In this document: positions 1 through 64,000 of the stretch, piece after piece
Position numbering within the stretch: the first letter of the stretch is position 1
How the letters are laid out: each line of letters begins with the position of its first letter
Source: a bacterium
GTDB taxonomy: Bacteria > Electryoneota > JAOADG01
Reading direction: 5' to 3'
Length of the DNA: 64,000 nucleotides
Assembly: GCA_963681965.1 (NCBI GenBank)
Contig: OY820579.1
Coordinates: forward strand, 288,001 to 352,000
The notes under the pieces: generated by a model
Databases searched by the model: none
The model's input: only the letters and a program-made list of their open reading frames with translations
What the model was told of the DNA's origin: nothing
Translations under genes and position numbers: made by a program

Positions 1-35
1 AGTTTAAATTGCTTATTATGACTGTGCGCGCGCTA

Positions 36-47
36 TGTCAAAGATCC
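36..47 (-). promoter_or_regulatory. boxA-like antitermination element of a probable rRNA operon leader
   Basis: Minus strand reads GGATCTTTGACA, similar to rrn boxA. It lies downstream of two consensus promoters in a non-coding, hairpin-rich leader. The 16S gene itself would lie beyond the window's left edge. Confidence 0.65.
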
Positions 48-162
48 TGTTACCCACGTTCGGGGTGAGGTTCGGTCGGGCTCAGCGAGATGCGATCCAG
101 ATGCATTCGATGACAAACCCCCGCAAGCGGGGGCGTTGGTACCGCCGAACTTAAAGCCTTTT

Positions 163-191
163 AATATACGCTAGAAACCGACGTTTGTCAA
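163..191 (-). promoter_or_regulatory. sigma70 promoter (P2-like)
   Basis: TTGACA (191-186), 17-bp spacer, TATATT (168-163). Confidence 0.8.
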
Positions 192-337
192 GCACCGCCT
201 CACTGAGCGGGCTAACTTATTGTTTTTTCGTTTTAAACAACTTGCCTTATGGCTTCCGTCGTACCTAGCGAAACTTACAAAGAAAGAACTCGATTATCAA
301 CGATCTCAAAAACAAAGTTGATTATTTTCGTGCCGAG

Positions 338-366
338 AGTATAGTAGATTCCTCAACCGTTGTCAA
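338..366 (-). promoter_or_regulatory. sigma70 promoter (P1-like)
   Basis: TTGACA (366-361), 17-bp spacer, TATACT (343-338), with an AT-rich tract further upstream. Confidence 0.8.
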
Positions 367-571
367 GTCACTCTCAGCGGCATTGCCTCCAAATAATGAT
401 AATATATTGTTATACAATAAGATATATTTCTGAGAGCCTGAGACTAAATCACTCTAAAACAATAGTAGGATCACTCGGAGGAGGAGTTTTGTGCGGCTCT
501 CGATCATACCGCAGCCAAATAAGTGGTGGGATTGAGATCTTCTTGAGATTGTTTCAATCATTTATTGAGAT

Positions 572-1660
572 TCACGATGTCAGAAATCCCTTTAGCGAGC
601 GCATCAATCCACTGTCGTATTCGGTAAGTGTTAATTGATCGATCGTGCCGTTGCGATACTTAAGCTGAGCCAGCGACGATCCCTGCAACGATTTCCACAA
701 TTCACCGGAAAATGCTCCGGCATCGATGACGCGATACGGACGGCTGTAAAATGGTTTCACCTTCTCGGGTAGCAGTTCGGTCAGCTCCAGTGCGTTATGG
801 ATTCGCGCCAGCGATTCGTATGCTTTGACCAGCCATAATTCACGCTCGAAGTCGTGATCGACGTGTAGCGCATCGGATAAATATTCTTCAAATTCTTCGC
901 TGCAAGGCAGCTTTCGAAACGCCACTCCCAACCACTTGACATAAGGGTAGTAAGTACGTTCGTAGAGAAAGCAGAGATTCATCAAGTGATGGACAATGCG
1001 CCCGCCAATCAGTTGCGCGCCGATGGTATCATTCAACTCGTGACTGCGTCCGACCAGCGGTTCGAGTTCGGCAAGCTTCGACCATTCCACGGCAAGTTGA
1101 TAGCGCCAGACCTCGTCGGGAAAATAGGTGAAGCGATCGCACTGCAATTGCAGTTGTTTCAGACCATCGTGAAAGATTTCGCCGCGGGTGATTTCCAACA
1201 GTCGTTGTTGCGGGAATAGCAGCCAGTCTTCGTTTTTCAATTCCCAATTCAGATCGACGCCGAGTTCATCGAAGAAAAATTTCTTGATCGTGGTGACAAC
1301 AATTTTATGTCGAATCGGCGGCGCTTTGATCGGCACCATCGACTGCGTGCCGTCGGTTCCTTTGGCGGAGAAATTGGTCGGAAAGCCGAGGAACGAAACC
1401 GGCAATCGCGTCGAGAAAAATTGGAAGAGAAGATGTTCAAAATTGTCGTATTCATCTTCGCGCAAAAAGAGTAATAGACGCGGTCCCCACTCGTGATCCA
1501 TCGAGCGCGCAGTGTCGTAGCCGAGTACATCGGAACCGGGACCGATCAATGCGGCGGAGTAGCGCAGTTGCGGCCAATAGGTCGCGATCAGTGGTTTGAC
1601 CACTTCGCCAAAGAGGCGACGCGATAATTCGAGACCGGGGATAAAAGAAACTTCGTTCAT
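572..1660 (-). CDS. DUF4037 domain nucleotidyltransferase-like protein
   Basis: GPGSDVLGYDTARSMDHEWGPR and PYVKWLG motifs typical of DUF4037 proteins. Confidence 0.75.
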   Translation of the reverse strand: MNEVSFIPGLELSRRLFGEVVKPLIATYWPQLRYSAALIGPGSDVLGYDTARSMDHEWGPRLLLFLREDEYDNFEHLLFQFFSTRLPVSFLGFPTNFSAKGTDGTQSMVPIKAPPIRHKIVVTTIKKFFFDELGVDLNWELKNEDWLLFPQQRLLEITRGEIFHDGLKQLQLQCDRFTYFPDEVWRYQLAVEWSKLAELEPLVGRSHELNDTIGAQLIGGRIVHHLMNLCFLYERTYYPYVKWLGVAFRKLPCSEEFEEYLSDALHVDHDFERELWLVKAYESLARIHNALELTELLPEKVKPFYSRPYRVIDAGAFSGELWKSLQGSSLAQLKYRNGTIDQLTLTEYDSGLMRSLKGFLTS

Positions 1661-1794
1661 TTTACAATCTCATTTATGTAGAGGCAATTCGCGAATCGAT
1701 CGAACCAAATCACTTACAGAAAAAAAAATCGCAGGCTCGGAGGCCTGCGCCACCATCAGAAAAAAGAGGAGTTTGACTTCGTCGAGCGCTACGC

Positions 1795-1849
1795 GGTTGC
1801 TTCGTCTCTGCGGGTGCACAAGGTTGCACCCTTCGTTCCTCGCAACGAC
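1795..1849 (+). repeat. Dispersed palindromic element, family B (ATTGC...TCGCAAYGAC)
   Basis: GGTTGCTTCGTC-hairpin-CTTCGTTCCTCGCAACGAC followed by an AAATCAAGAC tail; related copies at 4153, 24572, 56184, 58624 and 59619. Confidence 0.7.
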
Positions 1850-2020
1850 AAATCAAGACAAAGAATTCAAGATAGAGCGAACACGGAGGAACGCCCATAC
1901 CGATCATTCGACAATTTGCCCAATTTCGTAACACACTCAATGTAATTACCGGACAATATCGAAACACTGTTTCAAAACGGGATTCCGATAATTTTGTAAT
2001 TACGCGAAATCTTTCGCAAA

Positions 2021-3958
2021 TTGTGGTGTTCATTCATTCGCTGCTTCGAAATCGGTTTCGAAATCAGCATTTTGTTCTTAACAAATGCCTGTTTCACAGG
2101 CGCGACTTTGATGAGGATTACCCGTATGTCAACCCGAGAAATCATGCCTTCCGCGCTGCGGGAACAACTCCGGTTCCGGTTGCAGGATCTGTTGATCCGC
2201 GACGATGCCGACTACGAATCGCAAATGACGGCACTCGCCGAAATCACCGACGAACTATGCACCTACGCCGGGAAATTAAAAACCAGTCCCGAAAACGTAC
2301 ATGCCTTCTTCAAATTGCTCGATCAGTTCGAAGACAAATCCGCCGCAGTGATCATGTACAGCTATCTGGCACAGGCGATCGACACCCGCAAGGCGGGATT
2401 GGTCAGTACGCTGTATGCGCGCTTATCGCAATTCTCCGCACGGCTGGTGTTTGGACCGCTTGAGATCAAGGAAATCGATGAAGCGACTTGGGCAGCTTGG
2501 ACGACAAAGCTTCCGGCACTCGCAGAGTGGAATGAGGCGCATCGCCAGCTCCGAAAAGACATTCCCTTCACACTGAGTAAGACCGAAGAAGAGCTGCTGG
2601 CGAAGCTCGACACGCCGCTGACCGGCTGGCAAAACGATTTCTACGAGACGTTACTCGGTCATACCGAATTTGAAGAATTCGAAGTTGATGGCAAGACCCT
2701 CAATGCAATGCGCGACTCGTCGGCGTTGCTTCGGGTGAAAGATCGCGACCTTCGCGAAAAGGCGTGGCAAGCATTTTATAAAGGGTACAACGATCAGCGC
2801 GACATGTATGCGTTCTCGCTCAGCCGTCTGATTTCCACAATCAATACTAAGGCGCGCATTCGTCATTTCGACGATGCTCTGCACAGCCAAGCGCACAATA
2901 TGGATCTGACCCGCGAACAGGTCGAAGGGTTGTTTACCAGTGTCGAAGCGTTGCAACCGCTGCTACGCCGCTATCAGCAAGCCGACTGCAAGCGCCGTTC
3001 GAAGCTGCTGGGGATCGCGGAAATCGAACCGTGGGATATGGAGCAGGAAGATTCCGAATTCGAATTGCCGACGTTCCATGCGACCGATGCATTCACCCAG
3101 ATCAAGGATGCACTCGCAATTCTCGGCGACGACGTCAGTCGCGAACTGAAGCTGTTACTCGATCCGACCGAAGGTCGAGTCGATATGTACGGCGGTCCGA
3201 ACCGCACACCGGGTGCGTTCTCGATTAACGTGGGACGCCGCCCCGGATTCTTTTACCTCGATCAATACCACGGCACCTTGAATCAGGTTCGAACCATCGC
3301 GCACGAAGCGGGACACACCGTGCATTTCTCGCTGATGAAAAAGCAGGATCTTCCGCTGTACACGATGAATGGTCCGTCGTACGTAACCGAAACGGCGGCA
3401 ATGACGTTCGAAGAGATTCTGCAGAACTACGTGATTGCGCATTGCGACGACGCGAAAGTCAAAGAGTATTTCGAATTCGAACAACTGCGCGGTACCGTGA
3501 AAGCGATTCGCATCGGTTATCAGGCGATGTTCGAGAACAAGTTGTATGCCGAGATTCGCGATCGCGACGATGCCGGTAAAGCACCGATGAATGCCGACGA
3601 ATTCGACGAAGCCGCCGCTCCGATTGCCGACGCCGTAACATTGTTCTACGGCAAATACCCGAAGCAGTACCAGACCCTCTGGCAGTATATTCCCCACCTT
3701 CACGGTGTACCGCAGTATCTGGTGAATTATCTGGTGTCGTCGTTATTGACGCTGGAATTAGTCGGCAGACTCGATGCGGAACCGGCATTCGCCAAGTCGA
3801 TTACGAAGCTGTTCTCGCAACCGTTCGACCGTCCGACCGCGGCGATGCTCAAGGATTGCGTCGATATCGATTTCTCCGGCACCGGCTGGTACAGCCATGC
3901 GGTGAAGCGAGTCGAGGAACGCGTGTTGGCATTCGAAAAGAAAGTCGCTACGATGTAA
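2021..3958 (+). CDS. pepF: Oligoendopeptidase F (M3B family); true start probably ~2111
   Basis: HEAGH zinc motif, downstream ETAA glutamate, DRDLREKAW and PWD motifs. Confidence 0.8.
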   Translation: MWCSFIRCFEIGFEISILFLTNACFTGATLMRITRMSTREIMPSALREQLRFRLQDLLIRDDADYESQMTALAEITDELCTYAGKLKTSPENVHAFFKLLDQFEDKSAAVIMYSYLAQAIDTRKAGLVSTLYARLSQFSARLVFGPLEIKEIDEATWAAWTTKLPALAEWNEAHRQLRKDIPFTLSKTEEELLAKLDTPLTGWQNDFYETLLGHTEFEEFEVDGKTLNAMRDSSALLRVKDRDLREKAWQAFYKGYNDQRDMYAFSLSRLISTINTKARIRHFDDALHSQAHNMDLTREQVEGLFTSVEALQPLLRRYQQADCKRRSKLLGIAEIEPWDMEQEDSEFELPTFHATDAFTQIKDALAILGDDVSRELKLLLDPTEGRVDMYGGPNRTPGAFSINVGRRPGFFYLDQYHGTLNQVRTIAHEAGHTVHFSLMKKQDLPLYTMNGPSYVTETAAMTFEEILQNYVIAHCDDAKVKEYFEFEQLRGTVKAIRIGYQAMFENKLYAEIRDRDDAGKAPMNADEFDEAAAPIADAVTLFYGKYPKQYQTLWQYIPHLHGVPQYLVNYLVSSLLTLELVGRLDAEPAFAKSITKLFSQPFDRPTAAMLKDCVDIDFSGTGWYSHAVKRVEERVLAFEKKVATM

Positions 3959-3977
3959 TCATCTCGTATTCAAATAT

Positions 3978-4012
3978 AAAAAAAACCGGAACGATATACG
4001 TTCCGGTTTTTT
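3978..4012. terminator. Bidirectional intrinsic terminator
   Basis: A8-CCGGAACG-ATATA-CGTTCCGG-T6 between convergent genes. Confidence 0.85.
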
Positions 4013-4152
4013 AATGTAGAGGCGATTCGCATTCGCACCACCAGTGTTGAACTACATTGGGAGGTACCCTTTAGGGTCGCCTTTTCAAAATTGACAACTG
4101 AGGTGGCGTGAAAGAAAACCCAACTCTGAGTTGAAAAAGAATCGAAAAGAGT

Positions 4153-4193
4153 GGATTGCCACGTCAGATACTTCGCATCTTCCTCGCAGCGAC
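4153..4193 (+). repeat. Family B palindromic element
   Basis: GGATTGCCACGTC...TTCCTCGCAGCGAC followed by an AAATCAAAAC tail. Confidence 0.65.
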
Positions 4194-4280
4194 AAATCAA
4201 AACACAAGATTCAGGAGCTTGCCTCTATATACGCAAAGACCTAAACTGCTAACAAAGGAACCGTGAAATTCGCTTCTAGA

Positions 4281-4595
4281 TTATGTACTTTTATCTTTTC
4301 GATAAATTTCCTTGCCATACCGATCGATATGTTCGAGCAGTTTCGGATTAGTGATTTTGTCGTAAAGCAGGATGTCGACCTCTTGCGGAATCGAGAGGTT
4401 CGACATCTCAGCTATGACCTTGACCAATATGTCAACGGTTAAATCACTCCCGAACAAAGCGATATCGACATCCGAAGTATTGGTAAATGTCCCTATCGCA
4501 CGAGAACCGAACAGCACCGCTCGCTCAACCTGCGAAACAGCGGCGAGGATTGCGAGAATCGCGGCTCGATGCCTGTCTTTGAGACCATCATCCAT
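4281..4595 (-). CDS. Minimal nucleotidyltransferase (MNT/MntA-like antitoxin)
   Basis: LFGSRA-x-G...SDVDIA motif (GSx10DxD); 104 aa. Confidence 0.85.
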   Translation of the reverse strand: MDDGLKDRHRAAILAILAAVSQVERAVLFGSRAIGTFTNTSDVDIALFGSDLTVDILVKVIAEMSNLSIPQEVDILLYDKITNPKLLEHIDRYGKEIYRKDKST

Positions 4596-5004
4596 TTTGG
4601 CGTTTTTGTTCCAAGCGGTGGTACAACCGTCGCAGTGCCGGAGTGTACTGCTTGCCGATCAACTCAACGGCTTCTTTGGCTAAATCGGCACGATAAGTAT
4701 GACTTAGCAGATTGCGTTTGTCCAGACTATCGAGCAACGTTTCGGCATCTTCTTCGCTAAGATATTCCGTCTCAAACCCTTTGCGGATTACCTCACGCGG
4801 GCTTTTTACATCATACCCTTCATAGAAGAGCAAGTCCTTCAGAGTTTTCCAGGCAAGCTCGAAAGTAAATGCAAACATCTGTACTAAACCAGCGCGCTCG
4901 AGATCGGAATAAACTTCTTTCTCGCAGGCTGCATCGAGCTGTGAGAATGCTTTTCCAAAGTTCTCGAAGCGTTGTTGCCAGCGGTTTTCGTCACTGTTCG
5001 CCAT
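4588..5004 (-). CDS. HI0074-family HEPN protein (nucleotidyltransferase substrate-binding / HepT-like)
   Basis: RWQQRFENF, FELAWKTLKD and RNLLSHTY (R-X4-H) motifs; overlaps the MNT gene. Confidence 0.85.
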   Translation of the reverse strand: MANSDENRWQQRFENFGKAFSQLDAACEKEVYSDLERAGLVQMFAFTFELAWKTLKDLLFYEGYDVKSPREVIRKGFETEYLSEEDAETLLDSLDKRNLLSHTYRADLAKEAVELIGKQYTPALRRLYHRLEQKRQNG

Positions 5005-5016
5005 AGTTGATTCGCC

Positions 5017-6411
5017 TTACAACTTCACCGGCTCACCCGGTGCATTGACGTGTACATCGAGCGTGTTTCGGAGTTTCAATAGCTCAGTTTTGAAGATCTC
5101 CTGCTGACTCGCTTCGCCGTGGACCAGCATCACCTTGCGAAGATTGCCATCCATCTTATCGACATACGCCAGCAATTCATCCTGCCCGGCATGCCCGGAA
5201 TAGTTGTTCAGGATCTTCACCCGGGCATTTCGTTGCAGCACCTCACCAAATAGCGAGATCGTGGGTTCCCGGTCGGCTAGCTTGCGTCCAAGCGTATTGG
5301 CAGCCATATATCCGACAATCAGTATCGTCGTGTTGGGACTCTGGATCCGATTGCGGATATGATGAACGATGCGACCTCCTTCACACATTCCCGATCCAGC
5401 GAGGATCACGATCGGACCGCGGAGACTGTTCAGCGCCATCGAGTCTTCCATCCGGCGGGTGTAGGTGATGTCGTGTTCATCGAACGGATCGCCCTTCATC
5501 AGGAGCTTGCGAAATTCGTCATCGACCAGTTCCACATGTCGCTGAAAGACTTTGGTAACATTCATCGCCAGCGGTGAATCGACGAAGATCGGTAGTTTCG
5601 GAATTCGACCCGCAGCCCGCAATGCGGCAAACTCGAAGAGCATCTCCTGAGTTCGTTCCAGCGAAAATGCCGGGATCAGAAGTACCCCTTTGGTTTCGAT
5701 GAGACGGTCGATTTCCAGCGCTAGCTCTTCGCGACCATTTAGGATGGGATCGTGAAGGCGAGCGCCATAGGTTGTCTCCATGAGGAGATAATCCGGGGAT
5801 GGCGGTGTCGCAGGATCGTTCAGGATCGGGAGGTTATTCCGTCCAAGGTCTCCGGAAAAGACCAGTCGTTTTGGAAAATCAGTTGCACCCCATTCCAGAA
5901 CAATTTGTGCCGAACCTAAAATGTGCCCCGCTTCTATCAGTTTACAGCGTACACCCGGGACGGGTTCGAATACTTCGCCATACTCATGTACTTCGAAGCG
6001 CTCCATCACCGGTGCAATATCCTCCGGGGTATAGAGTGCGTTATGCTCCGGTTCACCGCGCCGACGGTGTTTCTTGTTGACAAATTCGATATCGCGGGCT
6101 TGCAGGTAAGCCGAATCGGATAGGATATAGTAAATCAACTCCATTGTCGCCGGGGTGCTATGGATCTTCCCGGTATACCCCTCGATGAGGAGGCGTGGTA
6201 AGGTTCCGCAATGGTCCAGATGGGCATGCGACATGACGACCGCATTCACTTTATCGGCAGGAAATCCGAAGTGACGGCTCTTATCGTAGCTTTCCCTGCG
6301 TTTTCCCTGAAACATTCCACAATCCAGAAGTACTTGTTTTCCTTCGTATTGGAAAATGTGCCGGGATCCAGTTACTTCCCCTGCAGCTCCGTAGGATGTG
6401 ATCGAGGGCAT
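5017..6411 (-). CDS. MBL-fold beta-CASP RNA-processing nuclease
   Basis: GAAGEVTGS, SHAHLDH, AGHILGSA, SGDLG, SGHAG and VHGE motifs. Confidence 0.9.
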   Translation of the reverse strand: MPSITSYGAAGEVTGSRHIFQYEGKQVLLDCGMFQGKRRESYDKSRHFGFPADKVNAVVMSHAHLDHCGTLPRLLIEGYTGKIHSTPATMELIYYILSDSAYLQARDIEFVNKKHRRRGEPEHNALYTPEDIAPVMERFEVHEYGEVFEPVPGVRCKLIEAGHILGSAQIVLEWGATDFPKRLVFSGDLGRNNLPILNDPATPPSPDYLLMETTYGARLHDPILNGREELALEIDRLIETKGVLLIPAFSLERTQEMLFEFAALRAAGRIPKLPIFVDSPLAMNVTKVFQRHVELVDDEFRKLLMKGDPFDEHDITYTRRMEDSMALNSLRGPIVILAGSGMCEGGRIVHHIRNRIQSPNTTILIVGYMAANTLGRKLADREPTISLFGEVLQRNARVKILNNYSGHAGQDELLAYVDKMDGNLRKVMLVHGEASQQEIFKTELLKLRNTLDVHVNAPGEPVKL

Positions 6412-6489
6412 AAGTTACCTCTTTCCGCTGAGTTGATCATGAATAATATGTAATTTCCGGAACATATCTTCGTAGTAAATGGAAACGAC

Positions 6490-6518
6490 TTGACTCGGGT
6501 TCCGGAATCGAATATTTT
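6490..6518 (+). promoter_or_regulatory. Candidate sigma70 promoter
   Basis: TTGACT-17bp-TATTTT about 30 bp upstream of the 6546 start. Confidence 0.45.
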
Positions 6519-6545
6519 ATTTCTAACTATGATACTGCGTGCGAC

Positions 6546-6944
6546 ATGATGAAAACACTATCTCTTCTTCTCGGCTGCGCTTTTGCGCTCACGGTGTTTG
6601 CCGGATCGATCTCCGATCTCACCGTAACGGCAAGTGAATCCCGGATAGTTGTACGCTGGCAATCCTCCGACGAGGGTGGTCTAAGTCGTTTCGTCTTGCA
6701 ACGAAGCGTCGACCGGAGCGACTTCTCGGATATCAGCACGATTACCCCACGGGGTACTCAAACAGCCTATCAGTTTATCGACACCGACTTATACAATGTC
6801 GATAAGACACCGCGCAATTTTAGCTATCGATTGAAATTCGTCAATCGCGATGGTACAACTAGCTATTCGATAACGCGCGATGTCACAATTCAAATTTCCT
6901 CGATCCGCCGAACTTGGGGCAGTATTAAAGCCATGTTCCGCTAA
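6546..6944 (+). CDS. Small secreted FN3/Ig-like protein with C-terminal TWGSIKAMFR motif
   Basis: Signal peptide, VRW...LQRS...YQFID...YRLK beta-sandwich pattern, own promoter and terminator. Confidence 0.75.
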   Translation: MMKTLSLLLGCAFALTVFAGSISDLTVTASESRIVVRWQSSDEGGLSRFVLQRSVDRSDFSDISTITPRGTQTAYQFIDTDLYNVDKTPRNFSYRLKFVNRDGTTSYSITRDVTIQISSIRRTWGSIKAMFR

Positions 6945-6962
6945 TTTTGACAGAACTTGATT

Positions 6963-6988
6963 AAAGGCGCCTCGGGCGCCTTTTTTTT
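6963..6988 (+). terminator. Intrinsic terminator
   Basis: AAAGGCGCC-TCG-GGCGCC followed by T8. Confidence 0.8.
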
Positions 6989-7583
6989 ATGCCGGAACGA
7001 TTGACTTCCAACCATCCAACACTAACTGTCGCAACTGCTCCAAATCGCCGTTATTCGTTAACACTCGTGAAGCGAGCGGGATTTTAACGGATTCTGCCCA
7101 CTGTGCTGCACGTCTGCGAGAAATCTGATCGTCCGTCAATCCTTTTTCCTGCAGTCGTTTTCGAACGATTTCGGGATCGGCAACCACTAACCAGACTTGC
7201 TGAAAATCGGTTTGTCGTCCATACTCAAAGATCAAAGCACCATCGAGGACAACTACCGGATGCGTCTCGGAAAATGCGCGCATCTTTGCCCGGGTTCGCG
7301 CTACCAGTCGCGGACTGACGATCGCATTGAAGTCCGATACGGCGATCGGGTCACCGAAGAGTCGACCGGCGAGCACGGCACGATCAAGTAATCCATCGGA
7401 TCGGAACAATCCTTCACCAAACCGGTCGGTAAGTGCCGCTCGATATTCGTAATCCTCAACCGCCATTTGGTGTGCTTCGAGATCGGCATCGACGATTGCG
7501 GCACCCAGTTCTACCAGCATCGCAGTAACCGTACTTTTTCCGGAACCGATATTTCCAGTAACACCAAGCCAGACAGCACTCAT
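6987..7583 (-). CDS. coaE: Dephospho-CoA kinase
   Basis: GVTGNIGSGKSTV P-loop, DAD and LDRAVLA motifs. Confidence 0.9.
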   Translation of the reverse strand: MSAVWLGVTGNIGSGKSTVTAMLVELGAAIVDADLEAHQMAVEDYEYRAALTDRFGEGLFRSDGLLDRAVLAGRLFGDPIAVSDFNAIVSPRLVARTRAKMRAFSETHPVVVLDGALIFEYGRQTDFQQVWLVVADPEIVRKRLQEKGLTDDQISRRRAAQWAESVKIPLASRVLTNNGDLEQLRQLVLDGWKSIVPA

Positions 7584-10500
7584 CTCAGGATTGCCACCTT
7601 TCCCTTTTGAATCGAGCCATTTTTTTCGGCAACGACAAAATAGATTCCAGATGCGACTTCCGCACCCTGCTCATTTGTTCCATCCCAAATCACACTTCCC
7701 GACGCCCCTTCGCTAATAAGTCGTTTCACCGAGAATCCGGAAGTGGAATAAATCATCACTTTTGCATCCTGCGGTAAGCCTGCAATAACGATACGTTCAT
7801 TTCGATCAAGACGTGCCGGATTGGGATAAATAAACAACGATTCCAGCGTCGTCGGTTGAGTCGAAATTGAGATACTATTGTAGTTACTGTTCAAGAATTG
7901 ACCGTTACGTGATCGAATTGTCGAAAGCGCCGTCACATCGTACAAAATGCCAATTCGTCCGATCGGTGTCGCTGCCGCTGGTATCAATCTGACGGTTACG
8001 GAATCGACTTGCTCTACGCGAGCAATAATCACATTCCACTTAGTCAGAGTATCGCGGGTCTGTTCGCGATTGGCAACAATCCGGAACGCAGCAGAGGTTA
8101 TCGTTGTATCGACATACGGGAGCGAAAAGGTAACGACAATACAACCATTTTGAATCATCGCAGAATTCATAAAGAATTGCTTGGGTGGCGCCGGGGGAAA
8201 GTAGAGTTGTACCGAATCGACACCTGCCAGCGGTGACATATCGCGATCGTAGATGTTTTCCAATTTAAGAGTATATGTACCAGTAGGAGGTTTCGGATCG
8301 AACCGAAGCAACAATTCGACACCTTCGCGACTGGAAATTACACTTACGGGATAAGTCGACGGTTTCAATCGGAAGCGGTTGGGGATCAATGCATCGTCAT
8401 GAATCGAGCGACTGAATACCAATCGAACGCGATCGGGATCGGAATAATTCGCCGAAATCAAGTGCGGCGGAATATGTGCTAATGCCGGTGCATCGCTGGA
8501 AAATACCCCAAGCGGTTGAGCAAACGTTGAACTATAAGCCGCGACCCGATACTTGAACGGTTCGGTCGATTCGTAGACGTTGGTATCGAGATAGGTTGTT
8601 CCGACCAACGATGGAATTGTGTCGACCGGATCGTCACCGTGCGTTTTAATCAACCAATACGATTGTGCATTGCTTACCGCATTCCACGAAACCGAGATGC
8701 GATTAGTATCGAGCGGTTGGGCAATTAATCCCGATGGCGTTAACGGTTGCGATGTGGTCGATCCGGTATATTCAAGAAAGCGAAATTGCGTGCCATCATT
8801 GTAGACCAGCTCGGGACGGTGGTTATTGTTGACATCGAACAGCGCGACCGTGTTCGATCGAGCATTCATCGCTTGATATACAATGCGCCAGTGGCGGGTC
8901 GAATCAACTTTCATGACGAGTAAGTACGGCGAAGCGCTGATAAATATTTCCTTCTTGCCATCGCCGTCAAGATCTCCCATCTCGACACCGGAGTTGAATC
9001 GACTGGGGTTTAACGCACCATCGATTGTCAGTGAATCCAATCGCGCCATGCGACTTGGTTCGGTGCCCGAAGACGACATCCAGCGGTAAAGGTAAAAGAC
9101 CCATTTTCGGAATGGAAAATCGCGCTCCGTTTGAACTTTGGTAGCGGTTTCGTATCCTCCTACGAATTCATCAGTACCATCGCCATCGACATCACCAACG
9201 GCAAAATAGTCGGTCGCATTTCCATCACCGAGCGAATCCCATTTGAATGTAATCCAATGCGTATCTTGTCGTCGAGTTAGCATGAGATCGCCATCGGCAT
9301 CGCCCCAGACTCCGACGCAACTGTTGCTGCCGAGAATCTTTCCAACTCGAAAGCGCGGACGTCCAACAATATTTATTCCCCTCGACGGATTTACGATAGT
9401 AGCCGTGGTTTCAGCCGAGAAAGTGTTATTGACACGTCGCCAGACTGACCAAACTTCGTAACGGCTTTGGGCATACTTTCGATCGTTACGGATGATAAAA
9501 TTCCCGGTCGCTTCATCGTTGGGATCGAAAACAAAGAGACCGGCACCATAGGCTCCATTGGCTTCAATGGGAACCAGCAACGAATCGGGTCGAGGATAAT
9601 CGTTCCGAGCCGCAACATGAATTCCCGTAGTACCACCGGCGAACAACATCAGTTCCGGAATCGAATCGCGATTCACATCGAGCGCATTTTGCGGAATCGC
9701 TGTACCATAATATCGTACCCGCACGAAAGTCGAGTCGTATAATTTCATCAACCACAAAGAATCGAAGGTATTCATCTCCGAATAGATATTCAGCAATACT
9801 TCAGGTCTGCCATCACCCCGCCAATTCATCTGCTGTGGCATTAGATAGCCATTAGGCAGGTGGATATTCGGCAATTCTACCAACGGCAACGATGGATTGG
9901 ATACTGGCAACGAAGGTATCGTAAACGGTGACGAAATCGATTGGATACCGCTATTGTTGATCGCAATGATACGCGCGACATCCCCGGCAACCAGATTATC
10001 GCTAGTCGTGAATGTCAAGGCATTTTTCGTATCGATGTACGGGAACGGTCGCGAAACCGTCACTCCGTTTCGAGTCCATTGAAATGTACACCGCGTTTGA
10101 TCGTCGGTAGCGACCTCGACTCGCCATCCCCACCTGCCATTTACCAATGCAGGAGTGATCATCTTGCGTTTGATGACCGGTGCGGTAGCGTCGTGTCGAA
10201 TTATCACCCGCGATTCGTAGGGGTTTCCATCGCCAACTTCAACCACCAGTCGAATAGTAATGATTGAATCGGAAGCAGCGATGCGTATCGTGTCGAGTAC
10301 TTCCTGTACTTTTTGCCGCACTGAGGCGACACGAACAGCCACCCACCGACTAGGATCGCTACCCACGCCGTAATACAACGACCATGATAACAATCTCGGT
10401 CCGGAAACAGTACCCACCACCGGACAGATTGTATCGGCAATCGAAGCGCCATCAAGTGGCGACAAGATTCTTACTTCCGCCTGTCGAGGGGTACGTAATG

Positions 10501-11821
10501 CGCGATCGGCATTCAGCGTACCGTGACCATACTCCAAATCCCAGCCGTTTCCAGCCGGTGGAGGATCGGCGGAAACACAAAGAATGTTTTGAATTTCCGA
10601 TGGATTTAGAGTACTGTCGCGCGATAGCAACAAAGCCGCTGCCGCCGAAACAAACGGCGCCGCTAAACTTGTACCACTGGCGTAGGTCCACTGTAAATTT
10701 CGCGAGGCAGTTAGAATACTATCACCCGGGGCTATTAGGTCGAGGGCGCTGTTGTATGTGGAAAAGCTCGCGCGGTAGCCATCTCTCGTACTCGCACCAA
10801 CTGAGATGACTGTCTCGTATCCTGCAGGATAATTGATTCGATTGTCCGAGGAGTTGCCGGCAGAGGCAACCAGTACCACATTTTTCGATCGTGCATACTC
10901 GATCGCATCACGAAGCAATGGAGCAACGACTTCGTCGCCGAAGGACATATTGACGATATCGGCTCCGTTATCGGCAGCATAGATCAGTGCTGAAGCAACG
11001 TCGTCCTCGGATAGAAATCCATTGGCATCGCCGGCACGAAGCGTCATCAAACTAGCGTTCGGCGCGAGCCCAATCACACCGACTTGGTTTGCTGCTGCGA
11101 CAGCGACACCGGAAATCAAAGTTCCGTGTCCATACACGTCGGCGAGGTTATTGTTGTTGTCGACAAAATTCCAACCGTGCGCATCATCGACGTAACCATT
11201 ACTATCGTCATCGACTTGATTGGAATCGCGCAAGGCACCGGCTTCACCAGGATTATTCCAAAGTATCGGAGCTAGATCGGGGTGGAATATATCGCAACCG
11301 GTATCGATAACACCAACGACAACCGATGGGACTCCGCTCGTTACTTCCCACGCTTGGAATGCGCGAACTGCAGCAAGACCCCATTGATCGGAGGTCAATG
11401 AATCCGGATCAGGCACATGATGCACGACAAAGTGCCGCATCCGGTAAGCATTTTCAACCGCAACGAGTGTCCGTAATTCGGCAACGACACTGGCTTCGGC
11501 ACCATTGGTTGTAATTATTTTTCGCCATTTTGACAGCGGAATCGCATCTTCCGATGCGTGGTGGCGGGTGATTGCCGATGAAATATTCGAAACACCGGAA
11601 ATCGATGCGATCCGATTGATTGTAGCAGACGATTCATCGGTGAGTTTTACTAATACAACGCCCGGTACCTCGCGTGTAGTAGTCGGCAAAGCTAGCGTGT
11701 TAAATGAAGCGAATACATTGCCTACAAAAAGCAACCAGAATACCGATATGAACGCAGCAAGTTGTCTTAACAAAGGAAAAGATCGCTGGCGCATCCGATC
11801 AGAATTGAAAGAATTGATCAC
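7580..11821 (-). CDS. Secreted S8 subtilase with FG-GAP repeats, FN3 domain and FlgD/CTD-like C-terminal domain
   Basis: Catalytic triad VIDTG / HGT / GTSLAAP, GDVDGDGTDE repeats, IYPNP...WDGTN...SGIYF tail. Confidence 0.9.
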   Translation of the reverse strand: MINSFNSDRMRQRSFPLLRQLAAFISVFWLLFVGNVFASFNTLALPTTTREVPGVVLVKLTDESSATINRIASISGVSNISSAITRHHASEDAIPLSKWRKIITTNGAEASVVAELRTLVAVENAYRMRHFVVHHVPDPDSLTSDQWGLAAVRAFQAWEVTSGVPSVVVGVIDTGCDIFHPDLAPILWNNPGEAGALRDSNQVDDDSNGYVDDAHGWNFVDNNNNLADVYGHGTLISGVAVAAANQVGVIGLAPNASLMTLRAGDANGFLSEDDVASALIYAADNGADIVNMSFGDEVVAPLLRDAIEYARSKNVVLVASAGNSSDNRINYPAGYETVISVGASTRDGYRASFSTYNSALDLIAPGDSILTASRNLQWTYASGTSLAAPFVSAAAALLLSRDSTLNPSEIQNILCVSADPPPAGNGWDLEYGHGTLNADRALRTPRQAEVRILSPLDGASIADTICPVVGTVSGPRLLSWSLYYGVGSDPSRWVAVRVASVRQKVQEVLDTIRIAASDSIITIRLVVEVGDGNPYESRVIIRHDATAPVIKRKMITPALVNGRWGWRVEVATDDQTRCTFQWTRNGVTVSRPFPYIDTKNALTFTTSDNLVAGDVARIIAINNSGIQSISSPFTIPSLPVSNPSLPLVELPNIHLPNGYLMPQQMNWRGDGRPEVLLNIYSEMNTFDSLWLMKLYDSTFVRVRYYGTAIPQNALDVNRDSIPELMLFAGGTTGIHVAARNDYPRPDSLLVPIEANGAYGAGLFVFDPNDEATGNFIIRNDRKYAQSRYEVWSVWRRVNNTFSAETTATIVNPSRGINIVGRPRFRVGKILGSNSCVGVWGDADGDLMLTRRQDTHWITFKWDSLGDGNATDYFAVGDVDGDGTDEFVGGYETATKVQTERDFPFRKWVFYLYRWMSSSGTEPSRMARLDSLTIDGALNPSRFNSGVEMGDLDGDGKKEIFISASPYLLVMKVDSTRHWRIVYQAMNARSNTVALFDVNNNHRPELVYNDGTQFRFLEYTGSTTSQPLTPSGLIAQPLDTNRISVSWNAVSNAQSYWLIKTHGDDPVDTIPSLVGTTYLDTNVYESTEPFKYRVAAYSSTFAQPLGVFSSDAPALAHIPPHLISANYSDPDRVRLVFSRSIHDDALIPNRFRLKPSTYPVSVISSREGVELLLRFDPKPPTGTYTLKLENIYDRDMSPLAGVDSVQLYFPPAPPKQFFMNSAMIQNGCIVVTFSLPYVDTTITSAAFRIVANREQTRDTLTKWNVIIARVEQVDSVTVRLIPAAATPIGRIGILYDVTALSTIRSRNGQFLNSNYNSISISTQPTTLESLFIYPNPARLDRNERIVIAGLPQDAKVMIYSTSGFSVKRLISEGASGSVIWDGTNEQGAEVASGIYFVVAEKNGSIQKGKVAILR

Positions 11822-11828
11822 GCAATCC

Positions 11829-12896
11829 TCATACGATCAAGAGATTCTTAGGAGCTTTGTTCAACGATTTAGCACCGCTCGGTGTGAGTAACACATCGTC
11901 TTCAATTCGCACACCACCGAACTTATCGATGTAGATCCCCGGTTCGATCGTAAAGATCATATTTTCTTTCAAGATATTCGGATCGGCGGCACTTACCCGC
12001 GGCCAACTATGAACATCAATTCCGAGACCATGACCGAGACCGTGACCGAAGCGGTCGCCATATCCTGCTGCTTTGATGATATCGCGTGCCACCGCGTCAA
12101 GTTCAGCGGTTTTCATTCCGATCTTTGCCGCTTTGATGGCGGCGACCTGTGCTTTAAGAACGATATCGTAAATTTCCCGTTGCTTGGCATTGACTTTTCC
12201 GACAGCAATCGTGCGCGTCAGATCGGAGGCATAACCCTGATAGTAACATCCGAAATCCAGTGTCACGAATTCGCCACTCTTAATTTTTTTCTCGCTCGCC
12301 CGACCATGCGGCAACGCGCCTCGCCAACCGCTGGCTACAATCGGTTCGAAACTGTCGCCGTCGGCACCTAATTTTCGATGGAGATAAGTGATCTCGGCAC
12401 CAATATCGAGTTCGCGAACGCCGGGTTTGATCAACGGTAGTACTTTTTCGAACACTTGATCGGTAATCGCGGCAGCTTTCTTGTGCAACTTGATTTCATT
12501 GGCATCTTTGATCGCGCAGACCGGTTCAACAACATTCGCACTTGCGATCAATTCACTATTAGACCAGACACGTTTTAACGCTTCTACCTGCTCCAACGTG
12601 AAGGCTGCCGCTTCAACAAGTATTTTCGCTGCCGGTTTTAATGCAATATTCGTTTCCAGTTCGTGACTGAAGGATCGTTTGTAAACGACGACTTCGGCGC
12701 CATCTATTTGCTGAGCCGCTTGCGATTCGTATCGGAAATCGGTGAAGAAGTACGCTTTTTTCGGATAGATCAAGAGAATTCCGGCAGATCCGGTAAAACC
12801 GCAGAGGTAGCGTACATTCGCGAGCTTGGTGACGATCATCGCATTGGCTTTACGCTTGACAATTTCTTTCTGAATCTGTTCAATCCGCGTCTTCAT
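11829..12896 (-). CDS. Xaa-Pro aminopeptidase (M24B)
   Basis: TDFRY, DFG...SDLTRT, HGLGHGLG, TIEPGIY and GVRIEDD motifs; start taken at MKTRIEQ, which follows a GGAG RBS. Confidence 0.9.
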   Translation of the reverse strand: MKTRIEQIQKEIVKRKANAMIVTKLANVRYLCGFTGSAGILLIYPKKAYFFTDFRYESQAAQQIDGAEVVVYKRSFSHELETNIALKPAAKILVEAAAFTLEQVEALKRVWSNSELIASANVVEPVCAIKDANEIKLHKKAAAITDQVFEKVLPLIKPGVRELDIGAEITYLHRKLGADGDSFEPIVASGWRGALPHGRASEKKIKSGEFVTLDFGCYYQGYASDLTRTIAVGKVNAKQREIYDIVLKAQVAAIKAAKIGMKTAELDAVARDIIKAAGYGDRFGHGLGHGLGIDVHSWPRVSAADPNILKENMIFTIEPGIYIDKFGGVRIEDDVLLTPSGAKSLNKAPKNLLIV

Positions 12897-14244
12897 TGGT
12901 TCTCCGAGTAGTGGGTTGCGATAACGCAAGCTGTTCCAATTGTGCCAAACGGGTTTTGAAATCAAACCGGTCGGGTTGTTGTTTGATCAATTCTCGATAT
13001 ACTTCGGCAGCACGCTGAAATTCCGTTTGCTGAGCATAGAGTTCAGCGATGGTCTTCGAAATGAGTGGTCGCGGTTTCTTACGGGGTTTCGGTGGTTCTG
13101 CCTGTTCCGTTTCGTGTGGCATTTCTTCGAGTAGCCCCGGCTCCATTGATACTGGAGTTTGCGACATCGCTTGAATTTGCAATTCGACAATCGCAGCGAT
13201 GGTCGGATCGGTTTCTTCGATCCGCGGTTGTTCAATGGTCGTTGAAGAAAAAGCAGTCGTCGGAACTTCTTCGGCGACTTCTACTGGATGAGGAATATCG
13301 ACAGCGGTTTCTTCCGCTAATGGTGTTTCTTCGGGTGGCAATTCGACAGCCGCTACGACTTCATCTGGCGCAAGTGGCTGTTCCCAAATTGGGTTCTCGA
13401 CGGCGATCGGCGCCTGCTGTTCTTCTGCAACCGCAGTTTCACCTTCTACTGCTGGATTCTCAGTCTGAACATTTGTATCGCTCGTTAGCGGTACAGAAGT
13501 TGTGAGTAATTGTGCATAGGGATCGGGTGGTGGTAGCGCCGGGATTGGTAATTTCTCGATTGAAGGTTGTGGAAAAGCGATTTCGGCGATGGACATTTGC
13601 GGCTTAATCGGTTCCGGAGCAGGTTTCTTCAGTGGTTCGGGTTTGGGCTGCGGACGTGTTACTTCATTCATACGAAGATTAGAAATCGCCTCGAGCGATT
13701 TCAACGATTCAACTGCCTCATTAAGCCGTTGTTCAATCTGATCGCCAGATAGCAGCGATGCTGCCGCCGAGTATAAAAACAACCCGTCGTCAAGCTTGTT
13801 CACAAAGAAATCTAAATTTTCCGATACTGTCTGCTGTAATCCCTCTGTAACGGCAGTGACCAATTTTCGTTCGACTGTCGTATCGAAAGGATCCAACTGA
13901 TACAGTTCCGCCCAAAGTCGTAAAGCGCCTTCTTTTTCACCTTGACGCTCATACAGTTCGGCTAGCATCGCCGCACCGTATCGATCGAAACCGACTTTTT
14001 CCAGCATTGTGGTTACGTGAATTACTGCGTCGCGAATATTCCCGGTTTCCGCTAACGCATGAGCCAGCATCCATTGCCCGGGCATATACTCGGGATGGGT
14101 GTTCACGCCACGGACAGCGGTTTTCAGCGCCGCTTTCGGTTCATTCGCATAGAGAAAATCTTCCGCTACGCGCGCGAACATCCGGGGATATGATTTGCTC
14201 ATCTCCCGACGACGCTTGATTAATTTTTTTTCGATGCTATTCAC
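12880..14244 (-). CDS. TPR-containing protein with a long Pro/Glu-rich linker
   Basis: N-terminal TPR-like helices, acidic low-complexity middle, C-terminal SKTIAELYAQQ TPR. Confidence 0.7.
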   Translation of the reverse strand: MNSIEKKLIKRRREMSKSYPRMFARVAEDFLYANEPKAALKTAVRGVNTHPEYMPGQWMLAHALAETGNIRDAVIHVTTMLEKVGFDRYGAAMLAELYERQGEKEGALRLWAELYQLDPFDTTVERKLVTAVTEGLQQTVSENLDFFVNKLDDGLFLYSAAASLLSGDQIEQRLNEAVESLKSLEAISNLRMNEVTRPQPKPEPLKKPAPEPIKPQMSIAEIAFPQPSIEKLPIPALPPPDPYAQLLTTSVPLTSDTNVQTENPAVEGETAVAEEQQAPIAVENPIWEQPLAPDEVVAAVELPPEETPLAEETAVDIPHPVEVAEEVPTTAFSSTTIEQPRIEETDPTIAAIVELQIQAMSQTPVSMEPGLLEEMPHETEQAEPPKPRKKPRPLISKTIAELYAQQTEFQRAAEVYRELIKQQPDRFDFKTRLAQLEQLALSQPTTRRTNEDAD

Positions 14245-15658
14245 ATTGTTCCTGTAACCGTTGCATCCGAAGCGCTGCGACGATCCAATCGCCTCGAGCG
14301 GTAAGCCATTGCTGCTCGGACGATAACCGATCCTGTTGCGCTTCCAACCATTCGCGCGAAGATACAGTACCCGCTTGAAATCGGCTTGCGGTCATGGATT
14401 CCCGTAACCTAGAAAGTTGCAACAGCTTTTCGGCACTTACAAGCCGTTCCCGGGCATCAGCCAATTTTCGAAAGGCGTCACGTACCGTTCGCTCGGCATC
14501 CCGCACTGCATCGCGGTATGACAGCTCTTGCTCCCGGAGGTTAAGTCGCACTTTTTCCAGCCGTAAAAGGTACTCATTACGATCCAATAACCCCAACGTG
14601 AGCGAAAGTGCCCCGCCTTTGGAAGCAGACAGTTTATCCAGTGCAGAGGGACGATCGGCATCGCGACCATCCCAATTTTGAAACAACGTCCCTTCAATTT
14701 GCAAGGGTAGTGGAAATAGGCTGCCATTTGAAGTTCGTTTCGCCTGCTCATATTCCAGCCGTGCAATCCTCGTTTCAGGCAGCTTCGCTGGATCGACTTT
14801 GAAGACGGCATTCGTATCGAATTGTGGCAACTTCGGATCAGTCGGTATTTCAATCTCGATATTCGGTGCTAATCCTAGACGGTCTAGGAACTTCTCACGA
14901 ACCGCTTCGAAATTTCGGGTCGCTGATGCCGCCGCCATCATTCGACCGAGTGCAGACACTTCGATTGTCAAATATTCCGTCTGAGGAATTAACCCGGCAT
15001 CGAATTTACGCTTTGCCAATGCCCGCGAAGAGTCTGCAATCGTCGCATCGTTGATTGTCAATTTCAATTGTCCATCGGTATTCATAAAACCGATATAATC
15101 GGATATCAGCGACAACTCGAATTCGCGCTCTTTTACTTTGCGTTGTTCTTCGATCTGAATTCGCTGTTGACCGGCATTCCGGTAAGATCGCCCGGTCGGA
15201 TCGCCCGACAACAATTTCCAGCGAAGATCGGTCTGATAGGAAACGCCATACTCGGAATTTTCCGATTCACCACCCACCGAATATTTACGCTTCCACTCGG
15301 TACCATTCGCATTTACTTGAAATCCGAGCGGCAGTTCCTGTGATACTGTCAATCCCAAGGATGTTCGACGATCGCGATCGCGCACCCATTGACTGAGATA
15401 AGTGGAATCGGTTGAATTGTAGAATAGCTGCTCACGTAACGATTCGGTTTGACTCGGATAAGTCGACGACGCTTCGATTTTAGGCCAATAACTGCGACGG
15501 TCAAGAGTCGAATTGATGATACCGATTCGGTAATCGCGTTCGATTCGTTGCTGTTCGGCACCGTGCTGGCGCGCCAATTGCTGTACCGTCGACCAATCGA
15601 GGGTGACACCGAATGCGACCGAGAGCGAGAATAACCAACTGAAAATTACTTTCAACAC
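14237..15658 (-). CDS. TolC-family outer membrane protein
   Basis: Signal peptide, two OEP-like halves (KFDAGLI, RFQAGTVSSREWLEAQ). Confidence 0.85.
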   Translation of the reverse strand: MLKVIFSWLFSLSVAFGVTLDWSTVQQLARQHGAEQQRIERDYRIGIINSTLDRRSYWPKIEASSTYPSQTESLREQLFYNSTDSTYLSQWVRDRDRRTSLGLTVSQELPLGFQVNANGTEWKRKYSVGGESENSEYGVSYQTDLRWKLLSGDPTGRSYRNAGQQRIQIEEQRKVKEREFELSLISDYIGFMNTDGQLKLTINDATIADSSRALAKRKFDAGLIPQTEYLTIEVSALGRMMAAASATRNFEAVREKFLDRLGLAPNIEIEIPTDPKLPQFDTNAVFKVDPAKLPETRIARLEYEQAKRTSNGSLFPLPLQIEGTLFQNWDGRDADRPSALDKLSASKGGALSLTLGLLDRNEYLLRLEKVRLNLREQELSYRDAVRDAERTVRDAFRKLADARERLVSAEKLLQLSRLRESMTASRFQAGTVSSREWLEAQQDRLSSEQQWLTARGDWIVAALRMQRLQEQCE

Positions 15659-15725
15659 GAGTATGCTATGCTTTCAGTTTGAGATAGGAATTTGAGCAAC
15701 AATTTTTTTAATGCAAGAATGACTG

Positions 15726-16991
15726 TCATCCGCTATAGCGCAATGCTTCGATCGGATCGAGTCGCGCAGCTTGTTTGGCAGGAAACATTCCGAAAACGAT
15801 CCCCACCGCGACGGCAACCCCTAGTGAGACGACCACCGACCAAATCGTAATAACCGTAACCCATCCGGCAGTAATAGTCACAATATATGCCAGTGCGATA
15901 CCAAGAATCATTCCGATAAATCCACCACCACCGGAGAGCAATGCCGCTTCGGTCAGAAACTGTCGAGCGATTTCCCATTGCGTTGCACCAACAGCGCGGC
16001 GGATACCGATTTCTTGCGTTCGTTCCAGTACCGACGAAAGCATGATATTCATAATGCCAATACCACCGACCAGCAGAGAAATGCCGGCGATCGCCGCCAT
16101 AATGATTGTGAAGGTTCGTTGGGTACGGCGACTTTGTGCCAACAGCTCTTCCGGGACAATGACTTTGAAATCCGGGGCACCGCGATGACGGCGATCGATA
16201 ATCTGTTTGATCACTTTCGTACCGGGATCGATGTTTTGTTCGGATTCCATCTGCACCAGCAATACTTGAGCAGTATTGCGTTTCGAGCCACTCATCAATA
16301 GTTGAACGGTGGTCTTTAGCGGAACAAATACTTCCTTATCCGGTTCCCAATCGGGCATACCGGGGATTTTCCAACTAGTTCCCATTGGATCGAGCACACC
16401 GACAACGCGGTAGGGATCCTGCCGAATGCGAACATATTTCCCGACAGCAGGTTCGGTCGGAAACAGTTTTTTTGCCGATTCAGCACCGAGCACGACTACT
16501 CGCGCACAACTCTGTTCGTCGATGTCATGGAGAAAGCGACCCAGTCGAATCGTGCGATTGGTGGCATAAAAATACTCCGGTTGCGTTCCGACGACCGACA
16601 ATCCTTGCGCCAGCACACTGCTGCGGACATTTTCAAATTTCCGTACCGATGGCACCACTCGTTCGACACCGGGTGTGATTGCGGCAATCGCGACGCCATC
16701 ATCCTGCGTCAGTCCATCCGGATTGATTTTTTTTGCTTCATCCGCCTTCTCGGCTTCAGCTTGTTGGATAACGTAGATATTGCGCAAACCCAACCGTTCG
16801 ATGGCGGAGATTGCATCGCGTTTCGCACCCTCGGTAATTGCCAGCATTGCAATTACGGCAGCGACTCCGAAGATTACTCCGAGCGAAGTCAAGAGCGTTC
16901 GAAGACGATGCGCGCGAAAACTGCGCAGACTATCTTCGATCGACTGCTTGGTGGTTGCCCACGATTTTTGCAATCGGTTATCGACCACCAC
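15726..16991 (-). CDS. MacB-like ABC permease (no ATPase domain)
   Basis: RTLLTSLGVIFGVAAVI, GGIGIMNIML..V.ERTQEIGIRRAVGA and PAKQAARLDPIEALRY motifs. Confidence 0.92.
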   Translation of the reverse strand: MVVDNRLQKSWATTKQSIEDSLRSFRAHRLRTLLTSLGVIFGVAAVIAMLAITEGAKRDAISAIERLGLRNIYVIQQAEAEKADEAKKINPDGLTQDDGVAIAAITPGVERVVPSVRKFENVRSSVLAQGLSVVGTQPEYFYATNRTIRLGRFLHDIDEQSCARVVVLGAESAKKLFPTEPAVGKYVRIRQDPYRVVGVLDPMGTSWKIPGMPDWEPDKEVFVPLKTTVQLLMSGSKRNTAQVLLVQMESEQNIDPGTKVIKQIIDRRHRGAPDFKVIVPEELLAQSRRTQRTFTIIMAAIAGISLLVGGIGIMNIMLSSVLERTQEIGIRRAVGATQWEIARQFLTEAALLSGGGGFIGMILGIALAYIVTITAGWVTVITIWSVVVSLGVAVAVGIVFGMFPAKQAARLDPIEALRYSG

Positions 16992-18327
16992 GCCGTCCCG
17001 ATCGCTTGGGTTCTGCTTTTTCCGAACTTTGACTGGTCATCTGATCGGTTTGCTGATCGCCTTTTTTGATTTTCTGACTCAACAGTCGAACACGATCACC
17101 CGGTTCCACACCATTCTGGATCACAACAAAATCGTCATTCCGTTTTCCCAGTGTCACTTTTGTTCGGGATGCACCGGTTGCGCCAACACGCCAAACATAC
17201 GAAGCCGAATCGATTTCAACGGCATCGATCGGCGCGAACACCGCATCGGGAATTACATCGGCTTGAATCGTTACCGTGGCAGACATCCCCGGTTTCATCG
17301 TTGCCGACGAGGAATCGATTGCCACAACAATATCGAATACTTTCACTTCAGGATCGGATTCTTTACGACGTGCCAGAACGGAAACATCCTTCACATGACC
17401 CTTGAATGGTGGATCGGGAAAAGCATCGAGGATTACTTTTGCAGGTTGTCCCTTGGCAATTTTCGCGACATCGACTTCGTTGACTTCGATTTTCACTTCC
17501 ATCGAAGAGAGATCGGGAATTTCCAACAATGCCATACCGCGCCACGGTTGATCGCCAACCTGCACCTTGGACATGTTGTTGCCCTTCCAGATCTCCTGAT
17601 AGACAACCAATCCCGGTTGTTTGGCAAGAATTGTCAATTCACCTAGATCGGTTCGCGCTTTGTCCAAGTCGAGTTGGGCTTGTTTGATTTTCAATAACAG
17701 TGTGCGTTCATCTGCGGAATCGGACATTGCTTCGGATCGAATGCGATCTTTCGCCTGTTTAAATGAAATCTCGGCTTGCCGCATCGCTAATTGCTCTTCC
17801 TGCTTCTTAACATCCGCCTCGAATTCCATTTGCGTTAATCGCAATCGTGCCTGCTTGTACTGGGCGTCTGCCGATTCCGAATCGCCAACCGATTTTGCCC
17901 GATTGGCAAGCATTTGCGATTGGCTCTTTTGCAGGTTGGCTATGGCAATTTCCAATTCCGCCTGTTTGTCGTCGATTTTCTTTTGCAGTTCCGTGGGATC
18001 GAATTGAATCAACATATCGCCAACATTTACCGTCTTCCCTTCCGGAACCATGTTGATGATTTGAAGATTCGTTTGCGATTTCGGCGCCACAATCGATGAC
18101 GAATTGACTGCGCGAATCACGCCGCTTTCGACCACTTCGATCCGAAACGCACCCTTCTGAACCACCGCCGTGACGTACTCTTCGCTGGAATGAAAGAGTA
18201 GATAATATCCCAGAAAGCATATAATCAGAGCAACTGGAAACGCTAAATACCATCTTTGGTAAATTAGCTTCTTGAATTGTTTCCAGCGAGTTGCTTCAGT
18301 TGAGTTGTTTGATTGATTTTCACTCAC
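16978..18327 (-). CDS. MacA-like efflux periplasmic adaptor
   Basis: N-terminal TM, lipoyl/coiled-coil region, EVNEVDVAKI and MKPGMSA motifs; GTG start overlaps the pyk stop (GTGA). Confidence 0.88.
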   Translation of the reverse strand: MSENQSNNSTEATRWKQFKKLIYQRWYLAFPVALIICFLGYYLLFHSSEEYVTAVVQKGAFRIEVVESGVIRAVNSSSIVAPKSQTNLQIINMVPEGKTVNVGDMLIQFDPTELQKKIDDKQAELEIAIANLQKSQSQMLANRAKSVGDSESADAQYKQARLRLTQMEFEADVKKQEEQLAMRQAEISFKQAKDRIRSEAMSDSADERTLLLKIKQAQLDLDKARTDLGELTILAKQPGLVVYQEIWKGNNMSKVQVGDQPWRGMALLEIPDLSSMEVKIEVNEVDVAKIAKGQPAKVILDAFPDPPFKGHVKDVSVLARRKESDPEVKVFDIVVAIDSSSATMKPGMSATVTIQADVIPDAVFAPIDAVEIDSASYVWRVGATGASRTKVTLGKRNDDFVVIQNGVEPGDRVRLLSQKIKKGDQQTDQMTSQSSEKAEPKRSGRRGGR

Positions 18328-19721
18328 AAGTCTCGCACCTGTACGAAGTTTGTTTGTCCTGCCACCATTGGCGGCCACCCGCCAGTAACAACCACGCGAT
18401 CACCGTGGGTCAATCCGAACTTGCCTTTGATTGCCGTTAGCGATGCTTCAATCGGATGATTATCCAATGGGATCTCAACTCCACTTACACCGGAAATGAG
18501 TGCTAATTTGCGTAAGACCGACGGATCAGCCGACGTGGCAATAATTTTAGCCCGGGGACGGAACCGCGCTACGCGTCGTGGTGTCAAGCCACTCGCCGTT
18601 GGCGTCACAATCGCCGAAGCTTGCAGATCCAAGCTCATCCATGCCGAGCCGCGAGCGATTGCCTCTTCCGTCTCACTCTTTCCACCGCGTCGGCGCAACA
18701 TCATCTCGGTATCAATATCGCGTTCCGCTTCGACCACGATTCGCGCCATGGTCTCGATCGTTCGGATGGGGTGTTTCCCCGAAGCCGTTTCTGCCGACAG
18801 CATCACTGCATCGGTATACTGCCAAACGGCATTGGCGACATCGGATGCCTCAGCACGGGTTGGGCGATAGGATTCGATCATCGATTCCAACATCTCCGTT
18901 GCGGTAACGGCGATTTTACCTGCCGCTAGCGACGATGCGAGCGCTTGTCGCTGATAGCGCGGGACATCTTCGAGCGGCAACTCGACCCCTAAGTCGCCAC
19001 GAGCAACCATGATGCCATCGAAACTCTGAATGATTTCCGAAAGATGTTGAATCGCTTCGGGGCGTTCGACTTTCGCCATAATCCACGCGGTACTGTTACG
19101 CTGTTTCAACGCCTCGCGTAACGAGAGTGCTGCATGGGGACTGCGGACAAACGAAAGTGCCACCCAGTCGACATCGGCAGCAGCCGCATCGAGTGCGGCA
19201 AGATCCTGTGGTAATAAATCGGGTAAATCGAAGCGAGTCCCGGGAAGATTGATCCCCTTTCGGGTATAAATCATACCACCGGAAATCACTTTTGCTTTGA
19301 TCGATTTTGCTCCGACTTCGATTGTTTCGACTTGAACCCGACCATCGAACAGAAGAATTGGTTCACCCGGTTTTACTTGACGCACTAGCTCCCAATCGCC
19401 GGCAGGAATGCCACCCGTTTCACCGTCGGGGACGAAAGTAATGATTTCATCATTTTTGAGTTCGAGCCCTTCGGCTGGAAGCGTTCCAACACGCAGCTTC
19501 GGACCGGGGAGATCGAGCAACACAGCAACCTGCTTATCCGCTAATCTTGCCGCTTCACGTAATTTGGGAATCCATTCGCGCAACTGATCCGGTTTACCAT
19601 GCGATGCATTCAAACGAAACGCATTCGCTCCGGCATCCAGCATTGCTTTTAAAGTAGACACTTCGGTACAGGCTGGTCCGACGGTGGCAAGGATTTTGAC
19701 ATGACGGTACTCACGATCCAT
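18324..19721 (-). CDS. pyk: Pyruvate kinase
   Basis: KILATVGPA, RLNASHG, DLPGPKLR, MVARGDLGVE and PTRAEASDVAN motifs. Confidence 0.95.
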   Translation of the reverse strand: MDREYRHVKILATVGPACTEVSTLKAMLDAGANAFRLNASHGKPDQLREWIPKLREAARLADKQVAVLLDLPGPKLRVGTLPAEGLELKNDEIITFVPDGETGGIPAGDWELVRQVKPGEPILLFDGRVQVETIEVGAKSIKAKVISGGMIYTRKGINLPGTRFDLPDLLPQDLAALDAAAADVDWVALSFVRSPHAALSLREALKQRNSTAWIMAKVERPEAIQHLSEIIQSFDGIMVARGDLGVELPLEDVPRYQRQALASSLAAGKIAVTATEMLESMIESYRPTRAEASDVANAVWQYTDAVMLSAETASGKHPIRTIETMARIVVEAERDIDTEMMLRRRGGKSETEEAIARGSAWMSLDLQASAIVTPTASGLTPRRVARFRPRAKIIATSADPSVLRKLALISGVSGVEIPLDNHPIEASLTAIKGKFGLTHGDRVVVTGGWPPMVAGQTNFVQVRDL

Positions 19722-19830
19722 ACACCCTCCCAGGGGATAGGTTGAATTAACTTCATCTAATTGACTGTTTCTTCACTGTACAAATCATGAATTGATGGTG
19801 TAGTCGGTACTGCCAGTACATCTCATCCAA

Positions 19831-20778
19831 CTACGAAGTTAGACTCTTAGCGCTTAAGATTGGTTGCACGATCTGTAGAACCCGTTGCGCGATTTTATTC
19901 GTACTGTCATCGGGAGTGACGTCGACCCAATGCATTCCTTCGGTGTGCCGGAACCAAGTCATCTGGCGCTTTGCATATTGCCGGGTGACAATATTGATGC
20001 GCTCTTCCGTTTCCGCTAACGATAACTCATTCCGAAGATAGGCTGCAATTTCGCGATAGCCGTGAAATTTCTCACGCTCGATTGCGTCACCGTATCCGGC
20101 TTCGAGCAACTGCCGTACTTCATCGATCCACCCTTCGCGCAGCATGATCGCAGTACGTTGTGCAATCCGCCGCACCACATCGCTGCGTTCGCGACGGAGA
20201 CAGACATAAATCGGTTCGAATTCAAACCGATCGGTTCCGTTTTGCCACCAATCAGACAACCGTTTGCCGGATGTATGAAATACTTCCAAGGCGCGCTCGA
20301 TCCGGATATAATCATTCGGTTGAATCTTCTCCGCGATTACCGGATCGACTTGCTGCAACTCGAGATGTAGTGCCGGAACGCCGGATTGTTCAGCTCGATC
20401 GCGCAATTTCTCACGGTATTCCGGATCGATCGGGGGTCCTTGAAAAAGACCATCGAAAATTGCTCGATAGTAGAGACCTGAACCACCCACCAGCACTGTC
20501 GGCTTACCGGATTGCAACAATTCTTTGATTTTGTCGCGTGCCAATTTGGCAAATGTACCGGCAGTCATCGGTTCACGGGCATCGTGAAAATTCGTCAGGT
20601 GATGCGGAACTTGCGCCTGTTCTGCCGCCGTCGGTTGCGCGGTACCGATAATAAAATCGCGATACAATTGCCGCGAGTCGATCGACAGAATTTCCGCGCC
20701 AAGTGCGAGCGCGACGTCGATACCGACGGCGGTTTTACCGCTACCGGTGGAACCGACGATGCAGACAAGTTTCTTCAT
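19831..20778 (-). CDS. miaA: tRNA dimethylallyltransferase
   Basis: GSTGSGKT, DSRQLY, VGGSGLY and RQYAKRQMTWFR motifs. Confidence 0.95.
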   Translation of the reverse strand: MKKLVCIVGSTGSGKTAVGIDVALALGAEILSIDSRQLYRDFIIGTAQPTAAEQAQVPHHLTNFHDAREPMTAGTFAKLARDKIKELLQSGKPTVLVGGSGLYYRAIFDGLFQGPPIDPEYREKLRDRAEQSGVPALHLELQQVDPVIAEKIQPNDYIRIERALEVFHTSGKRLSDWWQNGTDRFEFEPIYVCLRRERSDVVRRIAQRTAIMLREGWIDEVRQLLEAGYGDAIEREKFHGYREIAAYLRNELSLAETEERINIVTRQYAKRQMTWFRHTEGMHWVDVTPDDSTNKIAQRVLQIVQPILSAKSLTS

Positions 20779-22628
20779 CCGCCCGACCTGCCGAACCGGC
20801 GGTCGAGTTCATCGATCGTCAATTGAATTAATACCGGTCGACCGTGCGGACAGGCATAGGGTAAATCGCACCGGAATAATTCTTCCAACAATGCCTGCAT
20901 TTCGTTCAGCGAAAGCGGCATACCCGCCTTCACTGCGGCTTTACAGGCAAACGTGGCTGCGAGGCGGTCCATTTGTTCGGGACGTGCTTCGAAATCGCGA
21001 CGATATTGATCGAGCATCTGCCGGATCAGATTGTCTTCCGGAGCAATATTCTTCAATCCCTGTGGCGAACCATTGAGCATGAGTGTTGTCGAATCTTTGA
21101 CCGAGAGTCGAAAACCGATCCGCTCGAAATTCGGTAATAATTCGCGCGCAATCGCTACATCTTCGGGACTGGCGGCAATTTCAATCGGAAACAGCAGCTC
21201 CTGTACTTTCCAGCCGTCGCGCGCAATCGCTTTGATCGCCTGTTCATATAGAATTCGCTCGTGCGCTACATGCTGATCGATGATCACCAAGCCCGACGGT
21301 ACTTGTACGAGGATATACTTCCCTTGAATCTGCCAGAGACCACCCGCCTCGCCGCGACCAAACCCGGCAGCAAGTTGCTGTAGTTCGGTTTCGTCGGAAG
21401 CACTCGCCAGTTCCCCATCGCCAACCTGTGTTTCCCACGAGCGTTTGGTTTCCAGCATTGAATATTGCGTTACCGGTCGATCGCGATAGCGTTTGGGAAT
21501 ATATCCCTGCGGTTGATCGAAAAATCCACTTTCACGACGTTTCTCGATGCGCTCGGGTCTGAGATCCTGCGGTACGTAGCGATCGGAAACGGGTTTGGTA
21601 CTGACCGGATCGGAATCGAAACGGTGCGGCGGTTCAGTCATACCACCGCTGCGAAGGGCATCGCGGACGGCATCGACGACTATCCGCCGGATTAGCGGCT
21701 CATTGTCGAATTTCACCTCTTCTTTCGAAGGGTGAACATTGACATCGAACGCTTGCGGTGTCAGTTCGACAAAGAGGATGTAAAACGGAAAAGTGCCCGG
21801 TTCGGCGATTTGTCCCAGTCCGGAAATCACGGCATTGGTAATGAGCGGCGAGCGGATCAAGCGATTGTTCAAATAAAGGTGCTGGTCGCCGCGCTGCATG
21901 CGGAGCAGAGAGGCAGTACCGATCATGCCGGTAATGCGAATCCCGCTCTCTTCCCATGCAACTGGTCGCAAATCACCGACGATTTTTTCGCCAAACACCT
22001 GTGCGACCCGCTCTTCAATGGTGCCGGGGGCAAGGTCGTAGAGCACTTCATCGTCGTTGACAAATTTCCACGCGATTTCGGGACGGGACAAAGCAAATCG
22101 TTTGAAGCGTACGTGAATATGTCCGAATTCGGTCGCATTCGATTTTAAGAAACGACGTCGTGCCGGAACATTGTAAAACAGATTCTTGATCTGGAACGTT
22201 GTACCCACTGGAGCGGCAAGCGGCTCGATCCGTACGATCCGACCGGCATCGATTGCCAAGTACCACCCGGAATCCTCGGCGGCGGTACGGGTTTTTACTT
22301 CGACCCGGGCGACCGATGCAATCGACGGCAGCGCCTCGCCGCGAAAACCGAGTGTGATCAGGGTGTCGAGATCTTCGAATTGCTTGATTTTACTCGTCGC
22401 GTGGCGCTCGAACGCGAGCATCAGATCTTCGCGATCCATTCCGAAGCCGTTATCCGTCACTTGAATCAAGTTGCGTCCCGCTCCACGGATCTGAATTTCA
22501 ATCCGTGTAGCTTCGGAATCGATGGCATTCTCCACCAATTCTTTCAATACCGATGCTGGACGCTCGACGACTTCGCCGGCGGCAATTCGATTAGCGACTA
22601 TTTCCGGAAGAACACGAATACGCGACAT
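20775..22628 (-). CDS. mutL: DNA mismatch repair endonuclease MutL
   Basis: IAAGEVVERPASVLKELVEN, GFRGEAL, DQHVAHERILYE and CPHGRP motifs. Confidence 0.97.
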   Translation of the reverse strand: MSRIRVLPEIVANRIAAGEVVERPASVLKELVENAIDSEATRIEIQIRGAGRNLIQVTDNGFGMDREDLMLAFERHATSKIKQFEDLDTLITLGFRGEALPSIASVARVEVKTRTAAEDSGWYLAIDAGRIVRIEPLAAPVGTTFQIKNLFYNVPARRRFLKSNATEFGHIHVRFKRFALSRPEIAWKFVNDDEVLYDLAPGTIEERVAQVFGEKIVGDLRPVAWEESGIRITGMIGTASLLRMQRGDQHLYLNNRLIRSPLITNAVISGLGQIAEPGTFPFYILFVELTPQAFDVNVHPSKEEVKFDNEPLIRRIVVDAVRDALRSGGMTEPPHRFDSDPVSTKPVSDRYVPQDLRPERIEKRRESGFFDQPQGYIPKRYRDRPVTQYSMLETKRSWETQVGDGELASASDETELQQLAAGFGRGEAGGLWQIQGKYILVQVPSGLVIIDQHVAHERILYEQAIKAIARDGWKVQELLFPIEIAASPEDVAIARELLPNFERIGFRLSVKDSTTLMLNGSPQGLKNIAPEDNLIRQMLDQYRRDFEARPEQMDRLAATFACKAAVKAGMPLSLNEMQALLEELFRCDLPYACPHGRPVLIQLTIDELDRRFGRSGG

Positions 22629-22810
22629 GAAGTACCAATCTTTTCATTCGATAACGGCTTAGATGTTTTGTCAATATACTATTTTTCCCGTCGATTCGGG
22701 ATAAGAACACCCGGTGGACACGCAAATTTCCACCGCCAGAATCCAACGGGGCGATTGATCGGTACAATTCGAACAGTCGCCCCGTATGATACAACCAGCA
22801 AAATTAACGA

Positions 22811-24397
22811 TCAGTCGCCGCCGCCACCGCTAATGGTGAATTGCGGCAATTGCTTGAGCTTGAAAACAGTGTCGATAATAGTGCCATCGACCCATTTCAC
22901 GACACCGATCGGCTGATCGGTGAAATCCGGTTTCTTGGGTACACCACCGCACATCTTGTCGATTTCCTGTTTGATGTCAGCCAGCGGTCGAATCGGGAGT
23001 CCCGATTTCCGGGTCGCTTCGATCAAATCCTTGCGGAGGGGATTGATTGCGATCCCGCGCTCGGTGACGATTACGTCGATCAATTCGCCCGGTCCGACCA
23101 GCGTGGTCACGCGATCGACAATCACCGGAATGCGGTCGCGCATCGCGGGAATCGGGAGGATTGTACACTTCGAGAAGAGGCAATTCTGCCAGCCGCCAAT
23201 CCCATGCAGCAGCAAACCATCGCTGTGCGAGACGACATTGGCGTTGAAATCGAGATCGACTTCGGTCGCGCCGAGCACTACTGCATCGATCAGCGAGGCG
23301 AAATTCCCTTTGCCATGCCAGTTATAGCTAGTGAAGGGGGAAGTATTGACATGACGCGGATTCTCGCGCATCGACCGAACACCGTCCAAATCGAACGTCT
23401 GACCATCGAGGATATATTCGGTCAACCCCTCTTCCAGCATCTCGACGAGGTACTTGTTCGAACCGCCGCGAACGAAACGCGCCTTCACCCCTTTGCGCTT
23501 CATGATCTCCTTGAGGTAAATCGCGAAGGCGAGGGACGTGCCACCGGCACCGGCTTGGAACGAGAAACCGTCGCGCACGATTCCCGCAGCGTCGCAGAAT
23601 TTCGCCGTCAATTCGGCGATATAGAGCCGGTCGGGCGATTTCGTGAGTTGGGTTGTACCGCTGACAATCTTGGAGGGATCGCCGATCTTGTCGAGGACGA
23701 CGACGCAATCGACATTCTGACCTTGGATTTGCCACGGGATGCAGGGGAATGGCACCAGATTGTCGGTAACGACGATAACGTGATCGGCATATTCGGAGTC
23801 GACGAGTCCAAATCCGAGCAGACCGCATGCGGACGGACCGCGATCGCCGGTGGCATTACCGAGCGAGTCGGCAGTGGGGGCAGCGACGATGGCGATATCG
23901 ATATGTACTTCGCCATCCTGTACCGCCTGCCAGCGTCCACCATGACTGCGGAGCACCGCCATGCCGGGGAGCATCTTCCCTTCACTGACGTAGCGTCCGA
24001 GTGGACCGTTGAGCGACCCTTCGATATGATGGATCATACCCGATTCGAGGTGCTTGATCAGCGGTTCGTGGCACGGGAATGCGGCACTGGGGAACCAGCG
24101 CAACCCTTTCACGCCAAGTTCGGCACACGCTTCAAAGACCCGGTTCATCACCAAGTCGCCGTTGCGGAAATGGTGGTGCGAGGAAATCGTCATACCGTCG
24201 CGCAAGCCGCATTTTTCCAGCGCTTCGCGCAGCGAGCCGACGACTTTATTGCCGTCGAGCGGATATTGGGCACACGACCGGATCGGCGGTGCCGCTTTGT
24301 GTCCGGTCGGGATATACTTTCCGACCCCTTGATACGGGATCGACTCGACCCCATTCACGACTTCCGGAACGGGGCGATTGGCAGCATTTGTTTTCAT
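22811..24397 (-). CDS. citF: Citrate (or citramalate) lyase alpha subunit / acyl-ACP transferase
   Basis: ISSHHHFRNGD, LRSHGGR, FQAGAGG and VIVTERGIAINP motifs; start taken at MKTNAANR. Confidence 0.9.
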   Translation of the reverse strand: MKTNAANRPVPEVVNGVESIPYQGVGKYIPTGHKAAPPIRSCAQYPLDGNKVVGSLREALEKCGLRDGMTISSHHHFRNGDLVMNRVFEACAELGVKGLRWFPSAAFPCHEPLIKHLESGMIHHIEGSLNGPLGRYVSEGKMLPGMAVLRSHGGRWQAVQDGEVHIDIAIVAAPTADSLGNATGDRGPSACGLLGFGLVDSEYADHVIVVTDNLVPFPCIPWQIQGQNVDCVVVLDKIGDPSKIVSGTTQLTKSPDRLYIAELTAKFCDAAGIVRDGFSFQAGAGGTSLAFAIYLKEIMKRKGVKARFVRGGSNKYLVEMLEEGLTEYILDGQTFDLDGVRSMRENPRHVNTSPFTSYNWHGKGNFASLIDAVVLGATEVDLDFNANVVSHSDGLLLHGIGGWQNCLFSKCTILPIPAMRDRIPVIVDRVTTLVGPGELIDVIVTERGIAINPLRKDLIEATRKSGLPIRPLADIKQEIDKMCGGVPKKPDFTDQPIGVVKWVDGTIIDTVFKLKQLPQFTISGGGGD

Positions 24398-24571
24398 GGG
24401 TTGTTCACTCGTGTGTGAATTCAGTTGAAACAATAAGGTAATAAGGATTTGAGGCGAATGCATGACATCAGCGAAAAGCGTTATCCGTCGTGGATTTGCG
24501 AAACCAAGCAGGTTTCAGGGTATTCATCCGCAATGGCGACCCACATTCGTCTTGATCTTGTATCTTGATTG

Positions 24572-24645
24572 GTCGTTGCGAGGAATGAAACGTAGGAACG
24601 TCAGCCGTACGGCTGACTTCCGAAGTGGAATGACGAAGCAATCTC
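24572..24645 (-). repeat. Family B palindromic element (inverted)
   Basis: GTCGTTGCGAGGAATGAA...GTCAGCCGTACGGCTGAC...GACGAAGCAATCTC; the inner hairpin nearly matches the 56184 copy. Confidence 0.75.
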
Positions 24646-24686
24646 CGCCTGAGTCTTGGATCCTTTCTATGAATGCGATACTTCGA

Positions 24687-24917
24687 TTAAAAGACAGCGA
24701 CGGGAATTTGCCGCAATTGGGTCGATTGATCGCGATTCTTGCGGATTTCTTCGATTCGACGCACACTATCGGCAGCGAGTGTCTCGCTCCCGCAGTGGGG
24801 ACATTGCAATACCGGCAGATTTTCAATCAAGAATAACCCCTCCCCCTGTCCGAAAGAACGGGTGATCCGACGTTCAACGAAACCTTCTTTACCGCAGATG
24901 GAGCATTTCATGGGCAT
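24687..24917 (-). CDS. YgiT-type zinc finger protein
   Basis: MKCSICG...IENLPVLQCPHCGSE (two CxxC motifs); 76 aa. Confidence 0.8.
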   Translation of the reverse strand: MPMKCSICGKEGFVERRITRSFGQGEGLFLIENLPVLQCPHCGSETLAADSVRRIEEIRKNRDQSTQLRQIPVAVF

Positions 24918-24919
24918 AT

Positions 24920-25939
24920 CTAAAATGGTAGATCGTCATCGATCTCATTTTTCCCGACATGTTCTTTAACATTTTCACTACACGTTTGTTGACATAAGAA
25001 ATATCCGGATTGCGTTAATGTAAAATATTCTATTTCTAAATTGTGAGTGTCCGATTTTACACTACTTCTATTGATTAATTTCATCTCATTTTCAACTGTT
25101 TCGAGATCTTTATATAAATCGCCAACTTCAACAAAAATCCAACTACTTCTGTCATCTAATTCAAATGGTAGGTTAATACTGCTTGATGAATAAGCTGATT
25201 TAACTATATCATTTAAAATACCAAAACAAATATCTCCATTCTTATACATAAATTCTAATGAACGCGCCTGATTGTCGTTCAGTACCGACCACATACCCAT
25301 CAACATTCTTTTTTCATTTTCGCTGGGTTGATCCGTATTAGTAGAAGTTATTTCACTGTTTGTCGTTACTGAGTTTTTCGCAAACCTATGGAAATTTTCG
25401 CTGGTAATTTTACTATTATCGTAAACATTTTGTGGAACATCTCGCATTACATTATTCATCAAACTTGAAATACAGTTGATAATCTCATTTGCAAATTCCT
25501 CTTCAGTATTATACTCTTTATAGAGTATGTTCTCTTGAAGTGTTTTCTTATACTCCTGCAACCTATCAAATTGGCATCTATCGTGATTTTGAGGTATATC
25601 TCTCGTGCAAAAAAACAGCATTACCTTTTTATTATTCTTTCTTGCCTCCTCGATTTCATGAATAGTTCCACTTGGATATTTCTGTGTAGGCGATCCAATT
25701 TTGCTCCAGAATATACCTATGACGACATCACATTCATCTGCCGCTTGTTCTTGAATAACTTCCTGAGGATGCCCATCAGCAGGATATACGTTTTCCCAAC
25801 CTTTAGCAAGAATGACGTAGTGAGTATTACTAGAATTAATATCATTCCACTTTTGGATTTGTGCCTTTAAGATGTTTCTTTCACGTTCAACATCATTTGG
25901 TGACGCAATGAAAACGGAAATTACTTTTGCTGGATACAT
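24920..25939 (-). CDS. DUF4062 (TIR-like fold) domain protein, low GC
   Basis: VFIASPNDVERER, CDVVIGIFWSKIGSPT and SGTIHE motifs; ends in DDDLPF. Confidence 0.8.
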   Translation of the reverse strand: MYPAKVISVFIASPNDVERERNILKAQIQKWNDINSSNTHYVILAKGWENVYPADGHPQEVIQEQAADECDVVIGIFWSKIGSPTQKYPSGTIHEIEEARKNNKKVMLFFCTRDIPQNHDRCQFDRLQEYKKTLQENILYKEYNTEEEFANEIINCISSLMNNVMRDVPQNVYDNSKITSENFHRFAKNSVTTNSEITSTNTDQPSENEKRMLMGMWSVLNDNQARSLEFMYKNGDICFGILNDIVKSAYSSSSINLPFELDDRSSWIFVEVGDLYKDLETVENEMKLINRSSVKSDTHNLEIEYFTLTQSGYFLCQQTCSENVKEHVGKNEIDDDLPF

Positions 25940-26115
25940 TTTCAGTCCTTACTAGAACCGCACGACAAAGATTAATTCAGTTCTCTTCTCACAATAAATT
26001 ACAATATTTTTTCCTTCAAATCTACCAACCATTGACATTTTAACAAATCAAGCAGATCTTAACTAATACACTCAATTTTTACCCAACTTACCGATCAAAG
26101 AAGCGAGACGTTTTC

Positions 26116-26508
26116 ATGGATCTCACCACCGCCTATCACGCCTTGCGGATACCGCCGGGTAGCACGCCGGAAGCGGCGAAGAGCGCCTTCGACGGGATGA
26201 CGCAATTCCTGCAAGCGGACAGCGCGGAAAACTTGTCCGAGCTGCAGCAGATTGCGCTCGAAGAGAAGCGCAATTACCTGCAGGACGCATTACAAACCAT
26301 CGCAACCGAACACGCTTCTCGGATGGAACGCGCCCAGCAATTCGCCAAATCCGACGCGGAGCAGTCCGATCACTCCCAACTATCTCCCGCCGCACAGGAA
26401 GCACTGGCGAAATTTGGCGCCGCATCCAATCGCGAGGCACAGGAGCGGGAAGATTCTGACCGAAATAACATGAACGGTATCTCATTCAATATGTGGCAGT
26501 GGTTTTAA
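26116..26508 (+). CDS. Hypothetical protein with a degenerate J-domain-like N-terminus
   Basis: AYHALRIPPGSTPEAAKSAF resembles J-domain helices I-II but has no HPD motif. Confidence 0.5.
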   Translation: MDLTTAYHALRIPPGSTPEAAKSAFDGMTQFLQADSAENLSELQQIALEEKRNYLQDALQTIATEHASRMERAQQFAKSDAEQSDHSQLSPAAQEALAKFGAASNREAQEREDSDRNNMNGISFNMWQWF

Positions 26509-26565
26509 TATCGTTCACTACGGCAATCATTCCGATTGCACCACACCACTTCGACTAAAACGCAC

Positions 26566-26588
26566 ACGGCACGACTTTCGTCGTGCCG
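26566..26588. terminator. Hairpin between convergent genes
   Basis: CGGCACGAC-TTTC-GTCGTGCCG. Confidence 0.55.
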
Positions 26589-26618
26589 CGGTCGTAATAA
26601 ACAAAATACAATGAAACG

Positions 26619-28817
26619 TTACTTCACCAGCACCAGCTTGCGAACGGCACTGTACCGGCTAGCCTCGAATTTGAGGAAGTAAATACCGGTTGCCAGTTTG
26701 TCCGCGCGGATGAGCTGTGAATGCGTGCCCGCATTGACTTTACCGCTGAACAACGTTTCCACTTCACGCCCGGTTACATCAAACAGTCGCATCGTGATAT
26801 TCATCGATGTCGGCACTGTGAAGTTCACAGTCGTGGAGGGGTTGAACGGATTCGGATATGCTTCACTGACCGTAATCGCACTCGGCATTTCGATCGGCTC
26901 GCCAGCGGATTGGGTACCGTTGCCGACGCGCAATGCAACCGGAATGGTTACCGGTGCCGGGATATTCCCGCGGAACTGGATCGTTCCAGTCAGCGAGGAG
27001 TCGGTGTGGATATTATACGAATTCGCATTGATACCGATCGTACGTTGTGCTCCGGCACCCAACACAAACGAAACCGGCGACGCATTGCCCCAACTGTACA
27101 ACGGGGACAAATTCAACGTGCGACTCGCTGGAACCGCGGTATTGTATGCAATCTGAGTGAATTCGGTGGCACTCGACTGAATACCGATGGTGGCACTGCT
27201 CAAATTACCAGTCATATTCCGATAGACAAATTTGATCGTTCCGTCATTGGCATTCAAGATAATTTCGAACGACATCGTCGAGGACGGATCGCCGGTGCGA
27301 TACACATCTTCCCACGCGAATACTGCAATCCCACGTTCCAAATCGGTCAGGTAATACGCTTGTCCATCCGGAACCGTAAGATCATCCCAGAACGGTGCGA
27401 GCATGGTCGTCGCCACATTCGTCGGGAATTCGGTATTCGTCGTACTTGTCGTCGTACGAATCGAATTGAAAGTGATGAATCCACTCGAGGACATAATAAA
27501 CTGTGGATAATAATACCCGAACATCGGGAATTGAATATCCATCGGGTACGGACCTACCGCCGTATTTCGACCAACCGGACCGAGTTGCGAGTTGCCGGTA
27601 TCGGCAACAAACCATTCGGTTCCAGAGGTTGAATATTGGTATTCGTTTCGACCCAAAACCGCCGAAACAGTACCGATAAACCGATCGGTTCCGGAATTGC
27701 GGATCGTGATACTGGCATTGTCCTGCGCCAACGTATCCATCGTGAACGATAGACTGTCGGGACTTAGCGTAATAGAAGTGATTCCTACTACCTGGAAATT
27801 CTTGGGCGAGATTTCGACATGATTCCCTTCGACAATCTTAATTCGGCATGCCGTTGCAGTCGGACCCGGTACCGTCCAAGTGTAACTTCCGGTATTCGGT
27901 GCTGATGTCGTAATTGTGTCCCAAGTGCCAGTCGGATAGTTCCGATTGTAGAGCAGCGTCAAGTTGCCGGAGAACACCAAGGGTTCCCACATGATGTGAG
28001 TGGTGTCGCCGACAAAGAACAACTCGTCGCCTACTGGCGCCGTGACGTTGCAAGTGGTTTTGTACGCCGATTGGTATACTTCACGGGCAGAACCAGACGA
28101 AGTCTCATTCTGAACCCACACGATAGCAGCACAGCTATCCGCAGTGAATGCCGTCGCGCCAGTCGATCTCACCGGAAATTGACCGGTAAACGTCAACGTG
28201 TCGGATGTTCGACCGGAATGTGTAAAGCTGTAACCCGCAGAGGTACTTCCGGCAAAACCATCGAATGGCCAATAAAACGTGGTCATTCCATTTCGGGTCG
28301 CCGTTGCCAGTCGCTTGAATGTTGTGACAATACCGATGCGAAGTTTTACGTTGTTGAATGCACTGTCGGCAACCGCTTTCACAATCACGTTGAGGGTATC
28401 GCGATTGGCACTGGGACTGTTGATCACCTTCAGCCAAATATGCGAAGCCACTCGTCCACGATTGGTAATAGCGGTTAACATTGCAGCGGCATTCCCTGCA
28501 CTCGACGACGCTCCGTCGAGATATCCCGCCGGAATTGAATTTACACCATATGCAGTACGTCGCGCTTCGTTATCGGTCGGATTTGCCAAATACCAGATAT
28601 CGTAATTGGCTGTCGGCCAATTCTGGTGGTAAAAAACTGGTGTTACTACGTCTCTTCCTTGCCCCGCAAGAAATGGATCGAGCCACGCGTGCTCGGTCGC
28701 ACAGCCGGGTCAAGACGTGCTGGTAAACCCTTCGAACAAGACCGTACGCGGATAACTGAAAGCAGTTACCGAGCAGGCGAGTACGAAGAGCGCGGAAAAT
28801 AAACGCAATTTCTTCAT
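26619..28817 (-). CDS. Secreted Omp28/thioredoxin-like putative selenoprotein (U36xxC39) with Ig-like, nidogen-like and C-terminal sorting domains, 732 aa
   Basis: GGGAG RBS and ATG at 28817, then signal peptide and RTVLFEGFTSTS-[TGA 28712-28710]-PGC. The frame stays open into the tracked ORF 26619..28589. The C-terminus reads AYPNPFNPSTT...KLVLVK. Confidence 0.85.
28676..28698 (-). promoter_or_regulatory. Candidate bacterial SECIS hairpin
   Basis: GA-C-CGAGC-ACGCGUG-GCUCG-A-UC stem-loop starting 12 nt after the UGA; loop about 20 nt downstream with an early G. Confidence 0.55.
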
Positions 28818-28973
28818 CGATACTCCCATTCTCAAAGAATCAAACACTCTTCGCCAAACATCGGTTTAGCTACTCTATAATAATCAATTCCAGTACATTC
28901 CAAAAACAATCTCTTTGCTATTTTAATTTTTTCCAATGTTGTCTAAAAAAGTGTCAGTCGATCGCATGAGAGT

Positions 28974-29001
28974 AAAAAAACGGAGCACCTAAGTGCTCCG
29001 T
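28974..29001 (-). terminator. Intrinsic terminator of sod
   Basis: ACGGAGCAC-TTAG-GTGCTCCG followed by T7 on the minus strand. Confidence 0.85.
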
Positions 29002-29030
29002 CCAGTCCGAATGAATGATATTCTGTGAAG

Positions 29031-29639
29031 TTAGTGGCAACCAGCGAATCGCTTACTGACATCTGCCCAATTCAACAAATTCCACCAAGTTTCGACAAAA
29101 GCGGCTCGTTTGTTCTGGAATTTCAAATAATAAGCGTGTTCCCAGACATCCAGAACAAGCAACGGGGTAACACCCCAGACCGTTAGATCCTGATGCTTTT
29201 CCGATTGCAGAATTTCCAGTTTCTTGCCACGCGGTTCCCACGCTAAAATTGCCCAACCGCTACCCTCAACGGCAACAGCGGCTGCGGAAAACTGCTTCTT
29301 GAACGTTTCGAAACTACCGAAATCGCGATTGATTTGCTCGGAAATCGGACCAGTCGGCAATCCACCAGCATTGGGTGCCATATTTTCCCAATACATCTGA
29401 TGCATGAAGTGTCCGGAACCGTGAAATGCTACTTCTCGCGACCAATGCTTCACCAACGAAAAGTCGCCGGCTTCGCGGGCAGCGGCAAGTTTCGCTTCGG
29501 CATTGTTCAGTCCGTCGACATAGGCTTTGTGATGCATATCGTGATGTAAACGAACAGTTTGTTCGTCCATGTGTGGTTCTAACGCGTTGTAAGCATACGG
29601 TAATGGCGGTAATTCGTACGGCATTTTGTTACTCCTCAA
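29031..29639 (-). CDS. sod: Fe/Mn superoxide dismutase (likely start MPYELPPL)
   Basis: LPPLPYAYNALEPH, HHKAYV, GSGWA and DVWEHAYY motifs. Confidence 0.95.
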   Translation of the reverse strand: MRSNKMPYELPPLPYAYNALEPHMDEQTVRLHHDMHHKAYVDGLNNAEAKLAAAREAGDFSLVKHWSREVAFHGSGHFMHQMYWENMAPNAGGLPTGPISEQINRDFGSFETFKKQFSAAAVAVEGSGWAILAWEPRGKKLEILQSEKHQDLTVWGVTPLLVLDVWEHAYYLKFQNKRAAFVETWWNLLNWADVSKRFAGCH

Positions 29640-29819
29640 ATTGTCGGAACAGCCGGGGAAACCGGCATATTTACATTCAAAAGATTGTTACAATATTACT
29701 GTAAAATGGTACGGATTTCGGATTCAAACGTTGGCAGTGCCGATTTCGTTGATCCAGCGTAATACTCTCTGAGTGATATCAATGAAATCGAGTTCCAGAG
29801 GTAATCGAAAAAAACGGTC

Positions 29820-30710
29820 TTACTCATGTTCCGGACGGGTTTTCCAGCGGCGATGTAACCACAACCATTGCTCGGGATATTCCCGAACGGTTCGTTCCAA
29901 GCGAGCGGTAATCCGTTTCATCCCCTCTTCGACAGCGGCATCGTGATCGGCAGGTAGATCGGACAAGTCCATCCGTTCATAGGTTACTCTAAATTTTCGA
30001 TTTCCGAGCCGGATCCCTTCGGTAAAGAAAACCGGTGCCCCGGTACGTAACGCAAACACCATTGCACCTCGAGGTGTCGAAGCGAGTCGCCCGAAAAACG
30101 GCACAAATACCCCTTCCCGGTGCCCATCTTGATCGCAGAGGAGCGCAATCAGTCTACCGCTTCGAAGTGCGCGGAGCGTGCCTTTGGCAGCATTGTCGTT
30201 GCGATTCACAATCTCGATGCCGCATCCTTGGCGAAGCGAGTCCATTTCAGCTTCGATCAATCGGTTGGCTTGCGAGGCAACGATGTAGGTGAGCGGGATA
30301 CCGCTTAACGAGGTTCCCGCTCCCATCCATTCCCAATTACCGAGATGCCCGGAAACACCGATTGCCCCTTTCCCTTCGGCAAGTCCGGCACGCAATTCTT
30401 CCAAACCGCGGAACTCCATCTGACTGGTAATATTTTCTGAAGTCAGCAACGGGAGCCGAGCAAATTCCGCGAGTGTTCTTCCAAACGAGCGGTACATTTC
30501 ATTGGCGATTTGGTGGCACTCGGATTCGGTTTTTTCGGGAAATGCCAGCATCAATTGTTCGATCGCCACCCGCTTCCGAATACCAATCAAAGCAATCAAT
30601 GAACCAATTCCCGCACCGATCGCGCGCGAAGTTTGCAACGGCGTTATGCGAAAGATCGATTCGATGCCACGAATTGCCCACAGCTCCAATTTTGCCCGAA
30701 AAGAATGCAC
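29820..30710 (-). CDS. Lipid A lauroyl / lysophospholipid acyltransferase (LpxL/HtrB family)
   Basis: HLGNWE, DQD..REGVFVPFFG and PEQWLWLHRRWK motifs. Confidence 0.9.
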   Translation of the reverse strand: MHSFRAKLELWAIRGIESIFRITPLQTSRAIGAGIGSLIALIGIRKRVAIEQLMLAFPEKTESECHQIANEMYRSFGRTLAEFARLPLLTSENITSQMEFRGLEELRAGLAEGKGAIGVSGHLGNWEWMGAGTSLSGIPLTYIVASQANRLIEAEMDSLRQGCGIEIVNRNDNAAKGTLRALRSGRLIALLCDQDGHREGVFVPFFGRLASTPRGAMVFALRTGAPVFFTEGIRLGNRKFRVTYERMDLSDLPADHDAAVEEGMKRITARLERTVREYPEQWLWLHRRWKTRPEHE

Positions 30711-32938
30711 TACTTCTCCGTCAAGGTGTATACTTTATCCCAATTATCCGGTGGTGGATCGCGTAAGTACCCTAGCGATCGTTCGTAAAATGTCTTTGCC
30801 GGACCATCGTTGGGATCCAATGCCAATACTCGTTTGAATAAGGTACAAGAGGTTTCGAATTCCCCTTCGTCGTACTTTTGTCGTGCTTCACGGAAAGTCG
30901 CGAGCAGCGTCGCTAGTTTCGGAGGCAGCGATCCGTTGTTTTCCGCAACGACTTCATAGATCTCGACGACCTGGGTTTTTCCAATTACCCGGATGCGGTC
31001 GAGAAACCTCGTCACAAAAGCGTCGCCAAGTTCACTGAGGGTATCGGCGCTACAGATAATAGTGGTTTCGTAAATCTTATTGACGCTTTCAAGTCGAGAT
31101 CCAAGATTGACAGCATCACCCATTACGGTATAATCGAAAACATCTTCGGAGCCCATGTTTCCGACAATCATGTCACCGGTATTGATCCCGACCCGGGAAT
31201 ACAATTTCGGGCGCGACTCATTTGCCCATTTAGTACGAAGTTCAGCTAACTTTCGCTGCATTCTCAACGCAGAGCGGCATGCTCGGATGGCGTGATCCGG
31301 ATAGTGAATTGGCGCGCCGAATTCAGCCATAATCAAGTCGCCTTCGTACTTATCAATAATCCCTTCTTCCGCAAGAATCTCCCGCGTCATCGCCGTTAAA
31401 TATTCGTTCAATAAACTGACCAGAGCTTCCGGCGACATCCGTTCCGAAATTGAGGTAAAACCGGCAACATCGGTAAAGAGTACCGTAAGTCGACGACGTT
31501 CCCCACCAAGGCGTAACATCTCCGGTTTGTCGAGGAGTTCACCAACAACCTTTTTGGGAACGTAGCGACCGAACATTCCGCGGATTTTCGCTTTCTCTTT
31601 CTGTTCCCGCAACACTCGTCGTAATACCGTCAGAATAAACACCAAGCTGATCGACGACATCGGCGCTATCGATTGTGTCATGTAATTGCCATAGATGAAC
31701 ACAAACGCGGATCCAAAGAACACCAGTAAAATCGACGCTACTGTGATGATCACACCTACCCAGACACTGCGGTGGTGTGCTACCCACCAGACTGGAATAC
31801 AAAGCAGAAGCCAGATGAAGAATTGAATCCAAAATGAGATTCTGATCAAGAAGCTATTGGAAAGAAGTGTCCAGAGCGCATGTGCGTGAATCTCGACCCC
31901 GGGCATTTTAGCTGGTGAGGGGTCGTACAAATCGAATGGTGTCGAGCGAACGTCCTGCATCGCCGGCATCGTATTACCGACAAATACGATTTTATCTTTA
32001 AACGGATTATCTTTCGCCAATGCCATCAATAGCGAATCTGAGCCGGGTGGCGGCGGCGAAAGGGTCAACTCCATCCAGTCGGTATCGTACCCCTCGGCAA
32101 GATCGAATGAGGCATCGTCCAGCACTTGTGCCAATTTGTAATATGGGAATGCGTGTTGCTTTCCCGCAGGACCGGCATAATTGATCCACATCCGCAACTG
32201 ACCGTATGTAGGAACAGACAGGTTACCAAATTGCGCCAATTCCGGCGAATAGCGAATTTGATCGGCGCGAATCGAATCGCCCCGATACATTTCTAAGGCT
32301 TTCAATCCCAACGATAAATACAATTTTCCGTTCGCATCGATACCCAGAAGATAGTGATGGACGACTTTATCGATATCTTCCGGAACATTGACATTTGCCC
32401 ATGGCGCACCGGTTTTTACGAAATTCGGATCCGGAGGCGATTCGACATACATCTCCTCAGCTAGATTTCGGTTTCGTTCGACCATCAACTCGCCAGCGAG
32501 CAGGACATTTCCCGCGTGCTTGATTGCATCGGCAAACGCAGCATCACCCGCACTATCGGCGGGGGTACCGAACTGAATATCGAATACGATCAGTTTTGCA
32601 CCAGCGGCATGTAAGTTGTTGACCAAATGCGCCCAGATCGATCGCGAATAAGGCCAACGCAGTCGGAGTGCCAGTTCCGATTCATCGTCGGCTTCGACGA
32701 TTACAATCGGGGCTGATTGAGGTTTTGGTGGATTATATCGTTGTCGCCAGCGAAACTTGGTGTCGAGTAATTTGCGTTCGCCAATATCGTTGAGTGTCAG
32801 CGCGGGCAGGATCGTACTAATATTGGAGAGCAATATTCCAATAAACAGAGCAAGAAAAACGATCCAGACCCCGGACCAGCGACCGAATATGGTAGTAATT
32901 TTCATGTGCTCTCCGTCGAACAAACGCGGGGCTTCCAA
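30710..32938 (-). CDS. CHASE2-domain class III adenylate/guanylate cyclase
   Basis: RWPYSR, MPGVEIHAH, three TM helices, LFTDVAGFTS, DKYEGD, YTVMGDAVNLGSRLE. Confidence 0.92.
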   Translation of the reverse strand: MEAPRLFDGEHMKITTIFGRWSGVWIVFLALFIGILLSNISTILPALTLNDIGERKLLDTKFRWRQRYNPPKPQSAPIVIVEADDESELALRLRWPYSRSIWAHLVNNLHAAGAKLIVFDIQFGTPADSAGDAAFADAIKHAGNVLLAGELMVERNRNLAEEMYVESPPDPNFVKTGAPWANVNVPEDIDKVVHHYLLGIDANGKLYLSLGLKALEMYRGDSIRADQIRYSPELAQFGNLSVPTYGQLRMWINYAGPAGKQHAFPYYKLAQVLDDASFDLAEGYDTDWMELTLSPPPPGSDSLLMALAKDNPFKDKIVFVGNTMPAMQDVRSTPFDLYDPSPAKMPGVEIHAHALWTLLSNSFLIRISFWIQFFIWLLLCIPVWWVAHHRSVWVGVIITVASILLVFFGSAFVFIYGNYMTQSIAPMSSISLVFILTVLRRVLREQKEKAKIRGMFGRYVPKKVVGELLDKPEMLRLGGERRRLTVLFTDVAGFTSISERMSPEALVSLLNEYLTAMTREILAEEGIIDKYEGDLIMAEFGAPIHYPDHAIRACRSALRMQRKLAELRTKWANESRPKLYSRVGINTGDMIVGNMGSEDVFDYTVMGDAVNLGSRLESVNKIYETTIICSADTLSELGDAFVTRFLDRIRVIGKTQVVEIYEVVAENNGSLPPKLATLLATFREARQKYDEGEFETSCTLFKRVLALDPNDGPAKTFYERSLGYLRDPPPDNWDKVYTLTEK

Positions 32939-33042
32939 CGAAACCCCGCGTGTGCGGATTAAAGCAACAATTAGCTTGAAGAATCGGAAAAGAATTCCGA
33001 AGTTACAATACTATCACCGAAAAAAGCGATCACTCACTCGGG

Positions 33043-35448
33043 TTAAAAAGTTTTTTCCAATCTCAACCATGCAAATGTCTCACCGACGGTACTGCCCTTG
33101 GTTGTGTATCCGTTGCTCGTCACGTCGGAATATTTGGTCGACAGGAAGTCCGCCTGCAACCGCGCCGACAATTGATACGGGAATAGATATCCACCACCAA
33201 GCGAGAAATTCGTCTTGCTATAGGGAGATAATCCGCTTGCTGTCTGAGATGTGAATGCAAGGAACGTAGACAGCTTGTTCCGAAGCCATGTCTTATCGCC
33301 GCGTAAACCGATCGAGCCAAATGTCGACGATTTTCCGGTGTATAGCGAACCGACCATAACCGGACTTTCGACTTTCATATTGGAGTAATCGATCGTCGTC
33401 GATAAATCGGTTTGCCACTTTGTCTTCCAGCTCAAGTTGAACATACTGGTCGACGAATTGAACGGGCTTCCGGCAGTACGCGAATATTGATCGGCACGCT
33501 TGAAATTGTTAATCGAGAAGGATGCACTATGATCGTAATTAGCCATCCGGAACGATTTAGCAATGAAAATCGACATATTTGTCAATTTCTCATTGACGCG
33601 ATTGTCGACCACAACGGCAGTATCGATATCGTTTTTCCGAGTTCCACCGCGATACGATAACGAAACGTCGGGGAGGTATGATTCTGGCGGATAGTAACTG
33701 ATATCGAAATTGGTAATTCCTTGCTTGACGGTACCGGTTACGGAGTTGTTGTTCAAATTGTTATGCGCACTTTCGTAACCAACAGTGACATACAATCGAT
33801 TCTGGAGAAGATGCATACGATCTCTAATCGAGATGCCTGCATCGTCTGGAATGATTGAAGAGGCGGCTAGTGAGTAAAACGCCGGACCGGTATTCCGGAA
33901 TTTGAATTGGAAATTGTTGTTGAAATAGTTCAACTGCAACCCGTAGGTGTACGCCAGATTGGTTTTCTTCGACGGATCGAGCGGAATCATGTTCGCGTTC
34001 AATACAAAATACTTTTCATACTTCTTCGGATCGAATGGCGCTTTGATATCCATCAACTTTTCCAAAGAGTCCTTGTTGACCGAACCTCCGCGAATGTCAC
34101 GATTATACAACGATCCGGCAAATTCGCCGTTGATTAGAATGCGACGACTGTCAAAGGCAAATTGAATATCGCTACCGATCACCAGATTTTCTTGCGGTGT
34201 AATGCCATTTTGGCTAGCAACCGTAGAGTCGAGACCAAAGCGATTATCGCGAACTTTAACCAGTGTCAATCCGAAATTCGAGCCGATTTTTGAACCGTAC
34301 CAATTACGAACCGAAGTCAATTCGCGAGCGTACGAGACATCGGCATCGTCGCGGTTATCGTCCACTTGCTTCGCGGTTTTACCATTTGCGAACTCAATAT
34401 GGAAAGGACCACCGTGTAATTCAGCCAAAAGACCGCGCACTCGAGTACCGGAAATTGTCAAAGGCGTATAATCGGGATTATTGTCGCCCAATCCGATTTT
34501 ATACCACTTACCACTGAACCAAAATTGATAACGGTTACGTGGTTGTTCGTAAGTTCGTTCTTCGTTGGTCAGGTAGAAGCGACCGCCAAAATTGGTGTTG
34601 CCATACCGTCCCGAGAAGTTCAATCCTTCGCGTTGCCACCAATGTTTATCGGTTCCGCCAGTGGCATTTCCGACGCGTTCGAGTCGAGTTTCCGACCAAC
34701 CGTTTCCTTCGAAAGTAAACGGGGTTCGGGCAGTCTCTAGATCGCCAGTTCGAACCGAATGAAACTTTTCTTCCAAACTTGCAATTGCCAAACCGGTTTT
34801 CGTGTAACCGCTCATTCGGATTTTATGAGCACCGGCAGTCAATCCCTTTGCGATATACGAAACGAGTTCCGGGCTCACATTGGCTTTACTTGTCACTGCG
34901 GCATCGTCGATTTCCAGCCGGGCAGTCGCAAGATCCAACTCACCACCAAGCACTGCGATCGAGACAATTACGTCTTCCGCGGCATCTTGTGGTTCGGTGG
35001 GATCGGGAGTGACCAGTTGAAAAATCACCGTTCCGGCAGGTGCAGATCCGGCAGAGCGAACCGTCACACTAAATGGCGATGACGGAGCGCCGGCTGAAGA
35101 TGGGGGTAACGTTTCCCGGGTTCCGTTTTTACTTTCCACAGCGATATAATATTCGATCCCTTTTTCAGTAACGTACGAACCCGGAATTTCACCAGAGAAC
35201 CCGTTTCCTGCTGGGAGAAGATCGCCTTCGTGATAACTTGCTTCGCCCGGTTTCCGATAAGCAACGATTGCTTTCGTGATATCGTTGGGAGAAGTGAGTG
35301 CTTTTACTTGAACAGATATCGATTGACCAGCAACGGCAGTAGCAATCGGGGTATGATCAATCGTTGTTCCGATCTGGGCAAATGCCAACGAGGTAAACAA
35401 AAGAAGTGTTACAATAGCAACAATGTGTTTCATATTGTCCTCACCCAA
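33043..35448 (-). CDS. Outer membrane beta-barrel-like protein with N-terminal Ig-like domains
   Basis: Signal peptide, IDHTP...EYYI Ig domain, amphipathic strands, C-terminal LEKTF (terminal Phe). Confidence 0.65.
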   Translation of the reverse strand: MGEDNMKHIVAIVTLLLFTSLAFAQIGTTIDHTPIATAVAGQSISVQVKALTSPNDITKAIVAYRKPGEASYHEGDLLPAGNGFSGEIPGSYVTEKGIEYYIAVESKNGTRETLPPSSAGAPSSPFSVTVRSAGSAPAGTVIFQLVTPDPTEPQDAAEDVIVSIAVLGGELDLATARLEIDDAAVTSKANVSPELVSYIAKGLTAGAHKIRMSGYTKTGLAIASLEEKFHSVRTGDLETARTPFTFEGNGWSETRLERVGNATGGTDKHWWQREGLNFSGRYGNTNFGGRFYLTNEERTYEQPRNRYQFWFSGKWYKIGLGDNNPDYTPLTISGTRVRGLLAELHGGPFHIEFANGKTAKQVDDNRDDADVSYARELTSVRNWYGSKIGSNFGLTLVKVRDNRFGLDSTVASQNGITPQENLVIGSDIQFAFDSRRILINGEFAGSLYNRDIRGGSVNKDSLEKLMDIKAPFDPKKYEKYFVLNANMIPLDPSKKTNLAYTYGLQLNYFNNNFQFKFRNTGPAFYSLAASSIIPDDAGISIRDRMHLLQNRLYVTVGYESAHNNLNNNSVTGTVKQGITNFDISYYPPESYLPDVSLSYRGGTRKNDIDTAVVVDNRVNEKLTNMSIFIAKSFRMANYDHSASFSINNFKRADQYSRTAGSPFNSSTSMFNLSWKTKWQTDLSTTIDYSNMKVESPVMVGSLYTGKSSTFGSIGLRGDKTWLRNKLSTFLAFTSQTASGLSPYSKTNFSLGGGYLFPYQLSARLQADFLSTKYSDVTSNGYTTKGSTVGETFAWLRLEKTF

Positions 35449-35483
35449 GTGTGATATAAATCACGGCGTTAGATAGCGACATA

Positions 35484-35513
35484 CGAAACGGCGGCTTTAT
35501 AAAGTCGCCGTTT
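35484..35513. other. Intergenic hairpin within the operon
   Basis: CGAAACGGCGGCTTT-AT-AAAGTCGCCGTTTCG. Confidence 0.5.
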
Positions 35514-35528
35514 CGCTGCGAGAGTGTG

Positions 35529-36206
35529 CTATTCTTCGTATTCGATCACTAAATACTTCATGTTACCCTCGGCATCCCGGTAGGGAACGCGGAGAGTATT
35601 CATTCGACCAGCACCTTCGGGGTTGGGAATCGACGAGGTCGTCGGATTCACCGACGCTCCGTTATTATCGGAAGTACCGGTGTTACCCTGGGTGACATCA
35701 ACAATTTGTCCGGAAAGTCGACTTAACAACTCGACAATACCAGAAAGACCAATAATTTCGGTTCGACCATTTTCATCGACGAGGGTCCACCACATTGTTC
35801 CCTTTACCGATGCGACGGATGTCGGAGTCACAACTTTCAAATGCGATCCTTCTTTCGTCACATGGGTCCAGATCTTACCGACGTCCATATTGACCGTCTG
35901 CTCGACAGCGGTACCAGTTCGATTCGCCGCGATCGTCATTAGCGTATTTTCGCGAATTTTAATCTGGGTTTTATCGTCAACGAAAATCAAGAAACAGTAC
36001 CCATCGGCACCAGTCTTAATCTTATCGCCGTCGCTAAGATGAGTCGACGCAGTCAGCGGAACAGCGGTTTTCGAACCGCCTTTAAAGTACTCGACTTTGC
36101 CTTTGACTTTGTACGTGATCGCCACGTTTTGCGCGGGAGCTGCCAAGGAAGAGACGATCCACAAAAGTACTAATATTGTTGAAATAATGATTCCAAATCG
36201 TTTCAT
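35529..36206 (-). CDS. Secreted FecR-domain protein
   Basis: GDKIKTG, D.TQIKIRENT and TPTSVASVKGT FecR motifs. Confidence 0.85.
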   Translation of the reverse strand: MKRFGIIISTILVLLWIVSSLAAPAQNVAITYKVKGKVEYFKGGSKTAVPLTASTHLSDGDKIKTGADGYCFLIFVDDKTQIKIRENTLMTIAANRTGTAVEQTVNMDVGKIWTHVTKEGSHLKVVTPTSVASVKGTMWWTLVDENGRTEIIGLSGIVELLSRLSGQIVDVTQGNTGTSDNNGASVNPTTSSIPNPEGAGRMNTLRVPYRDAEGNMKYLVIEYEE

Positions 36207-36227
36207 TTTACTCTCCTAATAGCTCCG

Positions 36228-37277
36228 TTAACGGGATGACACATTACGAATATTGTAAGTACCGTTCGAGAAGCTCCCAATCATCGCCATCAATTGTTGA
36301 ACGGTTATTGGTTGGTCGTTCAGATAAATCTCGCCGGTAAGGTTACCGTTTTGGATTTGATCCAATAACCGCGCACCGATCGAACCGGATAAGATTTGAT
36401 TAAGCGCCGCCATCAATTGCATTGATTCGGCGGTAACTACGGGTGCAACACGGAAAACATTGATTTCCGATCCAACTTTTTCGTTACCGTGCGAGGTTTC
36501 AATGGACGTAACCACTTGCCAAGCATAATAATTCCCCGGACGTAATGCGATGACTCCGCTAGAGGGATATTGGAAACTCTTGCTGGTAACCGAAGCCGCA
36601 CAAACTTCGCGATTTTCGAGTGCAGAAGCGGGATCTTCACCGGGTCGGATTTCGGCAATAGTGATATTAAAAGCGCTCTGAGTTGAATTCCAGACAAAAA
36701 ATGGTTTATCGGTTGGAACAGGATTGTTACCCTGTGGATCGTTGGAAGGATAACTCAGGGAAACGTAACCCATTCCCTTCACTTGAAATTGAATGGAAGG
36801 AGCCGGAAGCGAATTATGACCAACCCCATTATCCCAAGTTACCGACATATCGTAGAAGTAAGTGTTGATTGGAACCATGCCAGTACTTAACATTTGATTC
36901 AAAACACCACTTGATAAGTCCGGATTCTTTTTCCAATGACCTTTAGAAGAATTCGCACTCAAATTTAAGTTAGTAAATTCTTGTCGACTTGGTGTAGGAT
37001 CAACATCTAACCAGCCACTAGCGAGAGTGTCACTAACGTTTCGCAACGAAACATTGAGTTTGATATTGCGATCGGTTGAAGCGATATTGTCGAGGATGAC
37101 TCGAAATAAAACTTCTCCCGCACCACTTCGCATCAAATCCAAGTCTGACACATATATAATTTGTGAACCAGTCAATCTACTGGATAGAGAAGCGTTAATC
37201 GTTATTGCCTGCGCGATTCCAGAAATCGAAATCAACAAGCATGTAATTAATAAAAATTTCCAAGATCTTCGTTTCAT
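36228..37277 (-). CDS. Secreted beta-sandwich hypothetical protein (DUF928-like C-half)
   Basis: Signal peptide, PFFVWN, YPSS..LRPGNYYAWQV. Confidence 0.6.
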   Translation of the reverse strand: MKRRSWKFLLITCLLISISGIAQAITINASLSSRLTGSQIIYVSDLDLMRSGAGEVLFRVILDNIASTDRNIKLNVSLRNVSDTLASGWLDVDPTPSRQEFTNLNLSANSSKGHWKKNPDLSSGVLNQMLSTGMVPINTYFYDMSVTWDNGVGHNSLPAPSIQFQVKGMGYVSLSYPSNDPQGNNPVPTDKPFFVWNSTQSAFNITIAEIRPGEDPASALENREVCAASVTSKSFQYPSSGVIALRPGNYYAWQVVTSIETSHGNEKVGSEINVFRVAPVVTAESMQLMAALNQILSGSIGARLLDQIQNGNLTGEIYLNDQPITVQQLMAMIGSFSNGTYNIRNVSSR

Positions 37278-37574
37278 ATATATACCCTCCCTTCGCGAGG
37301 AATTGACACCGGAATTCAGAATACTCTAAGATACGCCGGTTACACTGCACCCGGTGTTGTTGAAGATCACCAATACAAAATGATAACTGTCACTGATTTC
37401 TTTGTCCGGTTGAAAGAAGAACCAACACGGCATACTCTGCATCTGAATGAAGATAGACCGACTCATGCTCAAAAACAAGCATTTTTCGAATGAAGTAACT
37501 TTTCTTGGGAATTAAGTTAAAAAAACTGAATTGTTGCCGGTTTTCCACGACTACTATATATTGAATTCGGGATT

Positions 37575-38648
37575 ATGTTGAAACCTACACTTTCACGGGG
37601 CGCCCTTTACGCAATTATCGCTGCCGCTCTATTCGGCAGCAGTACTCCATTTGCCAAACAGTTTCTGCACAATATCGCCTCTCAATGGCTAGCCGGGTTG
37701 CTATATCTCGGAGCAGGAATTGGATTAGCTCTTCAGGTTATTCTATCGTCAATACTTCATCGACCCACCGATCGGCAGGAAGCTCCACTCCGATTGAATG
37801 ATCTTCCCCGACTATTAGTTGCAATTATCTTCGGGGGAATCGCCGGTCCGTGGTTACTCATGATTGGTTTGACCACAACACCGGCTGCCAATGCGTCACT
37901 GTTACTGAATCTTGAAGCAGTGCTTACGGCACTCATCGCTTGGATCATCTTCCGCGAAAATTGGGATCGTCGCATTGTTATCGGAATGCTTGCAATAACG
38001 ATTGGGTGTATCGTGTTGACTTGGTCGGGATCCTTTCAGTGGCAGAGTTTAACGGGATCACTATGTGTCTTACTGGCGTGTGCTTGCTGGGCGATCGACA
38101 ACAATTTGACCCGAGCGATTTCGGCAGTCGACCCAAAACGTATTACGATGATAAAAGGAATCATTGCTGGTTCCGTAAATATTGGAATTGCGGTCGTCCG
38201 CGGTCTTCCCGTTCCCGACTTCAAAGATGTAATACTCGTGGGAATTGTCGGTTGGGGCGGTTACGGAATAAGTCTAGTTCTCTTTGTATTAGCGCTTCGG
38301 AATATCGGAACTGCCCGAACCGGAGCTTTTTTCTCGATCGCACCCTTCGTAGGAGTAGCAGTCGCGCTCTTATTCGATCCCGGGGAATGGCATATTCGAC
38401 TCATCCCGGCAACAATTCTGATGATTGTCGGGATCTGGTTACATCTTACTGAGAAGCACCAGCATCTCCACACGCATACCGAACTAGTGCACGAACACAG
38501 TCATTCCCACGATGAACATCATGCTCACCATCCGAGTGAAGTATTGGTAACGTCGCCACATACTCATAAGCATCATCACTCCGCAATTGAACATTCCCAT
38601 CTTCATTATCCCGATCTACACCATCGTCACGATCATACTGCAGAATAA
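37575..38648 (+). CDS. EamA/DMT transporter with a His-rich C-terminal tail
   Basis: About 10 TM helices, SLLLNLEAV, WAIDNNLT, HLHYPDLHHRHDH tail. Confidence 0.9.
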   Translation: MLKPTLSRGALYAIIAAALFGSSTPFAKQFLHNIASQWLAGLLYLGAGIGLALQVILSSILHRPTDRQEAPLRLNDLPRLLVAIIFGGIAGPWLLMIGLTTTPAANASLLLNLEAVLTALIAWIIFRENWDRRIVIGMLAITIGCIVLTWSGSFQWQSLTGSLCVLLACACWAIDNNLTRAISAVDPKRITMIKGIIAGSVNIGIAVVRGLPVPDFKDVILVGIVGWGGYGISLVLFVLALRNIGTARTGAFFSIAPFVGVAVALLFDPGEWHIRLIPATILMIVGIWLHLTEKHQHLHTHTELVHEHSHSHDEHHAHHPSEVLVTSPHTHKHHHSAIEHSHLHYPDLHHRHDHTAE

Positions 38649-38653
38649 GACCA

Positions 38654-38680
38654 AAAAAAGGACGCAGCTGCCTGCGTCCC
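38654..38680 (-). terminator. Terminator between convergent genes
   Basis: A7-GGACGCAG-CTGC-CTGCGTCC. Confidence 0.7.
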
Positions 38681-38706
38681 GGAATAATTTAATTTTGTGT
38701 GAGTCG

Positions 38707-40365
38707 TTACTTCGCCATTTCCAGTGCCAGTCGTTTTCGCTTGATCATCCAGAAACCGACGAGGAATACCGCTTCCAGAATCCCGTAAATCCAGACCACA
38801 GGGGGCATCGGTTCGGGATTGCCACCGCTACTGCTAGCATAACTATGAAGCCCGACAAGGAAGAAATTCACACCGTAATAGGTCATCAGAACTACCGGGA
38901 AACCGACGATAGAAAGCACCGCTGTACCGGTTCGCTTCCACCAATTCGAATAGCGACCGTGTGCCACAGCGAGATAATAAAACCAGGTAATCAGCGCCCA
39001 AGTCTCTTTCGGGTCCCAACCCCAATATCGTCCCCAGCTTTCGTTTGCCCACATCGCTCCGAGAATAATGCCGGTCACCAGAAATAGCATTGCGACCTGA
39101 ACAACCCGATACAGCGATTTATCCAGTTGTTGTAGTTGAGCGGAATCTTTCTTGCCCCACAGTTCATATCCCAAAACCACATGACCAATTCCCATCGCCA
39201 GCGCGCAAGCACTGTATCCGAGCATCATGATCATGACATGGTACGTCAACCAGTAGGATTTTAATACCGGAGCGAGCGGAGTCACGAACGGATCAAATGG
39301 ACTGGCGTCATTGATAATTAAAGCGATAACACCTAAAACCGCCGAAGCAGCCAGGAACCATTTCACTTTAGTAATCCATTCAAACATAAGCGCGAAGAAC
39401 ATGATGCCGAATGCCAGCATCTGCATCGATTCGTACATATTCGACCAAGGCGCTCGTCCGGAAATGTAGGCGCGTAACAGCAATGCAATCAGGTGTGCGG
39501 CAAAGCCTGCAACCCATAGCGCAACAGCAACCCAACGGAGCTTCGGTTTTTCTACAATTGCGATACCGATAAAAGCTAGGAAGGCTAGAAGATATAAAAT
39601 CCATGCAATCATCGCCGGATGGTATTTGGAGTAGCTCGATTCGACTGATAAATGAGTATCGGAAACCATGTGCGAACCAGCCATTTGCTTCGTCGTGTGG
39701 GCAAAGTCTTCGGCAGCCATACTGAATGCGTTTTGATCGCTATTCTTGTATGCATCGAGAATCGTAACCCATTTCTGGACCAATGGCGAAACTTCAGCTT
39801 CGTGATTGTGTCCATCATGATTATGGCTTGCCAGTTCGGCAGGAGACGACCATGGGGCATTTGGATCGCTGGTCGGCACGATCGGCAGTGCCGAGTTCAT
39901 GGCATCATTCAGTAACATCGTTCGGTGAAAAAGCGCACCGGCTTCTTTATCGAGTTTGGTCTGCTGATTATCCGGTTTGGTGCGCAACTCATCGATGTAA
40001 GCATCCAAAGTATTGCTTTTTCGAATCGTTTCCAGCGATATCCGACGTTTACTGGCATCATAACCAAGTTTTTGCCGGAGCGGTAAATAATCGATTAAAA
40101 TCACTTCGGCTTTTTGTGCTTGGTCGGGATTTACCATCCAATTGAACATGGTATTTAACGGTGAAAGACCGTCGATCGACGATTTACCAGAGATATTATG
40201 AATCGTTTCCCGGGCGTAGGAATCGAGTGGTTTGACGCGTCCTCCCTCCAACACTGGAATGAGTCTAGCCGCATCGACATTGATTGCCGCGAACGCGATC
40301 GAACCGGAAAAGAGCGCGAGAGCTAGGATGAGCTTTATTGTTTTCATTCGAGTTAGTTCCCCCAA
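38707..40365 (-). CDS. ccsA: Cytochrome c biogenesis protein CcsA with an N-terminal periplasmic domain (likely start MKTIKL)
   Basis: GRVKPLDSYARE, APWSNMYES, WGRYWGWDPKETW (WWD domain) and GLHSYA motifs. Confidence 0.9.
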   Translation of the reverse strand: MGELTRMKTIKLILALALFSGSIAFAAINVDAARLIPVLEGGRVKPLDSYARETIHNISGKSSIDGLSPLNTMFNWMVNPDQAQKAEVILIDYLPLRQKLGYDASKRRISLETIRKSNTLDAYIDELRTKPDNQQTKLDKEAGALFHRTMLLNDAMNSALPIVPTSDPNAPWSSPAELASHNHDGHNHEAEVSPLVQKWVTILDAYKNSDQNAFSMAAEDFAHTTKQMAGSHMVSDTHLSVESSYSKYHPAMIAWILYLLAFLAFIGIAIVEKPKLRWVAVALWVAGFAAHLIALLLRAYISGRAPWSNMYESMQMLAFGIMFFALMFEWITKVKWFLAASAVLGVIALIINDASPFDPFVTPLAPVLKSYWLTYHVMIMMLGYSACALAMGIGHVVLGYELWGKKDSAQLQQLDKSLYRVVQVAMLFLVTGIILGAMWANESWGRYWGWDPKETWALITWFYYLAVAHGRYSNWWKRTGTAVLSIVGFPVVLMTYYGVNFFLVGLHSYASSSGGNPEPMPPVVWIYGILEAVFLVGFWMIKRKRLALEMAK

Positions 40366-40408
40366 AATCGATATCGAACTAGACTAGTTTTGTGTCCATT
40401 TCAACCGT

Positions 40409-41848
40409 TTATTTACCCTCACTTCGTTTGACAGGAGGTGGAAATTTTTTCTTCAAGTAGGGTTTGAAAAAGAAAATACCGATCAATCCCAAAATCAAAG
40501 CGATACACCCTATATATACGGTTTCAGTTCCGGGATCATAAGCGACCGCTAAAATCGAATAGGTAGGTGTCCCTTCGATAAAGCTGGACTGGAAGAATTT
40601 CCATCCCCGATGCACTAAGGGGTGGTTCATTGAAATATGAAAAGGTGTTTTTCCCTGAGCTGGGTCTTGTACGATTACATCGCTGGCATAACTAGCCGGC
40701 TGGTTTGTACCGGGATAAAACTCTCGTTTAAATTTCTCGAGTTGTACCGAAAACCCCAAGTCATGCTGACGAGCAGTCATACGAAACAGGGCACCACTAT
40801 TGCCGGGTTGTACCTGTGAGCCATAACCAACCCAAATCGGTCCGGATGACTTTCCGTCCGGGGTGATTACACTGAATTGCAAGGCAGGATTACCCTCACG
40901 CCCGTTTGCCGGTTCGTAGAAATCCCGGATTACAACCCGATCCTTGTGATCGGTCACTGTCAGCGAGATAGATCCGACCGTAAATTTTTGACCCACCATA
41001 ACCGGTTTGATCGATCCATCGAATTTTAACCGGTAATGAAGGGCACTTGGCGAAGCAATCAGCAAGATATCGGCGGGATTATTTGTGAACTGAGTAACAT
41101 CGAGCGAATCGGTAGCGATGGATATTAATCTCAAAGTACCGATCATCGGTACTTGCCATTCGGAACTCTCTTGATTCCCACTCCAGAGCCATTGGTCGAC
41201 AGATGCCATTGGGGCTTCAAGTTTCACATTCAATGCTGGTAATCCATTCGTATCGATGTCAAACTTGGAATGACCGATTGCTGCCGGTAGAAAACGTAGT
41301 AATTGAAGTTTCCCGCGCCCTTTCGGTAGATCGGTTTCGATCGGCGACATCCCTTCCCGACGCGGCAACGATTCCAATTGCAAGGGGAGAATTCCGGAAA
41401 CACCATCGGCATACAATACTTCGAGTTGGTGTGAATTGATTTCGATTTGATTCGATGTTTGCCCTTCGGCAATCGTCATCGAACCTTCAATACCCCAATT
41501 CCGACTGATAACCGCACCGGTCAGAATGATCAAAATTCCGATATGCGTCATAATCCAGCCAGCTTGATGCGGACGGTACGGGTAGCGGTTCAATGTACAG
41601 GAAACTAAGTTGAGCGCAAGCAGTCCGAGTAAAATGTCGAACCACATACTATGATAGACATCGGCTTGTGCGAGGGGCGTGCCAACCATCGATTCGTAGG
41701 TTGTTCCATACACCATTGCGATGGCGATTAAAACCAATAAAACAACCGTTAGACCGATTGACGCAAGTGGGCGCAGAAACTTCGGTAGCACAATACCTCC
41801 AGTTGTGGCAGGTGGTAAGATACCGAATAGTCGAGTTGGTATAACCAT
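40409..41848 (-). CDS. ResB/Ccs1-like cytochrome c biogenesis protein
   Basis: N-terminal TMs with THIGILIIL, SYASDV, ISMNHPL..GWKFFQSSF and DPG motifs. Confidence 0.85.
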   Translation of the reverse strand: MVIPTRLFGILPPATTGGIVLPKFLRPLASIGLTVVLLVLIAIAMVYGTTYESMVGTPLAQADVYHSMWFDILLGLLALNLVSCTLNRYPYRPHQAGWIMTHIGILIILTGAVISRNWGIEGSMTIAEGQTSNQIEINSHQLEVLYADGVSGILPLQLESLPRREGMSPIETDLPKGRGKLQLLRFLPAAIGHSKFDIDTNGLPALNVKLEAPMASVDQWLWSGNQESSEWQVPMIGTLRLISIATDSLDVTQFTNNPADILLIASPSALHYRLKFDGSIKPVMVGQKFTVGSISLTVTDHKDRVVIRDFYEPANGREGNPALQFSVITPDGKSSGPIWVGYGSQVQPGNSGALFRMTARQHDLGFSVQLEKFKREFYPGTNQPASYASDVIVQDPAQGKTPFHISMNHPLVHRGWKFFQSSFIEGTPTYSILAVAYDPGTETVYIGCIALILGLIGIFFFKPYLKKKFPPPVKRSEGK

Positions 41849-42040
41849 CTCGAATCGCTTTTCGCGTATCCTGACCAGACCCCCGTACTAATCAAGATTA
41901 AAAAATCATTGCCAATATACTTGGATAGTGGTACGTCGGCAAGAGAAAAAAGTAACATGCAAATGAGTGTGGATATTGATTTTATACATATTAAGTGGGA
42001 AAATTGTTCCAAAGAGGTCGTTTTGGGTCGAATTGAATAC

Positions 42041-44092
42041 TTATTTTCGGGTTTCGAAAGGTCGCTTTTCAATCAATACCTGATTAGTGGTGGGATCGTT
42101 GGTTAACATAATCGATCCGCTATTTTCCGGGGTTAGTTTTACAGTACTGCCATTTAAGTCGATTTTACTTACTCCCTCAATCGCTTCAGTAATCTCCATT
42201 AGAACGGTTTCACTCTTTCCCTGCTCGATGCGTTGTTGCAATAATATATTTTCCAATCTTCGGGTGTTGATCAGATTTCGCGCCGGTTTAATCGCTTCCA
42301 ATAATCGACGCGACGACATCACATCTTCCTGGCTCGCGAATTCCCGCGTTTCTACCCGCTGCTGCTTAATGAACCGAAGTAGTGCTGCCTGTACGTTATC
42401 GCTTTCCAAAAGACTCATTACATCATCACCGAAGTGACTCTGCAGTCGTTTGATTCCTTGTTCGGCGTTGGAAATGACGCCTTCGTTATGTTCGATTCGT
42501 TTACTGGAATATGCCTTCGTTCCAACGTGGATCTCATTCGGATCGGTGGATTCGTCTACCGATAAAACGCGCGCCTTTACATGTTTATTAGCGTCGATTA
42601 CACAACTACTGACAGTATCCACAAATACCGTATCGGCGACGATATGGCTCTGAAAGCTTGTTCCGGATACCACTACACGATCTTTAGCGGAAATTTCGCA
42701 CCCAGAAACCATTCCCTCTATGACCACATGTTTGTCACTGGTCAACTTTGCTGCCGAAACAGCACCTTTGACCATAATACTTTCGCTCGATTCAATTTGG
42801 CTTTGTTCGCCGACTTCGCCGTTGATTAATATGCTGTTGGAGGCAATAATCATACTGTTATCGGAGAGATTGCCTTGAATTTCAACGGCATCTTCGGTAA
42901 AAATTCGCGATTGCTTAATCGACCCCCCTACTTTTGTGGTGGATCTAGCAATCACGGAACTCTCGCGAATCGACCCTTTCACAATCACTTCTTTGTTTCC
43001 AACCAAATTGGAGCTATCGATATTACCCTTGACGATAATATTGTTTCCGGAAGTGATCACGCCGCCTTCTTCGACATTTCCATCGATAAAAATGCTTCGA
43101 GTCGAAGTTAGCTTACTTCCCGATTTGAGGTTTCCGTGAATTTCGATTGCTTCGTTAGAAGTGTAATCGATCCGATTATCGGCAATGATCACCCGGACTG
43201 GAGCAACTGCAACACTGACTTTGTATATCCGTTTTATCGGACCAACCGTAGTCAACATCTCACGTTCAAAAAGCCGAATTTCCGCTAACCCATCTCGCTG
43301 CGCGTAAATTCCGAGACCTAATGAAGCGATTGCGGCACCATCCTGTGCTTCCAATTCGATATCCAGCCCACCGACACCGTTGATCGACCGTCCGAATAAA
43401 TCGACTCCTTGTTTTTCCGAATGCGTTCGAGGAATTTTCTTACACAGCAATTGTCCGGAATGAACGCGCAACGACTTCGCAAACCCTTCAACATTGGCTG
43501 GGTTAGGCGAAAAGTCGATCATATACTCCATCGAAGCGTTCTCACCGCTAACAGGAAGTCTTCCCTCGGCGACAATTGCCGACTGCAGGAGATTACTTTC
43601 AATCGTTCGAAGATATAGCTGATTGATTTTTTCCTGATTGATGAATTCGTTGCGAAGTCCGGAACAACTGAAAACGTGACGAATGGCATCGGGAGTCAGT
43701 GGCGAGTTATCTTCAAGCAAAGGAAACAACAGCAGTTGTGCTATCATATCTTTGTATTCGATACCCTGAGGATCAATTACCGAGCGGATGATTAGCTGTG
43801 GTTTACCGCTTTCAATGAGACCAATTTGAACTCGTAAAGTTGAAATCACGAACTCATCTACATTTCGATTTTCGATAATTTCGCCAAATTCGAGTACCGG
43901 AGGGGGAAAACCGGTTTGAATAAAAATTTGGTTTTTAATTAACCGCAGAACTTCAGTTGTCGCTTCGAGGGATTCGAGTAGAGTTTTGTCAAAACGTGCT
44001 CGCAATAACCAGCTACGCGGAGTTTCTTCGCGTATTTCTAGCTTTAAATGCTCGAGTTTCTCGAACATTTCGCGTTTAGCGGCAGCTTTCAC
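42041..44092 (-). CDS. FapA/DUF342-like protein with an expanded beta-solenoid
   Basis: IVAEGRLPVSGENA, V.SGQLL, G.DLFGR motifs and repeated I.I.G.V units. Confidence 0.7.
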   Translation of the reverse strand: MKAAAKREMFEKLEHLKLEIREETPRSWLLRARFDKTLLESLEATTEVLRLIKNQIFIQTGFPPPVLEFGEIIENRNVDEFVISTLRVQIGLIESGKPQLIIRSVIDPQGIEYKDMIAQLLLFPLLEDNSPLTPDAIRHVFSCSGLRNEFINQEKINQLYLRTIESNLLQSAIVAEGRLPVSGENASMEYMIDFSPNPANVEGFAKSLRVHSGQLLCKKIPRTHSEKQGVDLFGRSINGVGGLDIELEAQDGAAIASLGLGIYAQRDGLAEIRLFEREMLTTVGPIKRIYKVSVAVAPVRVIIADNRIDYTSNEAIEIHGNLKSGSKLTSTRSIFIDGNVEEGGVITSGNNIIVKGNIDSSNLVGNKEVIVKGSIRESSVIARSTTKVGGSIKQSRIFTEDAVEIQGNLSDNSMIIASNSILINGEVGEQSQIESSESIMVKGAVSAAKLTSDKHVVIEGMVSGCEISAKDRVVVSGTSFQSHIVADTVFVDTVSSCVIDANKHVKARVLSVDESTDPNEIHVGTKAYSSKRIEHNEGVISNAEQGIKRLQSHFGDDVMSLLESDNVQAALLRFIKQQRVETREFASQEDVMSSRRLLEAIKPARNLINTRRLENILLQQRIEQGKSETVLMEITEAIEGVSKIDLNGSTVKLTPENSGSIMLTNDPTTNQVLIEKRPFETRK

Positions 44093-44307
44093 GTTTTCTT
44101 TCTGAGTTCCAATCTGGATTGATTGTTAGAAATTGAGAGACCTATAACTAATTATCGAAGAATTTTACCCTATTCTAAACTACGAGACTGATATTCTAAT
44201 AAAATTGGGATCGGTATCAGAGATGTATATTTATTAACTAACAATGTACTCTATCTGGAGAAAGCAACAAACAAATTCTTGGGTCATTAAGAAAATATTC
44301 GATTGCT

Positions 44308-45687
44308 TCATCCCTTTGCCAATTTTTTTCGAAGTAGCGGGAAAGTGACAATTACACTGATTACGACAAAAGAGAGTAACACGGTATAGGATAGCCAGCT
44401 ATCTGCAATCGGCAGTCTACGCCAGAAATAATTTTGGAGTGCCTCCATTGCCCACGAGTTTAGCGTAAATTTTCCGACCATTTGCAACCAACCGGGCATC
44501 ATAAATGAAGGAAACATCGATCCACCTACCGCAGACATACTCAATGCGATAACAGTAACCAACGCGTCAGCCATCTCTTCCGAACGTGCCAATGCCGCAA
44601 GCAACATTGAGAAGCTGGTTACTGCTAACACAATCAATGAACAGGTTGCGAACAGTTGCCAAGGTTGGAACCGTAAATCCAAATGAAACACTAGCGCACC
44701 GACTGCGAACATCACATATAACTGCACCAAACCCAGCATCAATAAGAAGATCCATTTTGCGACCAAGAGCCGTTCAATCCCCAAACCTGATACAAGTAAT
44801 CGACGTAACGTCCCTTCGCGTTTTTCCTTCAACAGCGACTTAGCACCGGCACCAATCGAAAAGAACATAAACATGACTGCCACACCGGCAATTGATTGCG
44901 CGACAGCGGGTGACGATACTTTCTCACCGACTATAGGAATTGTCGAAAACTGAAAAAAATTACCAATCGGATCGAAGCCTTCCTGATTGGAATTCTGTTT
45001 ACTACTATCAGACTGTTTGGCGGCATTCTGTAGTGGAGCCAACAACTGCTTACCGAGTGCATCGCGATCGCCAACCGAAAACCAACTTTTTGATACATCG
45101 GCAAGATCAATTTGAAAGGTTCGTGAAATCAGATCTTTCATCGAGCGGTCAAATTCTTTGGCTTGATTTGAATCGAGCGATTGCGAGGAGGAACGTGACA
45201 TTGCAATTCCCATTAATTCGGGAATGCCTTTAAATACAGTTTTCTGGACAATTCCCGAGGTGATCCCAGTCTCGAATTTAGCTTTCGGATCCGTCCACAA
45301 TGTCACCATTAGCTTCCCGACACCCGCCAGAGTATCCAACGCTCCTCGTGGAACAACCAAAGCAACTTGATCGCGTCCCCGCTTAATCCGGTTGATCGCA
45401 ATGATACTGTCAATTGGAATGAGTTTACTGTCATTCTCGATTGTATCGACGAGTTCGATCGTTTTCTCTTTAAGCAGTTCAAAGCGCAGTCGTTGCGAGA
45501 GCGGTGAGTGATCGAGATCGACAAACAGCAAACGCATCGGAGTACTCTCGCTGGAACCACTGCCACCGAACGCAAATCCAAACACGATTGCCATGACAAT
45601 CGGAATCAGAAATGTCACGACCAATTCCGCTTTTTTTCTGACAAAAAGCTTGAGATCTTTTCCGATTAATTTCAGAATTGGATTCAT
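44308..45687 (-). CDS. ABC-2 type permease
   Basis: KDLKLF, EKREGTLRRLL and GGSMFP..MP.WLQ motifs. Confidence 0.88.
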   Translation of the reverse strand: MNPILKLIGKDLKLFVRKKAELVVTFLIPIVMAIVFGFAFGGSGSSESTPMRLLFVDLDHSPLSQRLRFELLKEKTIELVDTIENDSKLIPIDSIIAINRIKRGRDQVALVVPRGALDTLAGVGKLMVTLWTDPKAKFETGITSGIVQKTVFKGIPELMGIAMSRSSSQSLDSNQAKEFDRSMKDLISRTFQIDLADVSKSWFSVGDRDALGKQLLAPLQNAAKQSDSSKQNSNQEGFDPIGNFFQFSTIPIVGEKVSSPAVAQSIAGVAVMFMFFSIGAGAKSLLKEKREGTLRRLLVSGLGIERLLVAKWIFLLMLGLVQLYVMFAVGALVFHLDLRFQPWQLFATCSLIVLAVTSFSMLLAALARSEEMADALVTVIALSMSAVGGSMFPSFMMPGWLQMVGKFTLNSWAMEALQNYFWRRLPIADSWLSYTVLLSFVVISVIVTFPLLRKKLAKG

Positions 45688-45688
45688 T

Positions 45689-46621
45689 TCATTCCCGTAG
45701 CGTTCTACCAGTTAAGTCGAGAAACAGCGTTTCCAATGAAGGGCGTTCAATTTCAATGGCACTATAGGGTAGATCGGAGATATGTGCGATTGTTTCGGGA
45801 ATCGGGCGATTCAATAACACAACGATACTTTGGTCAATTATCGATTGAGTGCCAAATTCGGCGAGACGTTTCGAATCATAGATTTGCGCCGTGATCGCAG
45901 GAGAAGCAAATTGCAGGATCAGTTTTGTCGGCAGCTTGCGGGTTTTAATTAGATCTTCGTGTGCACCACACGCTAACACACCGCCGTGATCAATCACGGC
46001 AATCTTGTTGCACAATCGCTCGGCTTCTTCCATATAGTGGGTTGAGTAAAGAACGGTAACACCTTGTTTCAATACCGATTCAATGAGATCGAACAGCAAT
46101 GACCGGCTCTGGGGATCGACACCGGCAGTCGGTTCGTCAAGCATTAATACCCGCGGGCGATGAATTAGAGCACAGGCAAAATTCAATCGTCGCTTCATTC
46201 CCCCGGAATAATTCTCAACGCGGTCGTTTGCGCGCTCAGACAGACCAACGGCATTCAGTAGTTCGCGAGTACGATCGGTCAATTCTGCTTTCGGGATGTT
46301 GTACATTCCACCCCAGAATTGCAGATTTTCCGTGGCACTCATCTCACTGTACAGGGCAATCTCTTGAGGAGCGATTCCGATTGCCAATCGTACTTCCGGT
46401 CGAATCGGCGCAAATGCAGACCCTTCAAACCGGATTTCTCCCGATCCCGGTTCCAGATCGCTACTTAAGATTCGCATTAATGTGGTTTTACCGGCACCAT
46501 TCGGACCGAGTAGCCCGAAGCAGCAACCAGCCGGAATGTCCAGCGATACCCCGCGAAGCGCTTCAGTATTGCTTCGGGGATAGCGGAAATGAATATTATC
46601 GAGTTCGAACGTGTTATCCAT
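45689..46621 (-). CDS. ABC transporter ATP-binding protein (DrrA-like)
   Basis: GPNGAGKTT, YSGGMKRR, LDEPTAGVD and THYMEE motifs. Confidence 0.95.
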   Translation of the reverse strand: MDNTFELDNIHFRYPRSNTEALRGVSLDIPAGCCFGLLGPNGAGKTTLMRILSSDLEPGSGEIRFEGSAFAPIRPEVRLAIGIAPQEIALYSEMSATENLQFWGGMYNIPKAELTDRTRELLNAVGLSERANDRVENYSGGMKRRLNFACALIHRPRVLMLDEPTAGVDPQSRSLLFDLIESVLKQGVTVLYSTHYMEEAERLCNKIAVIDHGGVLACGAHEDLIKTRKLPTKLILQFASPAITAQIYDSKRLAEFGTQSIIDQSIVVLLNRPIPETIAHISDLPYSAIEIERPSLETLFLDLTGRTLRE

Positions 46622-46718
46622 GTCGGGAACTTACAATCGACAAAAACAATACGCAATTGGAAACTGTCGTGGAGCATAATAGATTACCCGCTGCAATTGA
46701 CGAGATCGTTTCACTGTT

Positions 46719-47876
46719 TTGACTATTATGATTGAACAAACTGCACCCGGTTTCAAATTCAAATTATTGCACGGCGAGCACTGCACTCCACGCCGCGGCG
46801 AACTGCATACGCCTCATGGTATCATCGAGACTCCGTGTTTTTGGCCGGTAGGTACGGTCGGATCGGTCAAATTGATTTTACCCGACGACTTAAATAGTAC
46901 CGGTGCACAGGGAATGCTATCGAACACCTATCACTTGCTGTTGCGTCCGGGTGATGAGGCTTTGACTCAACTAGGCGGGTTGCATCGCTGGGGTGGATGG
47001 AAGAAACCTATTCTAACCGACTCTGGTGGATTTCAAGTAATGTCGCTCGCGACTCATCGCAAACTCTCGGAGGAATGCGTCCTCTTTCAATCGCACATCG
47101 ATGGGTCCAAGCATATTCTTTCTCCCGAACGATCGATTGCGATTCAACGTGCAATCGGTGCCGATATCATCTTTATGCTCGATGTCTGTCCGGCATTCGA
47201 AGCTTCGGAAAAAGAGTTACGCGAAGCACACGAGCGTACATTGCTGTGGGCGATACGGAATCGCCGAGCATTTGCCGAATTTCCTTCGCGATACGGGCAC
47301 GACCAGACGTTGTGGGCAGTCGTTCAAGGTGCTACCGATTTGGCGCTACGGCGGGAAGCCGCTGCAACTCTAGCTGAGGGCAACGACTTTGGGTACGCCA
47401 TTGGTGGTCTGGCGGTTGGCGAACCGAAAGAATTGATGTACCCAGCCATCGCTGCAGTTACCGAAACACTACCGATCGCAGCACCGAAGCATTTACTCGG
47501 TGTAGGAACCCCCGACGATTTGTTATCCGGGATTGCACTCGGTGTCGATTCATTCGATTGTGTTTTGCCGACACGCAACGCGCGGCACGGGATTGCGTTT
47601 ACTTCCCGTGGAATAATCCGGATTAAAAACGAACGCTACAAACTCGATCAGGAACCGCTCGATCCCGATTGTAAATGCGCGTGTTGCCGTCAGATTTCGC
47701 GTTCGTTCCTTCGACACTTATATTTTGCATCAGAAGCGACAGCCGCTCGCTGGTTAACGTATCACAATCTTAGCTATTATAATCAACTGTTAACGGAAGC
47801 GCGCGACGCAATCGCGGCTAGCCGGTTTCCCGAATTCGCTGCAACAAAGCGAGTCGGCTGGACCGAAAATATATAA
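46719..47876 (+). CDS. tgt: tRNA-guanine transglycosylase
   Basis: NTYHL, TDSGGFQV, DCVLPTRNAR and CKCACC zinc site. Confidence 0.95.
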   Translation: MTIMIEQTAPGFKFKLLHGEHCTPRRGELHTPHGIIETPCFWPVGTVGSVKLILPDDLNSTGAQGMLSNTYHLLLRPGDEALTQLGGLHRWGGWKKPILTDSGGFQVMSLATHRKLSEECVLFQSHIDGSKHILSPERSIAIQRAIGADIIFMLDVCPAFEASEKELREAHERTLLWAIRNRRAFAEFPSRYGHDQTLWAVVQGATDLALRREAAATLAEGNDFGYAIGGLAVGEPKELMYPAIAAVTETLPIAAPKHLLGVGTPDDLLSGIALGVDSFDCVLPTRNARHGIAFTSRGIIRIKNERYKLDQEPLDPDCKCACCRQISRSFLRHLYFASEATAARWLTYHNLSYYNQLLTEARDAIAASRFPEFAATKRVGWTENI

Positions 47877-47925
47877 TTTGTCATGTTACTCGCTTGCAGG
47901 CTACTGCAATTACAAGTAACTACAA

Positions 47926-48273
47926 TTGAACCAAGGAGATAGAATGCATTTTGCTTGGACTATGCTTGAAACAGCCCAGCAACCCGCACAAGGTGGTGGT
48001 CTCATCGGTTTATTTCTACCGATGGCGGTCATTTTCGCAATCATGTACTTTTTCCTAATTCGCCCGCAAGCGAAAAAGGCGAAAGAGATGCAGAAAATGC
48101 TCGATTCAGTCACTCCCGGTACTGAAATTGTCACCAATGGTGGTATCCACGGTATCGTCAAGGGTGTGAAGGGAATGAACAACGAAATTCTGATTATTCA
48201 GATTGCAGAATCGGTCAAAATTGAGATCGATCGCGGCGCTATTGGTCGCGTCAAAGGCGCAGAGACCAAGTAA
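47926..48273 (+). CDS. yajC: Preprotein translocase subunit YajC
   Basis: MYFFLIRPQ.K and VTNGGIHG motifs; follows tgt. Confidence 0.93.
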   Translation: MNQGDRMHFAWTMLETAQQPAQGGGLIGLFLPMAVIFAIMYFFLIRPQAKKAKEMQKMLDSVTPGTEIVTNGGIHGIVKGVKGMNNEILIIQIAESVKIEIDRGAIGRVKGAETK

Positions 48274-48275
48274 CG

Positions 48276-48788
48276 ATGGCGGCGATCAAACGGTACGGCA
48301 ATCCGGTTTTACGACGTAAAACCGATCCGGTAACTTCTTTCGACGATAAATTCCGTGAAATGGTTGCGGCGATGAAGCTGACCATGCTGGAAAGTGACGG
48401 CGTCGGTTTGGCTGCACCTCAAGTTGGAATATCGCTCTGCTTTTTTATTATGGGCATTCCCGTCGATCCAAAGGACAAAGAGGGGGAACGAACCTGGTTT
48501 GTCGTTGCCAATCCTCAATTCACGCACAAATCCGATGAAGAAGTGTTGATGGAAGAGGGGTGTTTATCGTTCCCGGGAATGTACATCGAAGTGTATCGAC
48601 CGGAAGCGGTAACAATCCGATATCAGGATGAATTCGGACAGTGGCGGGAAATGTCGGAGACCGGGTATATATCCCGAGTTATTCAGCATGAATTCGATCA
48701 TTTAGAGGGGATTCTCTTCATCGATCGGATCAGCCCATTAAAACGCTCATTACTGCGAAAGAAACTGAGGGCACTACAGGAAGATTAA
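48276..48788 (+). CDS. def: Peptide deformylase
   Basis: GVGLAAPQVG, EGCLS and QHEFDHL motifs. Confidence 0.96.
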   Translation: MAAIKRYGNPVLRRKTDPVTSFDDKFREMVAAMKLTMLESDGVGLAAPQVGISLCFFIMGIPVDPKDKEGERTWFVVANPQFTHKSDEEVLMEEGCLSFPGMYIEVYRPEAVTIRYQDEFGQWREMSETGYISRVIQHEFDHLEGILFIDRISPLKRSLLRKKLRALQED

Positions 48789-48838
48789 TATCTGCCAATT
48801 ATCTGCGATAACATACAATTCGCAAACATCGAGTGCGC

Positions 48839-48886
48839 GTGGGACGAATGGAACCTGATTAATAGGTACATTCGTCCCATTTTTTT
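48839..48886 (+). terminator. Intrinsic terminator after def
   Basis: TGGGACGAATG...CATTCGTCCCA followed by T7. Confidence 0.75.
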
Positions 48887-48973
48887 ATCTGCGATTTTGG
48901 ACATTCTCGCCGGAAGTGGTATTTTTTATCAAGTTTCGAATATTCCTATCTGCATAGACTTTGGAGTTAGCGT

Positions 48974-50182
48974 ATGAGCGTGTTTTCCAGCGGCAATATA
49001 ACAGCGAAATCGGATTGCTCTGTCAGTTACGACCCTCGCCCCAGTGGTGGCATCGAGTGGCACATCTCGTCTAAAATTGACTCGCTATACGGCGATGCGA
49101 TTCGCGCCGATGCCGAAAAGACATTACAAATGCTGGGAATCAAACACGGCAAATTTACTATTGTCGACAACGGCGCACTCCCCTTTGTGATGATGGCACG
49201 GATCGAAGCGGCAATAAAGAAAGCCGATCCGACCTTTACCGGTGAAGCGCTTCCGGAAATGCAACCATTTTGTCTGTATCACAGCACCCGCGATAAATTT
49301 CGACGCAGTCGGCTCTATCTTCCCGGCGACCAACCGAAATTGATGCTCAACGCCGGTATTCACAAGCCGGATGGCGTAATCCTCGATCTTGAAGATTCGG
49401 TTGCACCCTCAGAAAAAATATCGGCGCGATTGATCGTTCGCAATGCCTTGCGGTCGATCGATTTTTTCGGTGCCGAACGGATGGTACGTATCAATCAAGG
49501 CGAGCTTGGTTTGAAAGACTTGGAAGCAATCATTCCGCATAACGTCCATCAAATTTTAATTCCGAAAGTAGAAACACCCGATCAGCTAATCGCGGTCGAC
49601 AAAAAAATTGCCGAAATCTGTCACGCATGTGGTCGAACCGAACCGGTATTCCTGATGCCAATTCTCGAAAGTGCGCTGGGTATTCTGAATGCACTCGCCA
49701 TTGCCACCGCGAGTAAGAACAATACCGCCTTGGCAATCGGTCTCGAAGACTACACTGCCGACATCGGCACGCAACGCACCCTTGAAGGAAAAGAGTCGTT
49801 CTTTGCGCGGGCAATGGTCGTCAATGCCGCTCGTGCTACCGGATTGCAACCGATCGATACGGTGTTCTCCGATGTCAACGATACCGAAGGTTTGATCGCA
49901 TCCGTACATGAGGCAAAAGAGCTTGGTTTCGACGGCAAAGGGTGTATTCACCCGCGACAAATTCAGCCGATCCATGATGCTTTTGCTCCTGCTCAATCCG
50001 AGATTGACCGCGCCAAAAAAATTGTCGTAGCATTCGACGAAGCGCAAGCCAAGGGGCTGGGTGTCGTTGCACTCGGCAGTAAAATGATCGATCCACCCGT
50101 CGTCAAACGGGCGATGCATACGATCAAGATGGCGATCAACACCGGAATGCTGTCGGAAACATGGAAGACCGACCAGCAGTAA
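48974..50182 (+). CDS. citE: Fused citrate lyase ACP (CitD) and beta subunit (CitE)
   Basis: N-terminal ~85 aa KSDC...YG..I...DNGAL...ARIEAA (CitD-like), then RRSRLYLPG, DLEDSVAP, GFDGKGCIHPRQI and MIDPPVV (CitE). Confidence 0.88.
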   Translation: MSVFSSGNITAKSDCSVSYDPRPSGGIEWHISSKIDSLYGDAIRADAEKTLQMLGIKHGKFTIVDNGALPFVMMARIEAAIKKADPTFTGEALPEMQPFCLYHSTRDKFRRSRLYLPGDQPKLMLNAGIHKPDGVILDLEDSVAPSEKISARLIVRNALRSIDFFGAERMVRINQGELGLKDLEAIIPHNVHQILIPKVETPDQLIAVDKKIAEICHACGRTEPVFLMPILESALGILNALAIATASKNNTALAIGLEDYTADIGTQRTLEGKESFFARAMVVNAARATGLQPIDTVFSDVNDTEGLIASVHEAKELGFDGKGCIHPRQIQPIHDAFAPAQSEIDRAKKIVVAFDEAQAKGLGVVALGSKMIDPPVVKRAMHTIKMAINTGMLSETWKTDQQ

Positions 50183-50883
50183 CATCCGGTAGTACCGATA
50201 GATCTAAGGGCGCGAACAATCGCGCCCGTTTCGCTTATCTACTTATTGGCTCGTCTGCAATTTTGTTACTGCTAACTTCATTCGTCAGAGCGTGTACCCA
50301 GCTCTTGACGATCGAAAATGTATCGATGGTTGTTCCCGTCGCGAATCAATCGATATCCGGTTTTCTCGAACACTCGATTTTATATCAACCGCGCGATGTC
50401 GTGCGCGACGGTTTGCCGTGGTTCGGTACCGCACGCGACGATTGGAAAGCGGGCGCGCGAAAGCGCAAGCACATGGGGCTCGATTATTATTCCGATACGA
50501 TCACAGTGTTAGCGGCTGCCGCTGGCGAAGTCACTGCCGTGGGTCGCGGAAAGCAGTGGGGCGGCAGCATTACCATTCGCCATGCCAACAAAGTCGAAAC
50601 GATGTATCTTCACATCTCGCAGTGGAAAACGTTTGTCGGTGCAAATGTCAAAGCCGGCGAGATCATTGCAACAATTACTACGCCGGAAGGAAATGCAATA
50701 CAACCACAATTGCATTTTTCAATCAAAGTCGACGAGCACTTCCGCGATCCGTTGCCGTACATTTTGGAACGATACCGCACGGATAAGACCGTTCTCGAGC
50801 AATTAAACCGGTTTCAATCAACTAAATCTGCCCGTGTAAGTGAACGGGACAGTCTGCTGAAGCTATTTCTGGACCGACGATAA
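50161..50883 (+). CDS. M23 family metallopeptidase-like protein (start uncertain)
   Basis: HMGLD, YLH and QLHF motifs; the canonical HxH reads QLH. Confidence 0.7.
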   Translation: MEDRPAVTSGSTDRSKGANNRARFAYLLIGSSAILLLLTSFVRACTQLLTIENVSMVVPVANQSISGFLEHSILYQPRDVVRDGLPWFGTARDDWKAGARKRKHMGLDYYSDTITVLAAAAGEVTAVGRGKQWGGSITIRHANKVETMYLHISQWKTFVGANVKAGEIIATITTPEGNAIQPQLHFSIKVDEHFRDPLPYILERYRTDKTVLEQLNRFQSTKSARVSERDSLLKLFLDRR

Positions 50884-50897
50884 TTCGAGGGCGATTC

Positions 50898-51812
50898 ATG
50901 GCGATCATGATTCAGGCAAAATCGATCCTCTCCGATCTTGGCAAAAACCGGGACGATGGATTTTGCGTGCGCTACAACATGAATCTCTATCGTGGTTGTC
51001 AACATGCCTGTATCTATTGCGATTCACGCAGCACCTGTTATCAAGTCCAGCACTTCACAGAAATCGAAGTGAAAGAGAACGCCATCGAGTTACTTCGACG
51101 CGAGCTATCCTCCAAACGTCAGAAAGGGGTCGTTTCCACCGGCAGTATGAACGATCCGTATATGCCGATCGAGCGCCAATTCGAGCAAACCCGGAAAGCA
51201 CTGATCGAATTGGATCGCTTCCGGTATCCGGTTCATATCGTCACCAAAGGCGATCTCATCACCCGCGATATCGATATCCTGCAAAAAAACCAAAAGACCT
51301 GGTTGTCGGTCTCGGTTACGCTAACCACTACGAACGATGCGCTTGCCCGAATACTCGAACCGGGAGCGCCATCTCCTACCCGACGAATCGCTGCGATCAA
51401 AACACTGTCGGAAGCCGGAATTCACGTCGGAATTTTCTTGATGCCGATTCTCCCATTCATCACCGACGATCCCGACAATATCACGAATATCGTGAGCAAA
51501 GCCGCTGAAGCGGGCGCTAGTTACATCATTTATTGCAATGGCATGACGCTGCGCGACGGCAGCCGCGAATATTTTTACGAGGCTTTGGACAAACATTTCC
51601 CCGGCATTCGGGAAAAATACGAGCGTCGGTTCGGCAAGCAGTATTCTTGTAAGACACCGAATTTCCGGATACTCGAAGAATTGATTCAGAAATTGTGCCG
51701 TCAATATAATCTCGCCACCGATCTATCGTACGATGACGAGCAAGTGCAATACGCCACGCAACTATCGTTATTCGAATCGTTGAATTTGCCTATCGAAAGG
51801 AAATCGCGATGA
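50898..51812 (+). CDS. Radical SAM protein (SplB / Rv2578c-like)
   Basis: NLYRGCQHACIYC, DPYMPIE and LEPGAPSP..R motifs. Confidence 0.88.
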   Translation: MAIMIQAKSILSDLGKNRDDGFCVRYNMNLYRGCQHACIYCDSRSTCYQVQHFTEIEVKENAIELLRRELSSKRQKGVVSTGSMNDPYMPIERQFEQTRKALIELDRFRYPVHIVTKGDLITRDIDILQKNQKTWLSVSVTLTTTNDALARILEPGAPSPTRRIAAIKTLSEAGIHVGIFLMPILPFITDDPDNITNIVSKAAEAGASYIIYCNGMTLRDGSREYFYEALDKHFPGIREKYERRFGKQYSCKTPNFRILEELIQKLCRQYNLATDLSYDDEQVQYATQLSLFESLNLPIERKSR

Positions 51813-52555
51813 GCAGTGTATCGAAAGCTCTACTTCAAAACATTCACCAAGAGATAATCACTCGATTCGAAGCGATTGCCGATCCCGCGATCGTTGCCAA
51901 GTACCAGCGATATTTCAAAGACACGTTCGATGGATACGGAATACCGACCGAGACATTTCAAACAATAACCAAAGAGCTTCACGCAAAGTATCAGACCCAA
52001 CTCGGCTTATCGGGATTTCTCAAACTAGGCGATCTGTTGCTGAAGTCCGGCAAATTCGAAGAGGGATCGCTGGCGATGATGTCGCTGCTTCCGTTCAAGA
52101 AAGATTTTACAGTCGACACATTTGAGCATATCAGCGGATGGTTCGATCACGGTATCAGCAATTGGGCACATGTCGATGGATTCTGTTCGGAAGTGATTTA
52201 CGAGTTTTTCCGGTTGAAAGTGATCGATGAAACGGACTTACTACCGTGGCGGGAAGCTTCCTCGGTATGGAAAAGGCGTGCCGTTCCCGTCGCATTCATT
52301 CAATTGTTGCAGCTAAAAGTTCCGGCATCGCAACTGCTACCGAATATCGAACCGTTAATGCTCGAACCCGAAGAGATGGCTCAGAAAGGGGTGGGCTGGT
52401 TCCTGCGAGAGGCATGGAAACGCGATCCCAAACCGGTCGAAAAACTCTTACTGAAATGGAAGGATAAATCGCCGCGACTCATCTTCCAGTATGCCACTGA
52501 GAAGATGACCAAGGAGCAGAAAGACAAATACCGGAAGGCGAAACCGGGGAAGTAA
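51809..52555 (+). CDS. DNA alkylation repair protein (AlkD-like HEAT-repeat)
   Basis: NWAHVD, W.RR, QKGVGWFLRE and YATEKM motifs. Confidence 0.85.
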   Translation: MSSVSKALLQNIHQEIITRFEAIADPAIVAKYQRYFKDTFDGYGIPTETFQTITKELHAKYQTQLGLSGFLKLGDLLLKSGKFEEGSLAMMSLLPFKKDFTVDTFEHISGWFDHGISNWAHVDGFCSEVIYEFFRLKVIDETDLLPWREASSVWKRRAVPVAFIQLLQLKVPASQLLPNIEPLMLEPEEMAQKGVGWFLREAWKRDPKPVEKLLLKWKDKSPRLIFQYATEKMTKEQKDKYRKAKPGK

Positions 52556-52710
52556 ATTGAGTTTAACTGACCATTTACTTTTCAAATAGTACCAATTATT
52601 TACGAGTTAGCACGAACTATTACCAATCTAAATGAAAATTTATCGGGTTGTATTGGTAATAATCGGGCAAACTTGTTATTTTGTCCTGATTAATCACGCA
52701 GAAGGGAGCT

Positions 52711-53388
52711 GTGATGTCAGAATTCGATTTTGAAAGCCAAGTCCCGTTCGGCGCCGATAGTTTCGCCGACAACCCCGACCCCCGTGTCGCCTGCTTGTTG
52801 TTGCTGGATACGTCCGGCTCGATGAAAGGTGCGCCAATCCAAGGGCTCAACGAAGCACTGCAAATTTTCCGCGACGAAATCCTCGCCGATTCCCTTGCCG
52901 CCAAGCGCGTCGAAATCGGTATTGTGACATTCGGACCGGTTCAAGTCGTTACCCACTTTACCTCACCCGACACGTTCATCACTCCGATTCTGGTAGCCGG
53001 CGGCGATACGCCGATCGGCGAAGCGATTCGGGTTGGACTCGATTTGCTACAGGAGCGGAAAGACGAATACCGGGCAAACGGGATTTCCTATTATCGCCCG
53101 TGGGTGTTCTTGATGACCGATGGTTCGCCCACCGACGACTGGATGGCAGGCGCGGAACTGGTGAAAGAAGCGGAAGCATCGAAGGCACTAGCATTCTTCC
53201 CGGTCGGTGTCGAAGGTGCCAATATGGATATTCTGCGCAAATTATCGATCCGCGAACCACTGAAGCTTCACGGTCTGAAATTCCGCGAATTCTTCCTCTG
53301 GTTGACTGCCTCCATGAGCGGCGTGGCACGTACCGAACCCGGTATGCCGGTGCAGATCGAAAGTCCGAAAGGTTGGGCCGAAGTTTGA
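52711..53388 (+). CDS. TerY-type vWA protein (YegL-like)
   Basis: LLLDTSGSM MIDAS, GGDTPIG and YYRPWVFLMTDG.PTD motifs. Confidence 0.92.
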   Translation: MMSEFDFESQVPFGADSFADNPDPRVACLLLLDTSGSMKGAPIQGLNEALQIFRDEILADSLAAKRVEIGIVTFGPVQVVTHFTSPDTFITPILVAGGDTPIGEAIRVGLDLLQERKDEYRANGISYYRPWVFLMTDGSPTDDWMAGAELVKEAEASKALAFFPVGVEGANMDILRKLSIREPLKLHGLKFREFFLWLTASMSGVARTEPGMPVQIESPKGWAEV

Positions 53389-54149
53389 GTTGGAAATACA
53401 CCTACACTTCGGTTATCGGCACCTCCCACATCGCATCCGGCACCGAGTGCCAGGATTTTTGCATGGTCGAGACGTTCGTCGCACCGAATGGCGAATCGTA
53501 TTTTCTGGCATTTGCCTCCGATGGATCCGGGTCCGCACCGCGCAGCCGTGAAGGTTCGGAAATGGCGTGCCGCACGGTATTCAAACATTTTACCGAATCG
53601 ATTGCGAAGCTCGGCAGCACCAAGAATTTCACCGAAAAAGAAGTGGTGCACTGCGTATACGAAACAGTACAGGAAATTCGCCATCACGCCTATGCCGAAA
53701 GTCGCACTCCGAAAGATTACGCTTGCACGATCATCGGCGTGATCATCGGACCGCACAACACGATTTGCATTCAACTCGGTGACGGTGCGATCGTTATCAG
53801 CAATCGCAACATCTTCGGGGTCGTTTTCCGTCCCGATTCCGGTGAATATGTCAATGCGACATTCTATCTTACCGATGCGAACGGAATGGAAAATCTCAAG
53901 ATTCAATTCATCGATTATCAGCTTGAACAATTCGCCCTCTTCACCGACGGCATCCAACCGTTAGCCGTCAAAATGGCAGATTTGACGCCGCATGTACCGT
54001 TCTTCGAACCGATGCTGCAGTATATGCGCAATCCGAAAATGTTCAACCAGAACACGATCAATGCCGACCTTGCCAAATTCCTTGGCACCGAGAAAGTCAA
54101 TCAGCGGACTGAAGACGACAAAACTTTGATTTTGGCTACTCGATTATGA
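53385..54149 (+). CDS. PP2C-like phosphatase of the TerY-P triad (YegK-like)
   Basis: TTG start overlapping the vWA stop; SVIGTSH...CQD, SDGSGSA, GDG, TDG and DDKTL motifs. Confidence 0.9.
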   Translation: MSWKYTYTSVIGTSHIASGTECQDFCMVETFVAPNGESYFLAFASDGSGSAPRSREGSEMACRTVFKHFTESIAKLGSTKNFTEKEVVHCVYETVQEIRHHAYAESRTPKDYACTIIGVIIGPHNTICIQLGDGAIVISNRNIFGVVFRPDSGEYVNATFYLTDANGMENLKIQFIDYQLEQFALFTDGIQPLAVKMADLTPHVPFFEPMLQYMRNPKMFNQNTINADLAKFLGTEKVNQRTEDDKTLILATRL

Positions 54150-56086
54150 GCGAAACCACTTATTTCGACAGCGCGGGCAACAAGCTCGGCTTGGGTAAAG
54201 AACTCGGTCGTGGCGGCGAAGGCGCAGTCTTCGAAACCACCGAATCGCCCGAGCAATTGGTCGCAAAAATCTACCACAAACCCCTCTCGAAAGAGAAACA
54301 GGACAAGATCCTGACGATGGTGGACAATCGCAGCGACGATTTAGTGAAAGTCGCAGCGTGGCCGGTGGCAGCGATCCACAGCGGGAAAGCGAAGGGACCG
54401 ATCTGCGGCTTTATGATGCCGAAAGCGGTCGGCTTCGAACCGATCCACCACTTGTATAGTCCGGGCAGCCGCAAGCAACTATTCCCCGATGCCAACTGGG
54501 CATTCCTGATTCACGCCGCGCGAAACATCGCAATGTCGATTGCGACAATTCACAGTCACGGGCATGTGGTCGGCGATATCAATCAGGGCAATTTGCTGAT
54601 CTCGAAAGGGGCAATCTCCAAATTAATCGATTGCGACTCGTTCCAGATTCAATCGACCGAAACAAAATTTCTTTGCGGTGTCGGTGTCGGACACTTTATT
54701 CCACCGGAGTTGCAGGATCTCGACCTGACCAACCTCGTTCGCACACCGAATCACGACAACTTCGGACTTGCGGTAGTAGTGTTCCATCTGATTATGATGG
54801 GTCGACATCCCTATTCCGGTATCTATCCGACAACGAGCGATGTGACGTTGGAAGAGGCGATCAAGGCGCACTGGTTCGCTTACGGCGAGAAAGCCGCCAA
54901 GCGCGGAATCACGCGTCCTCCCGATAGTCTATCGCTGAAATTACTGCCGGATACTATTGCCGAGATGTTTCTGAAGGCATTCTCAAAAGAAGGCGCTGCC
55001 GACGATGGACGACCTACCGCGAAAGATTGGGTCAACGAACTCGGCAAGCTGGAACATTCGCTGAATATCTGCGATAAAGTACCGATCCACCGCTACTACA
55101 ACGGGCTACAAAAATGTCCGTGGTGCGAAGCGGAAATGGCGCGGAAGCTGATCTACTTCGTCGACAAATCGCTCCCGACACTTTCAACGACCTTCGATTT
55201 CAAGAAAGTCCGCAAGCAGGTTGCCGAGATTCGCTCACCCGGACCGGCACCGGAAGTACCGTTACCGGAGAAAATTGTACCGAAAGCATTGCCACCACGC
55301 CTCGTGAAAGCGAAACAGTTTTCGATTATTCGCAAGATCCTTGCGGTACTAGCAATCGGCGCGACGTTCTACTTCCTCGGGGCGTGGTATCTGCTGTTTG
55401 TCGCACCACTCGCCATCTGGTTTGCGTATGTTCCGATCGACAAGACCAAAGAGTTGAGCGTGCGAACGCTGGCGTACGAGAATGTCAATCGCGGATATCT
55501 TGACGTCGCTTCCGATTGGAAAGTGAATGCCGGCGAATCGCGATTCATCAAACAACAGACCGAATTGAGTACGCTGCTCTTCGATTATCGGGATCTGCCC
55601 AATTGGATGGATAAAGAGCGCGAGGCGATGGTGATGGGAGTTAAAGACCGGCAGTTGCAGCGCTACCTTGCCACCTATTTGATTGCGGATTACGATATTC
55701 CGAATATCGGGTCGTCGCAAAAAATGGTTTTGACGTCGTTCAGTATCGAGAATGCGTCCGATATCGAGTGGTCGAAAGTGTTCAACGTCAAGGGATTCAC
55801 GACGGTGATGTCGGATTCGCTGCTCGCGTGGAAAAAGGATCTCGAAGACAAATTCGTCTATGACGAGAGCAAAGGCGTCGAGAAGGAAGACGAAGTCGCC
55901 TTTATGAAGAATTATTACACGCGACGAAAACAACTCGAAACCGCGATTCTCGAAAATGTCGAAGCGTTGATTAAAGTCAAGCAGGAGATTCTCGATTTAC
56001 GCGAATCGATGCTGGAAAACGTGACCAATGCGGCGCGCGAGCGCGCACAGGCGAAAGCGGATATGGAGTTGATCGAGAATTATTAA
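54146..56086 (+). CDS. Ser/Thr kinase with TM and HhH-like C-terminus (YegI-like)
   Basis: GRGGEGAV, AKIY, GDINQGN, IDCDS, PPELQ and CPWC motifs. Confidence 0.9.
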   Translation: MSETTYFDSAGNKLGLGKELGRGGEGAVFETTESPEQLVAKIYHKPLSKEKQDKILTMVDNRSDDLVKVAAWPVAAIHSGKAKGPICGFMMPKAVGFEPIHHLYSPGSRKQLFPDANWAFLIHAARNIAMSIATIHSHGHVVGDINQGNLLISKGAISKLIDCDSFQIQSTETKFLCGVGVGHFIPPELQDLDLTNLVRTPNHDNFGLAVVVFHLIMMGRHPYSGIYPTTSDVTLEEAIKAHWFAYGEKAAKRGITRPPDSLSLKLLPDTIAEMFLKAFSKEGAADDGRPTAKDWVNELGKLEHSLNICDKVPIHRYYNGLQKCPWCEAEMARKLIYFVDKSLPTLSTTFDFKKVRKQVAEIRSPGPAPEVPLPEKIVPKALPPRLVKAKQFSIIRKILAVLAIGATFYFLGAWYLLFVAPLAIWFAYVPIDKTKELSVRTLAYENVNRGYLDVASDWKVNAGESRFIKQQTELSTLLFDYRDLPNWMDKEREAMVMGVKDRQLQRYLATYLIADYDIPNIGSSQKMVLTSFSIENASDIEWSKVFNVKGFTTVMSDSLLAWKKDLEDKFVYDESKGVEKEDEVAFMKNYYTRRKQLETAILENVEALIKVKQEILDLRESMLENVTNAARERAQAKADMELIENY

Positions 56087-56108
56087 TCGAATAGAGTTAT
56101 TTTTTATT

Positions 56109-56140
56109 CAAACAGCCGGATCGTAGGACCCGGCTGTTTG
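56109..56140. terminator. Hairpin terminator after the TerY-P triad
   Basis: CAAACAGCCGG...CCGGCTGTTTG. Confidence 0.7.
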
Positions 56141-56183
56141 TTTAGATTTCGAGACACACGTGTCCTGCATACCGAATAAGATC

Positions 56184-56231
56184 AGATTGCCACACTTCGT
56201 CAGCCGTTCGGCTGACTTCGTTCGCAATGAC
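56184..56231 (+). repeat. Family B palindromic element
   Basis: AGATTGCCACACTTC-GTCAGCCGTTCGGCTGAC-TTCGTTCGCAATGAC. Confidence 0.75.
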
Positions 56232-56239
56232 AGACAATT

Positions 56240-56797
56240 CTACTCACCTTGATATTTCACCCACTTCTCGGTACGACCGATGAGCGAGATGCCGATGTAA
56301 CCGCGCACATCGAGGTGCGTCGGGTCGGCTAATTTCATTGTACACTTGTAGGTCTTGCCGCTCTTCGGATCGTAGATCGTTCCATCTTCCCAAGTATTGG
56401 TTCCCGTCGCGGTGAATCCCCGCAGGATTGTCAACCCCAACACCGGACGGTCGCGCAGCGATGTGATCGGATTCTTCCGGTCATGTTTGACAACACTGGC
56501 ATCGGGATCGTCGGCGGGATATTTCTCGTGTAACAACCAGACAATTTTCCCCTGCAACTTGCCGTCTGAAGTGTGTGAAATTTCGATGCGGGCTTCGCCA
56601 TCGGACGTCGTCCATTGCCCGAGGACGGGCTCAGTCGGCGTGGTCGCATCGGCTGCGAGCGTGCGATTTGCGGCGCATAGCAACGTTATGGCAAGTGCGA
56701 TCATACATGCGATTGAATAGTAGGGATGACGTCGATTCATCGGTCGGCTCCATGATTGGGATATCGCGAATATGCGGAGAATCGAGGATGATTGCAA
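56240..56797 (-). CDS. DUF2147 domain protein (likely start MNRRHP)
   Basis: G.W.T, GKIVWL, GTIYDPKSGKTY and VRGYIGISLIGRTE.W motifs. Confidence 0.9.
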   Translation of the reverse strand: MQSSSILRIFAISQSWSRPMNRRHPYYSIACMIALAITLLCAANRTLAADATTPTEPVLGQWTTSDGEARIEISHTSDGKLQGKIVWLLHEKYPADDPDASVVKHDRKNPITSLRDRPVLGLTILRGFTATGTNTWEDGTIYDPKSGKTYKCTMKLADPTHLDVRGYIGISLIGRTEKWVKYQGE

Positions 56798-56908
56798 TGG
56801 ATTCGCTCGAAATCGAGTTAATATTCGAATATACCGTGTTCCGGATCTTTTTCTTCGTACCTTTAGGTGTTATTAACTCAATCAGGTAGATAACCCCGGA
56901 GAACTGTC

Positions 56909-57436
56909 ATGAAATTAAATTTGCTGGTTTCGATTCTATTGCTCCTTGTTTTTGTAACTTTCTCATTTGCTGCCGACAATCCGCAACTGCGCGGGAAGCT
57001 GGGTTTCGGATTTCAGGCGAATTCGCCGACTCCGGGATTGAGTTTTAAATATGAAATCACCGATCCGCTCCAACTGCAAGGTGTCTTCGGGATTTTCGGC
57101 GACAATACGTATTACGGCGGACGATTGCTTTACGGCTTCAAGCATGAATATCACACCGCGTATATTTTCGCAACTGCTGCCGGACGGATGATGAAGAATC
57201 AGACCTACCAGATCGCACTGCCGGGCGGGATGTATGAGACGCAGACCGCGCGACAATACGGGCAAATTTATGGTGGCGGTATCGGACTCGAGTGGTTCTT
57301 CCACAGTTTTCCGGAACTGGGTATCTGCATCGATGTCGGATTCGCGAATTACAATGAACCACCGGGCACCGCCAATTTCGCGTCTATCATCGGCGGTATC
57401 GGTCTCCATTATTATCCGGTAAAGAATAAGAAATAA
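56909..57436 (+). CDS. Small outer-membrane beta-barrel-like protein
   Basis: GGAG RBS, signal peptide, Gly/aromatic amphipathic strands, GGIGLHYY terminal strand. Confidence 0.65.
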   Translation: MKLNLLVSILLLLVFVTFSFAADNPQLRGKLGFGFQANSPTPGLSFKYEITDPLQLQGVFGIFGDNTYYGGRLLYGFKHEYHTAYIFATAAGRMMKNQTYQIALPGGMYETQTARQYGQIYGGGIGLEWFFHSFPELGICIDVGFANYNEPPGTANFASIIGGIGLHYYPVKNKK

Positions 57437-57442
57437 ATTTAA

Positions 57443-57468
57443 GTAGGGGAGGGCTCCCACGCCCTCCC
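57443..57468 (+). repeat. GTAG-type REP upstream of RAYT
   Basis: GTAG-GGGAGGGC-TCCCAC-GCCCTCCC. Confidence 0.85.
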
Positions 57469-57516
57469 GCGCTTGTATTTTTTTTAGTTTCCAAACATCT
57501 GCTCAGCAAGTCGAAT

Positions 57517-58362
57517 ATGTCAAATCCAGTTCGACAATCTCCCCGCTTTCCCGAATACGATTACGCGCTGACTGGAGCGTATCTGGTCACGACTTGCTCG
57601 GAAAATCGAAAATCACTTTTCGGAGTCGTGAACGATGATTCTATGGTGTTATCAGAAATCGGAAAGATGGTCGAGCAATATTGGCTTGAGATTCCTGCAC
57701 GGTTTCCAAATGTGACTTTGGATATATTTGTGATTATGCCCGATCATTTGCATGGAATTATTTTTTTGCATCAGAATTTAGATGAAGAAATTAGAATCGC
57801 AAACCAAAAAAGAGAAAGTAGGGGAGGGCTCGTGAGCCCTCCCTCATTAGAGAAAACAGGTAAATCTACAAACCAGGATTTTTCTACACAAAAGAATACT
57901 CATACGGGAGGGCTCGTGAGCCCTCCCTCATTAGAGAAAACAGGTAAACATACAAACCAGGATTTTTCTACACAAAAGAATACTCAAACGGGAGGGCTCG
58001 TGAGCCCTCCCTCATTAGAGAAAACAGGTAAATCTACAAACCAGGATTTTTCTACACAAAAGAATACTCATACGGGAGGGCTCACGAGCCCTCCCCTACT
58101 GAACCTAAAAAAAGACACGAGTCTACCCCAAGTAATACAATGGTTCAAATCGAAAACGACCTACCGATATCAACAATTTATTAAAAACGACAAAGAGATT
58201 GTTCGCACTAATCAAGATAATGATACTGAATCACATATCCGATTATGGCAACGCTCCTACGCAGACAGAATCATCCGCAATGAATACGAATTGAATCAGA
58301 AACGAAAATATATTCTTGAGAATCCACTACGGTGGTCGTTGAAGAATTCAGGTAAGATGTGA
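57517..58362 (+). mobile_element. REP-associated tyrosine transposase (Y1 HUH, TnpA-REP/RAYT)
   Basis: YDY...GAYLVTTC, VIMPDHLHGII (HUH), QWFKS, LWQRSY and YILENP motifs; flanked by REPs. Confidence 0.88.
57818..58099 (+). repeat. 84-bp tandem repeat x3 built from REP palindromes, in frame within RAYT
   Basis: GGGAGGGCTCGTGAGCCCTCCC at 57822, 57906 and 57990, and its inverse at 58074; bounded by GTAG (57818) and CTAC (58096-58099). Confidence 0.92.
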
Positions 58363-58384
58363 TAATCTCGGAATCGTAAAACCA

Positions 58385-58410
58385 GTAGGGGCGGGCTCCC
58401 ACGCCCGCCC
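58385..58410 (+). repeat. GTAG-type REP downstream of RAYT
   Basis: GTAG-GGGCGGGC-TCCCAC-GCCCGCCC, with compensatory changes relative to the 57443 copy. Confidence 0.85.
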
Positions 58411-58465
58411 GTTCTTTTATCTTTTTCTTGTTTTTTATGTCTTTTTGTTCTTGTGTCCTGATTGT

Positions 58466-58661
58466 GTCTTTGCGAGGAAAACCTTGCGACAGCGAAGCGG
58501 CAAGGTTTAGCGAACTCCGATGAATCTTGTAAATATCTGGTTCGCAATGAACGAAGTAACATCCGCCAGCCGGCGGATTTACGAAGTGAATGACGAAGTA
58601 ATCTCCGCTTGCGTTCTTGATCTGTCATTGCGAACCCAGCGAAAGCTGGGTGTGGCAATCT
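58466..58661 (-). repeat. Cluster of family B palindromic elements
   Basis: GTCTTTGCGAGG..., ...GAATGACGAAGTAATCTCCGC (matches the 24628-24648 region), GTCATTGCGAACCCAGCGAAAGCTGGGTGTGGCAATCT. Confidence 0.7.
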
Positions 58662-58706
58662 ACGTTTGTATTTTTTTATTGTGGTTTTGAGAATACTACT
58701 CGGTTA

Positions 58707-59552
58707 CTATGTTCTCTTTAACCAAGGAATCGAAAGATCTTCAAATTCTCTTTGAAAGGGTACAATAAAATTTCGATTATTCAGTCTCTGGTAATGCTTA
58801 TAAGCAAGGAACAGAAAAATAGATGATGTTTCATAACAGCGATTAGTACATTTTAATCTGTTTTGTTCAGTAAGAAACATCTGACTCAAGCACTGACCCT
58901 TCGTGTGAACATGCCAAGATGATATCGAATAAAATTGATTGAACATTTTATCAGTTAGACCCGCCTCTAGTGCAATATCTGAAACAATTTTATATAGTCC
59001 TCGAGAATATAGCTTTTTCAACTCCTTTTTCTTTTTTTCTTTGATATAAGTTTGATGAAATTTATTTTCATTGAGCTTTCCAACCAAACCATCACACTGT
59101 TTTTGAATTGATAACCTCTCGCTTGCGAATCTATCAGTGCTTTGCTCTGATTGAAATTGAGTTTGACGATCCAACTTGTCGTGATAAACATATAGAATTT
59201 GTCTTGCTTTCAGGCAATCGCTGTCCTTCTCAGGATTGGTTAAATAGAATATTATCAGATAAGCTTCCACGATAGAACGTGTTATGCCCCACATTGTAGA
59301 TATATCCCAAATATCGTGGAATCCATTATAAAAAACCCTTGATTGAGGATGAATGCGTAGAAGAGACACAAAATTCCAACACATTTTTATTAACAGTGAT
59401 TCTTCAATTTTAAAAATCAATTTTCCATCTTCTGATCGGATATAAACATTTTCTCCAATCTGTATACTTTGTCCAAGATCTTTGTACAGTGTTTCAAAGA
59501 CTGATTCAAGTAATGCCTCTACTTTATCAAATTTCATATTTTGCTCATCCAT
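58707..59552 (-). CDS. DUF5677-like hypothetical protein, low GC
   Basis: RSIVEAY..IFYL and Y...S.HVH pattern; GAGG RBS; AT-rich. Confidence 0.65.
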   Translation of the reverse strand: MDEQNMKFDKVEALLESVFETLYKDLGQSIQIGENVYIRSEDGKLIFKIEESLLIKMCWNFVSLLRIHPQSRVFYNGFHDIWDISTMWGITRSIVEAYLIIFYLTNPEKDSDCLKARQILYVYHDKLDRQTQFQSEQSTDRFASERLSIQKQCDGLVGKLNENKFHQTYIKEKKKKELKKLYSRGLYKIVSDIALEAGLTDKMFNQFYSISSWHVHTKGQCLSQMFLTEQNRLKCTNRCYETSSIFLFLAYKHYQRLNNRNFIVPFQREFEDLSIPWLKRT

Positions 59553-59618
59553 ACAACCCTCCTCTGATTAAAAGCACAATGCATTTTTCGATAATCACTA
59601 ACTGAAAAATTATAAACA

Positions 59619-59652
59619 GATTGCCACAGCCCCTTCGGGACTTCGCAACGAC
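59619..59652 (+). repeat. Family B palindromic element
   Basis: AGATTGCCACAGCCC-CTTCG-GGACTTCGCAACGAC, inverted relative to 58624-58661. Confidence 0.7.
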
Positions 59653-59667
59653 ATATCAAGACACCAA

Positions 59668-59697
59668 GACACGGGCGGTTCGCGAACCGCCCCTACC
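59668..59697 (-). repeat. GTAG-type REP downstream of groL
   Basis: GACACGGGCGGTTCGCGAACCGCCCCTACC, identical to 61494-61523. Confidence 0.85.
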
Positions 59698-59701
59698 CAA
59701 C

Positions 59702-59737
59702 AAAAAAATATACAGGCGGCACTTCCGTGCCGCCTGT
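59702..59737 (-). terminator. groL terminator
   Basis: ACAGGCGGCAC-GGAA-GTGCCGCCTGT followed by a T-tract on the minus strand. Confidence 0.8.
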
Positions 59738-59759
59738 GAAGTATCGCGCTGAATTATTT

Positions 59760-61394
<1,635 letters not shown>

Positions 61395-61493
61395 TGCAGT
61401 TATCTCTCCCTTAGGATTATTTATCAAATATCAATTGCGTTGCAGTTACCCGCGTTCGATGGCAATCGTTCAAGCTGGTTTCCGGTTTCGCAG

Positions 61494-61523
61494 GACACGG
61501 GCGGTTCGCGAACCGCCCCTACC
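61494..61523 (-). repeat. GTAG-type REP between groS and groL
   Basis: 30-bp exact copy of 59668-59697. Confidence 0.85.
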
Positions 61524-61555
61524 ATTCGAATTTACGCGAGCATGCGAATGAACAA

Positions 61556-61855
61556 TTAGCCAATGATGGCAAGAATATCGCTGCGATTCAGGATCAAATA
61601 TTTCTGATGATCCCATTCGATTTCGGTTCCGCCGTACTTGCTGTGAAGAACCTTGTCGCCGACTTTGAGTACTTCACTCAATTTGGCTTTGATTTCGTTC
61701 TTGCCTTCGATGTCCATACCCAATGCCACCACTTCTGCCAAAATTGGCTTCTCTTTCACGGTGTCGGGAATGATAATGCTACCGATTTTCTTTTCTTCTT
61801 CTTGAATCGGCTTCACCAAAATGCGTTCGTCCATTGGGCGAATGGGAAGTTTCAT
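61556..61855 (-). CDS. groS: Co-chaperonin GroES
   Basis: IRPMDERILVK, IIIPDTVKEKP, KVGDKV..SKYGGTE motifs; AGGAGG RBS. Confidence 0.95.
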   Translation of the reverse strand: MKLPIRPMDERILVKPIQEEEKKIGSIIIPDTVKEKPILAEVVALGMDIEGKNEIKAKLSEVLKVGDKVLHSKYGGTEIEWDHQKYLILNRSDILAIIG

Positions 61856-61970
61856 TGCTTTTTCTCCTCCTGAGATTGTTTGATCAGTTATTAACCATTT
61901 GGAACTTTTAAGTTCCAATTTCGGATCGATCTATCTTGTTTTGATAGAATCGATGTTTTGATAATTCACA

Positions 61971-62252
61971 TCACGGGTTACAGCTTTTTTTTATTACATT
62001 TTCAAACGAGAAACCATTCTTGTCATTCATTTCCTTCAAATCCCGTTCAGCTTTCTCCATTAAAGGCTTTGCTTTTTTCTTCAAAGAATTAAGCTGATCT
62101 ATTAATCTGTCAATATCTCCCTCTACTTCAGGGATCGTCATTTGAGGTGTCAGATAGGTTGTTCCGTCTTCTTTCTTTGTGCACGAGCTTAAGACAACCT
62201 GTGCGAAAGTCAATCCATTATGTGCTACTATTTGTAAACGAACCGATGACAT
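61971..62252 (-). CDS. Small low-GC hypothetical protein
   Basis: AGGAGA RBS before ATG at 62252 (MSSVRLQ); C-terminal coiled coil. Confidence 0.55.
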   Translation of the reverse strand: MSSVRLQIVAHNGLTFAQVVLSSCTKKEDGTTYLTPQMTIPEVEGDIDRLIDQLNSLKKKAKPLMEKAERDLKEMNDKNGFSFENVIKKSCNP

Positions 62253-62373
62253 CTGATCTCCTATTTTATAGAAGTAACTTTTATCAAGCATAGTCAATAA
62301 ATGGCGCGGGGAGGGGGGCTTTCGCCCCACTCGCTAACTTGTGGAAATCAATATCTCATCAATGTTTCATTTC

Positions 62374-62592
62374 TCATTTGGGTTGGAATTCTCCCCGCAG
62401 TAGCGATAGCCCGCACCAAATGTTCTTAAAGATATTTAAGTTGTACATATCAATCTCCTTTCCTAATTTCATTATCGCAAAGAATACTGGAATTATTGCG
62501 AGGAGTCCTATTTCCAACCCAAACGAGACACTGAAATAAGTGACACTGACAAGAATATTAATTTTTAACCATACCACACTTTTTGAATACAC
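62374..62592 (-). CDS. Possible small membrane protein or gene remnant
   Basis: 72-aa hydrophobic ORF in AT-rich DNA; no recognisable motif. Confidence 0.25.
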   Translation of the reverse strand: MYSKSVVWLKINILVSVTYFSVSFGLEIGLLAIIPVFFAIMKLGKEIDMYNLNIFKNIWCGLSLLRGEFQPK

Positions 62593-62608
62593 TAGCTCAT
62601 TGTTATAG

Positions 62609-64000
62609 TTATAGCATCCGAAGTCCGAGGATCCCGCCGATCCAGCCGCGCTTGTAGTAGCTGCCGGAATGACTCTTGTAAAATGCGGGCGACATCAACT
62701 CGGAACCGTCGGAGTAGTGCGAGAACATAAAATTCATACTCGGTCCGGCGAACAGCACAAAGTCGTCGGACACTTTTAGATTCCAGCTATATTGGAATTT
62801 CAATAAGGTGGCAATGTTCGGCTTGGTGCCGAATTGTAAATCGTTTTCAAAATTCAATAGATAAAATTCCGTACCGAATTCGGTATGATATCCGGTGTAA
62901 CGCTTGATCTTACCGAAACCGCCGCCAAACACCGTAATGTTGGGCGAACCGTATGCGGCATAACCGACGGCAATACGGTTGTACCAATCTTTGTTGCCGG
63001 TACGAAGCGAAGTAAAGGCATTACCCATTTCGTCGCCGAATAGTTCCCCGCGAGCGCCATGCTTTTGCGAATAGCTGATCAGACCAAGTTCGGCACCTTC
63101 GGATTCACCGGCGAAATTAATTAAACCCATTTGGCAACCGTTGGAAGACTTCGCAAAATTCACGGTTCCGATCTGCATTCCCGACATAGTACCATTGACA
63201 AAATTCAATGCGCCGCTTCCGATCATCCCATCGACATCGCCGTTGATCACATTGACTGCGCCCGCCGCAATCAAACCATCGGCTTTGTTGCCGATAATAT
63301 TCGCGGTACCAGCGCCAATCATGCCATCGGCGCTGCCGCGCGATAGGTTGAAGACACCGGATAAGATCACACCGGAACTGCTACCGCCATTCAGCAATCC
63401 ACCGCCATCGACAATAATACCGTCGCAATCTTTTCGCGCGATATTGAAACTGCCGGCATACTGAATTCCACTCATCGAACCGCCGGTGATATTCGCGAAT
63501 CCGGCACCCTGCACTCCGTTGATCGATTTGCGTCCGACATTCGCCAAACCGACTAGTTGCACGCCGTTAATCGATCTTCCGGAAACATTTCCCAGTCCGG
63601 CAAAATTGAGTCCGTTGATGTCTTCCGCAGCTAGGTTGCCGATTCCACCGAGTCCGATGCCGGAAAGATCGCCGCCGGATAGATTCAGACCAGCCGTGAA
63701 TTGTGCGCCAGTCATTGCTTTGCCGGATTGATTCAAGGCACCGGCAATCATCCAGCCGTTGGCATCTTCGCGGACCCAATTCCAAATACCGCCGATCGCC
63801 CCTTTTTCGAGACGATCACATCGACCGGCGAGCAAATTGAGAGCATAGCGATCGCTGATTTTTTTATCGTTGGGAAAAGCGGAACCGATCGACAGACCGG
63901 GCACAAGACTTAGATCGAATTTCACGTGATAATATTTCGTGGAATCGAGTTCCGTCTTACTTTCTGCGAAAGCAAAAGGCAAAATCAGCGATATAGTGAT
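62609..64000 (-). CDS. Gly-rich repeat surface protein (LA_2272-like G.Q.AG..N repeats); 5' end outside the window
   Basis: ~15-aa repeats such as NGVQLVGLANV and SGIQYAGSFNI, then a C-terminal beta-barrel-like region; frame open to the window end. Confidence 0.75.
   Translation of the reverse strand: MTISLILPFAFAESKTELDSTKYYHVKFDLSLVPGLSIGSAFPNDKKISDRYALNLLAGRCDRLEKGAIGGIWNWVREDANGWMIAGALNQSGKAMTGAQFTAGLNLSGGDLSGIGLGGIGNLAAEDINGLNFAGLGNVSGRSINGVQLVGLANVGRKSINGVQGAGFANITGGSMSGIQYAGSFNIARKDCDGIIVDGGGLLNGGSSSGVILSGVFNLSRGSADGMIGAGTANIIGNKADGLIAAGAVNVINGDVDGMIGSGALNFVNGTMSGMQIGTVNFAKSSNGCQMGLINFAGESEGAELGLISYSQKHGARGELFGDEMGNAFTSLRTGNKDWYNRIAVGYAAYGSPNITVFGGGFGKIKRYTGYHTEFGTEFYLLNFENDLQFGTKPNIATLLKFQYSWNLKVSDDFVLFAGPSMNFMFSHYSDGSELMSPAFYKSHSGSYYKRGWIGGILGLRML

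Follow-up and report, generated by a model that had tools for sequence, protein, structure and literature searches.

A gene on the reverse strand of a bacterial DNA stretch of 64,000 nucleotides (the window) contains an in-frame TGA close to its 5′ end, and the question is whether this codon terminates translation or is decoded within a longer protein. The original prediction had proposed the latter, i.e., an exported selenoprotein of 732 amino acids with a thioredoxin-like UxxC motif. The follow-up analysis makes it highly probable that positions 26619..28817 (minus strand) encode a 732-aa selenoprotein exported by a type IX secretion system (T9SS), with hairpin-directed decoding of the UGA and a putative redox module of the HBP35/Omp28 type.

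Gene model and genomic context

In the mechanical list of open reading frames the gene appears as 26619..28589 with a TTG start and a length of 656 aa, as was originally noted. The same frame extends further upstream to ATG 28817, and all elements described for this extension are present: the ribosome-binding site GGGAG (28823..28827, minus strand), read directly 5 nt 5′ of the ATG, a predicted signal peptide, one single TGA at codon 36 and a frame that is open down to 26619. Translation from ATG 28817 with TGA read as selenocysteine (U) yields MKKLRLFSALFVLACSVTAFS, followed by YPRTVLFEGFTSTS-U-PGC and the remainder of a protein of 732 aa plus stop, which carries a YPNPFNP motif in its tail. 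The predicted signal peptide comprises aa 1–21 (MKKLRLFSALFVLACSVTAFS; 28755..28817, minus strand) and was assigned by inspection based on its n-h-c layout and a likely cleavage site AFS/YP; the conserved part of the homologues starts at (A)YPRTVL. The public gene call at the locus is a 620-aa protein, the first residue of which corresponds to residue 113 of the full frame, showing that automated annotation truncates the gene as expected. The front end is lost by the gene callers due to the in-frame TGA read here as selenocysteine. A global recoding of TGA was rejected, since 13 of the 38 long open reading frames listed in the window terminate at TGA, including the full-length genes for CitF and MutL, in agreement with the original observation.

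Upstream of the selenoprotein gene a Fe/Mn superoxide dismutase gene (sod) is encoded at 29031–29639. The reported location downstream of sod is a matter of adjacency only: a terminator-like hairpin (29003–28978) and a promoter-like site (28947–28920) are located between them. The latter, TTTAGA-16-TAAAAT (28920..28947, minus strand), is a consensus match only, with two sites found compared to 3.5 expected in shuffled sequences. A second terminator-like hairpin (26565..26590, minus strand) is positioned 3′ of the stop codon of the selenoprotein gene. Finally, the segment 28400–28900 is identical, TGA included, in contigs from four sequencing runs of two studies; the assembly itself may stem from one of these runs. 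These identical contigs from two studies and the recurrence of the TGA column in paralogues and relatives led to the rejection of a sequencing error at this site.

Probable selenocysteine and its cysteine counterparts at codon 36

The TGA (28710..28712, minus strand), read as Sec36, occupies the first position of the UxxC motif (U-P-G-C) and falls on Cys48 of HBP35. Two of three paralogues in the same genome carry TGA at this column and the third carries Ser. Among 84 homologous copies from 41 related genomes exactly one TGA is present in 34, and these TGA copies are spread over 16 genomes. The column alignment was built from 73 stretches (70 loci and three own-genome copies), of which 70 aligned over the codon-36 column while L073, L085 and L090 did not. 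In these 70 aligned copies the column contains TGA in 33 cases, Cys in 36 and Ser in one; Trp never occurs. As all 34 TGA rows of the 84-copy set were taken into the alignment, compared to just 39 of its 50 non-TGA rows, the unbiased frequency of the TGA form is 34/84. Coding conservation was observed both 5′ and 3′ of the TGA among the homologues, and the peptide 5′ of the TGA, i.e., the signal peptide and RTVLxExFT, is kept in Sec and Cys forms alike.

A wider pattern search was performed with three patterns derived from an 11-row alignment; 476 of the 576 stretches obtained were relatives, and the best 80 of these were kept. The 82 copies compared in this search comprised 79 Cys, two TGA and one Ser, a split that is uninformative on the frequency of selenocysteine outside the phylum because one of the three patterns required Cys. 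Patterns derived from a single protein resulted in 19 matches, none of which was a relative. An exhaustive HMMER protein search returned 1388 proteins at E ≤ 0.001 and 198 at E ≤ 1e-10, and many of these matches begin at query residue 60–66 or 113. A word-indexed protein search with residues 1–260 found only two proteins, each of them a truncated call that originates either from this genome or from one nearly identical to it.

Selenocysteine machinery

The genome encodes the components for selenocysteine synthesis and insertion: selA (481.4 bits), selB (363.6 bits), selD (336.7 bits, itself with one TGA) and a tRNA-Sec with the anticodon TCA (63.8 bits) were all found above their cut-offs. Moreover, selA scores above the cut-off in 39 of the 41 related genomes, including 15 of the 16 genomes that have TGA forms; in the remaining one a fragment of selA lies where a contig ends. 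Due to this wide distribution the co-occurrence with selA does not discriminate. With the machinery, the TGA/Cys column and a TGA-specific hairpin, the evidence from the sequences makes it very likely that codon 36 is read as selenocysteine, as originally proposed.

RNA hairpins downstream of the TGA

Bacterial SECIS stem-loops usually begin approximately 10 nt past the UGA. In the window gene a SECIS-like hairpin 1 (28676..28698, minus strand) starts 11 nt past the TGA and is predicted to form five base pairs (CGAGC/GCUCG) around a 7-nt loop (ACGCGUG), with two further pairs past a C-A mismatch. Hairpin 2 (28655..28673, minus strand) has eight base pairs, UUUCUUGC/GCAAGGAA around GGG, overlaps the codons for F-L-A-G-Q-G and is conserved, compensatory changes included, in two of the three subgroups.

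The mean folding energy of the region +6 to +44 is −12.5 kcal/mol for the 33 Sec forms compared to −7.65 kcal/mol for the 37 Cys/Ser forms (Mann–Whitney p 4.7e-6), and the mean z-scores of the same region are −2.0 and −0.08, respectively. RNAalifold resulted in hairpins in three subgroups of TGA forms, which were grouped by eye and include 28 of the 33 TGA sequences; L041, L044, L059, L063 and L065 fitted none and were left out. In the subgroups 90.9–93.2% of the hairpin cells are paired compared to 23–61% with the partners slid, and the observed covariation score was reached by none of 500 shuffles, both figures being inflated, since the alignments used for counting had also served to derive the structures and the sequences are related. 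The comparison of these sequences indicates that a predicted hairpin past the TGA is present in the Sec forms and absent from the Cys forms. A SECIS-type stem-loop approximately 10 nt past the UGA is thus found at the level of the family, and the window's own hairpin is short. It is the weakest of its subgroup: the consensus register breaks three of four of its pairs, and it pairs only in a register one base off that of its closest relatives, giving the 5 bp and the two additional pairs of hairpin 1. Around the window TGA the 81-nt fold (z −1.39) is not significantly more stable than shuffled sequences. An Rfam scan of 28500–28900 (E ≤ 10) returned no SECIS family and two chance matches of the snoRNA type.

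N-terminal thioredoxin-like and Omp28-like module

The mature N-terminus consists of a thioredoxin-like subdomain (aa 22–122; 28452..28754, minus strand), in which helix 1 has the UxxC at its N-terminus and strand 3 is preceded by an invariant Pro96, and an Omp28-like beta-sandwich subdomain (aa 127–254; 28056..28439, minus strand). The AF2 model of this module has a pLDDT of 91.7. Its top Foldseek match is HBP35 (5y1a; E 3.6e-11, TMq 0.80), and the Omp28 domain 2r2c matches the beta-sandwich with a TMt of 0.72. Furthermore, HBP35 is matched by the family profile (E 4.9e-7), which places the U column on Cys48, and C15, C18 and P75 are invariant in the family alignment. For the window copy itself the Pfam models are not reached, i.e., Omp28 (PF11551) with 13 bits compared to a gathering threshold of 34.9 and Thioredoxin_2 with 15.3 bits below threshold; in the family, PF11551 is found at E ≤ 0.1 in 53 of 57 N-domains, with a best E-value of 6e-15. 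The model suggests that the module folds like HBP35 of P. gingivalis, i.e., a thioredoxin-like domain followed by an Omp28 beta-sandwich, consistent with the predicted Omp28/thioredoxin-like UxxC domain. The protein was also called a selenoenzyme, of which the selenocysteine is supported and the enzymatic character is a presumption.

Middle region and type IX sorting domain

The middle region (aa 255–653; 26859..28055, minus strand) is modeled as a NIDO-like stretch flanked by beta-sandwich domains of the Ig-like kind. This AF2 model was built from only six sequences and is of medium confidence (pLDDT 72), so that the proposed Ig-like domains are recovered as beta-sandwich arrays at this level of confidence; Foldseek with the middle region resulted in generic multi-Ig arrays only (TM 0.1–0.2) and no specific fold. 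The NIDO-like stretch (aa 441–495; 27333–27497, minus strand) covers positions 4–56 of the 186 of the NIDO profile PF06119 and stays below the cut-off with 19.4 bits (E 0.0012) compared to 25. The nidogen-like domain assigned before is thus sub-threshold in the window copy, whereas a paralogue at 1.59 Mb exceeds the cut-off of 25 with 28.4 bits.

The C-terminal part (aa 654–729; 26631..26858, minus strand) matches the T9SS type A sorting domain models PF18962 (41.4 bits, cut-off 27) and TIGR04183 (39.7 bits, cut-off 23), by which the tail is assigned as a T9SS sorting domain. The genome also encodes SprA (about 700 bits summed), the PorU sortase (619.5 bits) and an adjacent PorV-like gene scoring below the cut-off (209 bits compared to 250). 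Export via a C-terminal sorting tail, as suggested earlier, agrees with the sorting domain matches and the presence of SprA and PorU.

Comparison with known systems

HBP35, the 35-kDa hemin-binding protein of Porphyromonas gingivalis (PDB 5y1a), is both the best structural and the best PDB sequence-profile match of the N-terminal module. Like the window protein, in which the signal peptide is putative, it combines a signal peptide with a thioredoxin-like domain (with CxxC in HBP35), a beta-sandwich of the Omp28 type and, at the C-terminus, a T9SS domain. According to the HBP35 study, insulin is reduced by HBP35 but not by the C48S/C51S double mutant; moreover, HBP35 binds hemin and is needed when hemin limits growth, the HBP35 mutant growing poorly when hemin is lacking (PMC2907840). 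U36 and C39 of the selenoprotein align with C48 and C51, the residues needed for insulin reduction. The two proteins differ in that their sequence identity is only about 11% and HBP35 carries Cys instead of Sec; with 344 aa it also lacks the middle region of roughly 400 aa with its Ig-like and NIDO-like parts.

Omp28-related selenoproteins with UxxC have been known as a kind since 2008, as judged from the passages of the literature available here. GOS_C was described as a predicted bacterial selenoprotein with UxxC in a Trx-like fold and many Cys homologues, in a source that lists UxxC Trx-like selenoprotein families and states for GOS_C that the replacement of Cys by Sec is typical of redox-active positions (PMC2398784). 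It corresponds to NCBIfam NF045500, “Omp28-related selenoprotein” (Zhang and Gladyshev, 2008); the GOS_C motif is also tabled in PMC13188914. According to these passages the window protein shares with GOS_C the UxxC in a Trx-like fold, and 54 of 57 family N-domains match NF045500 at E ≤ 0.1, with a best E-value of 7.4e-17. However, the window protein scores 15.2 bits (18.6 bits with the domain alone) compared to a cut-off of 200 and therefore belongs to a separate subfamily; with a score so far under the cut-off it can be regarded as a T9SS-sorted multidomain variant of the GOS_C kind. The NF045500 equivalog-domain model has 377 positions, whereas the window protein has 732 aa; the architecture of GOS_C is taken here from text passages only. 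The likeness to Omp28 proteins (PF11551, NF033782; PDB 2r2c) lies in the beta-sandwich subdomain (Foldseek TMt as above); these are outer-membrane lipoproteins of approximately 28 kDa with neither a T9SS sorting tail nor Sec. NF033782 is found at E ≤ 0.1 in 50 of 57 family N-domains and is not reached by the window copy (12.1 bits compared to 150). Trx-fold selenoproteins with UxxC (Trx-like, DsbA-like, Prx-like; MJ0307-type thioredoxin 1fo5) likewise carry Sec as the first residue of the xxC motif where helix 1 begins, have homologues with Cys and possess a SECIS hairpin shortly 3′ of the UGA; most of them are small proteins of the cytoplasm or periplasm, in contrast to the multidomain window protein of 732 aa, which would be directed to the surface by T9SS. 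T9SS-exported selenoproteins were not discussed in the literature searched, and a search pairing Omp28 with selenoprotein gave nothing relevant by name, the GOS_C family having surfaced otherwise.

Alternative explanations

The TGA might be a genuine stop, leaving either a pseudogene or an N-terminally truncated protein made from an internal start (TTG 28589 or the first codon of the 620-aa call), with the upstream 35 codons being non-coding. Mechanical ORF finding and the public gene call give exactly such a product, and TGA is common as a stop in the window. We nevertheless regard this as very improbable: TGA is found again at the codon-36 column in two own-genome paralogues and in 33 aligned homologues, which come from 16 genomes, the peptide preceding it is conserved in Sec and Cys forms, the site is identical in the contigs of two studies, and the truncated product would be devoid of the signal peptide that T9SS cargo requires and of half of the thioredoxin fold. 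Hardly more credible is a read-through in which near-cognate or suppressor decoding inserts Trp or Cys at the UGA, resulting in a full-length protein without selenium. Selenocysteine is itself deduced from the sequence and the window's own hairpin 1 is modest, which leaves some room for such decoding, but the genome has a complete Sec system, the column alternates with Cys or Ser and never with Trp, and a hairpin specific for the TGA forms lies at the spacing usual for a bacterial SECIS. Moreover, other window genes end at TGA, which argues against a general suppression.

A further possibility concerns the function of a true selenoprotein, in which the UxxC would not be an oxidoreductase center but would bind a ligand (hemin, metal or metalloid) in a surface adhesin or uptake protein. 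The hemin phenotype in the HBP35 passages (PMC2907840) fits this explanation, as do the binding-type beta-sandwich and NIDO-like domains in the remainder of the protein, which has no catalytic domain, and the fact that a reductant outside the cell is not known. However, the UxxC at the N-terminus of helix 1 opposite the invariant Pro represents the classical thioredoxin redox geometry, the reductase activity of HBP35 needs the homologous cysteines as far as reported in these passages (PMC2907840), and Sec replaces Cys typically at redox-active positions according to the text on GOS_C (PMC2398784). A pure ligand-binding role is thus rather unlikely; as HBP35 also binds hemin, redox may not be the sole or main role of the selenoprotein.

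Proposed mechanism

For the proposed T9SS-exported selenoprotein, selenocysteine would be inserted by the ribosome at UGA codon 36 by means of the SelA, SelB, SelD and tRNA-Sec that the genome itself encodes. Decoding would be directed by the stem-loop beginning approximately 11 nt past the UGA, and a second co-varying stem-loop approximately 37 nt past the UGA may take part in the subgroup of the window gene. The cleavable signal peptide would allow crossing of the inner membrane by the Sec translocon, and the C-terminal sorting domain would mediate handover to the type IX secretion system, by which the product would reach either the cell surface or the medium. The mature protein would start with the HBP35/Omp28-type module, thioredoxin fold first and beta-sandwich next, in which U36-P-G-C39 would replace the CxxC on which P. 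gingivalis HBP35 depends as a disulfide reductase. This replacement makes thiol/selenol-disulfide exchange the likeliest reaction, with a substrate outside the cell or at its surface, and by analogy with HBP35 a surface thiol/selenol redox function would be expected. The Ig-like and NIDO-like middle domains may serve as spacer or binding parts. We infer from these features that selenium is actually incorporated and that the protein is exported and redox active on a substrate.

Possible meaning for the lineage

As a more tentative extension, which is possible though doubtful at present, the gene may be one of a large, lineage-wide set of T9SS-delivered surface selenoproteins, an extracellular Sec-dependent redox class undescribed in print, with one to six copies per genome, swaps between Sec, Cys and rarely Ser, and a two-hairpin Sec insertion in two subgroups. 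The two-hairpin element would then consist of hairpin 1 at the canonical distance and a strongly co-varying hairpin 2, the loop of which lies approximately 45 nt from the UGA. The conserved hairpin 2 may assist the bacterial SECIS as a new accessory element or act as a pause signal coupled to export, and is a possible addition to the model of the bacterial SECIS. Public calls at this locus and for many relatives come without signal peptide and active site, and a set of exported selenoproteins is thereby hidden. A UxxC center at the cell surface raises the questions of its reductant and its target. Finally, the frequent switching between Sec, Cys and Ser among paralogues in single genomes represents a natural experiment on the retention of selenocysteine.

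Reading Frame and Genomic Context

The gene at 26619-28817 on the minus strand is well supported as a real selenoprotein gene that was truncated by annotation. Direct reading showed that its frame begins, as originally predicted, at an ATG (28817) behind GGGAG (28823-28827), upstream of the TTG at 28589 where the mechanical ORF list first opens the same frame, and that it runs to a TAA stop codon (26619-26621) with the TGA at codon 36 (28710-28712) as sole interruption. In translation, a putative signal peptide is followed by YPRTVLFEGFTSTS, the TGA, the residues PGC and a long open frame with the expected YPNPFNP-type tail at its end. The public gene call is a 620-aa protein starting at residue 113 of the full frame, which is the truncation that the original prediction had anticipated. 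TGA serves as ordinary stop elsewhere in the window, closing 13 of the 38 long ORFs listed, full-length CitF and MutL genes among them. A sequencing error, with TGC or TGT in other reads, finds no support: contigs from four runs of two studies (one run possibly being the assembly source) show no difference over 28400-28900. Many database representatives of the family matched in the protein search start only from query residue 60-66 onward, as would be expected of gene calls begun past an in-frame TGA, so that Sec forms seem to be widely truncated by annotation.

The position just downstream of sod was confirmed, as the upstream gene encodes an Fe/Mn SOD, and a terminator-like hairpin after the SOD gene (29003-28978) and a promoter-like site (28947-28920) lie in between. 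Having its own terminator-like hairpin at its end (26565-26590), the selenoprotein gene looks monocistronic. Two genes upstream of it, a CHASE2 sensor domain is fused to an adenylate/guanylate cyclase domain (30710-32938, minus strand), and a lipid A acyltransferase is encoded at 29820-30710. The gene for CitF, the citrate lyase alpha-subunit, is overlapped throughout by an antisense 525-aa ORF (22841-24418 (+) versus 22811-24463 (-)), probably a chance shadow ORF.

Selenocysteine and Cysteine Forms of the Family

Using the first 260 residues as tblastn query, three paralogues with frames of about 700 aa were found in the same genome; in two of them the identical column is TGA (…YTNYS-TGA-SFC… and …YTNYS-TGA-PYC…), and in the third it is serine (…TSNTS-PEC…). 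The search of 41 genomes, i.e., the window's own and 40 relatives, gave 84 matches in 39 genomes, and 34 of these matches, from 16 genomes (rows counted by hand), have a single TGA as their only stop. This argues against a recent nonsense mutation, for which close relatives would all have Cys and no other homologue a TGA. Seventy-three stretches were aligned, made up of the full 34 rows with TGA, 39 of the remaining 50 and the copies from the window's own genome. In the 70 that span the column, 33 show TGA, 36 Cys (25 TGC, 11 TGT) and one Ser, always inside …(F/Y)T-x-x-x-[U/C]-x-x-C…. As judged from this alignment, the column is a classical Sec/Cys pair.

The Ser paralogue (G000:C1:201708-203940, plus strand) has AGC in place of the Sec/Cys codon, giving SxxC, and shows no hairpins downstream of it. 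This copy could be a variant that is redox-dead or has a single cysteine. Ser also occurs at locus L156. Family members frequently occur in tandem with Sec and Cys forms mixed, which suggests recent duplication with Sec/Cys switching. Examples are G001:C83 with a Cys form (L078, 3817-4957) and a TGA form (L055, 6292-7429), G005:C14 with two TGA forms (L067, L068), and G015:C1 around 1176439-1180485 with L076 (TGA) next to L090.

Selenocysteine Machinery

The genome, a single contig of 4.24 Mb, encodes the complete set of factors looked for, namely selA (481.4 bits), selB (363.6 bits), selD (336.7 bits) and a tRNA-Sec with the anticodon TCA (63.8 bits). The selD locus (L001, G000:C1:4175883-4179809) has one in-frame TGA itself, so SelD is probably a selenoprotein as well. 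Of the 41 genomes, 39 have a selA match above the cut-off. The single genome without a real match (best E 2.2e-4) has a Cys copy only, and the TGA-bearing genome without a full selA has a selA fragment at a contig end. This co-occurrence is consistent with the Sec reading, yet does not discriminate. In many relatives (e.g., G011, G025, G021, G029, G016, G037, G017, G012, G033, G007, and G006), two distinct selA matches of full length exceed the cut-off, compared with one in the window's genome. One TGA-bearing paralogue (G000:C1:2411000-2413208, minus strand; L023) follows the tRNA-Sec gene (2414712-2414803; L014) on the same strand at a distance of about 1.5 kb, and just beyond the tRNA gene a further ORF (2414867-2415106) ends in a T9SS sorting tail.

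RNA Structure Downstream of the TGA

Folds over +6..+44 are more stable in the Sec forms (n = 33, mean -12.5 kcal/mol) than in the Cys/Ser forms (n = 37, mean -7.65 kcal/mol; Mann-Whitney p 4.7e-6), the mean z-scores relative to shuffled sequences being -2.0 and -0.08, respectively; the Sec forms are also the more stable over +36..+66 (p 0.003). The ungapped alignment was split by eye into three subgroups comprising 28 of the 33 Sec-form sequences, with five left out, and structures were derived by RNAalifold. Group C (11 sequences) has a single 8-bp hairpin starting 9 nt past the TGA, with a GGC/GUC-type loop and compensatory changes in six of eight pairs. Group B (nine sequences) has a hairpin at this position and a second one further downstream, and group A (eight sequences, among them those of the window and of its two paralogues) has the same two, with compensatory changes in four of 11 pairs, all within the second hairpin. 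Paired cells amount to 90.9-93.2% versus 23-61% with slid partners, and 0 of 500 shuffles reached the observed covariation score. Both figures are inflated, since the sequences are related to one another and each structure was derived from the alignment on which it was scored.

In the window, hairpin 1 (28676-28698, minus strand; CGAGC/GCUCG around the loop ACGCGUG, with two more pairs outside) forms only when the register is moved by one base from the group A consensus. In bacteria, SECIS elements are located some 10 nt past the UGA, a spacing with which the position of hairpin 1 agrees; the Rfam scan gave no family match at the TGA region. Hairpin 2 (28655-28673, minus strand) consists of 8 bp around GGG. 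The residues encoded over it differ (LAGQG, LSGTG, LTSWG) while pairing is preserved, which suggests that the RNA itself is under selection. This second hairpin, about 37-58 nt after the Sec codon (the window, L022, L023, L025, L026, L033, L036, L038, and others), shows compensatory changes in two of the three TGA-form subgroups and is absent from the third; the Cys-form tandem neighbor L078 also has a hairpin at this position.

Protein Architecture and Relation to Known Families

The predicted Omp28/thioredoxin-like UxxC domain was recovered by profile and structure searches. The alignment of 57 N-terminal modules has five invariant columns (U/C, the second Cys, Tyr, Pro, and Gly), and its profile matched Porphyromonas gingivalis HBP35 in the PDB (E 4.9e-7), with the U column aligned to Cys48 and C39 to Cys51, as well as the MJ0307-type thioredoxin 1fo5 (E 2.6e-6). 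Pfam Omp28 was matched by 53 of the 57 members and DUF1223 by 17 (E <= 0.1). The AlphaFold model (pLDDT 91.7, pTM 0.90) shows beta-alpha-beta, helices and beta-beta-alpha followed by a beta-sandwich, with UxxC at the start of helix 1; the two leading Foldseek matches were HBP35 (5y1a, E 3.6e-11, TMq 0.80) and, after it, the Omp28 domain 2r2c.

An Omp28-type selenoprotein with UxxC is already known: GOS_C, in its 2008 description a thioredoxin-like UxxC family of unknown function that comprises 74 Sec sequences and 312 Cys sequences (Zhang and Gladyshev, 2008; PMC2398784), is named 'Omp28-related selenoprotein' in NCBIfam. The window's protein reaches 15-19 bits against this model (cut-off 200), which places it outside the family by score, and its T9SS tail and long middle region set it apart, as far as GOS_C can be judged from model and description. 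In the open-access papers searched, no published link of selenoproteins with T9SS, Omp28 or HBP35 was found.

Confident Pfam/NCBIfam placement is confined to the tail, a T9SS type A sorting domain (residues 654-729), in agreement with the predicted sorting signal. The proposed Ig-like domains find a counterpart in beta-sandwich arrays modeled for the middle region at medium confidence (pLDDT 72), and the nidogen-like domain stays sub-threshold in this copy (19.4 bits, cut-off 25) while exceeding the cut-off in one paralogue (28.4 bits). Genes for SprA, for the PorU sortase and for an adjacent PorV-like protein are present in the genome, and many of its other ORFs bear sorting-domain tails.

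Proposed Function

HBP35, with Cys48/Cys51 at the positions of U36/C39, is reported to bind hemin and, as recombinant protein, to reduce insulin faster than E. coli thioredoxin, its C48S/C51S mutant being inactive (Shoji et al., 2010; PMC2907840). The main rival to a function in thiol-disulfide exchange is ligand binding, of hemin or a metal, with the insulin reduction by HBP35 on the one side and its hemin binding on the other. In the proposed mechanism, Sec would be inserted at codon 36 in a SelB-dependent manner, as strong comparative evidence suggests; the putative signal peptide, the sorting domain and the machinery genes suggest export by the Sec translocon and then the T9SS; and, by fold and analogy to HBP35, a U36/C39 selenylsulfide center would perform thiol-disulfide exchange at the surface or extracellularly. 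Relatives beyond the phylum include, among the matches listed, Calditrichaeota, Ignavibacteria, Chlorobiota, Kapabacteria and Bacteroidales, and others belong to Ca. Electryonea and Ca. Hatepunaea (both Ca. Electryoneota, FCB group, per NCBI taxonomy) and to further 'bacterium' MAGs; by these matches, the N-terminal module is widespread among T9SS-bearing lineages.
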